Part shown: in pieces, positions 1-64,000 of the stretch | Position numbering within the stretch: position 1 is the stretch's first letter | Layout: each line of letters opens with the position of its first letter | Source: Entomortierella parvispora E1425 | Taxonomy: Eukaryota; Fungi; Mortierellomycota | Length of the DNA: 64,000 nucleotides | Assembly (NCBI GenBank): GCA_020891255.1 | Contig: BQFW01000010.1 | Location: 930,001-994,000 of the forward strand | Reading direction: 5' to 3' | Program-made: the position numbers and the translations under genes | The notes under the pieces: generated by a model | What the model was told of the DNA's origin: nothing | Seen by the model: only the letters and a program-made list of their open reading frames with translations | Databases searched by the model: none

Positions 1-2056
1 GGCAATAATGTCGGCCGAGGCTTCTGCAGCGACTACAACCTTGGGTGTGAAGGAAGGACGTGATCCCTTTCGCAGGACCACATAGGTATATTTGGCGTCC
101 TCGAAGTTTTCCTTGGAGTGTTTCGTCTTTCGCTATTATCCATCATGAAAAGCGAAGTGTTAGTATCATAGAAACATCATAAGGAGTTCATTTCTCGAAC
201 AAGTGTTGTAAAGATATTCCGAAAATTTACCAAAAAGTCAGGACGTTGCAATTTTTGCGAGAAATGGCACCACTGTGTATCGCGGCTCAAGGATGCATAC
301 ATGGGGCAGACCTTGTCGTGGGGGCACTATTCAAAAGTGCAAGAATGTTCAGGTTAATATCCGCCTATAAAAATGTTTTTCTGATTTCTCACTTTAAAGA
401 CCATCACGGGCTCTTACCGGTGCCAAGACGTGTGCAGGCTCGCGCTCTTCTGGGGCTTCTTCCGGAATAGGCACACCCCAGTCATCATACTTGGGCTTCA
501 CCTTCTGTCGGCCAATGTCCAATCCCAAGATTTGTTCTCTGGCCTCTGCCAAAATCCTGAATCCACTAGGAGTTCCACGATCAACCAGAATCTAGTAGTT
601 ATGAACAGGGTTAGTGCCTACATCCTCAAAATCAAACAAAAGAGCAGATCGCAACGTTTTTTGTCTTACCAACATGTCGTTGGTCGATTCCCAAAGTTGC
701 TCCAGAGTCGATTTACGGAGTGCAGGCGTCGTCAATTCGCTCAAAGCAAACGCACTCATAACCACGTCGTATTTGGAAGCTTTTGGTCCATGAGACATAA
801 AGGGCTTAAAAGTCACATTCTTAATCGCAGCTCTTGAATCTGCCAATGATTCTAAGACTTCCTCTGCAGTCTCCAGCATCGCCATCGAACTGTCGACTCC
901 TGTGCAATGTACAGACTGATCATCCCAGACTTGGTTTACTGCCCTGTTTGTTTGGATCGATATATTGTGTTAATGTCAATGATAACAGAAGGGGACAACT
1001 TCCCAAAAAAAACAGGTCTCTTACCAGATTGCAGTTCCAGGTCCAGTTCCAAAATCCAAGACTGACTTTGGCTTTAGGTCCGGTACGCGCTTATGCACCT
1101 CTTCCAGGACGTTCCTGATAGCGCTATATGTCGTTGGGGCCATGGCTGCGATATAGGCCATGGATTCACGATGGCCGTATTCCAAGATATGAGCTGGTGT
1201 AGGTTGCTCCACGCCTCCTGCTTTCGATCCGACCACAGGTTTAGATCCGCTCTTCATTCGTTTTGTGACCGAAGTAGACCCTTCAGAGAGATCATCCTCA
1301 TCCAAGGCGCTAGTCGAACGCAACGACCCATAAAGTCTCAAGGCGTCCGTTCTAATCAGGGACTTGTCATGCTCTATAGTGAAATGGAGATATTAGTATG
1401 GTAATCCCCTATCTGGGTTCCACATCCTGCATATCATGACGCAGCGAAGGAAAAGTACCATCAAGGACATTTCGAATTGCATCCTGGATTTCCAGTGGAA
1501 TTTCAACCTGTCCGATACGTTTCCGTCCATATTCGGCCTCCTTGGAACCTCTCTGGTGACTCGATCCGTCAACATCTTCCTCGCCGGCACCGGCGGCCAT
1601 AGCGGCATCTCGGGCAGCCTTAGTTTCGCCCTTGGCCCTGTCATCACGGGGGATCATAGTGACCTTTCCTTGCTTGTCCAGAAAAATAATCATGTTGGGG
1701 TCGTATTCCGGCACTTCCTCAAACTTAGCAAGCTTGAATCCATTGGGCAACTTCACGTTGGGCTCAGTTTTTGATTTGTTGCTATTGTCGTTGTTTGCTG
1801 TGATCACTGTGGGCGAAGCGATAGAGGGGGATGGGATCCCAAAGCGGTTGCTGGCTACTGCCTTGCCACCAGTAGGCGCCTTTGGGGTGAGTGGTCGAGA
1901 GCGTGCTGCCCTGGCATAGCCACGGAGCTGACTTCCTTGCGTCCGAGAGGAGTTCAACGACAACAAAGCGAACTGGTTGAGAAGCGAGCCTGACGAGGAG
2001 ACTCCCCGCACGACTTGGGACTTTCCAGTTCCGAGAATGTTGTACAAAGCCGCCAT
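1..2056 (-). CDS. RSM22: Mitochondrial small ribosomal subunit Rsm22/METTL17-like methyltransferase (multi-exon; 3' end runs off the left edge of the window)
   Basis: Minus-strand exons encode VLDFGTGPGTAIW (SAM-binding), YDVVMSAFALSEL, ILVDRGTPSGFRILAEAR, HVLAP/CPHDKVCP and WCHFSQK. The N-terminus is Arg/Ser/Ala-rich, like a mitochondrial presequence. Confidence 0.88.
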
Positions 2057-2640
2057 GCAAGCAAGGTCAAGTGGAGGAATGGAGGGCGGAAGGAGAGGAA
2101 GAGTAGAAAGTCAATGGAGGAATGGGGAAAAAATGTCCGAATTGGAAATAGTGACTGCCATTCATTGTTGATACAAGGTTGGTGGCAATTTCTTATTTTT
2201 TATTTCAGCAAATAGCAGTTATCAGAAAAGTGCGGGTAGTCTTCACTGCCTCTCGAATAATTTTTCATGCAGGTTTTTTTTTTGGATACCGATAGTCCTG
2301 AACGCAGATTGTTTCGTAGGAGAAGTTGTGTTTGCTAGTGTCGCAAGGCGTCTTTGGACAACCAGGAGGGTTGGATTTGAAGGCAAAGATCAACTGCGTC
2401 AAATGACCAGAGCAACGTTGTTGAGAAAAGGAAACATGAAGTCTGGAGAGAGAACATTCGAAGAAAACATCTCCCAGGTGAAGAAGAAAGAAAGCGATGT
2501 GTGGATCCAGTGTATGCTAATTAAGGGAACAAATCGACGGACACCAAAGCTTCGGAAGATGGCAGAACTCACACCCAGAACTTGAGCGAGAAGAACTAAT
2601 GGCGCTTTCTGGAAATAAGGTTCATAACTCAACAGTAAAT

Positions 2641-3429
2641 CTACACAGCCATTTTTTTTAACGCTAAGTTGACATCATCCACAATGAAGTCTGGTAGCTG
2701 CTCGGACTTTACAAGTTGCAGGATATCCTTGCTTGGCCCATGCATACAGCATCTCTGTGTATAAGTTGTTTGAGTGTCGAGTACGCTTCCTCGAATGGTC
2801 ATGTATATACATGCGAGCCTTCCATCCACAGTGTAGAGGTGAGAGGCATCTCGTCCATGGCGGCCATGTGGGTAACTACTAATCTCTTTCCTTTTTGTGG
2901 AGTGGCTTGAGCAGCACCAAGCACTTTTGTCTCCGCTAGTGCTGTCAAAGCACCCATGCATCTGTGGCTCCATCGCTGTCACCAAAAACGTAAGACAACG
3001 ACTGTATATTTCAACAGTGAGAGTTCCATGCTTCAAAGCTTCTGAGGCTATCACCAGGCAGATTGGCACGTCCGTAATGAGTCCGAGGATACGGTCATGG
3101 ATATAGGATCTATACGCCGCAACGTCGTAATATTCGGTGATACACAGGAGCTCGAACAAGAGCGGCAGGTAGGAGCCGGTGTGCAACTTGCTATAGTATA
3201 CGTACGCCATGAACTCACGGAAAGCCTCCAAAGTGTACTCCAAGGACAGGTCGACCACCCCTGTAGCTGCTTCTTTCATGGACGATTCCAGCATCGATTT
3301 GAATACAGAGGATCGTCTCTTGACCAAGAAGGAGATGATTTTGAGCTGCTTTCCATCCTTCAGCTTGACAAGTATATCTCCTTCGTCGGAAGCCAGCAAT
3401 TCTTTGTAGATATCAGTTACATCAGACAT
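2641..3429 (-). CDS. BTB/POZ-domain protein
   Basis: Single 262-aa ORF with GDILVKLKDGKQL...LVKRRSSVFKSMLESSMKEA...FREFMAYVY...LLCITEYYDV, the typical BTB pattern. Confidence 0.8.
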   Translation of the reverse strand: MSDVTDIYKELLASDEGDILVKLKDGKQLKIISFLVKRRSSVFKSMLESSMKEAATGVVDLSLEYTLEAFREFMAYVYYSKLHTGSYLPLLFELLCITEYYDVAAYRSYIHDRILGLITDVPICLVIASEALKHGTLTVEIYSRCLTFLVTAMEPQMHGCFDSTSGDKSAWCCSSHSTKRKEISSYPHGRHGRDASHLYTVDGRLACIYMTIRGSVLDTQTTYTQRCCMHGPSKDILQLVKSEQLPDFIVDDVNLALKKMAV

Positions 3430-4399
3430 GCCCTGCTAAACTATGGTTGAAAAACTGCATGATGGTAGCGCTGAAATAAGTCTCTTGTAGATGACAGTAC
3501 TTCGTGGGAAAAAAATTCTAGAGGGAATTTTACCTTTTAGTGGAAGGCCACGGCAATGAACAGATGGACTGAATGGTGTTCTTTAATGCAGACTATGAGG
3601 AAAGCGTGAGGCTGGGTGAATGAGGCAGATAAGGATCAGGTATCGGGACAAAACGTCAGAAGCAGAGTTGCGTGATGAATACAATGTAACTTACTGTTGC
3701 GGCAGAGACTGAAGAGTGCAAGTTGGGAACTTCTGACAGAACTCCGAGCTTGACTAGGTCTCATTTTAAGGGGAAGTTTTTTTTTTTTTTTTTTTTTTTT
3801 TTGCGTCTGTTCTGTATGTATGTACTAAAGTCCAGTTACCCATGGGAATGAATATCTTCATCATTTCCCTGCCAGGAAGGCGCAAAACGTGACAGTCTAA
3901 TACAGCAACAGAACTCTTGACACGAGGATACTCTGCTCGAGCCCACTGTCACGAATACGATTTTGCATGAATACCGTGGCCTACCAAGTACTTTGCCTTT
4001 TGCCCAACAGCAGCACGATGTCGTTTATATTCAGAGAACTGGAGCACATGCCTCTTGATATTAAAACAGAGACCAGTGATACTGAAGAAAACAGGGGACC
4101 AAGCGGCAGAGTCATAGGGAAAAAAGGCAAAGTAAGTCGATAAGAGCGAGTCAGAGGCAAAGTAGACCTAATGTCCCTCAGCAATGGGAAAAAGGGCTCC
4201 CACTGGAAAGGAGATAAACGGACTTTGAGCGACAGCAAAGTGTCGATGCCAGAGGCTATAAATTCATCGTGTCTTCAAAGTTCCCCACACATGCTTGACA
4301 CCACTTCGAACTCTCTTGTCCACCTCTCACTCTCTTTTTCGCCGAGCACACGCCATCGTCCCTGCCGCCTACTCAACTGATTCAAACTACTTACCAACG

Positions 4400-5404
4400 A
4401 TGCACCAAATACAGGTCTTCATTCGAAATATCAGCGGCAGCACGGTTGTCGCGCAGCTCCCGTCTACATTGTCCATGGAAGAGTTTATTGAGGCCATGAG
4501 AAAGGCTCTGGGGTTTGTTGACCGCAATGAGACAAAGAGTTTTCGATATGTTACCAGTAGCAAGCCGCTCCCTATGGACAACGAGAGGGAGTTTGACAAG
4601 CAGAAGCAGTACATCACCAACAACTGCAACATCTTTGTCCTCGGCCGTCTGTTGGGCGGCTTTACTCTCCCTGCGATGCTTGAGGATATCGTAAAGCAAG
4701 AGCTAGCTAGCGAGCTGGACAAGGTGCCCGCACACTCTGCCGACTGTGCAATCTGCCTTGAAAACGATACCGATTGTCTCAAGGCCTGCTGCGTGAGGAT
4801 CTGTCGAGAGGACTTTCAAAGATGGCTTTTGGAGAAACGGTTCAAGGTATCCTGCATGGTGTGCACCAAGGCCATTGAGCCCAAGCACATCTTTGTGACA
4901 CCTGCGTATGTTGCAACTATCCAGGCCTTTGAAGAAGAGAAGCAGATCTTACAAAACATTGACTGTCAGCGGTGCCTCGAATGCAATGCGCTGATGCACA
5001 ACGAAACCATGCATTCGCTTCAGACCTGCGTCAAGTGCCACCGCCAATTCTGTTTCTTTTGCAACCGCGAGTGGGATGCCGACAAGATGCTGGACCGCAA
5101 GAACTCCTGTGGCAAAGAATGTGTCTACGAGACCATGATCTCGTTCCAGCTCCTGCCTTTTCACTATAACCGCGATATCAAGATTCCGAACGTACGGACT
5201 TGTCCCCGCTGTTTCAATTTCGGCAACTACGACAACAAGTGCAAGTACCACTCTTGCTCCGTGTGCAAGCTCACGTTTTGCTTTCTGTGCCTAGAGGACG
5301 AGACCGAGTGCAAGAGGAAATACAACTCCCGATACGATCACGTCTGTGTCAAAACCCCAGTTCTCCAGAACTACAGCATGTTTCCTCGGCTGATAGAGTC
5401 TTAG
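4400..5404 (+). CDS. Ubiquitin-like domain + RBR-type (RING1-IBR-RING2) zinc-finger protein
   Basis: Intronless ORF from ATG 4400. The N-terminus (IQVFIRNISG...NIFVLGRLLGG) is ubiquitin-like. Three Cys-rich modules follow: CAICLE...CMVC, CLEC...CVKC..FCFFC..W and CPRC...CKYHSCSVC..FCFLC. Confidence 0.75.
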   Translation: MHQIQVFIRNISGSTVVAQLPSTLSMEEFIEAMRKALGFVDRNETKSFRYVTSSKPLPMDNEREFDKQKQYITNNCNIFVLGRLLGGFTLPAMLEDIVKQELASELDKVPAHSADCAICLENDTDCLKACCVRICREDFQRWLLEKRFKVSCMVCTKAIEPKHIFVTPAYVATIQAFEEEKQILQNIDCQRCLECNALMHNETMHSLQTCVKCHRQFCFFCNREWDADKMLDRKNSCGKECVYETMISFQLLPFHYNRDIKIPNVRTCPRCFNFGNYDNKCKYHSCSVCKLTFCFLCLEDETECKRKYNSRYDHVCVKTPVLQNYSMFPRLIES

Positions 5405-5538
5405 TCCGCCGTGTGTCTTTCTCTTGCTATACTCAAGGGGCTTCATTATCCGAACACAATCATTCTTTTCTTCCAAAAAGACGTATCTATCTCACGGCAA
5501 CATAAAAAAAGAAAAAAAAAGGGGACCTTCTTCCACCC

Positions 5539-5577
5539 GGTCCAGACACCGAAACTCCATTATAGTGGCTGAGCAAG
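5539..5577 (+). repeat. Direct repeat, copy 1 (about 39 bp)
   Basis: GGTCCAGACACCGAAACTCCATTATAGTGGCTGAGCAAG. Matches 8047-8086 in blocks of 17 and 13 identical bases. Confidence 0.75.
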
Positions 5578-6381
5578 GCGGACTCTTTTTTTTTTTTTTT
5601 TTTTCATCTACGCGTTTTTTTTTCTCCGCCACCTTCCTCCAACCTGACCATTTCTTGTCACATTTGATGCAGCAACAACATCACAACGCCCGAATGCCAA
5701 TCCCTCGATGAGAGACCGGGTCAATGTGCTGCTGTGGACCAAATGAGAAGAGTAAACTTGAAGCACGCAAGATACAGCAGCTTACCACCCTCTCACTGAA
5801 TGCACACCCTCGCTCTCAACACCACACTCACTCTACATTCACAGTCCACACCCACACTCGATACACTGCACTCGCTGCAAACAAGTAGACTTCGTGCAAC
5901 AGTCAAATCAGACTGACCGCGCAGTGCCCTCATCCACAGCAAAGCCACAAACAAATGGTCAACTGGTCACTGCCGTTGTTAATATAACTATCGCATACTC
6001 GCGCTCTTAGCCTCTCACTTCAAGCGGCCTGCATTTGTATCTACGATCTCGTGACAAAGAATCTCAAAATGCTCGAAAAAGCTCGATCAGGTTCAAAACA
6101 TCCTTCCAAATGGTGTTCACCAGCATCGCACTTACATTGTTATAAAGTCGCCGAGGAAGGTAATGCATATTCTTTATTTTGCATGTACTTTATCATTACT
6201 TGCGTTATTTACTCTCTGTTTCCTTTGATTCATTAGCTCCAAAAGCCGCCCCAGTAAGTCCGGTAATTCCACTGGCCCCGAAAAGAGACCGCGAGGATGA
6301 GGAAGATAAATCAGTCGCTCTCACGCCTTCAAAAAAATCGTCCTGTGATATCAGAGCACTGATCATACCACTTCCTAATAG

Positions 6382-7847
6382 GCCCCTCACCGAAACGAGT
6401 TCGTCTTCATGTGGGCAGCGCAATAGAGGAAGCGATTAAGGAGGCTGGCTATGCAGACCTGGCCCTGGTGGAAGGCAAAGCTAACCCCTCTGCACTCAAC
6501 AGCGAACAAAAGCGCTGCGTGCTTGAATTCATGGGCGATAATGTTGCCATAAATGACCCATTCGATGCGTTGGCTAGCAATGCCTTGCAACAACGACATG
6601 CAGACTTCCAAACCATGGACAAAATTACGGCCCCGAGTTTTGCCGGTCTTCCTATCGTCAATGTAAACGATCTCTATATCAGACAAACCTACATCAGTCT
6701 TTACCGCACAATCCTCGATGAATTTGGAGATATCGATCCGCAAGACCCCGACCCTCGAAAACACCTCGTCGTTGCAGGAACCTCTGGTATCGGTAAATCA
6801 GCGTTTCTGGTTTATTTCGCTATCCGACTTCTAGCTGAGAGCGACGACAGCGAACCCCCCATCATCATTTTTCACACCAAACAGAGCAAAAAGTGCTATG
6901 TTTTTGGAGGCTGCTCCACGGTGCGATATGGAGACATCGAGGACTTCAGACCTTTTCTCCAGGAACGCGACACGTGGTATCTCGTGGACAGTTCCCCAAA
7001 GCCGGTACTTGAAGTAGCCAGGACCATTATATCTGCATCTCCAGAGAAACTGGCGTCAGATGCTGATTATAAGAATGTTGCTGAAAGGGTGGTCATGCTC
7101 TACTATATGGCACCATGGTCTCTGGAAGAACTAGAGATCTGTCGGCGTAGGGTCGCAGGCTTTCAAGTTGTTCCTTTGGACCTCTTGAGAGAACTCTACT
7201 CAGAGATAGGCGGTGTGCCTACATATGTTCTAGAGAGACCGATGGCGGTATGTTGCATACATGATGTACATAATTCCCTTGGTTTCCTTGAGCACTTATC
7301 GATGACCAATGGATAGAAATTGAAAAGAAACAGAGCGAACGTTTCGGGTGCGAAGGAGAGTGCAATCTCACGTGTCGGAGCTGCTCTTGACAGCGTCAAT
7401 GATCCTATGGTATTGCTACAATACCTCGCACAAGTGAAAGACTCGCTGGACTTTAGCAGCCTTCTGCTCCACCGTTGGCCCTCAAATGAAGACAATAGCA
7501 AGTATCGATTGGAGTGGGCCTCCGATTTCATCAGAGACAAGATTGCCGATCAATTGAAGGACGATGCTTCAAGAAAAATACTGAGTGCCGCTCCTGGAGA
7601 AGCCAGATGGAAGGGCGAAGGGGCTTTTATTTGAATCATATGCCAACCGTGCGTTCAGAAAAAGTTGTGTACCGTTGAGCTCAATGATCTCGACACTGGA
7701 AAACTTACTTTCCTTCGTATCCCTCCAAAGCTTGGTCCCACGACACAAGGACATGGTTACGAGGACGATAAGAGTATCCAAAATATTCGTCAAGTGAAGC
7801 AATACGTGTTGAAGATCGATTTAACGTCTGTTGCTGCTGCCAAGTGA
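6382..7847 (+). pseudogene. Crinkler (CRN)/RHS-like P-loop protein, apparently frameshifted twice
   Basis: SPKRVRL...HLVVAGTSGIGKSAFLVYF (Walker A), WYLVDS, APWSLEEL, IGGVPTYVLE. GT-AG intron at about 7247-7316. The expected C-terminal motifs (KGLLFESYA; VELNDLDTG) lie in successive different frames around 7590 and 7665. The N-terminal exons are not confidently located. Confidence 0.65.
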
Positions 7848-8046
7848 TCTGGTGTGAGTCAAGTGCCACGAAGTCCCAGAAAAATTGATCCTGAACGATT
7901 TGCAACAATAAAAAAAAAAAAAAAAAAAAAAAGGAAAAATGATATGGAAGATTAGCAGGCAAAGACCAAACAATGCATCGAACCCAGCCATTCGGGCCCA
8001 CTATCCACCCATCTATTTTCGTTTTTTGGAGTGCATGAGTCTATCA

Positions 8047-8086
8047 GGTCCCAGACACCGAAACTCCGTTTCTGTGGCTGAGCAAG
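8047..8086 (+). repeat. Direct repeat, copy 2
   Basis: GGTCCCAGACACCGAAACTCCGTTTCTGTGGCTGAGCAAG. AGACACC in this copy can also pair with GGTGTCT at 8094-8100. Confidence 0.75.
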
Positions 8087-8306
8087 ACTGGATGGTGTCT
8101 CACTCAGTTCTGAAATAAAACATGGCAGTGATCCAGGGAACCGGAACTTGACCAGAGTCTTGCAGTTAGTGGGAGGATCACGACCATTGACTATGTAGGC
8201 AAGGCAGATCAATGCACTCGGTTGGAGTCTCAGAGGAGTGCCCCTGGTACCTGAGTTTAAACTTTTGTGTCAAAGATCAACAGGGTCCCCAGGGTGCCAA
8301 CTCGAA

Positions 8307-8314
8307 TATAAATA
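8307..8314 (+). promoter_or_regulatory. TATA box of the expansin-like gene
   Basis: TATAAATA about 90 bp upstream of ATG 8406, followed by a CT/CA-rich 5' region. Confidence 0.4.
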
Positions 8315-8405
8315 CCCTGGCCATGGTGCCTGAAAAAAATCATCATCGACTCAACTCAACTATCTCCCTCACTCTTATCTACAACGCACCAAAAACATCC
8401 TCAAA

Positions 8406-8903
8406 ATGACCAAGTTCACCTCCCTCCTCCTCATCACCACCGCCGCCATTGCTTCCTTCTCTTCGGCCGCTCCTATTGTCAGCCCTACCACCACTGTTGT
8501 ACCCACTGATATCCCTACCGCCGTCGAACCCACCGTCCCCGAGCCTACCATCGTCGCTTTCAAGGACAACTCGGCCTTTGCCTCCTCGGTTAAGTACACC
8601 GGCAAGGCCACCTGGTTCACTGACTCGTATGGCTCCTGCAACGTCAACTGGGATGGCAACGTCGAGCCCACTGTTGCCTTGAACGCTCACCAAATGGGCG
8701 AGCAGTCCTGGGGCAACTCTGCCTGCGGCCAGAAGGTCCACATCACCAACAAGGCCAACCAAAAGACTGTTGTTGCTCGCGTCGTCGACAAGTGCCCCGG
8801 TGATGAGTGCGCCTGGGGTTCCTTGGATCTCAGCCCCGCCGCCTTCACCGAGATCGGCGAGCTCGACAGTGGTATCCTCAACGTTGAGTGGAGCTACATC
8901 TAA
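8406..8903 (+). CDS. Secreted RlpA-like double-psi beta-barrel (expansin/loosenin-like) protein
   Basis: Signal peptide MTKFTSLLLITTAAIASFSSA, Pro/Thr linker, then GKATWF...GSC...VALN...CGQKVHIT...VVARVVDKCPG..C..GSLDLSPAAF. Confidence 0.88.
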   Translation: MTKFTSLLLITTAAIASFSSAAPIVSPTTTVVPTDIPTAVEPTVPEPTIVAFKDNSAFASSVKYTGKATWFTDSYGSCNVNWDGNVEPTVALNAHQMGEQSWGNSACGQKVHITNKANQKTVVARVVDKCPGDECAWGSLDLSPAAFTEIGELDSGILNVEWSYI

Positions 8904-10004
8904 ATCCATCCATTGGATCAGGTGAACCACAGCCGCCCTATACCCTAGTCACTATCTCACTAATGATAATCTGCTATCAGCAATAAACCTTAAAAGTGAA
9001 CAAGAGCAATGCATGTTTCAGACTTGCATCGCTGATCCCTTTTTTTTCACCTCCAAAGATGGCGCGTCCGTGTTCCAACATGAGGTGAGAAAATCCACTT
9101 CCAAGGAGTGTCACTCCTCCATGGAAGGTCCAATGTCCAGAAAAGTAGGCTATCTCGCCTACAGTATCCTCGCCAGATGTCCTCTCTAATCAGGAAAATA
9201 AATCATTATTCTCGGGCATGCAGCGAGAATAGCAACCTTGTTTGCCGCAACGGTAATCAATAAAAACGACCCTTTGAGCCTGAGTAATCAGCTGTGGTTC
9301 TGCTCAGTTTAACAGGGTGTTGAGTATTTTATTGAGTATTGGATGAACTGTAAGTTGATCTGGCCAAAGGATTTTCGGTGAAGGCAAAAGGCAGAGGTCA
9401 GGGAGCCCTTGTTGACGAGCCAAGGGCCAAAGAGTCAGTGAATATGTGATCTTGATGGCATGCTTGACCGTGGCTGTTGGGCCGGTTCCATTATCTTCAA
9501 GGTATAGCAGGTGAGACAGCACTTGGAGAATGCACCAATCTCTCGATGAAGATCTCATACCATGTCCTTGAAGAGTAATAGTTTCATCCTGCGAAGGTGA
9601 GGCGTGGCGTTTAAACGGACTTGTGTATTAACAGTTCAGGCTCTCAAGTTTCGCTCGAGGACCTGATGGACATGGGCACAGACCAACAACTTGGAAGTCC
9701 GTTCCGAAAATGTTGAAATATCATCAGGTGGCGGGCGAGGATCTGGGCATCCTCCTTGTCTGACCCTTTAAAAGGCGCGCCAACCACACGGATTTGGGGA
9801 CTCGGCAAGAGAACACTCCGTTCTCGCTAGAACTCTGTGGCCAAGGTGGTCAAGGTACGGGAAGGCACAGAAGTTGGAGGCCAGTGTAAAGAGAGTCGAT
9901 CTCAGTAATGGTCAGACTGGATTGGTGGCAATCACTCGAAGACGTCCACGCAAGAAGACCAAGGCAAGAAGAGGAGATGGAGACTCGAGTTGGACAAGAA
10001 TGGA

Positions 10005-10120
10005 ATGCATGAGAGGGACAGGGATGCATGAGATGAGAGGGACAAGGATGCATGAGAGGGACAAGGACACATGAGAAGGGCAAGGATGCATGAGAAGGAC
10101 AATGAACAATGAGGAGCGAC
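10005..10120 (+). repeat. Degenerate 19-bp minisatellite (ATGCATGAGAGGGACAAGG), about 5-6 units
   Basis: Units start at 10005, 10024 (with a 5-bp internal duplication), 10048, 10067 and 10086. Confidence 0.8.
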
Positions 10121-10616
10121 ATGCAGGTGCAGACAAGAGACAAAGGCATGCCGACGATGGTCCTTGAGACTGGGAGCAGGGGAGCCACCAATACAAAAAC
10201 AGGGCACCCCTGCCTTGCATAACAAAACGAAAAATAATCTGGCGTCCCACCGGCGTCCCGGCAAGCTTTTGGTGTTGCGCCCGCTGATCACTCAGGCCTG
10301 GCTGATACAGCCTCCCCCACCAAACCGCAAGGCTCCTCATTGAGCTCACTGCGGCACCTAGATAGACATCATCCTTTCGCTGACTTCAGGACTTGATCTA
10401 ACATTCTATGTCTGTCTTTACATATTTATAGGCGTATTCTGTGGACAATGCACATTTGCGGTACCAGGGTGAAATTTGGTAAAATGATTTCAATCGAGGT
10501 GCAAAAACAGTCAAAAGTCAAAAAGCATGGAGCAGGTGGCTTGCGTGCAAGGGTGCGAGCGCGTGCGTGCGTTGGGGGAACGGATCAATCATTTTTTTTA
10601 TTTTTTCTATTTTCGA

Positions 10617-13538
10617 TTATTGAAGTCGTTTCCGGCCCAAGTTCTTCCTGGTCACTTTAGCGTCCGATCCAATGATCTTGACTGGAGGGGCGAATCCCAT
10701 CCTTGGTGATAAATCGCCCGATCCTGAAGGTGACTGAGATCCAGGGTATCCAGATCCTGCAACGCCACTCGACGCGCCAGGCTCGTAGTTGAGATACGGT
10801 ACATTCTTCCAGGGGACGCCTGCGACCCCTGGGACGGTCGCCGTGGTGCTATTGTCTTCGTTGTGGTCAAGGCTGGCATGGATAGGCATGTGGATGGCTC
10901 CCTTGATGATGCCGTTACACTTTTTCAGTTTGGAGAGTGGGATTGGCGTCAAGAGGTGCAATGTCCGGGTCGCTGGTTGGATACTGCGGATGATCGCCAA
11001 TCCGTGACAAGTCGTGTGCTCTGGAGGTGGCGGAGGGAACATTCCCAATGGAAAATAGTTGGGTGCTGCATTCGCCGCCGCGTCGACAGGGCCAGCATTC
11101 TCTTCCACTTCATCTCCAGTTTCCTTGTCGCCTGTGAGCGCCACAAGACTTGCGTTCAAGACATAGAGGATCTGACTTGGCGGGACCTGGTCAAACAAGA
11201 CCCAGATTCCCTTTGCGTTCGCCCAGTCCCAACTCCAAGGTCGTCGAACAATCAGCGCCTGTGTAAAGTCCCACATTGGACTGTCGTTCAGGTATCCATC
11301 GTACTCCTTTGTACCGATAGCGGTGCCCTCAGTCTCTTGCTTAAGATAAAAGTAGGATAACAACGCCAGGGCTCGATGGTCCGCAGGGTGGTACTTTGTG
11401 AAGGGTGAGGCGTTGTTGTTTTCATCCGACAACACTACAGCTGCCAAATATGAGAAATTGATGCTGGGTCGTCCCGCCTGAGCCGCTTGTTCCTTCATGG
11501 TCATGAAAAAGTTGTGGGGCAGGTTGGACTCTCCACTGGAGGGAGAGTGGAATCCGAAAATGTGGGAAGGCATGGTGTGCTGGATGAGTTGCAAAAGAAG
11601 GTCGTAGCCCAGTCCTTTGATCCAACCCTGCGTATTAATGATTAGGGGTATATGCTCGTCCTCATCGTCATCGCTGTGATAGTCGTCATCCTCGTCCTCA
11701 GCCCAGCCCTTTGTGTGTGAGACTTCGCGGTAGTAAGTCGTGACCAGCTCCTTGATGCACTCCATATAGTAATCTGGATTGTCTCTTGGCGTGCTGTTTC
11801 CGACAAAGAAAGCGCGGTAGGGTTGTCTTGGATGAGTAAAAGGCGCACCCAGAGCAGGCGTCTCAACTACGTGCAGCGCCACCATTCCCACAGGTGTAAA
11901 CTCGGATTGTCCAATATCACATTCAATGAATGCCACCTTGCGATATCTACTCAACAGCAAGCATTGTTTCATATTAGCAACAATAAAGTATAACCAGCAC
12001 CCAAAAGCTCCTTTCGACGACTCTACCTGTTCAGCATGCTGTTCAAAATAAGTCTGGAAAAGGTCGACTTTCCCATCTTTTTACCACCGCAGACAACCGA
12101 GACTGGTGGTTTTTTGGCGCGACCTCCTGTTTTTTCGTCAAATGTGGCTTCTTGGAGCTTATCCATTGCAGTACGCCAGGTATTGGGGATCTTGAGTGCC
12201 GCAATACTATCCTTTGGTTCCAAGATTGGGTGAAATCCTGGAATAGTCGTTTCAAATCGGAACATGGCCTGCCTTTCCTCATCCTCGTTGCCTCGGAGAC
12301 GTGTTGGTGGTTTGATCGTCAGGATTCCCTTGAACAGAGGAACAACCTTTTCGATGCCCAAAATTCCACAGCCAGCTGCGGACTGGATCGCAAAGATGGT
12401 ATCAAAGTTCTGGATAGAAATCATGGCCAAGAGTCTTTCCAGTTGGTCCTTCAGCGCTGGCGACGAGGGAGCTGTCTTTGGGGCAATCAACTTTTCTCTT
12501 TGAGATCCTGCCAAGCTGACTGATTCAATGACGGCGAGCGCGTGTGTCCTGGGGGAAATGATTCTGAAGGTTGACACTGAAGATAGATCCAGAGGTTCCT
12601 TTCCAGTCGTGCGCATCTTGCTCTGGGCCTTCTTTGAAGTGTATTTTTCCGCTGTTCCTGACATTGTGTATCCGAATATAGTCGAATGTCCAATTAGTGG
12701 AATGATATTGGCGCATCCCTGGAACACTAAAGTCTGCAGCAATAAGATAGAGAGGAAGCTTCCATGTCAGTGAACAACTCCAAATTCGACCCATGATTTT
12801 CCATAATTTGGTCCTTCGCCTAGATCTTTCCATACCTCGCCTCTATGCAGACCAATGATAGCAATATTTGGTGATTCTGCGCTTGGAAGATATGCCACAT
12901 TAGAGCGCGACGGTTTAAACGATGACACAGACTGGGGATCCGTGTACACTCTAAATATGAAAAATAGGGCGTCCAGTCAGTTCCAAGCAGACATAATCTC
13001 TTCATATCGTCGCGTCGCAATGGTGCGTAAGTGTCGTTCCAACATACTTGCGTTCACGTTTTTCATATTGTGGCACGTTGATTGCTGTATCCTTTGCAGA
13101 TTCTTCATCTTCTTCCGGATCATTACTGCCGCTGTCGCTTTCGCTGTCACTGGCACCGCTCTCCAGAGACGCCTTGTCCTCTTCCTCCACATCCAGATTA
13201 TCAGAAGAAATATGCTCCTCGATCTCAGGAGTAGACGCCTGACTGTTGATGGTGTCGGGGTTGTTGATCCCTAAGAGCTGCTGTCTCCTGGCAGCAATGG
13301 CACTAAGAGGAGCTGAAGCTGGTGGTGGTATTGACAATGGTGGTGATATGACGGTGGTCGTGACCGTCGTGACCACGCCTACCTTGCTCACTTTTTAAAC
13401 AAACATAAACAAAAGTCGATGGTTTTAGTCATGGCACCTTGAGACATTACATTGCTGCAGGGCGGCGTCTTTTGCTCATGGGTCTTTGCTTTTCCATGTC
13501 TTCTCACCCGTCTTTTGCTTCTTGGCTTTTGGAGGCAT
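10617..13538 (-). CDS. GRC3: Polynucleotide 5'-hydroxyl kinase Grc3/Nol9 (multi-exon)
   Basis: VVCGGKKMGKSTFSR (P-loop), VAFIECDIGQSEFTPVGMVALH, PLIINTQGWIKGLG and CHGLAIIRSI. A short first exon MPPKAKKQKT (ATG 13538) splices in phase 1 to 13390. Confidence 0.9.
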
Positions 13539-13703
13539 TGTCAGTAACTTGGGTCTGTCGAACAAAAGGGGACGGGAGCGTGTGGACATGCACACCATTC
13601 CTTGGTCTTTTTTTTTTTTTTTTTTTTTTTTTGTGGCTTGTTTAGATGGATCAAGTCACAGCGCCACCAATTTTTATTTTAGGTATTGGAAGCTCTGAGT
13701 CCA

Positions 13704-16700
13704 CTACTTGACTTCATTCGGAGTTGAGGTTCTGTCCACGGATGCTGCTTGAGAAGCGGCCACGAGTTCGGCAGCATAGGGATGGCGGTTCAGTCTCGGC
13801 ATCTCCAGATAGGAAGGCTGATCCAGATGTGCCCGGTCCTGGGCTGGTGCCCGTCTAAAGATCTGTGACTCTGGAGGCGCACTCGGGATCGGTCCCCCGC
13901 TGAGGGTCCTGGAATGGAGAGGCCGTATCCGTTGAGCGACCGCCTCAATCTCCAACTGAAGACGGTGCTCGCTGTCATCGTCCTCCATCCCACTGCCATA
14001 GATATCACCCGCCATTCTCTCCTCATCGCCACCATTGCCATAGAATCCATTGTCAATGTTATCGTCGGCATCATCGTCCTGACTGAGATCCTCGTCTTCG
14101 TCACTGCTCTCGAGTCTCTGGGATCGGTGGCTCTGATGTTGGTAAGGATGGTGGTTGGATGCATAAGCTGGGTGACGAGAGGTACCGCCCCGAGGTCGTT
14201 CGGATTCCTGGGATCGCTCGCCTCGCTTTCCAGATTCATCGACCGCCTTCTCGTTGTAGTAATAGTCTTCGTCATCCTCGTACGTTGGATCGTGCGAGTA
14301 GAGGTGGTGACGGTGCTGCTGTTGCTGGTAGCGCCTGCGCTGCTGATTCATCTGCTGCCGTCTGTGTTCCTCCTCTGCCTCCATGACCTCCATCCGCAGT
14401 CGCTTTTGTCGAGCGATTGCAAAGGGCAGGAGAGTCAAGGGGACAATGATCCACGCAAACAAGATTGGAATGTTGTAGTTGAGTCGGTTGTACGATCCCA
14501 TCAGGGTATAACGGGCGATTTGGACCGCATTCAGGAAGGGCATCGCGTAGACCCATCGGTAGAAGCCCGGCATCAGTTCGACGGGGTTAAACACTGCAAT
14601 GACGTTCATGACCACAAAGGAGATGGTGATGGACGGGATCACAGTGACGGGTATCAAGAATATGAGGAACAGGACCAAGGAGGCGACCGCGGACTGTAGT
14701 AGGAGCATGCCCGCAAAAAGGCTCATGAACTGAGCCCCCGAGTAGAACGGTACTCCAAAGATCAAGAGAAGCAAACTATAGGCCATCGAAAGAGAGGAGA
14801 GAAAAACCAAGAGGGGACCAAGGAGCAGCACCATCGTTTTCCGGACTGAAGCTGTTCTCGTTACCGGCTGAACAATGTGGGCGACCAAGTACGTACTTCC
14901 TCCAGCGACCAAAAAGATCCAAATGTACGCGACAGAGGTGGCGGAAGTAATGATGGTTGCTGTTGTAGGATGGAGGTCCATTTCCTCAAATGCTACTGGC
15001 ATACCGAGCACCTGGGGCGCGTCCAGCAGACTTTTGACTGTGACATTGTTACTGTCGACCACGTTGAGGACAAACGAGACCCAACCGGGATTAAAACCTG
15101 CCGTAAACTGCAGGAACTGGGTATACATGCTAGCAACAATGTAGGGCTTGACCACAAGAGGATCTCGGCCACCATCATAGATGAAATAAAAGGCCTGTCT
15201 TGGGTCATAGTCCTTGAGAGGGACCGAGAGTGCCTTCATGAGCTGCGAAGAGGCATTCGCCCTCACAACGACCGCGCCCCAAAAGTTTCCATTTTCGACA
15301 TCTGCGATAACCCCAGACAAATTATTGTAGGACTGAACAGACCAATTGATCTGGCCAGGCAACAGGTTATCCTTCTGTGTAAAGTTGAGAAACTCGTTGC
15401 CAATCATGGAGTGATCCATGTCGACAACAGCCACGCTCATATTTTCAAGTCGACTTGGAGATTGAAACTAATAAAACGGTTAATAAGGAACAAAAAGGGT
15501 CAGGGGTCAGTATCAGGACAGTTTCTAGGTGCAGCCTTGGCCTCATTCTCATAGGAATCTGTCTTACAGAAGCTCCAAAGTACAGGGCCATAAGTGTGAA
15601 ATAAGAAAGAGTCAGGATGGTAAGGGCCTTGCCCATCTTTGTCCAGACCTCCCTCCAAGTCGGAGAGTAGGGCATATCGAGCATGATATCGATAAAGTTG
15701 AACGGGTTTGTTTCTGGCTCCTCGCCATTGAGGCCAGGAACCCCCGTTTTGCGCTTTGGTCGAGTCGGTTGTCCATCCTCTTGCCGTACATTGCTATCCC
15801 ATGAGACACTGGGGCGAGGTTCCGCAAGACTAGAAATTCCAACGGCTTTCTCGTTCACTGGGTTGGGTGTTGCAAACGGGAGTCGGAACAAGGAAAATCG
15901 TTTTCGAGAAACAGGCGCTGTCGCAGGGGGCTCAGGCACGGCAGGAGGTCCTTTTGCAGAGGGCCGACTCTGGGTAACAGCTTTCCGACTGGGACTATTG
16001 CTGCCATGCTGCGCGCGGGAAAGGTGGGAGGAAGATATTGAGTTGGTGGAGGAGGAGGAAGAAGAGAGCAGTCGTTCGCTGTTCCTGGATCCAACAGCCG
16101 TAGAGCTTCCACTGATTTGTGTTCTTGCACTGTGTTGACTGGTGCGTATCCTATTGCCGCCGTCGCCATGGTGTCTTTTGCTTCTGCGAGATGACTGAAT
16201 GTTGGTGCCTGCAGCAGCCCCTCCCAAACTAGGACCGCCGGTGTGCCCTGCAGAGGATGTGATTGTGCGGCCGTAGTAATCTCGCTCCTGTGCTGCTCGA
16301 GGGTCAACAGAGGAAGGATAAGGTTGAAATGCTTGCCCATTTTGGCCACGATGGTGCGTGTTGGTGCTGTGAGCGTGCGAAAGAGTATGGGCCAGTGGAG
16401 GAGGAGGAAGTGTGGTAGTGTGGTACAGTGGCTCTGCTTGCGCATGGGCACTTTCAGAAGACAAGGGCGCCACTGTGACCTGTATTGGCCGGAACTTTGG
16501 CGAGGTCGAAGTTCCAGGAGCAAAGACATTGAAATCAGAAAAGGGCCGAGGTTCTGTAGCAGTTGTTGTGCCTGGATCTCCTCTGGGGTATTGGGAAAAT
16601 GAAGGTGGGCGAGAGTGAGGGGTGTTTGGGAAGGGTGCATCCTTGTTGTCAATATTGTTTGCATCCAGGGAAACAAAGAAGGGGGCGCCATTGTCCTGCT

Positions 16701-16896
16701 CCCGAGGGGGATCCTGGACTGTGAGTGCTACGGTGTCGATGCCCAAAGGTCGAACAGACGGTGAACGGAGGAAAGGGGCAGTTGTGGTGGGGTGGTCTGC
16801 GGTAGGAGCCGCAATTGTGTCGGTGCTGTCGCTGGGGCTGTTTCTGGCGCTGCAACTACCGCTGCTGTTGCTGCTGTTGCTGGTTCGCCGAGGCAT
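13704..16896 (-). CDS. DUF3533/Sng1-like multi-pass membrane protein with long low-complexity N- and C-tails
   Basis: Exon 16896-15568 (MPRRTSNSS...YFTLMALYFGAS) joins in phase 0 to exon 15467-13704 (FQSPSRLENMSVAVVDMD...GNFWGAVVV...ELMPGFYRWVYAMPFLNAVQ). Several TM segments. Confidence 0.8.
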
Positions 16897-17210
16897 TGTG
16901 GAAGAGTGAGGGTGTGGTGAAGAGTGAATGAGGAAGGGATCGTGCATGGACCACAGTCCCGTGTGAGGATGCGAAGGAATGAAAGGGATCTGATTTAAGA
17001 GTGGGAAGAAGAGTACGATCGAGTGAATCAGCAATCGAGTCAACGAAGACAAACGGACCAATACAGCAAGAAGACAAAGAGCAGACTACTAGTCAAGGAG
17101 TGTGGCGCAAATGGGAGGGAAAGAGAGGCGGGAAGGGTTTGGATGGGTGACTATGATCGGGCTGTTGTTTGGATCGGTGCAGTATGTACTCTTTGTCTGT
17201 TGAAATGTCC

Positions 17211-17246
<36 letters not shown>
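17211..17246 (+). repeat. (GTCT)n microsatellite
   Basis: About 9 perfect tetranucleotide units. Confidence 0.95.
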
Positions 17247-17976
17247 GCTGTCTATCGATCTATCCACGGCAGGGGGATCGTGAGGTGGTGGGGGCAGTGC
17301 AGCAGCGTGGGCAAACGGGAGGAAAAGATGACAAAGAAGAAGAGCAAGGAGGGAAATAAAGAGAAGATGCAATGCAAGGAAGAAGGGAAAGAAAGAAAGA
17401 CTGGGATTCATTCAAGCCCCTCCCCCCTTACCCAACCTTTGACAAACCTTGTTCAGTTCAGTTCCTATTTGCCATGCAACGACGATCGGCCGCTGTATTA
17501 ATATCTCCCCAAGGGGTCCGCTCCAGACGATAGAGCTGCTCTCTCATTACTGTATCCATCTCCAAATCTCTGCCGTCTTTGTCAGGGCCGCGGTCGCGGT
17601 CGACCCTTTCTGTCTCCTTTCTCTCACCCTGACTAGACGAAACGACCATCAATTGCTCAGCTTGAACCCTACTGCCACAAACATACTTGCTCACAGCTCC
17701 GCGGGGAGGTAGTCCCTTCCCAGCGAGTGGGTGGCACAGGGACAAGAATGCGCAAACAAACCAAACAGATTGAGCGCAACGGCACACCCACATGTTTTCC
17801 CAGTCCCGAATGGACCAAAAAGAATGCTCCTTTCCGCCAGGTACGAAATCTAAACGCCCCGGATCTTGGCGCTCGTCGTATGCAAATCGGAACTTCTCCT
17901 TTGCTCCTTTTTGTCCTACCAATTCGCCCTCTATCCTTCTTGGCATAAATGCTCCATCTAAACCACCTCAGTGGTT

Positions 17977-17978
<2 letters not shown>

Positions 17979-18074
<96 letters not shown>

Positions 18075-18120
18075 GTCTCTCTCTCTCTCTCTCTCTTGTT
18101 TTTTTTTTTTTTTTTTTTTT
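17979..18120 (+). repeat. Long (CT)n microsatellite followed by a poly(T) run
   Basis: About 115 bp of near-perfect CT repeats, then more than 20 T. Confidence 0.95.
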
Positions 18121-18544
18121 GCAAATTGAGTCATAGAGCCATTGCACAGCGGGGGCAGGGAGATGGTCCAAACGGAGGGTCGAGAGATGCATCCATCCAG
18201 GGACGTGCGGGCGCGATCCCTAGCCCCGGGACACAGATTCGAACAAACACGATTAGCACGAGCATTTTCAATTCCGCTGGCAAGACTGGCTGGCCTGATA
18301 GGTCAACAAAACACATAGGAAATGTCGCATGGCAACAAAAAAGGCTCCATGTATGTCTTGGAATTTACTCGGGAATTCCCTGCAAAGAGTTTACAGTATT
18401 TGTTCCTGCAATTCGTTTATTGTATTGTTGGTTGGTTGTCTAAGGCGAATGGCGAATGGGTCTCTCCCTCTCTCTCTCTTTTTCTTTTTTTTTTACTCTC
18501 GAAAGTACTGATTTTTTTTTTTGGTCGCAAAATGTCTGTTGTTA

Positions 18545-20357
18545 TTACCAATCATCTCCCTCGTCCTGCAAGTTTGTAACAGCCCCGACAGCAAAAAGCG
18601 CGGCGTTGCTAGTCAGATGCATTCCCAGACCAGTATAAAGTCCACGAACGCCCCAGGCCGAATACCACGGTCTCGATGTTGAGGACGAAGATCCCGAAGA
18701 AGCCTTCGAGACCCGTTTGTGATGTCCTCCTTCCTCCTTGATAATCCTGTACACACAGTCCACCATACCCACATAGGGCCTCTTTCTTGTTTCAACCACG
18801 GTGCGATACTTTTTGCTGCCGCTGCTTGGTGCGCGTCCTTGAGATTGAATCTGAATCTGCAATCTCTTGCGAACTGTCTCGATGGGAAGGCGGATCAAAA
18901 GCTCAATGGTGTTTAGACCAAGCTCTGCAAGAGAGTAGAGAACTGGAGAATCTGCGGCCGACAACTTGAAGACCCGATCGATAATCAAAGGAATCGAGTT
19001 GGCCATCAAGGGGGTCAACGTATGGTAAATCAAGGTGGGGAACAAGTTCACGCCACCCCAAAGTGCAGACACTCCTTCTTCCGAGATAATGGTCGAGAAG
19101 CAGTTGATCATACCGCTATACTTGCGCTGCAAAGGATTCGCAGTTTGCACAATCAATCTAATTATAAAAAAAATGTTAGAATGTCTCTGGGTCCACAACA
19201 GTCGTCTTTCCTAGATTTATATTGTACCGTACCGAGTGCGGACAAGCTCCAAAGGAGACAGAATAAAACCAACAACGAGGTGACTGGTGACCATGGTGGC
19301 AATGTTGGGTCCGACATGATCCAAGTGCACCAGTGGGATCGTGTCATCATAGAGATCAAATGTGTCGTTCAGCGTCGCCTCCAGAGTGGGTTGAGCAAAG
19401 AGATGCAGCATCTCGTAGATCCAGTTGGTATATTGGCCTATGAACAATAAGGGATAGCTGTTAGTGAATCGATTACAACACACCATCGTTTGCCCGGCCT
19501 TGGAGTAAACAAGCAGTTACCCTTCCAAAGCGACATCCAGCCTTCGGTAGGGTGCTTTGAGAGATCAGTCACCGCCTTCCAAACACCTCCTTCGATGGGC
19601 GCCATTTGGTAAGCAGGTCGACTCTCTTCATCATAGACACTGCTCCTGGCGGCAGAATCTGTGGGAGCAACGGATGGCGTCTCATAACGGCTGGGTTCAT
19701 TATAACGGCTAATCAGTCCACTGTCCCTGGGCGATCCATATGCATCCCGAGAGCTGTTGCTGGGCAGGTTGCCGTATTGGCTGGTATAGTAACCAGAGGT
19801 CGCAGAGGTCTGGTGGATGGTCGAGCCGGTGCGGTCGTTATAAAAGTCGCGTTCACGCTCACTCTCAATCTCCAAAACCCTCCTGTTGGCAGCCTCGCGC
19901 TCGGCCTACGGTTGAAACAAAGCAAAGGCAAGGATTATTAGCATCATGAAAGAGCTCAAGCCTTCGTGTCAAAAAGAACAAAGAACAGCACGAATACAAA
20001 GAAGGAGGCAAGAACTTCTACCGTAGACAATACCTGTTCCGCAAGGTCCTGCTCATCGCCATTGAATCCGTCGTCATTGGGCAAGTACTGAACCTGCAGC
20101 AATGTCTGCCCGGCTTCGAAAGGGGCAGCAATGGCGAGGGTCATGTACTTGACAAAGCCATAGCTGAGGAGCTCCTTGGCGGCAGTCTGTGAGTTGAGTT
20201 CGTTCTGGGCGGCCAGCTCCTCCTCGAGGGTGGAGGAGGTCAAGGTGGTGTTGTAGTAGGACTGCAGGGGCGAGTCTGAGGCCGAGTAGTAAGGGCGGAG
20301 CAGGTTGGGACTGTTGGCGTTGGGTGCGCCACCCGGGGGAGGAAAGGAGTAGGACAT
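18545..20357 (-). CDS. UGO1: Mitochondrial fusion protein Ugo1 (SLC25A46-like degenerate carrier), multi-exon
   Basis: Carrier-signature variants AIAAPFEAGQTLLQVQY, LSPLELVRTR and RLPIETVRKRLQIQ; also EGWMSLWKG, EEGVSALW and GVRGLYTGL. Confidence 0.85.
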
Positions 20358-20686
20358 GCTGATGTGGATGAAGAAAGGAAGGAAGGAAGGAAGAAAGGAA
20401 GAAAGGAGGAAAGGATGAGGATGAGGATGGATCGAAGCGACGACTCAATGCGAAAAAGAACAAAGAAAAGAAAAGAAAGGACATGCCATCCATCCATCCA
20501 TCCATCCATCTCTGTTTCCTTTCCCTCCCGGCAACACATGCAGTCTCGCGTGTTCCCGAAATGGAAATTGATCTTTTTTTCTTTTCCTTCTTCTCTCTCT
20601 CTCATTCTCATTCTCTCTTTGTTTGCTTTTGTGCTTCTTTCTGTCTTTGCAGCATGCGACTCTCCTCTCACTGGTCATGTCTGGAC

Positions 20687-22402
20687 ATGGCCACACTGAT
20701 GCTCTCCTCCCGCATCCAATCCCATGCCCGCTTGACTGCCACGCGATTGTTTCCCGAGATCAGAGCAACAAGCGCGACCAAGGCTCTGTTCTCGTCCAAA
20801 GCGTCTACAGCTGCAACGTCTGGTTCTGATACAGGTCGACCCTCGTCACGCCCTTCCTCATCCGAAAAGAACTCTGATGGAGCAGAGAGAAAGAGTGCGC
20901 GACCAGCTCGATCCTCAAGCCACGGCCCTGGATCCAACAAGGGAAAGGAGAGTAACCAGAATCCGCCAAAGCACCGGCATCCTACAGACCCTTCCCCTGG
21001 GAACCAAGGTTGTGGGCCAGGCGAGGAAGGACAGACCAAGGACACTGCCAATAAACCCAACGATCGCGTCAGGAACACAAAAGGCAACAAGGCACCCAAA
21101 CCTCGGCCTGTTCAAAAGAACATGCCCACAAACTTTCGCCCCCTCCCAGCAACAGAGCGGGTAATGCATCGCTCTTTTTTCGTCAAAGGATAGCAGCTGC
21201 ACATTTTCTCTTGCTAATTATTCTTTTTTTCTTCCAATAATTATCAAAACGTAGATCGAATCCTTGGACAAGCAGGCGGTACAGGAGCTTTTTACAAAGA
21301 GAGCTGGAGCGTTCAGTGTGGCCAACGATGTCTTCTCCATCAAAGCGGCCCCTATGCCCTTCCGGAAACCACCCCCTCGTAAGCGTGCCTACTATACCAC
21401 CTTCTTGAACTGGCTCATGTCCTACCCCAGTGTCGTTCTTTTCTTTTGCTGATTTCATGCAGGCAAGCTAATTTGGATGTCATCTTTATTCTAGCGGATA
21501 TACCCTTATTTGTGCGAAAGGCCATGCAAGAATATGACAGAGCCATGGCAAAATACAAGGAGCAGCTGCAGGAATACGAGCGCGAGTCCGCTTCAGCTTC
21601 CCCTGATCAGGCCACCCCAACACCTCCCGAGCTCCCTCGGCCCATGATTCAGTACAAACTCGCCAACAGGAGACAATATCCACAAACGATCGACAGTCCA
21701 CACCCGCCCTTTCGAGTCTCGTTTATGACCTCCAAGAAAGTTGTATCCAAATTGGCCACTGATCGCAACATGGTCAGGAAAAAACTGGTGGCTGCAGCGG
21801 AGATGGTCTTTCGAGGTGATGCTGCTGCTGTTGCGAACACAATCACGTCAGATAGCACAACATCACCTGCTGCCTCTGTCCCAACATTGGCTCGACCAGG
21901 ATACGAATACCTGATCTTCCCAAAGAAAGCGGCCATGTGGACGACTCAGGAGAAGCTGATGGTGCTCATGGTGAGGGACCTTCAAAATCCAAAACTGTAC
22001 GGTGAGCGGGACACGTCAAAGTCAAAGTCCAAATCGACCCAAACTTCACCAAAAAACCGACCAGAGACCTCTGAAAATGTCGATGCGGACCATGCCGATG
22101 CTCTCGCAGAGTCCAAAGTGGAACACGACAAACGAATGATCAGCGATCCCGAAATCAAGTTTCGATGGAAATACAATCGAGCACCGATCCTGGAGCCATT
22201 CTGGAAATACGCTCTTCCAAACCCATTGACTCGTGTTCAACAAAGCAATGCCTTCTTGAATCGCTTTTGCCCTGAAGCCCAAGAAGCACTTATTCCTCTT
22301 CGACAGGAAGCAGGCCGTCTTCGAAAAGCTGCGGTGCTCCGTGAGAGTAAGCTACAGAGGCGCAGGAGTAAGAGGTTTTCAAAACCATCGGTCTCTGTGT
22401 AG
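20687..22402 (+). CDS. Probable mitochondrion-targeted bacterial-type RNase P protein (RnpA)-like protein, 3 exons
   Basis: Exons 20687-21160, 21255-21378 and 21495-22402 have consistent GT-AG phases. Presequence-like start MATLMLSSRIQSHARLTATRLF. RnpA-like blocks: PLPATERI...VQELFTKR; VFSIKAAP; FRVSFMTSKKVVSKLATDRNMVRKKLVAAAEMVF; GYEYLIFPK; final helix QEKLMVLMVRDL. Confidence 0.7.
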
Positions 22403-22512
22403 GAGTACCTTTTCAATAAATAAGCGTCCAAAGGGCTTTATTCGACTTTTTGTTTGATAGTACACTTGTTATACCAGTGACAAGAGGTTTGATAACTCTG
22501 TCAGTGCGTCCA

Positions 22513-25500
22513 TCAAGCCTGGATAGGCTCTGCGAAAGAGAAGCAAGATGCATTGGCAAGAATAGCCAAAGACCGGATCTTGGCAAGGACCTCGGTTGAT
22601 TCGAGAACGGACGCTGGCAGAGCAGGGTATGACATGGGTAGATGCTACATTTTTTTTCATCATCGTTGAGAAAAGTTAGAAAAAAAAAGGACGAAAGCGC
22701 AGCTTGTATATTGCAAGTCATTTTGTTCTTTACCTTTGGCTCTGTAAAAGCCACATGCGCCTTGAGAATGATGTGGCACAGTGCAAAGCGAATCATAAAC
22801 TGTCGCAAGAATTCATCCTGAAGGAATCTCCTCAGTGATTTATCTAATTAATGAGGAATGTTAGAACTGCTCATTGAGACTGATATCTAATACGAAAATA
22901 TAGCTAGCACTGAAATTACCAAGAGATGCTGCTGCCATGAGCTCGGCGATCTTGCCTTCGGCCTGCGTAATAAGTCCTGCACACTGCTCCCAGGTATCTG
23001 GGCTTATTTGAGCAATACCAGAAATAAAACTAAAGGCCAGCAAAGGCGCATGCAAGAATAGCGTAAACAATCCTCCGACTTGAGAAGTATCTATACAGTC
23101 ATCGATGTATGAACTGTTAATACGGCCATCAAGTAATCAGATACCGTTCCTCGCGACCAAGATAACTAGTTTTACCTGGAATAGAGGCAGGATATTCTGC
23201 GGGTGAAAGCAAGCTCATATATGGATGATTGAAAACTCGAGGCATGTCCTAAATGTATTCCGCCGCGGATTAGTATCCATGTCAAACGATGCACTTGCGG
23301 TTCATTCGAATGGAACATTGACCCTGTCTTACCGCAAACGCAACACTGTTGTTGCTGTCTACAATAAGGAACATAGGTTTTCTTGTAAAAGGCAACAAGT
23401 CTCCTGGGTGTAAGCAATGGCTGATGCTCTGCTGTTCCTGATCAGCATTGTCCACGACTTTACGTGAGTTTGTCAAGATTCCGCCATGGTAGCCTGTTGA
23501 AAGAAGTGTAAGAGAGCCATCAGAATTAAGCGACGACGGATATACAGCTTACAAAATAAAGTACAAACCTTTTGCGCCAGAGTTGTCGGGAACTGAGCGT
23601 TTTGATCCGTCGGCAGATATGTAGATCAGCAATGCCGAGTCGCTGGATACCTCCTATAATGATGCGTTGAACTGTTAATTCTGTGAACAAACCCTATATC
23701 TGCAAGCTCCACCCCCAGACATCTACCTTAAATGCAGTAGCAAGATAGACCATCAGCTGGCTCAACGTGGGCCTGTAGAGCAGATATTTATGAGGGTTCG
23801 AGCGCTTGACAGACTTTTCAGATTGACGTCTCTGGGCAACAGTTGACTCTTCAGCGGATTCATCCTTGACAGGTGCGTTCAATCCAGCGTCGACATTAAC
23901 CCCTCCTGTTGCAGAGGAAACCGCGCTGAGTCCATTGTCTTTGGAGCCATTATCTGTTGCTCTAATTTGCGAAGTTTCTCTTTCTAGAGGTGCATAACTA
24001 TGTTAGCAAGGCACGGTCCCTTACAAAGAACATTGTAGGATTTGGATACCCACCAAGGGACTGCAGTATCCGGTACATATCGATGGTAAGCTCGGAAAAC
24101 TTGATCTGATGAAGAGGCAGCATGTATTAGAGCTAGGCGAGGCAAGTTGGTTCCCAGAAAGATATTATACAATTATACATGGAACTGAAGGATACCTGGT
24201 TATGAGCGTTGCCAATCAATATGGCTTCCTGAAGTCTCATTTTTGTAGAAGATGACCCGTCTTTGTCCAAAGCTGCAGCGACAATTGGACTAGTTTGAAG
24301 ACGCCTAGTCACAGGCAAGTACGTTCCATTGGAGTTGACGGGATGCAGCTTTTTCTCCGCCTTGAGATAAATAAAGTGGAGGCTTATTAGAGCCGGGTAC
24401 AACGTGCACTTTCACTACACGATACAGCTGAAGGCATACATACATCTGTGAAAGAAGATATTTCCTGAAGCACAAGCTGCCACTCTGATGCATCTGGTGG
24501 CCTGTACATGGTGACATACTCGTTCACAAGCGCTGCAAGTTCGTCCTTAAGGGTCGAAATGATATCGCGGTTGTTGAGTAGCAAACAGACAACTGTGAAT
24601 CTGGCGTAGTAACGCAGCTTTTTGATCATCAGCGCCGAACTAGAAGGTGTTTTGTGCCAATGAATACACGTGAGCAATTGAGGATAACACAATAAGTACA
24701 GTTGCACTTTGCCTTGCATCCATCACGTCTTACCTCTTGATTTCCGAAATCTCGTTAAAATATCTTCGCTCTCGGATAGCATCGTAAAACACATACGACT
24801 CCTGAAGATAGTTCGTCTCACTTGTACGCAGGCTGTGGGGAAAGGAGGGGTTGTAAAGTTCAAAAGGGTAAATGGTGGAATCATCTACCCAGATTTCCGA
24901 ACGTCTTCAACAAACCGGGACTGTGACTAACTTACTAATAATGGTAATACAGCTGTCCAATCTTGGATGCAATTTCTCCAACTTCCCATCGCTTCAATCC
25001 ATAGCTGTTCTCGAGGACAAACCTGTGCGGTTTCGGAGGGAAATCATGCGCATCAATTTAGTCACAAGAACCTTAATGCAGAGCACGATACAACATATCG
25101 GTAACAGCATCAAAACAAAGGGCAAAGGACCCTTCTCTTTTCCTCAAGAAGCTCACCTGTTTTGCTGTTGAAAACGCCAGAGCTGCAATGTTGGATTACA
25201 ACAGGAAGGGAAAGCACAAGATGTCAGAAAATTGGGTGACCTGTGCCAAGCAAAAGCAACGGCATGTCGGATAAATCAAGATTTCCCGCTGTTCCAGTGG
25301 GTGTGTCGTCCTGCAAAAGATCAAGTCTACCTTGGAAAAGATCTCGAACGTTTTTTGAAAGTACGGCTGCCACTGTTTCGCCCCTGTAGGGGGAAGATCT
25401 CTGCGTGCGTGTACGTGCCGATGCAAGAAGAATGAAGAGTTGATCAGATAGTATGTTCAATCAGATACTCCAAGCAGCATTATCTCCGTGAGAAGATCTC

Positions 25501-25911
25501 TATTGTCAAACAAAATTTACCTAAGGCCCGCAAAGAGCTGCTGACTCTTTTCCAAAAGGTACTGGAACTCCTCAACCTAGAAAAACATCACCGGGGTTTG
25601 CATGAAAGAATAGGTTGGCACTAGAGATAAATAGCTCAAAACTGGCTGGAAGACTGAATGGCGGGAAAGCTGCTGCAAGAGTATAAACTTACGACAGTCT
25701 GGTTTTGACGAGCAATGGCTTCGGCAGTGACGGCATTTGTGGAGACAACATCTTCTGGCAAGGGTTCAGATGAGACAGGAGCCCCAGAGACGGTGGCCAT
25801 GTTGTTGTTGTTGTTGTTGTTGTTGTTTGGGGATGCAGCTTGAACAGGAAGAGATGAATTTGGGGTCGGATTCGCACCCGATGTAGCAGGGGGGTTGGAA
25901 GACGAGTCCAT
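22513..25911 (-). CDS. SCAI: SCAI (suppressor of cancer cell invasion) homolog, many exons
   Basis: Exons give RDLPPTGAKQWQPYFQKTFEIFSK, KKLRYYARFTVVCLLLN...EWQLVLQEISSF, NPHKYLLYRPTLSQL, HCLHPGDLLPFTRKPMFLIVDSNNS, FTLFLHAPLLAF and DEFLRQFMIRF, all recognisable SCAI blocks. Confidence 0.88.
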
Positions 25912-26635
25912 TGCACAGGGAGAAATGAATGTGGAAAGGTGACTTTGAGGAGAGCTGTCCTGAGTTAAGAGGCAGACCGTGCAGGAGCAGATGTCAAAGG
26001 TGCGACAAGGGCGAGATGGATGCACAAGGTAGGGTCCAGAGGGTAGGGGAGGGAAATGCAAGGACATGACATGCGCGCAATGGACGACGTTTGCCACCAG
26101 TGGCACACGTGATATGATGTTGAAAGCGGGCCACGCGTGGAGGACGCGCCCAGGAGTGAGAGCAACGATGATATTTTACAAGTTCTGGCTGTTGCTGCCA
26201 CCTGGGAAAAGCCGACCCGGAAGTTATTACCCGAGAATTGGCCGATCTTTTTAAGCCACACGAGTGGGCGCAATTATGTCGATCCAACGGAGCAATCAAG
26301 GTCGGTCTGAGAAGGAAGATTAGACCGAGACGGAATGGACGTTTGCAAACAAAAATCATGACCATGTAGTCTGTTGGGGTCCAATCGCAATGACAAAGGT
26401 CCAAGGAGGATTTCAAAGTCATCCCCAGGCAACATGGGAATGACCTCCTGCCTTGACCGCTTTTGGCAACTGCTCCCCCTGTATTTAACCCTCACCCCCA
26501 TTCGTTTTTTTCTTTGTTATCCGCACGGCCTCTTTTATTTTAGTTAGGACTCTCATTGGCAGCCTATCAATCTTCAACTCAATTCTGTTCCAGTAGCCGA
26601 TCCCATTTCATTCTTCAACACCGCCTACTTCCGAT

Positions 26636-28497
26636 ATGAAGTTGATCCCGCTTACCATTAACTTTGCCCCCTCGCTGGCATCCTCTGGAACTCGCTCCCC
26701 ATGTGCCATCTCCCCCACCCCTGCCTCTCTGTCGCGTCCTCGTCGCACAGAGATTGTGCTCAACTTGTTTCGTGCGCTCACAATCGTTTTTTCGGTTGCC
26801 AGTGTGGCAGTATTTGTCATTGTCGCGACAGGTCCTTCTTCTGTGAAAGGGAAGGAGCCCGTCGCAGTGCTGGACCCGGCCCCTTCATTTCAATCAGGAC
26901 ATCATAATGAATACACGATACCTCCGACAATCGATCCTCCAGTACACATCTTTCAATCCGACGCTGCCGCCGCCCATCAGTCACTGACCGAGAACGCCAT
27001 GGTCATGGTCACTAACGACATTACAGTTCTCGACAATCCGGAGTGTGACACGTACTGCCAGAACCAGAATTTGATTGATGCGCTGTCCCATATTGCCTTC
27101 TCGAAACGTCGCTACTCGAAACGATCAGAGAGCTCGACCGCTACCTTGGAGTTGGAGTCGATCAGCGATGAGGATCCTATTGTGCAGGAGCGGACTGTCG
27201 ACTTTATGAAGAGATCCAACATCTATCCAGAGGGTGAGGGTGAAGTTACCAAAGAGTTGGCAAACAAGAAGAAGGAGAAGAAGGAAAGTAAAGAAAACAA
27301 GAAGAGCAAGGAGGGCAAGGACGAGAAGAAGGACAAAAAGGACAAAAAAGAAAAGGATAAGAAAGAGACAGTGTCAAAGCAGGATACTAGTATCAAGGAG
27401 GACACACCCCAGGCTCTCATCCGCCTCGAACCTATTGGCGCCTTCAGTGGCTACTATGGACAAGTCGAGATTGGAAATCCAAAACAGTCATTTGACGTTG
27501 TCTTTGACACTGGCTCTAGCGACCTCTGGATCCCATCTTCCCATTGTAACGAAGAAGGATGTCTTTCTCATCAGCGGTTCAATGGTATCGAGTCAACCAG
27601 CTACGCCACTGAACACCCTCCTCATTCATTTGAGATTGAATATGGCACGGGTGAGGTCGCAGGCGTCATCTCTGAGGACATCATCACTTTAGGAGGTTTG
27701 TCCAGTAAGAAGCCCATACGTTTTGCTGAAAGTCTGACAACCAGTGCCCTGTTTGGACGAGCCGTCTTTGATGGCGTTTTTGGATTGGCGTATCAAGAAA
27801 TGAGCAGCTCGGGTGAAATACCCCCCTTCTTGGCCATGATGCAGCAGCACGCGGTCAAACGTGGTATGTTTGGATTCTACATGGGCAGGGACGAAGGAGA
27901 GCTGTCATTGGGAGGATACGACGGCTCCAGGATCGCCAACAATGACGTGACCTGGTCCAACGTGGTCAAGAAAGGATATTGGGAGATCCAGATGGATAAA
28001 GTCAAGGCCGACAGGACCGATTTCGTGAAGGCACCTGTGAACGCCATTGTGGACACTGGAACGACTCAAATTATCATGCCTGAGGACATGGCACGTCGCA
28101 TTCACGCTCGACACCTCCCAGGATCACGCCACATCCACGACGGTATTTATTCCATTCCCTGCCGCAACAAGAACATGCCCACTCTTCGTTTCCAGATCGA
28201 GGGCAAGATGTATGAGGTCCCTCCAAAGCTCTACACTCTTCAAGAGATCGCACCAGGTCGCTGCATGAGTGGATTCGCAGGCGAGGACGTTGACGGAACT
28301 GCATGGATCCTCGGAGATGTGTTCCTCCGGAGCGTTTATTCTGTAAGTTTGAATGAAAATGTAGTACCAAGGAAGCAGAGAGTCACTCAGTTGCCATTCT
28401 GCAAAAAAAAAAACTAACACGCCACTTCCCCCCACCATAGATCTACGATTTTGACAAGAACCGCGTGGGTTTTGGCAACCTGGCTACCCCGTACTAA
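26636..28497 (+). CDS. Pepsin-family (A1) aspartic protease with N-terminal TM segment and long propeptide
   Basis: Catalytic motifs VVFDTGSSDLW and AIVDTGTT; WILGDVFLRSVYS|IYDFDKNRVGF across intron 28343-28440. Confidence 0.92.
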
Positions 28498-28967
28498 ACA
28501 TGTGCCCTCAAGCTGGTCTTTGGGAGTAGGCACGCACGCACAGATGCACACACTCCCTCTATCTCTTCTATTTCTGCTGTTACATACCTTTGAAATACAT
28601 ATCAAAAAATTTGGTGGCAAAATGACGAAGCCCATGCGACTAGATTGAGAACCCAGCGTCACAGTTTTTTTTTTGAACGTCCGAGCGTCATAAGCCACAA
28701 GATTAATTTTTTGCATCCGCCATAAAAGACAAGCCAGGCCTGGTGTTTTTTTTCTCCTTCTCTTTCGCACATTCCACAAAGGTACATGCTCAATCCCAGG
28801 ACCAACATTCAGCATTGCCATTTCGGATCTCAATCGCTGGACAAGGACCAATATGCTATCAGCAACGGGCTTGTATTCGCAAGGACTATAAGGAACACTT
28901 GGACTCACCATTTTTCTGGATCTCGATTCTCGGATCTATTTTCACATTCAATCTAGAATTATTCAAA

Positions 28968-29709
28968 ATGGGTCGCATGCACAGCGGTGGTAAAGGTATT
29001 TCGAGCTCTGCTCTCCCCTACAAGCGTTCTCCTCCTTCGTGGTTGAAGACCTCCCCCGAGGATGTCTGCGACTCGATCTTCAAGCTCGCCAAGAAGGGTA
29101 TGACCCCCTCCCAGATCGGTGTCATTCTCCGTGACTCCCAGGGTATTGCCCAGGTCAAGAACGTTACCGGTAATAAGATCCTCCGTATCTTGAAGTCCAA
29201 CGGTCTCGCCCCCGAGATCCCCGAGGATTTGTACCACTTGATCAAGAAGGCCGTCTCTGTCCGCAAGCACTTGGAGCGCAACCGCAAGGATTGCGATGGC
29301 AAGTTCCGTCTCATTTTGATCGAGTCCCGTATCCACCGTCTTGCCCGTTACTACAAGACCGCTGGCCAGCTCCCTCCTACCTGGAAATAGTACGAACTAC
29401 ATGCCTTGATTGATTTGATGTTTATGTTTTGCGTTTTTGCTTTCAGTTTTGCTGCGTTCGTTTTGATTGCAAGATCAAAACAAACCCAAATTGGACAATA
29501 CGTCAGAGTTTTTACGGGGAGACGATACGCTGAACCTGGAGTTGAAGGGATAGACCCTTTTATGGGTCCTGTTCTTTCTCTTCCATGAGTTCAATGTAAT
29601 CGAAAGCCTGCTCGGTATTCGTTCTTCTTAACTGTGTAACCTTCGTCTCTTACTGTTTTTCTTTCTTTTCTACAGCGAGTCCGCCACTGCCTCCGCCCTC
29701 GTCGCCTAA
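28968..29709 (+). CDS. RPS13: 40S ribosomal protein S13 (uS15), 2 exons
   Basis: [18 protein letters not shown]...[17 protein letters not shown]...PPTWK|[11 protein letters not shown]; intron 29390-29675. Confidence 0.98.
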
Positions 29710-30353
29710 ATCATCGTCCTCAAGCTTTGGTTTTCCCGTTCGATGTCGTTTCGGTTCCGCGCCTTTCAATAAAGATGACGATCACGATCGACTTCTCTCT
29801 TTGAACACTTTTTGTCTCCTATTAGAACTGTGTGTATGGATCAAGGCAACAAGAACAGGATGCACAGGACAGCAAAAGGGAGTAGCGATTGCGTAAATGG
29901 AAGTTGTATCTTGCTCTGAATGTTTGTGTATTGTTCTTTGCAATTGAAATGAGGTTGTTATTTTGTGGGAGGTGTGATGACAGCATATCACTTACCCGAG
30001 AACAAAACCATGTGGTCATTTTGTATTTACACTGCCTGACCTCTCACAAAACAACCTCAATATTCTTTTGCGGACAATTTGCCAACTGCAAGGAGTTTGG
30101 ATTGATTTCATGTTATGTCCTTGCTGGCCCTTTGTCTTTCCTGGTGTGTCCTGTTTTTTTGCTTATTTTGTGGTGTGATTGTTACATTGCAATATGGCAA
30201 AAGGGGGTTGCGTGGGGAATGCAAAGTGTCGTGGGGGTGATCATGGTTGAATGGTTGAATTTGCTGAAACAATAAAGATTCAAGTTCAATACCCTCATGC
30301 AAATCTCCTGAAATGCCGATTGTCGTGCTAAAATGCAGTCACTTTTATCCAAG

Positions 30354-33300
30354 ATGGAGGCAGTTTGCTGCGATGCATTTCCCCTCTGAATGCATTCCCA
30401 GACCATCAACCTTTGTACCAGGAGCAGGACTTGGACAAAACGGCCAGCAGGACAGAGACATAGCGATGCAAGCCTTTTCCGCACAACTCGACCAGGTCCT
30501 CGGTGACGCTGACCTCAAAGTATGAAGGGCATGGAGTTACGCAATGGAAACAACACGGCGCGGTTCGTGAATGCTAATAGCGTCACTCTCCATTTTTCAT
30601 TTCCTGTTCAACAGAGCATCACATCGGTGCCTGATGGAGATAGCTTTTTCGGGTATGAATTATTGCATGGATGGATGAACAGAAATTGAGCCGGTGTATG
30701 AAATGGCCATTTAACAAACCATTTGTCTCTACCGTTATAGGTTCTTTCAGGCGCCAGCACCAAAGAAGAGACGGTTGAATTCTGCCATGCCTTGGAAAAA
30801 ATATCTCTCGGATCCAGACAATTCCAAGTGCCTCTCCATGCTGGCGGCCGAGTTCCTTAAAGTCAGCAAATACCTTGATAACGTGGTATGTCAATGTCAC
30901 AAATGTGAGGGGTCGTCGATATGTGGCTACCTTCCGACACTGACGCGTCTTTTTTTTTTTTTTTTTTACTAAACGAAAAACAACAACAACCAGAACGAGC
31001 CGCTCACATTTCTCTTTCAGGCATACCACAACTCCTTGCAATCACCAGCCAAGTCGGCTTTCCTGCTCGCCCTTCTGTACAACATCTTTCTTCCAAACTC
31101 GACCCTTCCTCTCTACGATCGGATCAAATCGCCAATATCGCTGAGCAGATCTTTTGTTCAGTTGACCCAATACTTGGATGTGTCGAATCAGTTTCAATGG
31201 ATCGGGACCATGTCGTTGCTTCTCAGATGCCTTCGTCAACCCGACTGCGAGACCATCCCCTCTGATACCTCAGTGGCCATCGTGACGTCGCTCCTCAAAA
31301 AAATCAACCTTCTTCCATTGAACTGTAACCAGGATCAACGGGAGTGTGCAACAAAGGGACTGGAGGTCATTCGGGCATTCCTGGAGATCCCAAGTGCCGC
31401 AAAGACCTCGCACGTCACATACTACGACCTTCTTCGTGAGGTGAGCATCAAAACTGCATTCATCGGATCCATCTGACTATTATGTGGCCTTGGACTCTAA
31501 TTCTGTACCTCTTGCGATTGCTATTATTAGATCCCTCAAGTGTTTCCCCCAGGAGTTGTTGTGCACTGGACGTTGGAATCCTTTATGAACCATCTTCAAC
31601 GGCGCCGACGAGACTTGGCGTCGCTTGTCATGCCTCCAGATGCCTCATGGCCATTGATCTCGCAAGTTAGTCGTCAGCATGAGTTTACGAACCTTTCACA
31701 GAGACCCAGTCATATGATGTTTGCGGCAGACTATGTAAGAACTTGTATTCTTTCGCAATTAATTCATTTATGGACGACTGTAACATATCTAACATTGGTT
31801 TGTGATGATGCATTAGGCTGATGGAATGCGGGATGGACATATGACAACCTATGTTAGTTTGTTCGGAGACTTGTTGTATCAACGTGCACCATCAGACGAG
31901 ATCTTCTTCATGATTCGACAACTTCCACACAACCCCACAGGTGTGTCAGCGTTGCGGGAATCGCTCGTTATAAAGACAAGGGATGTCGTTCGCTGCATTC
32001 AGCGACACAGTCGATTCCATGAGTCACGTCAGGCGGACCTCACTGCCCCTGTTTTACCAAACCCAGAAATGATTGTTCCCGACAATATCGACTTCATGGA
32101 ACTCTTGATTGAGCTGTCGGACCAACTTTATGCCTTTGTGGGATCCGAGCTGTCGCAAATTTCCAACATTTACCCTACAGGCTACTCTGTCCTGTACGAG
32201 GATCTCATCGCAGATTATTACGCTCTTACCGTTCCATCAGACAAGGCGCCTGCAGAACTGGAGAAGGACAACACTCTTATTTTCCTGCTCTTGCAACTCA
32301 TTCACATCGAAAAGGTTGGAGGCAAGGACAAACTGCTGATGCAAGACTATGCAGGCGATGAGCATCTCTTCAGACAATTGATCGCCTTGTATAACGAGGA
32401 TCAAGTCAACTCCAAGGATGGATTTTATCTCCGCGATCTAGCTCTACAGTGCGCCATTAATCATCAACAGGGACATATCCGGGACAGGACAATGATGAAA
32501 TTCCGTCACCCAAAACTCGCCGTCATTTGGCCCTATTATTCGCAAGTGTGCTACAATATCCAGTCCTACTTTCTCGCAAAGTACAAGAACAATGTTCAGG
32601 ACACAACCTCGCTCTCCAACCTCTCGACGCAGGAAAATGTCAAGATCGCAATGGAATCACAGCTGAGACAACACATTGTCGCCGGCACGCTCTTTATTTA
32701 CCTCGTCCCTAATTATCAAAGCAAGGAGCCCGAACTGGATCCATCCAACATGTTCCTAATGGGTGGCACTCTAAGCTACAAGTTGTTGGACATGTTGAAT
32801 ATTGACACCAAACACAGGTAAAAGTCGCTGGATCATCGAAAACGATGCTGCGATTGAATGGGCACCAAATCTAATCTTTTCCTTTTATTCGTTCCAGATT
32901 ACTTGGATTAATTTACAAAATGATGTTGGATGGCGAACAAGGACCCCGCTTCCATGGAGATCCACCACCTCAGGTCAAGTTTGTATCGCCCTATGTAATC
33001 GACGTTGTCTACAAGCTGCTCTCCAGCACGCCTTGCTCAGTGGAGCCTGTTATCAAGGTTCTTTTCGACAAGCTCAGGCGTTACGATCGACTGCCCAAGA
33101 CAATGACCGATGTCCCCGCAGAAGTAACCCGATGGCAGTTCACAGTACTGCAGCTCCTCAACTTCCGTTTAATTCGGCCATTGAAGTTCACAGCAACGTG
33201 CGCTCATTTGCTTCATTACATGAAGTTTGCTCTCTCATTGACGAAACATCGCGCACTCCACAACGTGGTGGAAGCCTGCAACCACAGTGCTCTCGGCATC

Positions 33301-36055
33301 CAGACAAGCCACAAGTTCCTTCGCTCCTTGGTGGACAACAAGAGAGAGCGACCCTTCTGGTTTGAAGAGTCAGAAGCTCTAGCCCGCAGAGCCGTACTGA
33401 CAGTGGCCAGAGTGATCAAGCTTAGAGGTCAGGGTGATGCGCCGCTTGGCATTATCACAGAGATCCTACAAATCCTGCACAAACACCCTCTTGTCTGGAC
33501 TGAGGAAATCATGGCCTTCTTCCCCGAGCCAGTCCGCGAGTTTTACCGTGCGCAGGAACAGACTGCCGACGTCAAAGGCATTCCCGGAGCAGTGACGGAA
33601 CAGGAGGTCTCAACGCTGCTCGAAGGCACATCAGTACACAATGTGCTGTTGGTTCCCAAAGGAACAGAGCCAAACACATTCCTGCTTAGCCACTACTCTG
33701 ACATGGCCAACCATCCATTCTTCCTTTGTGTTTTCTGGGAAATTATTATGATTCACCAACAAATCTCAGAGACAATGTTAGAGGATGTCCGCGCCGTGAT
33801 GCTGCAGTTCCCACCCTCTCATATGTCGACATATACCCAGCAACTGATCGACTATGCACTCTGGAAGCTGGATCCTAAGAACCCAACTGCCTCTGGATCA
33901 GTCGACTTTGTTGTCCGGATGTTCGAGGAGCTCGTTTGGAAGTACCAGTTGCTGTCTATTGAGCACACATTGCTAGCGCTGATGACAGGCCATCCTTCCC
34001 GCTCTGGCGACCTGGGATTCAAGATCTTGATTCAAATGACGATCAATTCTTCGGAACTTTCCAACCGTATTTCTCACTGGACTTCGATTGGAATCAGCCC
34101 TCGACCATGGGAAGAAGATGCCTATTATGAAAAACTGCAGCAGTACCTTTCCCGTTATCCAGAGTACTTTGGATTTGAGGCTCATGAAGTCAGGAGTGGA
34201 ACGAATCCAATTCAACCACCACTGGAGATGAGTCTACTCACCAGCTATAACAACGTTCTGCTTCGACTCTTGAACATTTTTGACATGATCATTGGACGGT
34301 TCATCGAGTATCAGATGACGGACACCTTGGTCACTTTCTTGGACAAGTTTGGATGCCTCTACCTGTACCATAACACGCCCATTGGATTTGTCCGCGACAC
34401 TCTTCTTTACTATTATGAATCGCCTACGCTCAGGGATCCGAGAGTAACAAAGGCTCTTCTCAAGCTGATCGATTTTAAGCAAGTGGAGCTTTCTCCAGTC
34501 TTGACCGACTACGCGCAAGAGATGGGCGGTCGATCCGAGGATCTTTTCGATGAATTGTATGTTCACGACATCTGTCGCAAGCTGGCGATCAGCATTGATC
34601 CAAAGGAATGTGGCTACAAAACTGACCCCTCGATGCCTGAGCGCCACTACCGTGAGATTTCCAACCCAGCAACTCAAGGACTCTATGTGGCCATCATTGA
34701 AACGTTGGCATCTCCTATCTCCAAGGAGGTCTTTGTAGCCCAGATGCTGAACCTCATTCTTGGTAAACGCGTTGTTTCCAAATCGACTTCATCGTCGTCA
34801 TCAGGATCAACAGCTTCATCTTATAGTCATGGATCCAGCTCATGCAAGGTTGTCCCAGAAGCAAGAGTGATTCACGCTGCAGGACTTTTACTCTCGGCAC
34901 TACCAAAGGAATTTATGGATATCTTTTTTGTGGAGATCGATGCTTTCACACGAACAGATGAGACCTTGCTTCAGGCATCAACCTTATCCGCAAAGTCAAC
35001 AGCTGCATCGAGAGCTGAAGCCGCCAGAGCAGCACTGAGCCAGCGATCTGCTTTCGCCAACACGACCAACACATCTGGAAGGAAGGGAGCGGACACCCCT
35101 ACCACCCCCACCGCGCCTGCTTCCACGCAGTCCTTCAACTCGACGGGACCAACCACCTACATGCCCGCTAGTTCGAACAAACGAACCACTGCGCAGGACA
35201 TGCTCTTGTCGACGTTATTCACCTGTTATTCAAATAACCGGAACAACTATCGATCCAACATGCCCAACTCATTCCTGACTTTCTTCCATGCGGTCGCCCA
35301 TTACTCTTCTGCGGATATTTTGCTCAGGGTGATGAAGTGTCTGGAAAACTGGCGATTGGGAACATGTCTCCCACCACCTCAAGGATCGAGTCTGTTAAAC
35401 TACAACAACCATGGTGCGTCGTCCCTTATTCGATTCAACGACCAGTATGATTCTTTGCGGGACGAGAGTATCGAGGACCGCCACGTCACACCTGAGCCCG
35501 TGGATGAGAATGGAATCTCCCTAGAGGAACCCAATGGACAAAAGAGAACGGCCCATGGCTTGGATCCGATCCAAGAAAATGAAAAAGAAGACGGACCCAA
35601 AACCGAGGATGGGGAACCCGTCAGGATGAAGAAGAACCAGAGTATTAGGACGGATGTGCAGATTCTCTTTATTTGTGGATTGATCGGCCCCTTGGTCCAT
35701 CGGTTTGAGAAACTGCAGATCGGTGGCACAACAGGCTATTTCCTTGTCGTGTTGGTGGAGTTGTTTGCTATGATTACGGATCAGTTGGAGGTGGCGGCAA
35801 CACCAGGCTTGAGCACCTTTGAGCAAATCATTGATTTCATGTAAGTGTGTTTTTTTTTTTTTTAAAATTTTTTTTTTTTTTTTTTAAATTTTTTTTTTTT
35901 TTAGAGATGCGATTCTGATGCTCCCTCTTGTTTTGTTGTTTAGTCACCATGTCCGAGCACACATTCCCAAGGATCCAGATACAAGTGCTAGACTTGCCCT
36001 TGTCCTCAAGGGAGTACGACCTTGGATCCAAGGACGCCTTGGAAGTATCGTGTAA
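30354..36055 (+). CDS. MED23: Mediator subunit MED23 homolog (multi-exon; first exon not located)
   Basis: Blocks FEESEALARRAVLTVAR, HPLVWTEEIMAFFP, FEELVWKYQLLSIEHTLLALM, YYEKLQQYLSRYPEYF, YNNVLLRLLNIFDMIIGRFIE, LDKFGCLYLYHNTPIGFVRDTLLYYY and final exon IIDF(I)HHVR match metazoan/plant MED23 motifs. Confidence 0.82.
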
Positions 36056-36552
36056 CGTCTGTGCGCACGTGTGTAAAGAAAGAAAAGAAAGAATAAATAA
36101 ATCGTACCATAGAGATGTTAGAGAACCAAAGGGGAGATCCTTTCCCCGACATGCAAAGTCTCCCTGGGATGCCTTTTTTGGAACCTTGATGATGATGTGA
36201 ACATGCAGCGAACAGCATTGGTACGATAGGAGGGATCGACGTGAGACAGACCCTGAAGTCCCAAAAATGGCTGCGATGAATGATCGACGGGATCGGATGG
36301 CCGTTTTTTCAGGGTAAGCGACCAGAGAGTATATTCTTTAAACCCTTACCCTCCTGTCTCTACCGCAGCATTAACACTTTGCTCTCTTTTCCTTATCCTG
36401 CGCATCACATTTCTCTTTCCAACTCCTCTTACCTACAGTTAGTTTTCGTTCTTTCTCTCACCCCTCTCTCCAGCAACTGAGTGCGTTGCGAATACGGACC
36501 TTCCCCAAACGAAAGCAAGCCCAGCTCGAGCAGAAAGAATAGTTTAGTCAAC

Positions 36553-39500
36553 ATGAAGTTCAAACGTCCCAACAAGAAGGATGGTCAGGGAGTCAATGAC
36601 AGTACTGACTTTTCCGATCCTAACATCATGGCAAACGCTGACTCCTATGGAAGTGAATCCAGAAGAGAAGGTAAAACAATGACAACAGCAGCAGCATTTG
36701 CTTACTCGGCCATTTTGTGGCATAACGCACTGTGCTGATCTCTTGACGTCAATACATTATTACCCTTTAGTATTCGCTCAACCTTTACCCATGGCCTTTA
36801 CTTCAAGCAACTCTCAAGCTGCTGGCTACCCGTTCCCGGCTACACATCCGGACCAACCTATCCCCCCTACCGCCCAATTGCCTCTTGATGTGATTGGTCA
36901 ACCGCCTTCGTCTGCGCCTACGACTCCTTACGACTTCATCACCAACAGTCTCCATGCAGCCAGTCCCGAAGAACATCTGGACCCCAAGCTTCAATCTGTG
37001 AGTCCCAGTCCAGGATTGCGTGGCAATGGGGATGGTCGAGTTTCGAGCCAGCAAATCATGATTGAGATTGACAGGGTTTTGAAGCGAGAGGACACCAACA
37101 ATGACTTCATTCCCCCGCGTCAGGCGATGAATACGGACGAGTCTGATTTTGACTGGGATGAAGACATCAACTTTGACAGCAGTGGGCAAGCCTGCAAGAA
37201 GAAGGAAAAGCCCCGGTCGTGCTGGCGTCAGCTCTCACCCTTTTTGAGGATGATCATCCTGGCCATCCTGGTCGAGATTCTGATGCACACCGCAACTGAA
37301 ACGGATCCCGATCGAGACATCGAAGCCCGAAATCAATTGAGGCGTGTGCGCAAGGAGGCCGTGGTGACCATCTTTACCTGGCTGGCGTTCATGTGGACCG
37401 TGATCTGTATTACCATCTGGGGGATCGACTTTTTGCCTCAACTCCTGGTCCGGTTCTGCTCTGTGTTTGCCCCTAGCCGAGTGGAGACCTTCAAATCAAA
37501 GATGTTGATCTTTGTCGCCACCAAGAAATATGTAGAATGGTTGCTGGATGCCTGCTGGGCCGTCGGTTCCTTTGCGGTCCTGACCATCGTCATCTTTCCA
37601 ATTGTGAGCCAACAAAACTGGCAAACCACGTTGCTCAAGGTCCTGGGGGCGCTCGTGGCCCTGTTTGCGTTGATCTTGGTCGAAAAGATTCTGTTGCAGA
37701 TCATCTCCACGAACTTTCACCAGATTGCCTATGCGGACCGTATCAAGGAAAACAAGTATGCGCTCTCGGTCCTCGACCGGCTGGGCACCTCCCGCAAGAA
37801 TGTCAAACGGACAAAGTATCAGAACCAGAGTCAGAACCGAAGCCAAAGTCGAAACCCGGTCTCGGACAGTGGGGAACCCTCTTATTCTCCTGCCAATTAC
37901 CGGTCTCGCCAACAGTCTCGGTCCAACAGTTGGGACAATGTGACGACTTAACCCATCGCTGCATCCTCTATCAAGGCCCTGAACGAAAAGGATCCTGTGA
38001 ATGACAGTTGTGCTCAGAGACCCCGATTCCTCTCCACAATGCCTCTGCCAACCAGTGGCAAGAAGCATCAACAAAACATCTCCAAGGGTTTGAACCGAAA
38101 GCTTCATGGACTGGCGCGTGCGGATGTGGTCCCCGCCAAGGATATCAGTTCTACTGAGAATGCCAAACGCCTGGCCAGGATGCTGTTCCACAACCTCCAG
38201 AACCATGGAGAAGAGCTTGTAGTGAAGGACTTTTACAGTTATTTTGATACAGAAGAAGAAGCTCAAAACACGTTTGCACTCTTTGACAAGGACGGCAACG
38301 GCGATATTTCCAAGAGGGAGATGAAGGAAAAGATCTTTTACGTCTACAAGGAACGTAAGGATTTGCACACGTCGTTGAGGGATCTGTCCCAGGCCGTGGG
38401 CAAGCTCGACATCATCTTCTTGACGATCGTGGCCGTGACCTGGCTGTTGATCATCCTGTCAATCTTTGGAACGAGTGTGGTTCAAAACATGTTGTCGATC
38501 GGTTCCTTCTTGGTGGCGTTGAGTTTTGTCTTTGGCAACTCGCTCAGGACGTTGTTTGAGAACATTGAGAACATTGTGTTCTTGTTCATCACGGTAAAAA
38601 CTTCGTTCCGCTGCAGTATGCAGCAGTGGCTCCTTTTTCCTTTTTTTTTTTTTTTGTTATTGTTTTTGTTCTTGTTTTGGCTAACACAGTCCAAACAACA
38701 AGAACAAAATAGCACCCCTATGATTCTGGTGACCTGTGTGACATTGACGGCAATTTTATGTACGTATGCGAAGTCGGATTGAACAGCACCATGTTTGTGA
38801 GCTGGGATGGCAAAAGGATCTACTACCCCAATAATGTGCTCAGCCAGAAGGCCATCAACAACATCCGTCGGTCTCCCAACATGTCAGAGAAAATCAGTAC
38901 CTAAGTTTTTTTCCCTCTTTTTTTTTTCGCTTTATCTTTTTTTATTTCACTTTGATACCTTGTATACCTTGTCTTTTGTAAAGGGCCAAAAAAAAAAAAA
39001 AAAAGCTCCGCCCCGTGTCCCCGTCCCCTCGCTCTCCCGCGCACGAAAAGGCCTTATTTTGTATTTCTTTTTTTTCTTGTGACCAATAGTTCTCCACGTG
39101 GATGTGTACACGCCCCAGTCCAAGATTCTGGAGTTGAGGGCGAGGATGCGAGCGCGAAGGAGACTAAAGAGTTCTCACCCGAGATGGAGATCCAGATTCA
39201 AGAGATTGACGTCAAACTCAAGATTTCAATGGTCATTGAACACAAGGGCAATTGGCAAGAGTCGGGTCGTCGATGGGCCCGACGAACCAAGGCAAGCTTT
39301 TTTGGTTTTTTGGGTCGTACTACAAGATACCAAGCAATGCACGTCTGCAGTGCCATCTTGTTTTTTTTCCCCAACCAGGTGGTCTTGTCATGTGGGGTGG
39401 TCGCACAATAAAAGAAAAATGTTGCCATTGGACTAACCAACTTTGTTTCTCTTTGTTCTTTTTTTTGCTTTAGTTCCACTACGCATTGAAAGAGGCCATG

Positions 39501-39836
39501 GAGGATATTGGTATTCGGTACTACGCTGTACCGAATCGATTGGAGATCATGCAGGTCGACTCGTGCGGATCGAGCATTAGCTCGGGAATCACCATGCATT
39601 CGGATGGTAGTGGCGTTGGTGTTGGTGGTAGTGACGGCAGTAGCAGTGGCAGTATCCAACAACGCAATGGTCCAGACCGCCCTCAAGACCATGAACGGGC
39701 CAATGAAGACACGCTACTGGCATCTGCAGGGGGAAACAGTGGTCAGGCAGGACCATTTGGAAACTACACGCCTGAGCAGGTCGCTCGGCTCTACCAAAGG
39801 AGCTCTACCCGTAAACCCATGGGCGATGCTGACTGA
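36553..39836 (+). CDS. MscS-family mechanosensitive channel with EF-hand (Msy1/Msy2-like)
   Basis: EF-hand LFDKDGNGDISKRE; VFLFI(T)HPYD; GKRIYYPNNVL..KAINNIRRSPNMSE; HKGNWQESGRRWARRTK; several TM helices. There is an unexplained in-frame TAA at 37949-37951. Confidence 0.85.
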
Positions 39837-40630
39837 GAATTTGATGACGCTGTGTGATGATGACATTGGTGGTGGCGGCGGTGGTTACGATGACGATGGG
39901 GGGCAGAAAAGATTGCTGTGTGATGGAATAGAAATAGGAAGCTAAAAGGTATACACTCACTTGACATAGATATTAGACATCGAGATGGACATGCCACATA
40001 CACATACTCAAACGATCGAATCAGATAGAATAGAACCTTGACCAGTCCACTCCAGTCCAAGGTGACGATGATGATGATGATGATGATGATCCCATGAAGG
40101 CCACGCCGCGCGGTGTAGAAGAAAAGGTGAAGAAAGAAGAAATAGAAAAAAAGAAAAAAAGAAAGCAAGAGATGGACGATGACAAGCCGACAAGGGTTGA
40201 ATCATCCCCTAGCGCATTCGTTGATCCTGATCCTGATCCTGACCAAACGTCCCGACAAACTGGCCAGTTCAGAGACAGAACAGAACAGACACCAGCCGAG
40301 ATGCGCAGATACAAACCCCCCACACTTGACCCCAATCCGTCCCCCCCATCCATCCCCACAGTCGTTGTCGTGACTGCAGCAACAAACCGCAAGCGGGCAG
40401 CAGTAAACGGATGAGAAAGAGCCATGCCAACAAAAACAAACGTAAAATGAAAGAGAGGATGCAAAGGAGGACGAAACACGCGTCGTTCCTGCGCGCATCG
40501 GCCCATCCGGTCGCCACTAGCGCGCGCAATAGTCGAGCAAGAGAGGATGGATGAATGAAGACAAGAAGGGTCGCCTGCAGCGACAGAGGGACTGAGGATG
40601 CGAATGAAGAAGGGAAAAGAGACCCCGCCT

Positions 40631-40733
40631 GGACCAGCCTGAGAGGACCAGCCTGAGAGGACCAGCCAGACAGGACCAGCCAGACAGGACCAGACAGGAC
40701 AGGACAGGACCATATGGACCATATTGACCATAT
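40631..40733 (+). repeat. GGACC-anchored compound minisatellite with unit length shrinking from 14 to 5 bp
   Basis: GGACCAGCCTGAGA x2, GGACCAGCCAGACA x2, GGACCAGACA, GGACA x2, GGACCATAT x2, TGACCATAT. Confidence 0.85.
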
Positions 40734-40987
40734 ATCGAATAGACGAATAGCCTATTAGCATCCACCACCAACAACAAACAACATGCAATAGAGTTATCTT
40801 CCATCTGGTCTGTTCACTCTAAACACTCTATTCACTCTATTCACTCGACTCCATCCTGCCATCCTGCCATCCTTTCATCCCATCCCATCTGATCCCATCC
40901 CCATCTCTTAGCTCCCCTTGGCTTATCTACGCCACCCTCCCTCTCACTTTCTTTTTTCCTTCTCTCTTTCATTCTATCCTTCTTCTC

Positions 40988-41018
<31 letters not shown>

Positions 41019-41190
41019 CTGGTTGTGTCTCCGTCCTTTGTCTCTAGTCTCTTCAACAACAAACCGCTTGCTTCTTTACCTCCCTCCCTCCCTCCCTCCC
41101 TTCCTCCCTCTTCTTTGCTCATTCCTCACCCACCATCTCCAAAACCCTTCATTCTTCCATTGCCCACATTCTCCTCGTCGTCTCACCGAC

Positions 41191-44100
41191 ATGAACGCCA
41201 GCAATACCCCGCCTCAACAGACGTCCGAAGGCGGTAAGAGTCGAGCCTGTGCTCTCTTCCCCGCTTCCCCCGCTCCCATATTTGGGTCAATTGCTTTCCT
41301 GTGGAACACGAATGCGGCCACAGAGCACAGCCCCGAGAAGGGAACATGGTTCTGTTTGCACCAAAGCGGGTTCTTGGCGGCCGTTTGCTTCTATGCCATG
41401 CCATGCTATGCAGCAGTTTGTTCCTTTTCTATTATCGTCAGTCTTTGTCAGACTGGATGCAGCTGAGATGCAGGACCCACCCCTGACTTGACCGTCGTGG
41501 GCCCCTGTGCACGCATTGCGCGCACACGCATGCACACACGCACACACACACACAGGCACCCACGCGCGCAAACAGTCCCTCCCCTGGACTATATTGATCC
41601 TCCTCTCTTTTCTTCACTACTTTCCTCCCGCATGATTACATGAAAAGGTTGAGACGGGAAACACGAGAGTGAACCAGATAGGGGGGTTGGCTCAGTTGAT
41701 CGGGCTAAAGAGGTTGTGTTATCGATGCAAGGCGTCTTCATGTCGAGAACACGATATGTTTGGCCGCTTGGCCTGTCAGCACCAGTCTGCTGTCTGTAGT
41801 CTGTAGGAATATGGCCATGGCCATGACCTCCCTACGGTTGTGCTGACCGCTATTTTTTTTTCTTTTTTTACTTTTTTTCCCTATAGGAAACGTTCTGAGT
41901 GGTGAGAACGTGCTCGCTTTCAATCTCTCGGATCCGTTACCTTTGTTCATGGTTCAGGTAAATGCGCCGTTTATTTGTTACCGCTGGGAGATGGAAAGAA
42001 AACATGAGATTACTACTGGTCCATGAGACATGAGACAGGATACATGTCCCTTGCATCCAGTTACGGATTGCAGTAACCTTCATGAACAGGCAGCTGCCAA
42101 GAATTTCTTTATCTGTCTTCACTTTTCCATGTGGATGACCCGATTAGATCGTTATTAACGCGCTGGCCAATCTCCTCTTTTCTCGTTTACTTCTATCTGC
42201 AGACAATCATCATTCTTTCGCTATGCTATATTGTCAACATGGGCATGCACCGACTTCGTCAACCTAAAGTCGTCTCGGAGGTGCTCTCGGGTATCCTCCT
42301 CGGCCCTTCCGTCCTGGGGCAGATCCCTGGTTTCAGCAACAACATCTTTCCATCAGAGTCTATCCCGTTCTTAACCCTGGCGGCCAATTTGGGTCTAGTC
42401 CTCTTCTTGTTCTTGGTCGGTCTCGAGCTAGATCCAAAACTGATCTTGAAACGAGCAAAGCACGCGCTTGGTATCTCAGTGGCCGGACTGGTCATCCCTT
42501 TTTCATTCTCGTGTGGCGTCAGTGTCCTCCTCTACAAAGATTTCGAAAAGGCCTCAACCACCACCCCTGCGCCACCATTTAGTGAGTTCTTGCTTACTTG
42601 CGGTGTTGCAATGAGCTTGACAGTAAGTGAACATACTCCGTCGCAGAACGCGATATCGCTGTATATCACTGTACCCAAAGGACTACTTTGTTAACCAGGC
42701 TTTACGGTATCCTTGGTATGTTTAGGCGTTCCCTGTCTTGGCGCGAATCCTAGCTGGTAAGCGAGGGTACCATTCTTCTGCACTGGCATCTTACTGTTGG
42801 AAACGAGCTAACATCTCACCCCATTCAACAAATAGAAATGCAGCTTATGAGTACAACAGTTGGCTTCATCACCGTGTGCGCAGCCGCAGCAGGAGACATC
42901 CTTGGCTGGATTATGCTTGCGCTCCTTGTCAGTCTTATCAACGCTACGACACCCATCATGCCACTCTACGTGATCTTGATGGCGGTTGGTTGGGTCCTCT
43001 TCCTGGTCTTCGCGGTGCGCCCCGTCCTTCTGACTCTTATTAGAGTGACACATTCAGTAAGTTGGCTTTGCTCTCTAGACAAAACGGTCGTATCCAGGAT
43101 ACAGATTTGACAGCTAACCTCCCGAAATAACCATTTGATGTCTAAGGAAGAAGAGCCTTCTCAAAAGATGATCGCGATCACATTAGTCATTGTCCTCACA
43201 AGCGCGTATATGACAAGCATCATCGGCATTCACGAAATTTTCGGAGGATTCCTCGTTGGTCTTTTGATCCCACACGACTCTGGGTTTGCAGAGGGTCTGA
43301 CGCGCCGTATCGAGGATCTTGTTGGAGTCTATTTTTTGCCCATCGTAGGTTATTACTGCTCCCTTGGCTTGGGTTTGATATCGTTTTGGGCAAGGACCCT
43401 AACAGGCCCTTTTTTTTGTCCGACGTCTAGTTCTTTGCATGCTCCGGCCTCAAGACACAAGTCAACCTTTTGAATAACGGCCAAACCTGGGGATTGCTGA
43501 TCATGGTGGTGACCATCTCTTTCTGTGGAAAGATGCTCGGCTGTGTCTCCGCAGCTCGATTCAGTGGTATGACCTGGCGCGAGGCCCTTGCGATCGGATT
43601 CCTGATGAACTGCAAAGGACTGGTCGAATACATCATCCTCAACATTGGACACGATGCAGGCGTGATCAGCGACCGAGTCTTTGTGATTCTCATCTGCATG
43701 TGTGTCCTCCTCACCATGCTTTCCACACCTTTTGTCGGATACCTCTACCCTGTCTCGTATCAGAAAGAAATGGAGGTTCGTCGAGAAGCAGAGCGGAAAC
43801 TGCAGCTCCATCGAACACCATCTTCCAAGGCTGGCAAGAATAACGGAAATGCCTCTGGAAAAGCGGGGTTCTTTGCTCGTCTCCGAAACCGAAAAGGTGG
43901 CAATAAGAAGGATTTGGAGGCAAAGTATGTCGATGCTGCGGCCAATACCGACTATGAGGATCTGGACGTAGTCAGGATCGACAGTGAATCTGCTATGGAT
44001 GAAGCCAATAACCACTCATGGAAGAGCAGGAACGCTATCATGTTTTGTCTCGACAAGACCCCAAATGCTCCAGGAGTTATGACGATGCTCCAGCTCTTCT

Positions 44101-46532
44101 CTGGAACGATGGGCCTCCGTCGATCGAAACCCTATGTTTCTTCTGCAGAGAACGCCGAGGATGGATCGAAACAATCTGAGCCGAGATACAAGGGCATCCT
44201 TCAACCCTCCATCGATATCTCGGATCCCCAAGGCAACCGTCGGACCCATAGCCGAAAGGATGAGGTCCTGGACTATGAAGTTGACTTTTCAAAGATCTAT
44301 GCGATCCGTCTTTTGCATATCTCTGAAAGAACATCTGCCGCCCTGCTGACAGCCTCTCGCTGCATGGATCGATTGTACAAGGATACAGTCATGATGATGG
44401 TCATGGCCTTCGCAAAGCTAAACTCGATCCCGCTCAAGCCTCTGGTCTCTCTTTCTACTGATGGTCAGTCGACAGCGGCTCAAGATATCTTGGATAGAGC
44501 TATCGACTTGAATGTGGGTTGGATTGTTTTCCCTTGGAACTCGTCCCACCTTGTCGACCTTCCAACCTCGGTCGGTCCTACACTACTCAGCGGCAACAAC
44601 AACACAACAGTCGGTAGCATACACGAGATCAACGCCGGAACCGTTGCTGGGGGTGGAAGTACCCACCTCCAACCAGGTCTGATGATGTCAATGGCCAACA
44701 CTGGAACAACAACCAACAGCGCCGTCTCTGCCCCAGGTACACCTGATGCCACTACAGATAATTCCCGTCAGCTGCCCTACAACATTTCTCGGTACTTTGA
44801 TCACGACGAATCCCAAAAGATTGCAAGTGGTGGTCATGTTGATCTGTCCCATTCAGGACAGAGTCACCGAACCAGCGTCTCATCCAACACAAAGACCCTC
44901 TCAAAGCTGATCCCTGCCAGTGCCGAAGTTCGCATCTCGACCGCCGTTATGGTCGATCGTGGTCTGGGTCTCTTTGGTGGCGTTGAGCACTTGGTGGTCC
45001 CTCTCTTGGGTGGCGAAGATGATTACGAGACTCTTTGTCTTGCTTCTTGTCTGGCCAGGAGCACAAGTTGTTTTGTGACCATTCTCCGAATCTCTTCTGT
45101 TATCCCTACTACCGCTGGATTTCAGCCGAACATGGCCCATTCTGCCGCAGACAGGTCGGTTCCGCCAACTCCGGATGGTATCTCCTCGACAATCCGCCAG
45201 CGCCAATCATTCCGACGGACAATGGAGGAAGGAATGACTTTTGATCCTCAACGCCCTCGTGCAGACCAATGCCCATCCGTGCCAGTCGACGACAAGACGT
45301 TGTTCCAGATGTTCTTCCCTAACAAGCCACCCTTTAAAGGTCGTCCCTCCCAGCATCAAGGCACTCTTAATGTCCCCAAATTACCTTCCGCTGGACAGGA
45401 CAGTGATGAGGAGGGTGCACTTGAGGATGGTGTCATGGTTTTGAAATTTTTAGAATTAAGTGACGCTGTTCAATGGGCTCGATCATGTTTGACCGCTCAA
45501 GACTTGATGGTTATCGGCTTTGACTCGAATGTGATCGCAGGGACCGTCCATAGGGGCGCTAGCCAAGATCACAGTCGGCCGTTATCCACTGTTAGCGACT
45601 CGCGATTTTTCACCAGGGATGACGATGACAAGTCTGTAGGAGGCACTCAAACCACCAGTAACATTAGCGGTCGCACCGGCAAGAGCGGCGAAAGTCGATC
45701 TCCACTCATGGTTGGTGGCAACACTTCTACAATGTCTTCCCCTCGGTCAATTTTGGAACGTCGAGGCCTGCACCTGTCTCCACCGTCCATTCTATCAAAC
45801 AACAACAACGACCATCCAGTACAGAGTCCGGCCTCTTCTGCGCCACCTACACCAAACACTGTTGGCTTTGAGGAGGACGGTCGAAGGGGACGAGGCGCCT
45901 TCAGGACTGGTACCGCTGCCGCCAGGCTGCAGCGATCTAAGAGCCGAGGCGGAAGGTCATCTAGATCCATCTCCAAAGGCCGCAAGAGCACTGGAACTCC
46001 TGGTGGGGCAGATCAGGACGGCCATCGACGCCATTTGTCTACGTCTTCAGCCGCTTACCCAACTACAACTGGCGCCATGACGACCTGCCAGGTCATGTTG
46101 GGATACGCGGCTGATCAGATGATCCAGTCGGGTGTCAACTCGAGTTTGTTGGTTGTGCGGTCTCGCTGGTTCGCTGACCGGATCCGTTCTCACCAGCACT
46201 CGATCGGTCTGTCCTTGGGCCAGTTCAAACTAGGAGTCAGCCTCACAAACACGAGCGTGAACACTACTCAACAGCAACAGGTTGTCCGACAGTACCAGAA
46301 GCAGCAGCACCAACATCATGCTCGAGAGCATTCCAAACTTTCGCAGGATTGGACCAATATTCAACTAGGAAATGACATCAAGATACAGCCCTTCCAGGTG
46401 CCAGACGTCATGGTTGAAGACGCGTCTGAAAAGGAAGTCATGGATGCGGAACACAGTCGAGATGCTTCCCAGAAACGGGAACTGGATGAAGATGATATGA
46501 TGACGCCTCGCACATCTGAAGATATGAATTAG
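41191..46532 (+). CDS. KHA1: K+/H+ antiporter Kha1 (CPA2/CHX-like) with very long cytosolic C-terminus
   Basis: Exon 1 41191-41233 (MNASNTPPQQTSEG) joins exon 2 41887-41957 (GNVLSGENVLAFNLSDPLPLFMVQ), then RQPKVVSEVLSGILLGPSVLG, LFLFLVGLELD, FPVLARIL, IHEIFGGFLVGL and GFLMNCKGLVEYIILNIG. Confidence 0.92.
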
Positions 46533-47713
46533 ATCTTTCTTATAGTATCATGTAATATATTTCTACTCATTGCCATTCACCTTGTCCCATCGCAACAAGC
46601 TTATTTCGAGTTGAACTGTGTGATTACTTGAAATGTGCTCAGACAGTGACCCGACTCTTGTCCTGGTTTCATTCATTACCTCACAGGCTCTCTCATGGAC
46701 AATCGTCTTTCAAAAGCCCGAGAGACTGAGCCAAACAACAGCAAACATGGGACACCAGAGAAAGAGGGAGACGGGTAAGGGACATCCACTAATCAAAATA
46801 GGCAATGATTCGCGCGCCGCAATGAGAGCGAAAAAGTCTGTGAACCACATCAAGGAACCTGAACTACAGCTTCCGCCAGAGGATTTCGGGGGGTTGGCAT
46901 GGGTCCATTGTTTGACACCAATCGATCGTTCCTCGGTGTCACCTTATTTCACCCCTCTCCCTTTCCCTTTCCCTTCCCGACCCGGGACATCTGCGCGTGC
47001 GGCGTGGACTCCACCGTGTGAACAGGATAAAGAGACAAACTCTTCTGAGACCCCGTCGCGCCGTTGGCCCCACTAGGCTGCTGTGCCATGCAAGGGAAGG
47101 GCACAAGGATATTCTAGTCACCACGCGCTTCCCAGGATAGGATTTTGTTTGCTCTCAACGCCATATCACGACAAATCTGCAAGGACGCCGCCTCCTAAAA
47201 AAAAAAAGAAAAAAAAATAACGCACAGACACTTTTCGTGTTTGACTGACCTGTGCCTCCAACTTTGAATTGAACAACCTCTGCTCAGGCACAATCCATGC
47301 TCTCCTACTCTTTGACCACCCTTACTTGACAAGAGCATCTTTTGCAAGCAAACGCCTCATATGTATGTCTCGAACGTACATTGTGGGGCAGTGTCATGAA
47401 GTACGGATCACGATCGTTGAGAAAACAAAAGAGTCCCCCCCGCGGAGTGCACCTTTCTTGGATTGCATATCCAACGGCTCCGCCGCGTTTTGTGCTCCAT
47501 CCTAGTGTTCGTGTCGAGCATGACATGCATCAAACACGACGCCGATTCTACAGTTTGTGGACTGGATTTGTGTTCATTAACGGTCGAGGTAGGGGGGGGG
47601 GGGGGGGATCGATAGCCAGGGGCTTACCCAACTCGCAGAATGTGCATGCAAGTCGGGATGAACAACCAGATTGAGAATGAACATGCTGACTGGCCCAAAG
47701 GACAAGAATTTCG

Positions 47714-47721
47714 TATATAAA
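47714..47721 (+). promoter_or_regulatory. TATA box of the small secreted Cys-rich protein gene
   Basis: TATATAAA upstream of a CA-rich leader and a 5'-UTR intron (GTATGA at 47809 ... AATAG at 47909). Confidence 0.5.
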
Positions 47722-47921
47722 GAGAGGTCATTTTTCATCATTTCAAGCAACCATCCAACAACACCTCCTCTCAGAACCATCTCAGCTCATCTCCAACTAA
47801 CACTCAAAGTATGACGGGGTCCTCACTTACTTCCTCAGATCAGGAACGATGTAAGATCATCACTCTAACGGCTACAGGTGTTGCCTTCTTTTTTTCCTTG
47901 GAACAATAGAAAACAGAAAAA

Positions 47922-48209
47922 ATGTTTGCTCGCGCCGCCGTCCTCTTGTCCGTGATCGCCCTGGTCGTCAGTGCCCAGTCGCCCGAGGTTCTCGAAGCTG
48001 GAACGACCCCACACAAGGTGGCCGCTGTCGCTGCTGGTCTCAACGAGATCTCGCCCCAAGGCTGCTACTACAACGGCTGCCGCTGCAACATCAGCCCCGG
48101 TGGCCTCGCCTGCCTTGGCAGCAACGTCTACCAGTGCTCCCCTTCTGGAGACTGCTGCATCTATGGCTACAGAGAGTCGTGCGCCCAGTGCGGTCGCATT
48201 AACTGCTAG
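47922..48209 (+). CDS. Small secreted cysteine-rich protein (signal peptide, pro-region, 10-Cys C-terminal domain)
   Basis: MFARAAVLLSVIALVVSA signal. The last 48 aa contain 10 Cys. Strong C-ending codon bias, as in highly expressed genes. Confidence 0.85.
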   Translation: MFARAAVLLSVIALVVSAQSPEVLEAGTTPHKVAAVAAGLNEISPQGCYYNGCRCNISPGGLACLGSNVYQCSPSGDCCIYGYRESCAQCGRINC

Positions 48210-48578
48210 GCGGTGTTTTATGGGAGTTCCTTCCCTGGGTTCTTGCCTGAGCAAAGCACTTTTTTATCTATCCGTTATTTATTTGGAGTGGGACCCTTTT
48301 CGACCCAAGAGTCCAAAAATATCAAATAAACACCAAAGATTGCTTTGCCCTACTTATTGCTACTATTCTGCATTTGGATGGTGAGAACGGCGAGAGACAT
48401 CGATGTCGTGGACAACAAATAAGCTACTGAACAAACAAACAAACAAACAAAGCAAGCAAGCAAGCAAGCAAACAAGCAAACAAACAACAAAACGCGCAGC
48501 TTCGCCCAAATATGTTGACAAGATGAAAAACTTTGTTTTATTTTTTTGTGCTGTGCTCATTTGATGAAAAAGCGTTTT

Positions 48579-50030
48579 TCATCGATCGGTCAGATTTGTC
48601 GGGCCACAGGGGTTTGTCCAGAGAATACCAGATCTGACGGAGCTCTGGAATCGCTTCAGTTGCCTTTGGCGTTGGAGCTTCAGACTTTCATCCTGCAAGT
48701 TGCTTTGCTGACCTTTTCCTGTCTCTGGTGCCGCCTTCTCCTCTAGTTCCACTGGTTTTGACTTGTCTTTGACATTGGTAGTTTTCTCATGGACTGACCT
48801 TTTCGCCAGGGCTGTGTCCAAAGATTGAGAGAGCCTCTTAGAAACAGACGGTGACCTGGGTGGTAATGGGATGGGCGACGAAAATTTTGAGACGGAAGTG
48901 GCCGCGGAGGTTCTCATCTCATGCCCAAGCCTGTGTATGCGATCCCGTAGAGTGAGAGGCTGTCGGCTAAGGACATTGCTGCTTGGAGAGAAGCGCTTGT
49001 GGTTGATGCCCATAAGATATGAATGACCTGTAGTATTGCTATCATCAGTGACTGACTCCCTGGGCACAAGGTCCTCATCAAACTGAACTTCGTTCAATGG
49101 CTCCTCGAGACCTTCATCGGCTTTCAGAGAGATGGGATCAAGGTATCTCGCTGCGGACTCGAGGGGAGGTGAGGAATTCAAATAAGGCAGAACATGGACA
49201 GGAAGGGGAGACCCTCCAATCGTGTACCCTACTGGAGTTGATGGTAGCAGTCGAAAGTGGGGTGTCGAGTATGGTCCGCCGCTCAAGACGTTATTGTTGC
49301 AGTTATTGGTGGGGGGGATCAAACTGCCACACCTACTTGTATCCTGTTCCCAGGACTCTTGGACTGGATCGATGTAGTTCACATCAAGCGCTACTGTTGT
49401 TGGATTCCAGCCTGAGTAGGTGCCCGTCGCATCCGGGACTACGCTCTCGTGCCCCGCTCCAACGTACAAAGGATGCTGGGGAGCTTGGAATTGGTTCCTG
49501 TGTGAGTAGGGTGAGGGGCTAATATGATCCAGTGGATCCTGGGACAACAGCTCCATTTCATACTGGAGAGAAAAGGAAAGGTTTTAGCTTTTCTACATCA
49601 TCATCAGAACAAAAAAAAAAAAAAAAAAAAAAAAAGAGATCGAAGGTGTTATTAATACCTTCATGTGAGAGTATTTCTCGTTCAGACTGGACGAACCTTT
49701 CAGCTTTCGCTTCCGTCTGTTGATAAGCTTTGGTGGAGGCATTTCGAGCAGAACTTCTGTTTCTTGCTGTTGAGGTTGATACTGATGTTGCAGTCGGCTG
49801 CAGGATTGCAACAACATGGGAAGGGGCTGCATTGTTATCTCCGCGGGTGCCCCAGAGTCAATCCCAATACAGCGAGGCGGGGGAAAAAAATCTGTGGCGC
49901 CACCATATCCGTACCCCTGGAGACCCCCTCTTCCATAGCCCCCTGTCTCTTCCTCTGGCACCAGCACCAAGTCATCGCAGTTTTGAGGCAGACCGTCAAC
50001 GAGTTTTGGGACGCTGGCGTCTACTTTCAT
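48579..50030 (-). CDS. Hypothetical low-complexity protein, 2 exons
   Basis: ORF 50030-49593 splices (GTATTA...CTCCAG, phase 0) into ORF 49556-48579. No recognisable domain; the true start may be further upstream. Confidence 0.5.
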
Positions 50031-50518
50031 ATTAGATAGATACTGTTAGCGTCAACGATGAAGCTGTTGAGCTGAAAGTGGCCAATCTTTTTGTTGAATT
50101 TACCACCGTCCGACAATGGACTCCACTGGCCGCCGTGAGAGGTCGATACTGTGATGGCGGGAGTCGAAGTGGCGTTTCCTGGTTGTCTGACAAACGTCTT
50201 GGAAGTCCTGATGTGAAATACTCGCCGCCCATTAGTCTTTTATGAGTCCTCGAGATTCAGCAACCACGTTCTAGTAGGGCACATCGCTGGTCATACTTTG
50301 CAAAGGGGATAAAGTCAAGCTCGTGCCTGCCTTCGCCCGGTGGAAGCGACGGGAGGGAGGAAGAGCAAGGATTCGCAGCAAGGAGCGTGTTCATGTTGTT
50401 GAGGATTCACAGAGTGGTGATCCTGTGGAGAGGATTGATCAACGGGGAGAGATGAGAAGAAAAAAAGGACGTTTTTTTTTTATTTTTTTTATTTTATTTT
50501 TTTTGATTCTGCAGCTTA

Positions 50519-52069
50519 TCACTGTTGCAGAAGCTGCAGATGACCTCGAGGGCTATGAAGAGCAACGCAGATTCCACCGTCCTTAAAGACTTCTCGAATC
50601 TCCATGAGCTCCTCCACGGACACGAATATCATCCCAGAAATCACATCCAGACGTCTCCAATGCTTCACCATCCACAGCGCATCCGACTTTTTCATTTTTT
50701 GACATCCTGGAACAACCAGGATTCGCAACTCATTCAGTCCTTGCAGGCAAGCCAGCCCAGATTCCAAGTTGAAGTCGAGCCACGAGTCCGTCCTGCTTTC
50801 AACAAACGCCTGGACCCTCTTCAAGTTCAGGGTCTCGATCGCAACCAAGTGGGATAGTTGCTTGTAGAGACCATCGCGTTCAAAGGAGTGACTCTCACCG
50901 GCCTCACCGGTGGGGAGACAATCAAGAAGAACAGGTAACACAAGGACTTTGAGCCGCTCACTACAGGGCCACAGTCGTCCTGGGGTCAGGTCTTTAGCGA
51001 GTACCGTTGTACCCTTGAAGCTCTCTAGTAACGGACAAGTCTCCAATAGGGTCACCAGACTAATGCTTGGGGCAGAGATATCTAGCTCTCGAAGGGTCTG
51101 AAAATGGTGCCCAAGCTCAGTGCACTCCGCGAGGTCAATATTATGGCACCATGTTAACTGCTGGATGTTGACCATGGCGCCGATAGCACGGACAAAAAGA
51201 CCATCTTTGCCGGACCTGATGAACCTACATGGCAGGATCAAAGAATGGAGATTTTTCCAGGTGCCAGCTTCCATCACCCTACACAGAGCATCAAGACAAT
51301 CAACATCGCCATCAGTATTTGCGACCAGACATTCGAGAGCCGGAAACCATTGTCCAATGATTGGCCACCATGGCGCGATGCCTCCATCGTAGCTGTCTCT
51401 GAGAATCGTCAGATGCTTCACAGTGGACTTGCACGCATGGCTCTCGGATGAGAGGTTCTTCTGAAATTTCCCAAAGTCTGATACCCTGCTAAGACTCGGG
51501 AGGAGAAAGGTAACCCTGCTCAACGGCGAACAAGATTTCAGAAACGACGCAAAGGTGGCTTCACGGAGCCAGAACGGTGTACCCAATGCTACTACCTCCT
51601 CCAGCGCCTTACAACTCCTCAATACATCCCAAAACTTGCTACTAGCAATCTCTTGGGCAATGTGGATTGATTTCAGGGAGTGTGAGTTGTTGTAAAGGAA
51701 TCTGCCAGAAATCTCTTCGCCCACACCCCAGCCAAGTTTGTCGTTGTGCCCATAGCCATCGCCTGGGCGATAGTCCATAGAATCTACAAATCGGACGGTT
51801 GTCAGTTTGTCCAACCCTTGGACATGAAATAGCTCCACATCAGCAGTGTCATGGACATCCAGATGATGCACAAAGTGCCCGTTCTTCCTGAAAGAGTCCA
51901 CGCTAGGCCCGAAACAGGACAAGGCTATTGTTCTGTACAGCCGCGGCGTGAACGAGGCGTTCCAGTCGCGACACACGAGCGCGCAAGCCGCTAGGCCCAT
52001 TACGTCCAGTTGGGTGGCTATTCTTGAGCGGATCTCATGCAGGTCCAGCGGATGAGTCTTGAACACCAT
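50519..52069 (-). CDS. F-box/LRR-like protein of the expanded Mortierellaceae type
   Basis: HPLDLHEIRSRIATQL...LAACALVCRDWNASFTPRLYRTI (F-box-like); C-terminal WPCSERLKVL, LYKQLSHL and LDFNLESGLACLQGLNELRIL. Confidence 0.8.
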   Translation of the reverse strand: MVFKTHPLDLHEIRSRIATQLDVMGLAACALVCRDWNASFTPRLYRTIALSCFGPSVDSFRKNGHFVHHLDVHDTADVELFHVQGLDKLTTVRFVDSMDYRPGDGYGHNDKLGWGVGEEISGRFLYNNSHSLKSIHIAQEIASSKFWDVLRSCKALEEVVALGTPFWLREATFASFLKSCSPLSRVTFLLPSLSRVSDFGKFQKNLSSESHACKSTVKHLTILRDSYDGGIAPWWPIIGQWFPALECLVANTDGDVDCLDALCRVMEAGTWKNLHSLILPCRFIRSGKDGLFVRAIGAMVNIQQLTWCHNIDLAECTELGHHFQTLRELDISAPSISLVTLLETCPLLESFKGTTVLAKDLTPGRLWPCSERLKVLVLPVLLDCLPTGEAGESHSFERDGLYKQLSHLVAIETLNLKRVQAFVESRTDSWLDFNLESGLACLQGLNELRILVVPGCQKMKKSDALWMVKHWRRLDVISGMIFVSVEELMEIREVFKDGGICVALHSPRGHLQLLQQ

Positions 52070-52378
52070 GCTCGTGAAGAGGAATTAGGCAAGAGTGTTG
52101 ATGGAATGAGACAAGATGGATGATGAAGTGGGCCCTGCCCTCTCACCGCCGCGTGCGGTTTATTTGCGGAGTTTCAAAGTTAGTTCCTGTATCCCGTGTG
52201 GATTCTGAGCACTTCTCGGAATTGGAATCGACCATCACGTGACTAGTTCTGAAGGCACTTCTTTTTTCTCGAGGCCCGGATTGGCTGAAAGACGGAATCA
52301 GAGTAGTGGGAATCTGGGTAGGAATCTGGAGTATGAATCGCCTCGGGGAACAAAAATATTTACCCAAATCAAGTTAAT

Positions 52379-52394
52379 TGAATGCATGCATTCA
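52379..52394. repeat. Perfect 16-bp palindrome TGAATGCATGCATTCA
   Basis: Self-reverse-complementary; about 95 bp upstream of the Crypton recombinase start codon. Confidence 0.9.
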
Positions 52395-52489
52395 TTATAA
52401 AATGAGCAAGGTCATTGCGCATTTCCTTCTTTCTTGCCTCTCTTCCACAAACCAACTAGAAATACACCGTCCTACCCCTTTCGACAGCC

Positions 52490-53166
52490 ATGCCACACAG
52501 ACAGCAGTGTCCGGTTAAAACCACGGCGAGCTCGCCGCCAAAAACCCGAGGAGAAATGAGACTCATTCGCGAACAGGAACATGAGCTTGCTGCTGCCGCC
52601 ACTGCCCGAAGCAGACGCCGGTTGCGTAGCCAAAAAGAGGATCAGTCCACCTTCTCCACCTTACCTGACTCTCGTCCTAGAAGACGCAAGGCAGAAGATC
52701 CGTTGAACCGTGGCAGCAAACGTCCGTCTCACGCACCCGCACTTGGTCATGAAGGAGCCCTCGCTGATCCTCACATGCAACTGGAAGAGGGACTTGCAAT
52801 TGACACGTCTGCCTTGTCAACCAACGAACAGCTTGATAGTCAAGAGTCAGCCGAAGCAGCTGCCACAGTCGTTGGACCATTGGTATCAGGGACTACAAAT
52901 CATTCACTCCAAGGAGAGCATACAGTGCCGGAAAGTTATGAAGAGCTTTGGGCTGAGGCGCTGGCAAAAGCATCGGCGGGAGCATCGCCAGGAACAACCT
53001 CAGCTTTAGCTAGCCTTGCCGCGGCGGCTGCCGAGGTAGAACGAGCGGGTCAAGCAGCTGGAACAGATGGTCAGCCAGCCTTAAGAACATCGGCCACGAC
53101 CACGGCGACAGAGGCAACAGCAACAGTGGAAACATTGGCAACAGTGGAAACATTGGCAACAGCGGT

Positions 53167-53211
<45 letters not shown>

Positions 53212-56200
53212 AACTACTGCAGCAGCATCACTGGCTCGCCGACGGAGGAACCAAGGTCCAGCTGTTGGGACAGCAAAACGTGGTCGACCATCCAAAGTTA
53301 GACCAGGTAAGTGTGCGAGACTTTCTTTGTTATATATCTTATACCATCGTCATTGACCTCCGTTTGATTCTATAGAGGATCGCTATGTGAACATCATGTC
53401 GTTGGCAACTCCGTCTCCAACATCAGCGACGACGGCACAGGCGGCGGCGATGCCAGGACCCACAAGAACTCCGTCACCAATAGCGGCAACAATTTCGCTA
53501 ACAGAAGCAACAGCATTGTACCCACAGCAAACTGTGAACAAGGGAAAAGGGAGACGGTTTGAAGAGGATGATCTTGAAAGAATTGGTACGTTTGATGATA
53601 GCACGGCGATTTATATTCTTTTGGGTCAAGTGCTCACCCCCCCCCCCCTCCATTTCTCCTTTCTCTAGAGGAGGAATTGTACGATAGTGACTCTGACGAT
53701 GAAGATGAGCTAGATCCGGTGGAAGGTGAAGATACTATGGGAGTCAGGGCTCAAGGGGACAAGATTCATGAGGTTATATCTGTCAGCAACAGTGAAAGTA
53801 TGTGCAGTGTTGATGCATCAACACGTATAATGGTATATTGGAAACAAATGACTAATAATATTTATCTTTACAGCTCTTTCGTTTGCAAACCTAATGCTTG
53901 AGCTGGTTGCCACCCCAGTTTCTGGATCCAGTATATCAGGTGCAAATGCTGTTGATGATGAACTCAAAGCCTTTGCACAGGAATACAGTTCACAGCAGCG
54001 AGAACAAGATGCTTACATCGAGACCATGGTGAAGAGCCCCCCGAAAGCAGCGAGTACTCAACGCTCATACAAAGCATGGTTGGCAAAGTGGAAAGTAAGT
54101 CAATACGCCTGTGGTTACTAAGTTAGAAGCGTGAATGGAGGACCAAGACTAATTGTTATTTATCTTCAAGATATATTGCTTGAAAAACTACAGCGACGCG
54201 GACTTACCCTTTGAGGTTGAAGAAAATAAGGCCCATGTTTTCTTCAAGGACGTAGTGTTCAATCGGACAACAACCAAAACATTTCACGACATGTCCTGCA
54301 AGACAAAAAAGATACTGGTTGACCGCCTGAAAGATCCTTCCCAACAGCCCCACTTCCGCCAACCCCCGTCGGACCAACACTGGCGTAATAGGCAGAGAGC
54401 AGCTGGAGAAGACCAGACTATAGACAGCCAATCTCCGCAGCGTGTTATTGACATGGACAGACGTAAGATCGATGATGCCTGATCGGAATCTCAAGATTTT
54501 CCTGCCAATCTCACCTCTGCGTTTTATTTCTCTATTTCTCTTGTGCTCTTTTAGTTTTGGCTGATGTCGCGGAGGATAAGGATGGGAAAAAGAAGATTGT
54601 ATGTCCTCTCGCGTATCAAACGGTAGTGATGGCTCGAAAAGCGGTCACTTACTTACATCTCCGGCAGAAAGGGCGACAGGAGGCAGGATCATTGAGGAGA
54701 AATCCCTTTCCTCTCATCACAGGAAGTACGGTGATAAAGACTCTGTTTGAAACCTACAAGCAGAGCCTTGTTTACGGCCAATTTGGTACGGGACGCGACC
54801 CAACTGCAAATTGCATACTACGCAACTCTTACGACCGAAATCAACACCTCCGCATGCTAGCAGATACATGGCAATCAATTGACAATCCAGCGTTACTACT
54901 GGCAATGCGAGAGCACTTTGCTATTGCCGCTCGGCATGCTATGTTGCTTCGGGATGAAGACCTCCGCAACTTGAACCAATCCGACTGTTTTTTTCAAGAA
55001 CTCACGGATGCGCAGCACCTTGGTATCCAGAAGATCAACGCATTGGTTTTCTGCCTCCACAAAGGGAAAACGAACCAGAGCGGAGACGCCCAGTATGCGG
55101 TTGCTATACGGCATGCTGATGTTCGTCGGTGCGCAGTTGGAGCTATGGCCTTTTATCTTCTTGAAAGATGGACAGTAAGTTCTTTTTCATTGTATATGTG
55201 AAGATGTACAAGCCTGCAAGCGTGTGCTAATCTTTAAATTTCTAGGTGTTTGGGGACGATACTAGTGTACCTGGCTCAGCGCCTGTGTTTAATGATGCAT
55301 GGTTGGAGCACAAGGTGTTGCATGGCGCAGGAAAGGAGTCGCATGAACCGATTTCTTATTCAGCGACACGCGACTCCACTTTCAAAGTTTTAAAGCGACA
55401 GTGCATCCGATGTGCTCACATCACTCATTCAGGGCGCCACAGCGGTGCACTGGAAGGGCAAAGATTGGGGATTCTTCTGGAAGATATCCGTAATGGGGGT
55501 CGCTGGACACAAGGCGCGCAGAAAGTACAAGAGTTTTACTTGAATGGCTTTCCATCTCCGTTTGCATTGGGCATCGCAGGATTTCAAAAGGGCGCTTTTC
55601 ACTTGGCGAGAAACGAGGAATGGCCATCACTAGATCTCCAGCGACAAATCTTTCCATTCGTCGAGACCGCTCTGTATAGCAACGACTCTGACAAGCGTCA
55701 GCAGTGGATCGAAGAGTGCAACAGGGTCATGATGGACCGGGATCCAACCAAGATCAAGGCAACGAACGACTATGTAAGACCTTATAATAACAGCCAGCAG
55801 TCAAGAGGAGGAAAGGACAATGGATTCATGTCGACTCCTCAGCACCACTTCTTACTCATGCTGGTTCGGATGAGGAGCATTATCTTGCAAGATGCAGCGG
55901 CTTATATTGCGGCCTTCAACGATGCCAAAGGCAAAGGGAAGGTATCCCCAGAGGCTGACTACAGAAGTGAGAATCCGGCCTTGGATCGAGACATCTTCAA
56001 GTCTGAGGCGTTTATTGCTTTCCAGAGCCGCGTAGAAGCAGCAATTGTGAGGCTGGAGGTTCCTGTGCCCCAGATGTTAGCTCCTGGAATGATTGAATAC
56101 TTCCAGAACATGAACAATTCGATGGCCTCTCTGGGAAAGAGTGTGCAAGATTTGCAGGAACAACTATTGCGCCAACAACCGCAGGATGTAACAGCTTTTT

Positions 56201-57087
56201 TGACAAAATGGACAGAGTGGAATCAAGGATGGACCTCCAGGGAACTGGCTCGCGTAATGCAGTCTTTTAATCCACAGGTACAACAATCTATGGCCCCTCC
56301 GCAATCACACCCACAGGCAGTCTGGCAACAACAACCGCAATCTCAGCAACCATACCCACAGCAGCCACAACTGTACCCACAACAGCCACAGCATTTATAC
56401 CCTCAACAGCCACAGCCACAACAACCATACCCACAGCAACAACAACAACAACAACAACAACAGCAACAACCATACATACAACAACAGCCATACATACAAC
56501 AGCAGCAGCAACCTGGTCAACAGCTTCAACAAGTTCAACACCAACCATCATTTTTCTACGGGCTGCCAGCACTGAAAGGAACCTCCCCTCAGGTGCCACG
56601 ACCTGGATTGCCGCCAGTTTGACAATCAACGGCGGGACCAGAGAAGTCTTTTGCCGAGTTTCTTCAAAGCCAGGTCCAGGTCCAAGTACAAATACAGCCA
56701 CAGCCCACGCGAGCACTTTCAAGACGCACTGCAGACAGACCCCAGTTTGCTCTACTCACAGAAAAACAACATGGGAACCATTGCCTATCAATTGAGCAGA
56801 TCATTGATGAACACCATCGGTTTAAAGAATTCAAAGCGAGGTACCCGCACAACCGCCAGGACGGCAAAGTCATGAAAACTCTCAACAACAGGGCGCGTAT
56901 AATAAAGGAGGTGGACTTTATCATGAATGGAGAGCCAAGAAAGACGCAAGCAGAGGCGATAGAAGAGCTCTCCAATGTTCTAGTTCCAAATACCTCGGGC
57001 GAGATGGAGCATTGGACATCAATCAATCGACTTTTTAAATATTGCCAGGCAAAGAAAAAGGAGAGAGGCACAATGATAACTTCGTAG
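52490..57087 (+). CDS. Crypton-type tyrosine recombinase (Ndc10 domain II-like) with AT-hook and Gcr1_C-like C-terminus; one in-frame TGA
   Basis: Seven phase-consistent exons: 52490-53306, 53376-53585, 53669-53797, 53874-54094, 54171-54462, 54555-55174, 55246-57087. Motifs: KRGRP AT-hook; QRSYKAWLAKWK|IYC; LLRDEDLR; KGKTNQSG; RHADVRRCAVGAMAFYL; THSGRHSG; GGRW; EFYL. TGA at 56620-56622 precedes the in-frame C-terminal domain. Confidence 0.85.
53171..53210 (+). repeat. (GCAACG)n hexamer repeat encoding a Thr-Ala tract in the recombinase exon 1
   Basis: About 6-7 tandem units. Confidence 0.9.
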
Positions 57088-57489
57088 TATCCTAAAAACG
57101 CAACCGATCTTGCTTCCAAGCACCACACCACAATCCCCCTTCCCTGAAAGAAAAGAAAATGAAGAACATGGAACACCAGGATGAAATTGAAAGCACGGTT
57201 GCGCACACACCATGCTCAGCATGGTAGAATGGTACGGGAAACGATGATCTGCCGCCCGTTCCTTGGGCCCAGAAAAAAAAAAAAAAGGGCGCTTCGCGCG
57301 AAAAAATAAATTTTTTGCCCTTGGGGGCCAATTCCCGATTCGGGTTTATTATTCTTATTTTCGGCTCTTTCGGCTGTCTCAGAGCCAAACAGAATGCAGA
57401 TAAATAATTTTCGAGTCCGATTTCGCACATGACACCAACCAATACTGTGGCTGTGCATGTCCATCTTGCCCAACTGACAAAAGTTGTAG

Positions 57490-58585
57490 AGGTGGATCCA
57501 CCGCTTGCACTCGGTGCAGGCGCACACACGCATCGAAGGTTTGGCGAGCCTGATCTTCACGCCCTTGCAATACACCTTGGGCACATTGTGGACATAAGGT
57601 ACTCGTCTCGGACAGTACACGCCACATTTACGTCACCGAAGTGGCGAAAATGTGAGTGCACCAACACCCCCGCATGCAGACCTTTGTGTTGGCTGATACA
57701 CAAAGCGGTCTGTCTAACTATTCTGGAAAAAAATCAAGCCGTTATCTTCCTGGTTCTCTGAGTTGCCTCTTCCCTTGCACCTCGCTTGACGCCTAGGCTT
57801 TTGGCGTGAGAGCCAATTGATGATCCACCATAATTTTATTGTGCAGACATGCATGATCCCAAATATTCAACAGCGGGTACTCAACATCGATGTCTTTCGT
57901 GAGGAAGTTGACACTCATGGAAAGTAACTCCCAAAGACATCGTTTGCGGTTTGGAGGTCGATTATGTAGCATGTTCACAAGGCCACAGCCTTTTCACCAT
58001 GGTAGAGCATTCCAAAGGACATCAAAATCTTGAGGAAATGTTTGGGAAATGTTCGTCGAGAATGGCGTTGATCGACGGGATGTTGATATTCCTCAAGAGT
58101 TTCGTGCAAATTTTCTTTTGACGGATGTCATCGATACTTAACATTCTCAACACTAGTGCATTCGCATGAATGGGCTTCCTATACTCCTCCCCTTCTGGAA
58201 ATCTGTCGGCCGGCATGGATATCCACTCAAACAAAGTCATCGCCGTACGATTTCATCCGCAAGAGATTGCGAAGTAAAACAAGCTTGGATAAGTTTCGCA
58301 ATTTTCTTTCGCCAGCAGAATACCATCTGGCGAAATGTCCGAGATGCTTGAAATGTAATCAACGGAAAACTTTTTGGCCAACTTGACGAATTTTGGATTG
58401 GGCATAATGAAGGTGTGTCGTAGTTTATGTGTCGTGAATCTAGACCAGGCTCGGCAAGGGTGGCCTTTCACGGAGCGGAGCAAAGATGAGGTGTGCAGGG
58501 AGGTGGAAACAGGGAGAAGGATCAAAGAACTAAGAGATGAGGTGGAAGAGGGTACCTTTATAGTAAAGGAGGCGCAGTTGCACAT
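57490..58585 (-). pseudogene. Decayed second Fanzor/TnpB-like gene fragment
   Basis: Frameshifted pieces RDEYLMSTMCPRCI / KGVKIRLAKPSMRVCACTECKRWIH parallel the 59030-59299 exon. YRKPIHANALVLRMLSID...LLRNIN parallels IRTDGHELQILGYD...FMRRIE. The left part (58250-58585) is less certain. Confidence 0.75.
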
Positions 58586-58619
58586 GAGAGGATTCTTGTT
58601 CTTGGATTATTAGCCTGCC

Positions 58620-59029
58620 TCCTTTCTTCGAGGCCAAGAGAATCACTTTCTTGATTCTTTGAGTTGCTCCTATTTGTTGTCAATCGCTTTCTTAATTGTC
58701 ATGCACCGCGCCCTGCTCATGTGGACTACATGTACCGCAAAATAACTCGTTTGGGGAAGAAAGTGTCTATCTGACCAGGGCGCAATCGATTATCACTCCT
58801 GGCCTGCTGGTCTGAGAGCCAGTTTCTTGTCTGATGCTTTTATTTGTCGTTCTGCTGTGTTCCAGCTCTCACAATAAAGTCAAGGGGGTAAAGTTCAGGG
58901 GCAAATCGAATCGCAATACCATCCGCTCCGCCAGCCACAGTGAGGTGAAGTTCACAAAAAAAGAGAAACCTCTCTTCAACCAACTTATCTCTTTGTCCGT
59001 AGCCAGACGAGATAAAAATAACTATAACT
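58620..59029 (-). ncRNA. Candidate Fanzor omegaRNA region
   Basis: Non-coding DNA immediately 3' of the Fanzor stop codon with stems TTATCTC/GAGATAA (58985-59015) and GACCAG/CTGGTC plus CCAGG/CCTGG (58773-58812). Position is the main argument. Confidence 0.25.
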
Positions 59030-62000
59030 TCAAATTATAGAGGTTGGAGGGAAGAAGGTGGGGGGTCGCGCGAGCTGGCGCGGTCGGTCTTGCTGCTGGA
59101 CATACCGCTCTCCGATTATCGCAATGTTGTGCGCTCCCACGCAGTCTCTGTGGATCCATCGACCACACTGCGTGCATGCACACGTCCTCATAGAGGGTTT
59201 TGCAAGGCGTGTCGCGACGTTCTTTCCTATGCACGTGGGACACATTGTCGATGAGAGGTATTCATCGCCAATGACGGCCTTGTATCCCATTGTTTGTATC
59301 TATCATAAGCGAGGGAAAAGTTATAATCAATCTGCATGCCCACAAGAGAGAGAGCGCGGACACTACCAAGATCGTGTGTGTTTTTACCTTTCCGAAAAGA
59401 CGCCTCAGGAAAGTGGTGTGCACGGACGTCAGGTTGATGCCTGTTTTAAATTTGCCATTCCCGAGCACAAATATAACCCTCCTTGCTTCAACAGGAACTC
59501 CCTCGCATGCCAATTCCACCAACTTTAAAACACCGTTGACCGCAAGGTCCATTTCTGCGAGTTTGGATTTCTTGTGGTCGTGAGTCGCTTTCTTCCAGGT
59601 TGCTGATGAATAAAACCCGTGTATCAAAGGTTCAAGTTGGAAGTACTGCCGGTGTCTGTTTTCAATGGCTGTAATGTCGTGGTAGTTGAGCGGATGTAGG
59701 GCGTTTTGCAGGTCGTGCAGCGACGGCAACAAAGTTGGGTTGTCTTGGTCCTGACCCTGCTGAGTACAAGCCCACAAGGAAGGGCCTACGCTGTCGTTTG
59801 ATCCTGCTGTTGGTTGGGCCCGTTTGCAATGCTCCGCCCATTCTCGGAATGCAAGCGTCGGCTGATAAAGCGATGACCTTTTCACCGTCAGGTTGACAAC
59901 CCTTTCTCCCGGCAAGCTCACACAAAAGGCGCCACTGACCACCTCTCCTGGATCTATTCCGATAACAACAACTGATTCAAGATCTTGACCGAATTCAGCA
60001 ACCAAACTGTCCTTGTCGGGATACAAGGTCTCGATCCTCCTCATGAACTCTTTGTATCTTGTCGATTTCCGTGGCTTGAAAAGATCATACCCAAGGATTT
60101 GCAGCTCATGCCCATCTGTTCGGATTATGTTGTTCAGGGCATATCGGTATTGTCCGGAAACCTGGGGCGGCATGGGAAGTCGAGGTGGTTCAGGATCCAT
60201 TGTCGATGGTGCCGAGGAGGAGGGCAATGGTTGCTGGGCTGTGAGGGAGTTGTTGTGCAGTCTCCGGTAGTGATTAATACGTCTCTTGTTGTATTGCTCT
60301 AGCACCAGTTGGCCGTATACGTCCGGCAAGGTGTTGCTCCGCTCGTCCATTGAGGTTATTTTCTTCCCGTACGATGTCTGTCTTTTCTTGGCTGCCTTGA
60401 CGGTGGACCGGTCTCCGACAAACAACTGTTTAATGACATTTCCGTAGGAGTTTTTCCGGAGATGATTGGCACGTTGCCGATTGCAGACGGAGGTCATCAA
60501 GATGTCGCCCACTCGTCCGGCTGTTACGCCCCATAGTAATGCCACCAGAGCCTCTTCATTCAGGTCAATGAAAGAGTCTGTCATCCCTGCCTGGACACAA
60601 AACTTTGGCTGTTTTACGGCTGTCGGTATCTGCAGCAAATGACGCCAGCAAAGTCTCAAGTGACCCTTCTTAAACGTCATCTTTTGCGATGCTTTCCTTG
60701 GGTCGTCGTCTGAGTCTTCGTCATCTGCAGACAGTTCGGCTTCGTTGATGGCGTTGTTGATGGCAGCATCTGATGTCTTCTCGTCATCCACTACCCCCAT
60801 AAGCTCGGTGCAGTCTAAAGATAACTTTGTCAACTGCAGCACGCAAAGGTATTCTTCGATTAGAATCAATTTTTTTAGAATGCAGTGATCCAATTTCAAA
60901 AACCACTTCGTTCAGTACCTTGTTGCAGAGAGTGGTCGGCAATTTGCGATAGTGCTGCTTGATTGCTAGACAGATTTTTGGTGTCAGTTCGGCAATGACA
61001 TTGCTCAGGGGGAGGTTGGACGGGTTTAATGCCTCGAACTCCGGGTGGAACGCCTTGAATTCGTCAAAGGTACTTTGTGCTTCCACCACGGCATCCTTGG
61101 ATTGGTCCTTAACAGGACGGCGTCCACCTTTCATGTCAGAGGAGCCTCGCAAGACAAACGATAAAAGATTCTGCACGAATCTTTCTAGCCAGTCTGACTT
61201 TGAGTCCAGGACATTTTCCAGAAACTCGTCCCCAGTGCTGTCGATCAAGTGCCGCAAAATCCTCATCTCCATCATCTTCAATACGTAATGCTTGGCACTG
61301 TTGGTGACGGAGACAGCTTCATCCAGACGCTGGACTACCAGCGTGCTCTCTTCTTTGGAGAGATCTGTGGCACGCAGGAGACATCCTCGCAGAGAACCCA
61401 TGGTCAGAGTAACGGTTGCAAAAGCAGATTTGAAGGATTTTTTAAGAGCCTTGGGACCCGCTGTCGGTGATGTGGGAATAGGAAGCTCCTTCTTGCGTGT
61501 CTTTTTCACTGGGGAAATTGGTGGCCGATCGGACTTTGTAGTTGGTTTACGCGGTTTTGGTTTTTTGGGCGTCGAAGGCGTCAAGTGTGCAAGCTCAACA
61601 TCGTCTATGGGACTTGCAGTCTCCAGCGCAACTGTTTGGGGAAGATATCGATCGTTCAGGTCGGTCCGGGATCGAAATCTAAAGAGGTACATGAACGATA
61701 TGTGAGAACGTTGGAGTTGATGCAACTTTGTCTTTTAGTTCCCAAAAGGATACGAACCTTGATTTCTCCCACTTCTTTCTTCTTTCCTGCTTCCTCTTGG
61801 CCTTCTTCCTTTGTCGCTTCTGCTCCCTTTTCTGTGCACGGCTCGGGTCAGGGACAGGCTGGACGGAGGTCGAAGAGTCTGCCGCATCTGTGGAGGGTGC
61901 TATGTGGTCCGATTCGGCTATTGGTGCTGGTGGTGCCAATGGCGGCTCCGTATGTGGTGGTTTTGCAGGGCCTAGGGCAAAACGGTCCCAACTGCGCTTC

Positions 62001-63476
62001 GCTTTCTTGAGTTCCACTTTGTTGACTATAGACAAAAGTCGCCGGTGAATGTCCAGCGTTGGACTGTTTCCATCTGCATTTAGAGCTGTCTCCTCACAAT
62101 GAACAAATGCCTTCACTGCATTGTCATAGCTGTTGGCTAACACGCTCAGCTGCTTGTTGGCAGTGGCTATTCGTCGAAGATCCTTCTGGTGGGCCTTTAC
62201 TGAGGAAGGGTCGGCGATCCTCCTCAGACGTTTCTCGCAACTCGCGATGGCTGCAGCCTTTGACTCCTCCGCAGTCTGATGTATGGCACGGACATACTCT
62301 TTGATTTGCTGGTAAATCCATTTTGCCTGGTCATCTTTGCTGGCAACGTTAGAGCTCCCCGTCACAAGCTGTCTAACCTTGGCCATGTTCGATGCCAGCT
62401 GGTAGAGTGGCATGCCTGCGGTATAGTCATTGGTCGTCAAGACAGAAACGAGTACGAGATGCGCCGGAGTTTGGAGCTCGAGTTCGTCCAAAAGTGTCTG
62501 CTTACCGAAAGTGGTCCAAGTCAAGGGCCGACCAACGGGCATTGTGATTGTGGTCACCGACTCGTATGCCATAAAGTCTGAATCTTTGGTAATGATCCTG
62601 ACATTATCTGGTGAATGGGCATTCGTCACGCGGTTTGCAATGCATGTGTCACTCTGGTGGGTACACTGGCATATTTTCCATCCGCTTTCATGAAGTTGTG
62701 TGATGATATCCCTGATTGCGCTCGCGGGAACTCGGTACGAAGCCTTCACCCTCTTGTATAGTTGGGTAGTATTCCTGATCCTGCCCCCGTCATAGTCTTT
62801 CTCTAGCTTGCCGACTCGCGTCTCCAAGGTTTGGTCGCGCTTTCTGTGAGCAAGTTCCTTCTCCAGGGACCGGGAACCGTCGAAATGAAGTGTTGTATGA
62901 TCCTTGCTCAAGTAGGACACAAGGATTCGATCGATTGTCTTCCCCAAGGATCGATAATCCTAAGAAGCAGCGCGATTGAGACGGTAAGTATTCTAATCGA
63001 AAAGGCATGACTCTTGTTGTAATGATCAGACTCTCTCTAAATGTAGAGTAGATATACAGATATACGTACAACGCTCCTTTCCTCAGCATCGTTTGCTTCC
63101 AGTGAACCGTCTTGATTGAAACGAATTTGGGATGGTCGTTCTGCCAGCATATCCTGCATCGCTGCTACAATGCCATAAGGGTGCTTTGGCTTGAAGGATC
63201 CACCCGGGCGCGTTTTCGATGCAGACTGGCCTCATCTGTTCCTGGTCGCTTCGGAATGGTTGTTGACGGTGGTGTAGACGCGCTCGTTGGGACATCGGGC
63301 GAAGCTACCTGTCGCCGAGCATTTTTGGCTGCGAACGCCACATCCAGGTGGAAACCATGACTGTGAATTATTCCGAAAAACATGGAGGCGCAGTCCACAT
63401 GACAGGTGAATCCTCGAAGGTCCTCCTCAACTCCATCGGTCGATTTGATCCTAGCTGCAAGGCCCTGGATTCCCAT
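59030..63476 (-). pseudogene. PIN (XPG/FEN1-like) nuclease fused to Fanzor/TnpB RuvC + zinc finger, 5 exons, about 1370 aa when repaired
   Basis: Exons 63476-63070, 62992-61758, 61678-60919, 60833-59388, 59299-59030. PIN motifs: MGIQGL...HVD, HFDG, QSDTCIA, TKDSDFMAY, TNDY. RuvC: VIGIDPGE, VIFVLGNGKF, GDEYLSSTMCPTC, CTQC, HRDCVGAHNIA. One 1-nt deletion near 63195 and one TAG at 62960-62962. Confidence 0.85.
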
Positions 63477-64000
63477 GGTAATCTATGGCATTGTTGTGTT
63501 TAGAAGAAAGTTAGTGTCATTACTTTTTGCTTGTCTAGCTCTGGCGGGGTCCAGATGGTAGCGAAATGCAACGAAAAGCATACAGGCTTTGTCCACGAAA
63601 GGGTGAATGACGGTGCAGTAAACAAGGAGAATGAAGACTAATGGTGTGTGTGTGTGTGTGTGTGTGTGAATGTGGGTTGGAGGAGCTGGAGCTGTTGATG
63701 ATTTGAAAGGAGGATCCAAAGAATGGAAAGTGAAGGCGGACGAATGACCAAAGTGCTGCTTTTCCCATAGTCTATCCTCTTTTTATCAGTTCCTTGCGCG
63801 TGGTTCAACTGATGGAACCCAGCGGCCCGTCCTCTGAAAACACAACCCATAACACATCCAGCTCAGTAGGAAACACACTTGTCGCTATCTCCTTTCATGC
63901 TCTACGATCACATGGTCGGGAGAAGACAAAGAGACGATATCTTTTCACGATGGTTTATTCTAAAACTCGAGACGCGTATGGCACTCCTCAAAACAGTTTC

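Follow-up and report, generated by a model that had tools for sequence, protein, structure and literature searches.

An enlarged bacterial-type RnpA protein encoded in the nuclear genome of Entomortierella parvispora, probable partner of the mitochondrial RNase P RNA

The window analyzed here is a stretch of 64,000 nucleotides from the genome of the soil fungus Entomortierella parvispora, and its positions are counted from the first letter. It contains, on the forward strand, a gene of three exons (EMPS_07513) whose spliced product is identical to the deposited 512-residue "hypothetical protein" (Table 1). Both introns have GT..AG ends, and reading through the first leads to a stop codon at position 21193. 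The stop codon of the gene is at 22400-22402, as first noted in a preliminary description of this DNA. That description started the gene at the ATG in position 20687, but the deposited model begins 11 codons (33 nt) upstream, at 20654. The latter seems the likelier start because the motif HW(S/T)(C/F)LD (HWSCLD here), which is encoded upstream of 20687, is conserved in the orthologues.

The splice model with two introns is supported by comparisons with relatives. The orthologous proteins are continuous over both exon junctions, and the positions of the two introns are identical in Mortierella polycephala and Entomortierella lignicola (three species in all). In a strain with approximately 7% of DNA divergence, all indels in exons, including those of the linker, have lengths that are multiples of three. 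Indels of other lengths are confined to the two introns, with differences of 1, 3, and 4 nt in intron 1 and of 1 nt in intron 2. The changes between strains in the linker are mostly non-synonymous (21 of the 34 exon changes listed). A DNA run of this divergent strain contains the locus in its unspliced form, and nothing was found in three runs of unrecorded library type that are filed under the same species label.

The gene is transcribed divergently from a neighbor that had been described as the mitochondrial gene UGO1. The divergent pairing and the assignment of this neighbor to the mitochondrial carrier family hold (Mito_carr match to its last ORF piece, E 1.5e-14), but its identity as UGO1 is a weak lead only, which comes from the score of its first exon with UGO1-family clusters (0.78 in the atlas). 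Orthologous neighbors of 515-530 aa with Mito_carr are present in two other Mortierellaceae genomes. The spacer between the two start codons has 296 bp when measured from the ATG at 20654 and 329 bp from that at 20687. The head-to-head pairing is kept in two other genera, and so is the order cobW - Mito_carr - RnpA-like gene - SCAI. Given the conserved introns, the eukaryotic neighbors, and the conserved gene order, the locus is a real eukaryotic nuclear gene.

Table 1. Position of the features of the locus within the window.
Feature	Positions	Strand	Details
Mitochondrial carrier family neighbor, multi-exon	18545-20357	-	lower bound set by the last ORF piece examined
Divergent intergenic region	20358-20653	.	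296 bp between start codons; CT-rich; (GGAA)n and (CCAT)n runs
Exon 1	20654-21160	+	codons 1-169; identical to deposited EMPS_07513; presequence-like N-terminus (~aa 1-45), poorly conserved low-complexity linker (~aa 46-160), onset of the RnpA domain (LPATER)
Intron 1	21161-21254	+	94 nt, GTAATG...TAG
Exon 2	21255-21378	+	aa 170-210 and first base of codon 211
RnpA helix alpha1	21270-21296	+	exon 2; secondary structure in both models
RnpA strands beta1-beta2	21312-21353	+	exon 2; both models
Insertion 1, beta2-beta3 loop	21354-21709	+	aa 203-282 (80 aa); broken by intron 2
Intron 2	21379-21494	+	116 nt, GTAAGC...TAG, phase 1
Exon 3	21495-22402	+	aa 211-512 and stop codon
RnpA strand beta3 (FRVSFMTSKK) and helix alpha2	21710-21811	+	PF00825 match; hhalign 99.3%
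RNR-like motif LATDRNMVRKKL in helix alpha2	21752-21787	+	
Insertion 2, between alpha2 and beta4	21812-21898	+	aa 317-345 (29 aa); Ala/Ser/Thr-rich
RnpA strand beta4 (GYEYLIF) and helix alpha3 through NPKLYG	21899-22003	+	alignment, hhalign, model, VIA-align
C-terminal extension	22004-22399	+	130 aa; Mortierellaceae-specific, conserved in the family

The spliced protein has all the elements of a bacterial-type RNase P protein (RnpA), in the order that had been claimed for them. The element LP..ERI..LF spans the junction between exons 1 and 2 and is followed by strands with FSV and FSIKA. Downstream come FRVSFMTSKKV, the motif LATDRNMVRKKL, and GYEYLIF, and the last helix terminates in NPKLYG. 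The residues that are invariant in the family (among which A298, R301, N302, K306, and K307) cluster in these elements, namely in SKK, in A-x-x-R-N, in the KK that follows it, in GYEY, and in the aromatics of alpha1 and beta2, where the F of LF and that of FSIKA never vary. We compared helix alpha2 with the consensus of the RNR motif in 51 proteins matching PF00825 (SKK..K.AV.RNRA.RRLRAAA). SKK, A, R-N, and two of the basic residues downstream never vary within the family, while M takes the third place of the R-N-R triplet here and V stands where the consensus has a later Arg. Throughout the Mortierellaceae members this third position is M, F, or L. Since the third Arg and the later one were lost in Mortierellaceae, the RNA binding of these proteins could be altered.

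Mortierellaceae RnpA has been overlooked by whole-protein Pfam scans. Neither the products of the three exons nor eight relatives at full length gave a PF00825 or NCBIfam match when scanned with Pfam and NCBIfam, the lone exception among the Pfam scans being one fragment with 21.6 bits. When the core segment was searched alone, it matched PF00825 in six of the eight orthologues (best E 5.5e-6), and two of these cores passed the gathering score (23.2 and 23.7 bits, for a threshold of 22.3). The core of the E. parvispora protein has 14.3 bits, below this threshold, because insertion 2 lowers its score. We then used a profile built from five Mortierellaceae proteins to search 1.84 billion representative proteins (E <= 1e-3). 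It retrieved 67 matches, of which 16 are members of the family and 51 are other proteins, all of them (51/51) with PF00825. The alignment of the core with 23 bacterial-type RnpA by hhalign is also very significant (99.3%, E 1.2e-20, 35% identity over 79 columns). No RnpA was found when the family profiles were searched against the sequences of the PDB, where the single match was a spurious lectin (E 0.17). The N-terminal third of the domain aligns with bacterial RnpA in the correct register, at a value that is not significant (hhalign, E 0.17), and the HMM of this region, run against the 51 PF00825 proteins, has only weak matches, the best five all being N-termini of zygomycetes. The weak matches to Mucorales N-termini and the structural models suggest that this third belongs to the RnpA domain.

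The AlphaFold model of the protein (pLDDT 79.4, pTM 0.74) was compared with known structures. The top 14 PDB matches and the top 30 Swiss-Prot matches given by Foldseek are all RnpA. Alignments with VIA-align have Z-scores of 13.1 with the protein of T. maritima and 13.0 with that of B. subtilis, where, respectively, 107 of 111 and 108 of 113 residues are aligned at 2.2-2.6 A. In the former, residues 16-229 of the model are paired with residues 5-115 of the bacterial protein. Across all solved RnpA the Z-scores range from 13.1 to 8.9 and the alignments cover 103-117 of 109-119 residues, whereas the next-best folds, of the EF-G domain IV type, have Z-scores of at most 6.0. We rejected a generic S5-domain-2 fold on the basis of this gap. 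A control model computed from Mortierellaceae sequences alone, without bacterial ones, folds with an identical topology, and RnpA again accounts for its 13 best PDB matches. Both models place the helix at residues 175-183 and the strands at 189-192 and 196-202 in the RnpA sheet and leader-binding cleft. Hence, according to the models, EMPS_07513 contains a complete RnpA fold. A chance resemblance was rejected, as the profile search, hhalign, and the fold match are all far beyond chance. The profile search and the structure prediction that the preliminary description had suggested thus gave concordant answers (a core that matches PF00825/RnpA and a predicted RnpA fold), and its reading of the protein as an RNase P protein of the bacterial type, carrying insertions and N- and C-terminal extensions, is strongly supported.

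The RnpA domain is preceded by an extension of 160 aa. Insertion 1, whose bounds were set by alignment to short fungal and bacterial RnpA and by the models, is predicted to hold a long helix (aa 215-242), a short one (aa 259-266), and a Pro-rich stretch. Extra residues in the beta2-beta3 loop are also found in some bacterial RnpA and in red-algal relatives. Insertion 2 is present only in the Entomortierella/Gryganskiella subgroup of our alignments and has a pLDDT of about 60-65. The C-terminal extension starts with a variable Ser/Lys-rich linker, which is followed from ~22151 by a conserved block, RWKNN..WWKHALPNPLGR..AYL. It also has a long helix (aa 470-505, positions 22271-22378) modeled with a pLDDT of 86-96. 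It has no match in Pfam, and the profile covering it matched nothing outside the family among the 1.84 billion proteins. At the other end, the N-terminus is plausibly a mitochondrial presequence. The first 40 residues of the E. parvispora protein include 5 basic and 2 acidic ones, with 28% of Ser/Thr, and three orthologues with basic N-termini have a motif R-x-(F/Y)-S at residues 34-49.

The searches revealed shorter RnpA homologues in all five zygomycete subphyla. They were found in Syncephalastrum, Radiomyces, Lichtheimia, Phycomyces, Cunninghamella, Chlamydoabsidia, Umbelopsis, and Calcarisporiella, as well as in Gigaspora, Racocetra, Cetraspora, Acaulospora, Syncephalis, and Smittium. Short, canonical forms are present in Mucoromycotina, Glomeromycotina, Zoopagomycotina, and Kickxellomycotina. 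Some of the short homologues were automatically annotated as "ribonuclease P protein component" (Smittium culicis OMJ07481.1, Lichtheimia ornata XP_058340342.1, Gigaspora margarita); the others are "hypothetical", like all the Mortierellaceae members. The short proteins are the best matches of the Mortierellaceae profile outside the family and share with its members the LF helix, the F-x-(V/I/L)-K strand, and the S-K-L-A-(V/T)-x-R-N motif; they are probably orthologues. However, they have only 110-220 aa, with a full R-N-R and neither of the two insertions nor the C-terminal extension, and Pfam recognizes them. Neither of the two profile searches found a second, canonical RnpA in Mortierellaceae, and no homologue was seen in Dikarya or chytrids. 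In the literature that we covered, which did not include Lechner et al. 2015 (MBE) and Seif et al. 2005 (NAR), we found no report of RnpA in fungi.

The distribution of the homologues matches that of the mitochondrial rnpB, as known from literature on relatives: every zygomycete mtDNA that had been sequenced is stated to carry this RNA gene, usually in a form near the universal consensus (PMC3790967), and it was reported in the mitogenome of one Mortierellaceae, Linnemannia amoeboidea (PMC8856043). An endosymbiotic origin of the RnpA gene is plausible. More broadly, we lean slightly towards a scenario where bacterial-type RnpA is the ancestral protein of fungal mitochondrial RNase P. Zygomycetes would have kept it together with the bacteria-like rnpB, whereas in Dikarya and chytrids it would have been replaced or lost. 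The enzyme of Mortierellaceae would then be a natural intermediate. Instead of being retained from the mitochondrial endosymbiont, rnpA may have entered an early lineage of fungi by ancient horizontal transfer from some bacterium, which we consider less likely than not. Such a transfer would fit the punctate distribution among eukaryotes, where RnpA is known from prasinophytes, a jakobid, a red alga, and zygomycetes (PMC7050145 and our searches), and the lack of homologues in Dikarya and chytrids in the profile searches. Yet, differential loss alongside that of rnpB explains this pattern equally well. The tree, whose 129 columns are too few to place the bacterial donor, also has elements on both sides: the Syncephalis sequences sit among bacterial ones, but most fungal sequences group with the red-algal ones (support 96). 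Mortierellaceae form a single clade (support 99) that groups with other fungi. Finally, many of the bacteria matched by the fungal profile fall in a group that has Alphaproteobacteria as its closest named relatives, which speaks against such a transfer, although this sampling is biased, as it covers only relatives of that group. The alternative bears on the origin of the gene only.

Taking the evidence together, the E. parvispora protein is probably the partner of a bacteria-like RNase P RNA encoded in the mtDNA. A nuclear RnpA-fold protein that works in mitochondria as the cofactor of a ribozyme-type RNase P is the best explanation of our results, and a likely one; both the import and the partnership with the rnpB RNA are what we infer. 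The basic N-terminus, poor in acidic residues, would direct the protein into the mitochondrion. There, the RnpA core would bind the catalytic domain of the rnpB RNA through helix alpha2 (A-x-x-R-N and the following basic residues), and the 5' leader of mitochondrial pre-tRNAs would be held in the cleft between helix alpha1 and the sheet. The core would thus act as the protein cofactor of the enzyme, and the insertions and the C-terminal extension would probably supply RNA or protein contacts specific to Mortierellaceae.

Another protein might serve the mitochondrial P RNA, and the RnpA-derived one might have taken another job, such as mitochondrial RNA processing or ribosome assembly. The triplet R-N-(M/F/L) of all Mortierellaceae members, the large insertions, a size four times that of bacterial RnpA with a conserved C-terminal block specific to the family, and the reliance of yeast on the unrelated Rpm2 (PMC4919922) all go in this direction. 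We nevertheless find it quite unlikely: the invariant residues are concentrated in SKK, A-x-x-R-N, KK, GYEY, and the aromatics of alpha1 and beta2, neither search revealed a second, canonical RnpA in Mortierellaceae, and mitochondrial rnpB is of the same type in those sister lineages whose RnpA is short and canonical. It is even harder to accept that the protein acts outside mitochondria, e.g., with the nuclear RNase P/MRP or in the cytosol. The two acidic residues among the first 40 would be compatible with it, but the N-termini of orthologues are basic and have the R-x-(F/Y)-S motifs, this fold has no known partner other than the bacterial-type P RNA, whose gene lies in the mtDNA of these fungi (PMC3790967), and a review reports no evidence that an organellar bacterial-type RNP RNase P was co-opted elsewhere (PMC10941002). 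Lastly, a recent acquisition or contaminant from bacteria, for instance from the Burkholderiaceae-related endobacterium (Mycoavidus) that the sequenced strain harbors (PMC8759367), would account for a protein that is otherwise bacterial but was rejected as highly improbable, being already contradicted by the two spliceosomal introns at conserved positions, the location between eukaryotic genes on a 1.8-Mb contig with a gene order kept across genera, the grouping of the Mortierellaceae clade with other fungi, and the lack of the rpmH-rnpA-yidC context seen at real bacterial matches.

To our knowledge, budding yeast, with Rpm2, is the only fungus for which the protein composition of mitochondrial RNase P has been worked out. 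For Aspergillus, a review of 2012 (PMC3790967) notes that the identity of seven polypeptides of the enzyme was never established, and we found no description in the literature of a protein partner for the bacterial-looking mitochondrial P RNAs of zygomycetes. A nuclear RnpA throughout the zygomycete subphyla provides a concrete candidate, which can be tested, and makes it possible to trace the co-evolution of RnpA and rnpB over fungi. The enlarged form of Mortierellaceae offers a way to study how a minimal bacterial RNP gains protein mass in an organelle. If our reading is correct, its cofactor, which quadrupled in size and acquired two inserts and a new C-terminal domain, is a snapshot of the protein enrichment of an organellar ribozyme, and it would be the cognate protein for a first reconstitution of a bacteria-like mitochondrial RNase P of fungi.

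One of the closest known systems is the bacterial RnpA (C5 or P protein; PF00825; PDB 1A6F, 1NZ0, 3Q1Q, 6D1R). The fungal protein has in common with it the SKK..A-x-x-R-N..basic helix, the G-Y-(D/E)-Y strand, and the aromatics of the leader cleft. However, it has 512 aa instead of ~115, with inserts of 80 and 29 aa, N- and C-terminal extensions, and R-N-M in the place of R-N-R; its gene is nuclear, contains introns, and lacks the rpmH-rnpA-yidC context. In addition, it escapes whole-protein scans with Pfam. Rpm2 of Saccharomyces cerevisiae has the role proposed here, since this protein, whose gene is nuclear, is the cofactor of an RNase P RNA encoded in the mitochondrion. Yet, it is described as a protein of 105-119 kDa that resembles no other RNase P protein in sequence (PMC4919922, PMC3287206), and it partners a highly reduced RNA, a description that sets it apart from the RnpA of E. 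parvispora.

Nuclear genes for bacterial-type RnpA that serve an organellar P RNA have precedents in the prasinophyte Ostreococcus (O. tauri, in the passage of PMC4919922 that cites Lai 2011) and in the jakobid Andalucia godoyi (PMC7050145). They correspond to the picture drawn here from the literature, i.e., a nuclear P protein with a P RNA encoded in the organelle (for rnpB, from zygomycete relatives), and, like the Mortierellaceae proteins, they are highly diverged in sequence while keeping the RnpA domain. The RnpA of O. tauri complements an E. coli rnpA mutant, whereas the fungal protein is known from its sequence and models. Finally, the Mortierellaceae form belongs to Fungi, another supergroup than those of Ostreococcus and Andalucia, and is far more elaborated.

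We show here that a nuclear gene of Entomortierella parvispora encodes an intact, conserved RnpA fold. It comprises three exons separated by introns of 94 and 116 nt, both GT..AG, and a stop is met at 21193 when the first intron is read through. The spliced product is identical to the deposited "hypothetical protein EMPS_07513" (512 aa), encoded on a 1.8-Mb contig, and contains all the RnpA motifs named in the preliminary description, in the order stated there. The start had been set at 20687. The deposited ATG at 20654, 11 codons upstream, is probably the right one, since the motif HW(S/T)(C/F)LD encoded upstream of 20687 is conserved in orthologues. A polypyrimidine run ending in tctttgcag (20625-20656) lies directly 5' of this ATG and resembles a splice acceptor; judging from the sequence, an intron may be present in the 5' UTR. 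Two simple repeats are found in the intergenic region.

Features of the RnpA-like gene (nucleotide positions in the window) and of the model of its product (residues of EMPS_07513)
Feature	Position	Strand	Remark
Exon 1	20654-21160	+	
Exon 2	21255-21378	+	
Exon 3	21495-22402	+	
(GGAA)n repeat	~20372-20410		intergenic, 5' of the gene
(CCAT)n repeat	~20486-20508		intergenic, 5' of the gene
RnpA-core helix	175-183		
RnpA-core strands	189-192, 196-202		
First insert, helices	215-242, 259-266		between strands 196-202 and 283-287
RnpA-core strand	283-287		
RnpA-core helix	298-316		
Second insert			between helix 298-316 and strand 347-353
RnpA-core strand	347-353		
RnpA-core helix	362-373		

The gene has a divergent neighbour, whose ATG is at 20357 on the reverse strand. 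The shared divergent promoter proposed earlier keeps its arrangement, with a spacer of 296 bp between the two ATGs instead of 330 bp; the neighbour does belong to the mitochondrial carrier family, but its identity as UGO1 is only a weak lead. The head-to-head pairing is kept in two other Mortierellaceae genomes. At the loci of Mortierella polycephala (L005, 921-10102) and Entomortierella lignicola (L006, 993-8868), a cobW-like GTPase gene, the divergent carrier-family gene (Mito_carr), the RnpA-like gene and a SCAI-domain gene are collinear, and both intron positions are identical to the codon (one after ..ER|IE.., the other after strand beta2). Orthologues were found in Mortierella, Haplosporangium, Gryganskiella, Linnemannia, Podila, Actinomortierella, and another species of Entomortierella. 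A DNA run under the same species label (X3) has the locus (window 20648-22600) with 135 substitutions in 1953 nt (~93% identity) and numerous indels, and the 'species' label therefore takes in quite divergent strains. In the DNA assembly of this ~7% divergent strain, exon indels are all multiples of three, while lengths of 1 and 4 bases occur only in the two proposed introns, which also have one 3-base indel. Between-strain changes in the N-terminal linker are mostly non-synonymous (21 of the 34 listed exon changes), which fits its poor conservation among species. The RnpA-like gene is a real, conserved nuclear gene.

Standard whole-protein scans overlook the family: the exon products and seven of eight full-length relatives had no match in Pfam or NCBIfam, the RnpA domain being diluted by insertions. 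When the cores (beta3 to alpha3) of eight orthologues were scanned alone, six matched PF00825 (Ribonuclease_P; best E 5.5e-6), two of them above the gathering score of 22.3 (23.2 and 23.7 bits). The core of EMPS_07513 itself reaches 14.3 bits because of the second insert. Aligned by hhalign with 23 bacterial-type RnpA, the core gave 99.3% probability (E 1.2e-20); profiles of the core bear out the proposed identity. A profile of five Mortierellaceae proteins had 67 matches at E <= 1e-3 among 1.84 billion representative proteins: 16 are family members and the other 51 all carry PF00825 (best E when scanned with Pfam, 1.8e-25). The N-terminal third (alpha1, beta1-beta2; end of exon 1 and exon 2) has no significant sequence match to bacterial RnpA; its matches to N-termini of Mucorales homologues are weak but correctly placed. 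JGI already lists a truncated Mortierellaceae-type member from a metagenome (P0008, JGI/ENA/Logan, 253 aa) as 'RNase P protein component'; it has no stored Pfam domain, and its core scores 23.7 bits on PF00825.

The AlphaFold model of residues 150-512 (pLDDT 79.4, pTM 0.74) agrees with this identification. The best 14 PDB and best 30 Swiss-Prot matches in Foldseek are all RNase P proteins. VIA-align superposes the model on RnpA of T. maritima (Z 13.1, 107/111 residues, 2.2 A) and B. subtilis (Z 13.0, 108/113 residues, 24% identity) over model residues 16-230, N-terminal third included, whereas other S5-domain-2-like folds (EF-G domain IV, Snu114) remain at Z <= 6.0. Since the first alignment included bacterial sequences, a second model was built from 19 Mortierellaceae sequences alone: pLDDT was lower (68.9), the topology did not change, and RnpA again made up the top 13 PDB matches.

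Outside the family, the closest relatives are found in other zygomycetes, as short nuclear proteins of 110-220 aa: Mucorales (Syncephalastrum, Radiomyces, Lichtheimia, Phycomyces, Cunninghamella, Chlamydoabsidia), other Mucoromycotina (Umbelopsis, Calcarisporiella), Glomeromycotina (Gigaspora, Racocetra, Cetraspora, Dentiscutata, Acaulospora), Zoopagomycotina (Syncephalis) and Kickxellomycotina (Smittium). A few (Smittium culicis, Lichtheimia ornata, Gigaspora margarita) are automatically annotated as "ribonuclease P protein component"; the others, and every Mortierellaceae member, are "hypothetical". The deposited model of P0023 (Calcarisporiella thermophila XP_069255663.1, 668 aa) joins an N-terminal RnpA to a cysteine-synthase-like PALP and a CBS domain. 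Most likely the gene caller merged two neighbouring genes here, although it may be a true fusion. Nuclear homologues also occur in the red alga Agarophyton and related assemblies (Agarophyton chilense CAN8074968.1, P0064; Logan assemblies, P0037, P0044, P0058, P0069), presumably as partners of plastid-encoded rnpB. Their beta2-beta3 loop likewise carries a long insert, and their N-terminus a conserved LSLPT(L/F)RERR(Y/F)L motif.

A quick maximum-likelihood tree unites the Mortierellaceae in a single clade (support 99), which groups with Mucoromycotina, Glomeromycotina, Smittium and red-algal sequences (support 96). The red-algal type forms one clade (support 97) adjoining the fungal sequences, and Syncephalis is placed among bacteria; with 129 columns, the tree does not place the bacterial donor. 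Many of the bacterial proteins matched by the fungal profile fall in a group with Alphaproteobacteria as closest named relatives. Because sampling follows the query, this is compatible with a mitochondrial origin but does not count as evidence for it. Two AT-rich matches examined were truly bacterial, in rnpA-yidC context.

An rnpB gene is present in every zygomycete mtDNA sequenced, its RNA lying close to the universal consensus in most cases (PMC3790967), and has also been reported from the mitogenome of a member of Mortierellaceae (PMC8856043). Yeast Rpm2, an unrelated protein, is the only one identified as a component of mitochondrial RNase P in fungi (PMC4919922, PMC3287206). The N-terminus of EMPS_07513 is basic, Ser/Thr-rich and has few acidic residues, and three orthologues have R-x-(F/Y)-S motifs at residues 34-49. 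We propose that the protein would be imported into mitochondria and act as cofactor of the ribozyme RNase P, with alpha2 binding the RNA, the alpha1/sheet cleft holding the pre-tRNA leader, and the inserts and C-terminal domain adding lineage-specific contacts.

RnpA, including nuclear-encoded organellar forms, is of course known. Nuclear bacterial-type RnpA serves organelle-encoded P RNA in Ostreococcus (PMC4919922) and also in Andalucia, whose RnpA has been counted among the ancestral features with a punctate distribution (PMC7050145). Short zygomycete forms are already visible in databases; the literature searched, of incomplete coverage, yielded no report of RnpA in fungi. The Mortierellaceae protein is a markedly elaborated variant of it, with the insertions and terminal extensions noted in the preliminary description. 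Compared with bacterial RnpA, EMPS_07513 has a ~160-aa N-terminal extension before the domain, a ~80-aa insert in the beta2-beta3 loop, which is also lengthened in some bacterial and red-algal homologues, and a 29-aa Ala/Ser/Thr-rich insert between alpha2 and beta4, restricted to the Entomortierella/Gryganskiella subgroup. Its C-terminal extension (~130 aa) combines a conserved block, RWKNN..WWKHALPNPLGR, with a long helix predicted at high confidence; neither Pfam nor the profile search of the 1.84 billion proteins detected relatives of it outside Mortierellaceae. In helix alpha2, SKK, A-x-x-R-N and two Lys further on are invariant in the family, while the R-N-R triplet of RnpA here ends in M, F or L.

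Follow-up and report, generated by a model that had tools for sequence, protein, structure and literature searches.

The locus at positions 59030-63476 on the minus strand of the window, by which we mean the whole stretch of 64,000 nucleotides that was analysed, almost certainly belongs, as one of multiple copies, to a transposon-like gene family in the Mortierellomycota, in which a nuclease of the EXO1/FEN1/XPG type, a linker and a Fanzor1-type protein are joined into a single polypeptide of about 1,360 amino acids. The gene has several exons, with a region of the EXO1/FEN1/XPG 5' nuclease type at the N-terminus (about 330 residues) and a Fanzor1-type TnpB homolog at the C-terminus (about 750 residues). 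Five open reading frame pieces on the minus strand (63165-63476, 61679-62947, 60784-61725, 59262-60899 and 59030-59290) can be aligned collinearly to single proteins from other genomes. The features of the locus under the exon structure of the relatives are listed in Table 1.

Table 1. Features of the fusion gene and of the sequence downstream of it; positions are those of the window.
Feature	Position	Strand	Description
Exon 1	63070-63476	-	MGIQGL start; first catalytic Asp (HVD, 63393-63395); variable low-complexity insert; C-run deletion
Intron 1	62960-63069	-	110 nt, GTACGT...TTCTTAG, phase 0; clustered site of small indels when copies are compared
Exon 2, core	61758-62959	-	XPG/EXO1-like core: HFDG (62879-62881), gateway Lys and Arg, QSD (62648-62656), DSD (62576-62584), NDY (62426-62428)
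Exon 2, 3' of core	61758-62959	-	Helical extension, followed by a Pro-rich, strongly basic linker KREQKRQRKKAKRKQERRKK
Intron 2	61679-61757	-	79 nt, GTTCGT...CTTTAG, phase 2; position shared with the E. parvispora copy
Exon 3	60919-61678	-	Basic linker (PKKPKPRKP, KKTRKK) and conserved helical region
Intron 3	60834-60918	-	85 nt, GTACTG...CTGCAG, phase 0; position shared with the E. parvispora copy
Exon 4	59388-60833	-	Fanzor body: RuvC-I Asp (GIDPGE, 59952-59954), Gly at the canonical RuvC-II position (VLGNGK, 59460-59462)
Intron 4	59300-59387	-	88 nt, GTAAAA...GATAG, phase 0; position shared with the distant metagenome homolog L002
Exon 5	59030-59299	-	Relocated Glu (GDEYLSS, 59261-59263); zinc ribbon CPTC (59231-59242)...CTQC (59165-59176); RuvC-III Asp (HRD, 59144-59146); TGA 59030-59032
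3' motif and hairpin	58978-59050	-	Short motif across the stop codon CTCTATAATTTGAAGTTATAGT, then hairpin
Degenerate second copy	57491-57613	-	Covers the zinc-ribbon segment of the Fanzor alone; 30 aa at 67% identity; located 1.4 kb downstream in the same orientation

Apart from one base missing from a run of C residues in exon 1, the window copy is complete. This run (63179-63182) contains one C fewer than in the relatives, which shifts the reading frame and leads to a TAG at 63165-63167, whereas a related copy (L006) and related contigs of the samples X4 and X6 have one extra C at this site and an unbroken reading frame throughout exon 1. Because of the missing C, the five exons sum to 4085 nt, one short of 1362 codons, and a protein of 1361 amino acids requires that the missing base be made up for. 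The initial annotation had described five phase-consistent exons and a product of about 1370 amino acids; the phase consistency breaks down at the C-run and the length is revised accordingly, or to 1309-1340 amino acids if additional introns with weak signals are assumed. Such introns (candidates 63308-63154, 63226-63165 and 63226-63162) have poor donor sites (GTAGCT, GTCTGC) and the relatives have no intron there, and a frameshift or assembly error was therefore considered likelier than a rescue by splicing. Either the gene was recently inactivated by this frameshift or the assembly contains a homopolymer error, and the copy, being frameshifted, may yield no full-length protein.

Collinear homologs were identified in at least eight genera of the Mortierellomycota, with full-length representatives in Entomortierella, Mortierella, Linnemannia, Modicella, Gryganskiella and Benniella, and the catalytic motifs of both halves are retained across identities of about 25-35%. 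One metagenome contig encodes the entire fusion, with both domains, as an uninterrupted open reading frame of 1256 amino acids, and a second (L002) contains a single exon of 1173 amino acids that extends from the XPG part to the canonical RuvC-II position and is followed by an intron at the same site as in the window. Homologs that carry both domains, the lack of which the initial annotation had named as grounds for giving up the idea, do exist. We also considered the possibility that there is no real fusion, in which case the halves would be two neighboring genes or would have been joined only by manual splicing. The broken frame of exon 1 in the window copy and the many database models of only 450-520 amino acids would fit such an explanation, which nevertheless has next to no chance of being correct given the two uninterrupted metagenome sequences, the collinear models in eight genera and junction sequences that agree with the homologs residue by residue. 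Furthermore, the two seemingly standalone models of about 500 amino acids that were checked (P0012 and P0097) are both cut by contig ends.

A word-indexed homolog search was nearly blind for this family, with 1, 4 and 2 matches. One long tblastn match had suggested a single-exon fusion in E. parvispora, but it ran through in-frame introns and one nonsense codon and was dropped as evidence. In public annotations, the proteins of the family are described only as "hypothetical" or "PIN domain-like." We found no paper that describes a fusion of an XPG/EXO1-type nuclease to a Fanzor, and the initial annotation likewise knew of no described PIN-Fanzor fusion.

The C-terminal half is, as judged from sequence profiles and a modelled homolog, a Fanzor1-type TnpB homolog with a relocated RuvC glutamate and a zinc ribbon. 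The RuvC residues, the glycine at the canonical RuvC-II position and the zinc finger are located exactly where the initial annotation had placed them (Table 1). The last exon piece (59030-59290) matches the Cas12f1-like_TNB domain (PF07282) with an E-value of 1.4e-7 and a score of 32 bits, against a gathering cut-off of 26.3, and a profile of the C-terminal half matched structures of TranC, TnpB, Cas12f and Fanzor in the PDB with E-values down to 2e-9. The Asp...Glu...Asp triad is kept in the family alignments and is aligned to TnpB and Fanzor structures. The canonical RuvC-II position is occupied by Gly or Asn, and the Glu of DEYL aligns with E467 of the mimivirus Fanzor2 (PDB 9B0L), for which the E467A mutant is catalytically dead (PMC10530073). 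The fold was examined in the homolog P0012, which is 32-47% identical to the window sequence and stands in for the window protein. In a Foldseek search of the PDB, the model of P0012 (pLDDT 81) had SpuFz1 as its top match (5e-8), followed by GtFz1 and PpFz1, and the Fanzor1 structures ranked above most Cas12f and TnpB entries. The initial annotation had named a C-terminus that does not fold as RuvC as grounds for refutation; a RuvC fold is predicted for this half.

The N-terminal half represents a divergent branch of the FEN1/XPG/EXO1 family that falls outside the curated Pfam models. All five motifs that had been proposed to be of the FEN1/XPG type (HVD, HFDG, QSD, DSD and NDY) are present at their codons. 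EXO1 was the best match of a profile of the N-terminal domain family in the PDB (4e-8), and all 29 matches at E-values up to 1 were members of the FEN family (EXO1, FEN1, Rad2 and XPG); the solved Fanzors were found neither among these sequence matches nor among the 50 best fold matches of the domain. In the profile alignment, residues D78, K85, R92, D152, D171, D173 and D225 of EXO1 are paired with residues of the family, and the gateway residues K85 and R92 fall on the Lys of SLEK and the second Arg of HRKR. Six of the seven carboxylates of the FEN site are present, namely the D in HVD, HFDG, QSD and NDY and both D in DSD. At the first XPG-I glutamate, which corresponds to E150 in EXO1, the window copy has a Gln (62654-62656), as do some other members of the family. 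This substitution could reduce catalysis or eliminate it. The Glu is kept in the deeper members P0111, P0139, P0134 and P0154. The AlphaFold model of residues 1-330 of the homolog P0005 (pLDDT 85), to which the window pieces are 33-44% identical, matched EXO1 over 327 columns with a TM score of 0.66 and an E-value of 5e-10. Matches in the PDB were obtained with family profiles only; single-sequence phmmer searches of the PDB with the window pieces and with P0139:1-340 gave nothing. Likewise, the window pieces had no match to Pfam XPG at E-values up to 1, and P0111 and P0139 reached sub-threshold scores for XPG_I (16.8 and 17.9 bits versus 24.9). The two-nuclease candidate put forward in the initial annotation is supported in its architecture, with both halves recognized by profile and by the predicted folds of homologs, although the phase is not consistent and one FEN-site carboxylate is replaced by Gln.

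The two nuclease halves are separated by about 230 residues that are helical, highly basic and resemble a nuclear localization signal. The basic linker that had been claimed for this region was found in exon 2 and, as two further basic stretches, in exon 3 (Table 1). The helical region of exon 3 may correspond to the N-terminal WED/REC part of Fanzor; a family profile of this middle region had no match in the PDB, and its look-alikes in a protein language model are generic helical repeats.

The gene occurs in multiple copies, some of them decayed, which is transposon-like behavior. Other samples of the organism contain many contigs at 90-99% identity with very high word depth, as well as internally deleted variants. 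The nearest relative at the DNA level (L006) is decayed by frameshifts and has lost 2 nt at each of two sites. Its exons are about as similar to the window as its introns are, which made it a poor reference for dN/dS. L010 carries a nonsense codon, and the degenerate zinc-ribbon segment at 57491-57613 is a further relic. Nothing credible in the way of terminal inverted repeats was found within the window, which ends 524 nt upstream of the ATG, and neither target site duplications nor element ends were found within it. A gene for a Crypton-type recombinase with an NDC10_II domain adjoins the locus in a tail-to-tail orientation. The neighbors differ between genomes: L. hyalina has a piggyBac-like fragment, whereas E. 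parvispora and L003 have no annotated neighbor of this kind, and no consistent transposase partner was found at L003, L009 and L010.

The locus was found in none of the RNA runs of the organism. The contigs from X4, X6 and X9 retain introns and therefore look like DNA, and two short pieces in the soil metatranscriptome X1 are less than 90% identical and do not prove transcription. Searches for an omega RNA gave no Rfam match, and the 3' region folded no better than shuffled sequences (z -1.2). In the distant copies, no conservation of the DNA was seen beyond about 60 nt past the stop codon. L003 and L004 share the short motif across the stop codon as DNA sequence despite a different reading frame, and the hairpin downstream of it is also present in L003, where its stem has another sequence. 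This motif and hairpin may represent an element end or an RNA element.

One hypothesis is that the fusion couples an RNA-guided cut to the resection of the resulting ends. The Fanzor half, guided by an omega RNA encoded by the element, would cut a target such as an element-free allele or an excised donor site. The EXO1-like half would then enter at the nick or break and degrade the 5' strand, or alternatively remove a 5' overhang or flap from a staggered RuvC cut. The 3' single-stranded tail would commit the repair to homologous recombination with the element-bearing copy, and the outcome would be an efficient RNA-guided homing or restoration of the element despite the end joining by which a eukaryotic nucleus would otherwise close the site again or mutate it. 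Homing is among the processes in which OMEGA nucleases act, and the preference for end joining in eukaryotes has been noted as an obstacle to it (PMC13565253). Engineered fusions of exonucleases to RNA-guided nucleases exist and include the T5 exonuclease of the FEN family, but in a published test exonuclease fusions lowered the activity of MmeFz2 (PMC12923547), which counts against the mechanism. We consider the steering of repair by resection to be a tentative proposal with somewhat less than an even chance of being correct. Taken as a whole, the identity of the fusion family together with the cut-and-resect mechanism is our best explanation, and it could equally well prove right or wrong. 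It is rather unlikely that the family constitutes a natural homing machine that turns every programmed break into homologous recombination and has been kept as such across the Mortierellomycota; if true, this design would solve the end-joining problem that is expected to make RNA-guided homing inefficient in eukaryotes.

Other roles for the XPG-like domain can be envisioned. It could be a catalytically weakened or dead structure-specific DNA-binding module that steers or anchors the Fanzor half at nicks, flaps or forks, for which Mkt1 provides a precedent within the XPG family. The Gln (in QSD or QAD) at the first XPG-I glutamate, seen in the window copy and in the majority of the close relatives that were aligned at this motif, is in line with such a role, as is the lack of a Pfam XPG match for the window pieces at any threshold. 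However, the six remaining acidic residues and both gateway residues are conserved throughout the family, including the members with Gln, the E-x-D arrangement is kept in the four deeper members mentioned above, and more drift would be expected of a dead site, all of which makes this role improbable.

We find it still less probable that the domain acts on RNA, by trimming or maturing the omega RNA, as suggested alternatively in the initial annotation, or by removing RNA from the R-loop. PIN-like and FEN-like nucleases do include RNases, and FEN1 cleaves RNA flaps, but the closest matches in sequence and fold (EXO1, FEN1, Rad2/XPG and GEN1) are all 5' nucleases that act on DNA, TnpB-type enzymes process their own guide RNA with the RuvC domain, and no omega RNA was found at the locus. 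A similarly small chance is given to a role in the transposition of the carrier, in which the nuclease would process the flaps, hairpins or gaps formed by a partner such as a Mutator or Crypton element, uncoupled from the RNA-guided cut. The adjacent Crypton-type recombinase gene points in this direction, as does the presence of Fanzor1 inside several transposon superfamilies (PMC3627910), whereas the inconsistent neighbors, a covalent fusion that is conserved while these neighbors change, and the lack of terminal inverted repeats in the window argue against it.

To our knowledge, the Fanzors are the only RNA-guided DNA nucleases in eukaryotes, and their genomic role is still unsettled. A conserved natural fusion of an EXO1/FEN1-type nuclease to a Fanzor would be direct evidence that the processing of ends after an RNA-guided cut matters to the element, which in turn would support the homing model. 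The family would also offer a testable system in which a selfish nuclease biases the choice of repair pathway in the nucleus, and a natural template for the nuclease-exonuclease fusions that engineers now build by trial and error. The family also shows that Fanzor surveys based only on the TnpB core can overlook large accessory domains.

The best structural matches of the C-terminal half, as modelled, are the Fanzor1 proteins SpuFz1 (PDB 8GKH/9CEU), GtFz1 (9CER) and PpFz1 (9CF0), with which it shares a split RuvC domain, a Glu next to the zinc ribbon and a Cas12f1-like TNB zinc ribbon. Shared are also the eukaryotic host, spliceosomal introns, a basic region that resembles a nuclear localization signal and a multi-copy, transposon-like behavior. 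Unlike Fanzor1, the fusion has an additional N-terminal EXO1/FEN1-like nuclease and the linker, which roughly double its length. With EXO1, FEN1, XPG (Rad2) and GEN1 it shares a predicted fold that matches the EXO1 catalytic domain over its full length, a MG(I/V)xGL start and the aligned acidic and gateway residues, but it differs from these in the Gln of the window clade, in scores below the Pfam XPG thresholds, in a long variable insert between the first helix and the HxDG strand and in the attached TnpB-type nuclease. We know of no counterpart in the fusion to the C-terminal partner-binding tails of these enzymes. The top look-alikes in a protein language model are Pox_G5 and XPG clusters of the Nucleocytoviricota (0.92-0.93), a lead at the level of features only. 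The poxvirus G5 protein supports recombinational break repair, and G5 and the FEN1-like nucleases of giant viruses are free-standing, without a RuvC half. The T5 exonuclease is a member of the FEN superfamily. Engineered fusions of T5 exonuclease and TREX1/2 to Cas or Fanzor proteins (PMC12923547) follow the same one-chain design, in which a programmable cutter is joined to an end-processing exonuclease, but these are man-made, whereas the fusion in the Mortierellomycota is natural and spans at least eight genera.

Judging from sequence comparison, the fusion of an EXO1/FEN1/XPG-type nuclease with a Fanzor1-type TnpB homologue is real. A HMMER scan of exon 4 against 1.84 billion representatives returned 173 relatives, of which 12 are 750-1860 aa long, and nine of these 12 are collinear with the N-terminal, middle and C-terminal pieces of the window copy. 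The named sources of the fusion homologues are Entomortierella parvispora, Mortierella alpina, Mortierella spp., Linnemannia gamsii, L. hyalina and L. elongata, as well as Modicella reniformis, Gryganskiella cystojenkinii and Benniella, and they are annotated publicly as "hypothetical" or "PIN domain-like protein". Two metagenome contigs span both halves, which the initial annotation had placed in one chain. No splicing model is needed for L001, in which an uninterrupted 1256-aa ORF contains a significant TNB domain and a sub-threshold XPG_I match. L002 has a single exon of 1173 aa that begins with MGVQG... and reaches the canonical RuvC-II position; next come a 77-nt intron, placed like the last intron in the window, and an exon with DEFRTS...CCQC...RDRD. 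A further contig, L005, has the three-ORF layout of the window, with gaps of 60-80 nt. Two "standalone" models of about 500 aa were checked (P0012 and P0097), and both start 66-80 nt from contig ends and are thus truncations rather than standalone proteins.

The gene consists of five long ORF pieces on the minus strand, 59030-63476, which align collinearly to single proteins from other genomes. Splice sites were set by frame-consistent GT...AG candidates combined with a residue-by-residue match to the homologues, and the two middle introns are common to the E. parvispora copy L010. The five exons sum to 4085 nt, or 1362 codons minus one nucleotide. They had been described as five phase-consistent exons encoding about 1370 aa, but exon 1 leaves the frame at the C-run 63179-63182. 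One C is missing from this run relative to the related contig L006 (76% DNA identity over 2.3 kb), where exon 1 is a single continuous frame up to a GTATGT donor, and the window frame therefore stops at TAG 63165-63167; the rest of the frame is open. The same extra base is present in related contigs from two other runs of the organism, as a G inserted after 63178 (plus strand). Since the difference is one of homopolymer length, it may have arisen by genuine polymerase-type slippage in the genome or by an error of the assembly. Bypass of the lesion by extra introns, giving 1309-1340 aa on paper, was judged less likely, as the donors are poor and relatives lack introns at these sites. The homopolymer length also differs at 59060, where it alters only the last few C-terminal residues.

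Features of the fusion gene and its surroundings, with residues paired with EXO1
Feature	Position	Strand	Details
Exon 1	63476-63070	minus	
Intron 1	63069-62960	minus	GTACGT...TAG, 110 nt
Exon 2	62959-61758	minus	
Intron 2	61757-61679	minus	79 nt
Exon 3	61678-60919	minus	
Intron 3	60918-60834	minus	85 nt
Exon 4	60833-59388	minus	
Intron 4	59387-59300	minus	88 nt
Exon 5	59299-59030	minus	
3' motif and hairpin region	58978-59050; L003:9140-9212; L004:1655-1745	minus (window)	
Crypton-type tyrosine recombinase gene	52490-57087	plus	multi-exon; NDC10_II match at 54557-55201, one ORF, E 1.8e-7
Family HxDG	EXO1 D78		printed profile alignment
Lys and Arg after HxDG	EXO1 K85, R92		printed profile alignment
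Family (Q/E)xD	EXO1 E150, D152		printed profile alignment
Family DSD	EXO1 D171, D173		printed profile alignment
Family NDY	EXO1 D225		printed profile alignment

Profile and fold searches assigned each half as the initial annotation had expected, to the FEN superfamily for the N-terminal half and to TnpB/Cas12f/Fanzor for the C-terminal half. The N-terminal half was not recognized in a Pfam search. When an alignment of the first ~330 residues of the family was used as a profile against PDB, only FEN-superfamily enzymes were matched, led by EXO1 (4e-8) and followed by FEN1, Rad2 and XPG. The AlphaFold model of residues 1-330 of the homologue P0005 (pLDDT 85, pTM 0.83) likewise matches human EXO1 over 327 columns (TM 0.66, E 5e-10), and next FEN1, Rad2/XPG and GEN1.

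In the C-terminal half, exon 5 is above the Pfam threshold for Cas12f1-like_TNB, and the family profile matches TranC, the mimivirus TnpB-like protein L79 (Fanzor2), TnpB, Cas12f, GtFz1 and SpuFz1. The best PDB matches of the P0012 model (pLDDT 81) include SpuFz1, GtFz1 and PpFz1, with most Cas12f and TnpB entries ranking below, in agreement with the Fanzor identity proposed earlier. The earlier placement of the catalytic residues was exact: RuvC-I Asp at 59952, relocated Glu at 59261, RuvC-III Asp at 59144. A relocated glutamate is supported by the alignment of the Glu in the family DEYLTS motif with E467 of L79, of which the E467A mutant is catalytically dead (PMC10530073).

Beyond the nuclease core the chain is first helical, then Pro-rich, and carries the very basic runs KREQKRQRKKAKRKQERRKK, PKKPKPRKP and KKTRKK, which form the basic linker previously noted between the halves. 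These runs look like nuclear localisation signals, similar to those described for other Fanzors. About 180 aa of conserved helical sequence in exon 3 received no assignment from a look-alike search or from a family profile against PDB; as a guess from its location, this block may correspond to the N-terminal WED/REC portion of Fanzor.

Among the nearest folds are also the AlphaFold DB clusters A0A507CQ46, a 448-aa XPG-I protein (N half), and A0A507C583, an 855-aa TNB-domain protein (C half), which share the accession prefix A0A507C and are presumably from Synchytrium, a chytrid. If the first 450 residues of the 855-aa protein were XPG-like, the range of the fusion would extend past the Mortierellomycota.

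The fusion gene is probably mobile. Other samples of the same organism contain many short contigs of 90-99% identity at very high word depth, and the neighbour genes of the copies vary between genomes. In one other sample (runs X4 and X6), some copies have a joint at window 61350-62835 where 112 other letters stand in place of 1484 nt that make up most of the XPG core and linker; such copies derive from the family by internal deletion. Another joint in these runs, at 59034-59156, omits 121 nt including the RuvC-III motif, and with a shorter side of only 30 nt it may come from mis-mapping or from a subfamily that carries the deletion. Decay is also seen in L006 (two 2-nt deletions) and in L010 (a Trp-to-stop change). 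A degenerate zinc-ribbon relic of a second Fanzor, 120 nt at 57491-57613, lies on the minus strand like the fusion gene and 1.4 kb downstream of it. Of the copies compared at the DNA level, the one in the related contig L004 (74%) is nearer to the relic than the main copy is, which suggests that the family inserted repeatedly at this site.

The Crypton-type gene lies upstream of the relic, tail-to-tail with it and with the fusion gene. The 516-aa ORF at 50519-52069 on the minus strand, whose F-box-like match is borderline (23.7 bits vs 24.3), is probably an ordinary host gene beside a transposon-rich stretch. No TIRs were seen in the window, which stops 524 nt upstream of the fusion gene ATG. 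The 5' flank, which contains a (CA)n microsatellite at 63650-63680, is ~78% identical to L006 up to the end of that contig at window position 63705, so 230 nt or more of the sequence upstream of the ATG belong to the conserved unit. An open frame at 63899-64000 on the plus strand, starting with MLYDHMVGRRQRDD, is oriented head-to-head ~420 nt upstream of the ATG and leaves the window end. Between 7 and 9% of the sampled words of the locus occur in three mine-drainage metagenome runs (X5, X8 and X10), and relatives of the element or of the organism therefore live in mine drainage.

The search for a guide RNA was negative: a 270-nt stretch that includes the stop codon and the sequence behind it folds no better than shuffles and has no Rfam match. 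The DNA of a motif across the stop codon (CTCTATAATTTGAAGTTATAGT; CTCTATA(A/G)..GAA..TATAGT) is kept in the related contigs L003 and L004 despite differing reading frames. A hairpin follows in the window and in L003, with an identical loop (CUACGGA) and different stems, and folding of the segment in the window has a z of -2.8; the comparison comprises three sequences, too few for a covariation call. Motif and hairpin could be an element end or a piece of omega RNA.

Sequence and model comparisons establish two predicted nuclease domains, with catalytic motifs largely intact, in one conserved chain encoded by a multi-copy, element-like gene. One hypothesis is that the Fanzor half would make an RNA-guided cut and that the EXO1-like half would resect or trim the 5' strand, which would tilt repair toward homologous recombination and favour homing or restoration of the element. 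Alternatively, the XPG-like half may have a non-catalytic DNA-binding role, act in RNA processing or take part in the transposition of its carrier. Six of the seven acidic residues of the FEN site are present in the window copy; at the position that pairs with E150, it has Gln (QSD). Gln is also found here in close Mortierella and Linnemannia relatives, and Glu in Benniella, one M. alpina copy and two metagenome members. Retention of the other catalytic residues alongside Gln argues for a working, perhaps modified, site.

The initial annotation knew of no PIN-Fanzor fusion, and among the roughly 8.4 million papers and preprints searched, with incomplete coverage, none joins Fanzor with XPG or with Mortierella; those on Fanzor with PIN or exonuclease concern only engineered fusions or unrelated matters. 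The Fanzor surveys and reviews covered by a keyword search make no mention of such a domain. The solved Fanzors are absent from the sequence matches (E up to 1) and from the top 50 fold matches of the N-terminal domain, and thus have no detectable XPG-like domain. Cutting followed by resection fits the homing model proposed for OMEGA nucleases and the remark that eukaryotic reliance on end joining lowers homing effectiveness (PMC13565253). It also fits the engineering of RNA-guided nucleases with a fused exonuclease, although MmeFz2 was impaired by such fusions (PMC12923547).
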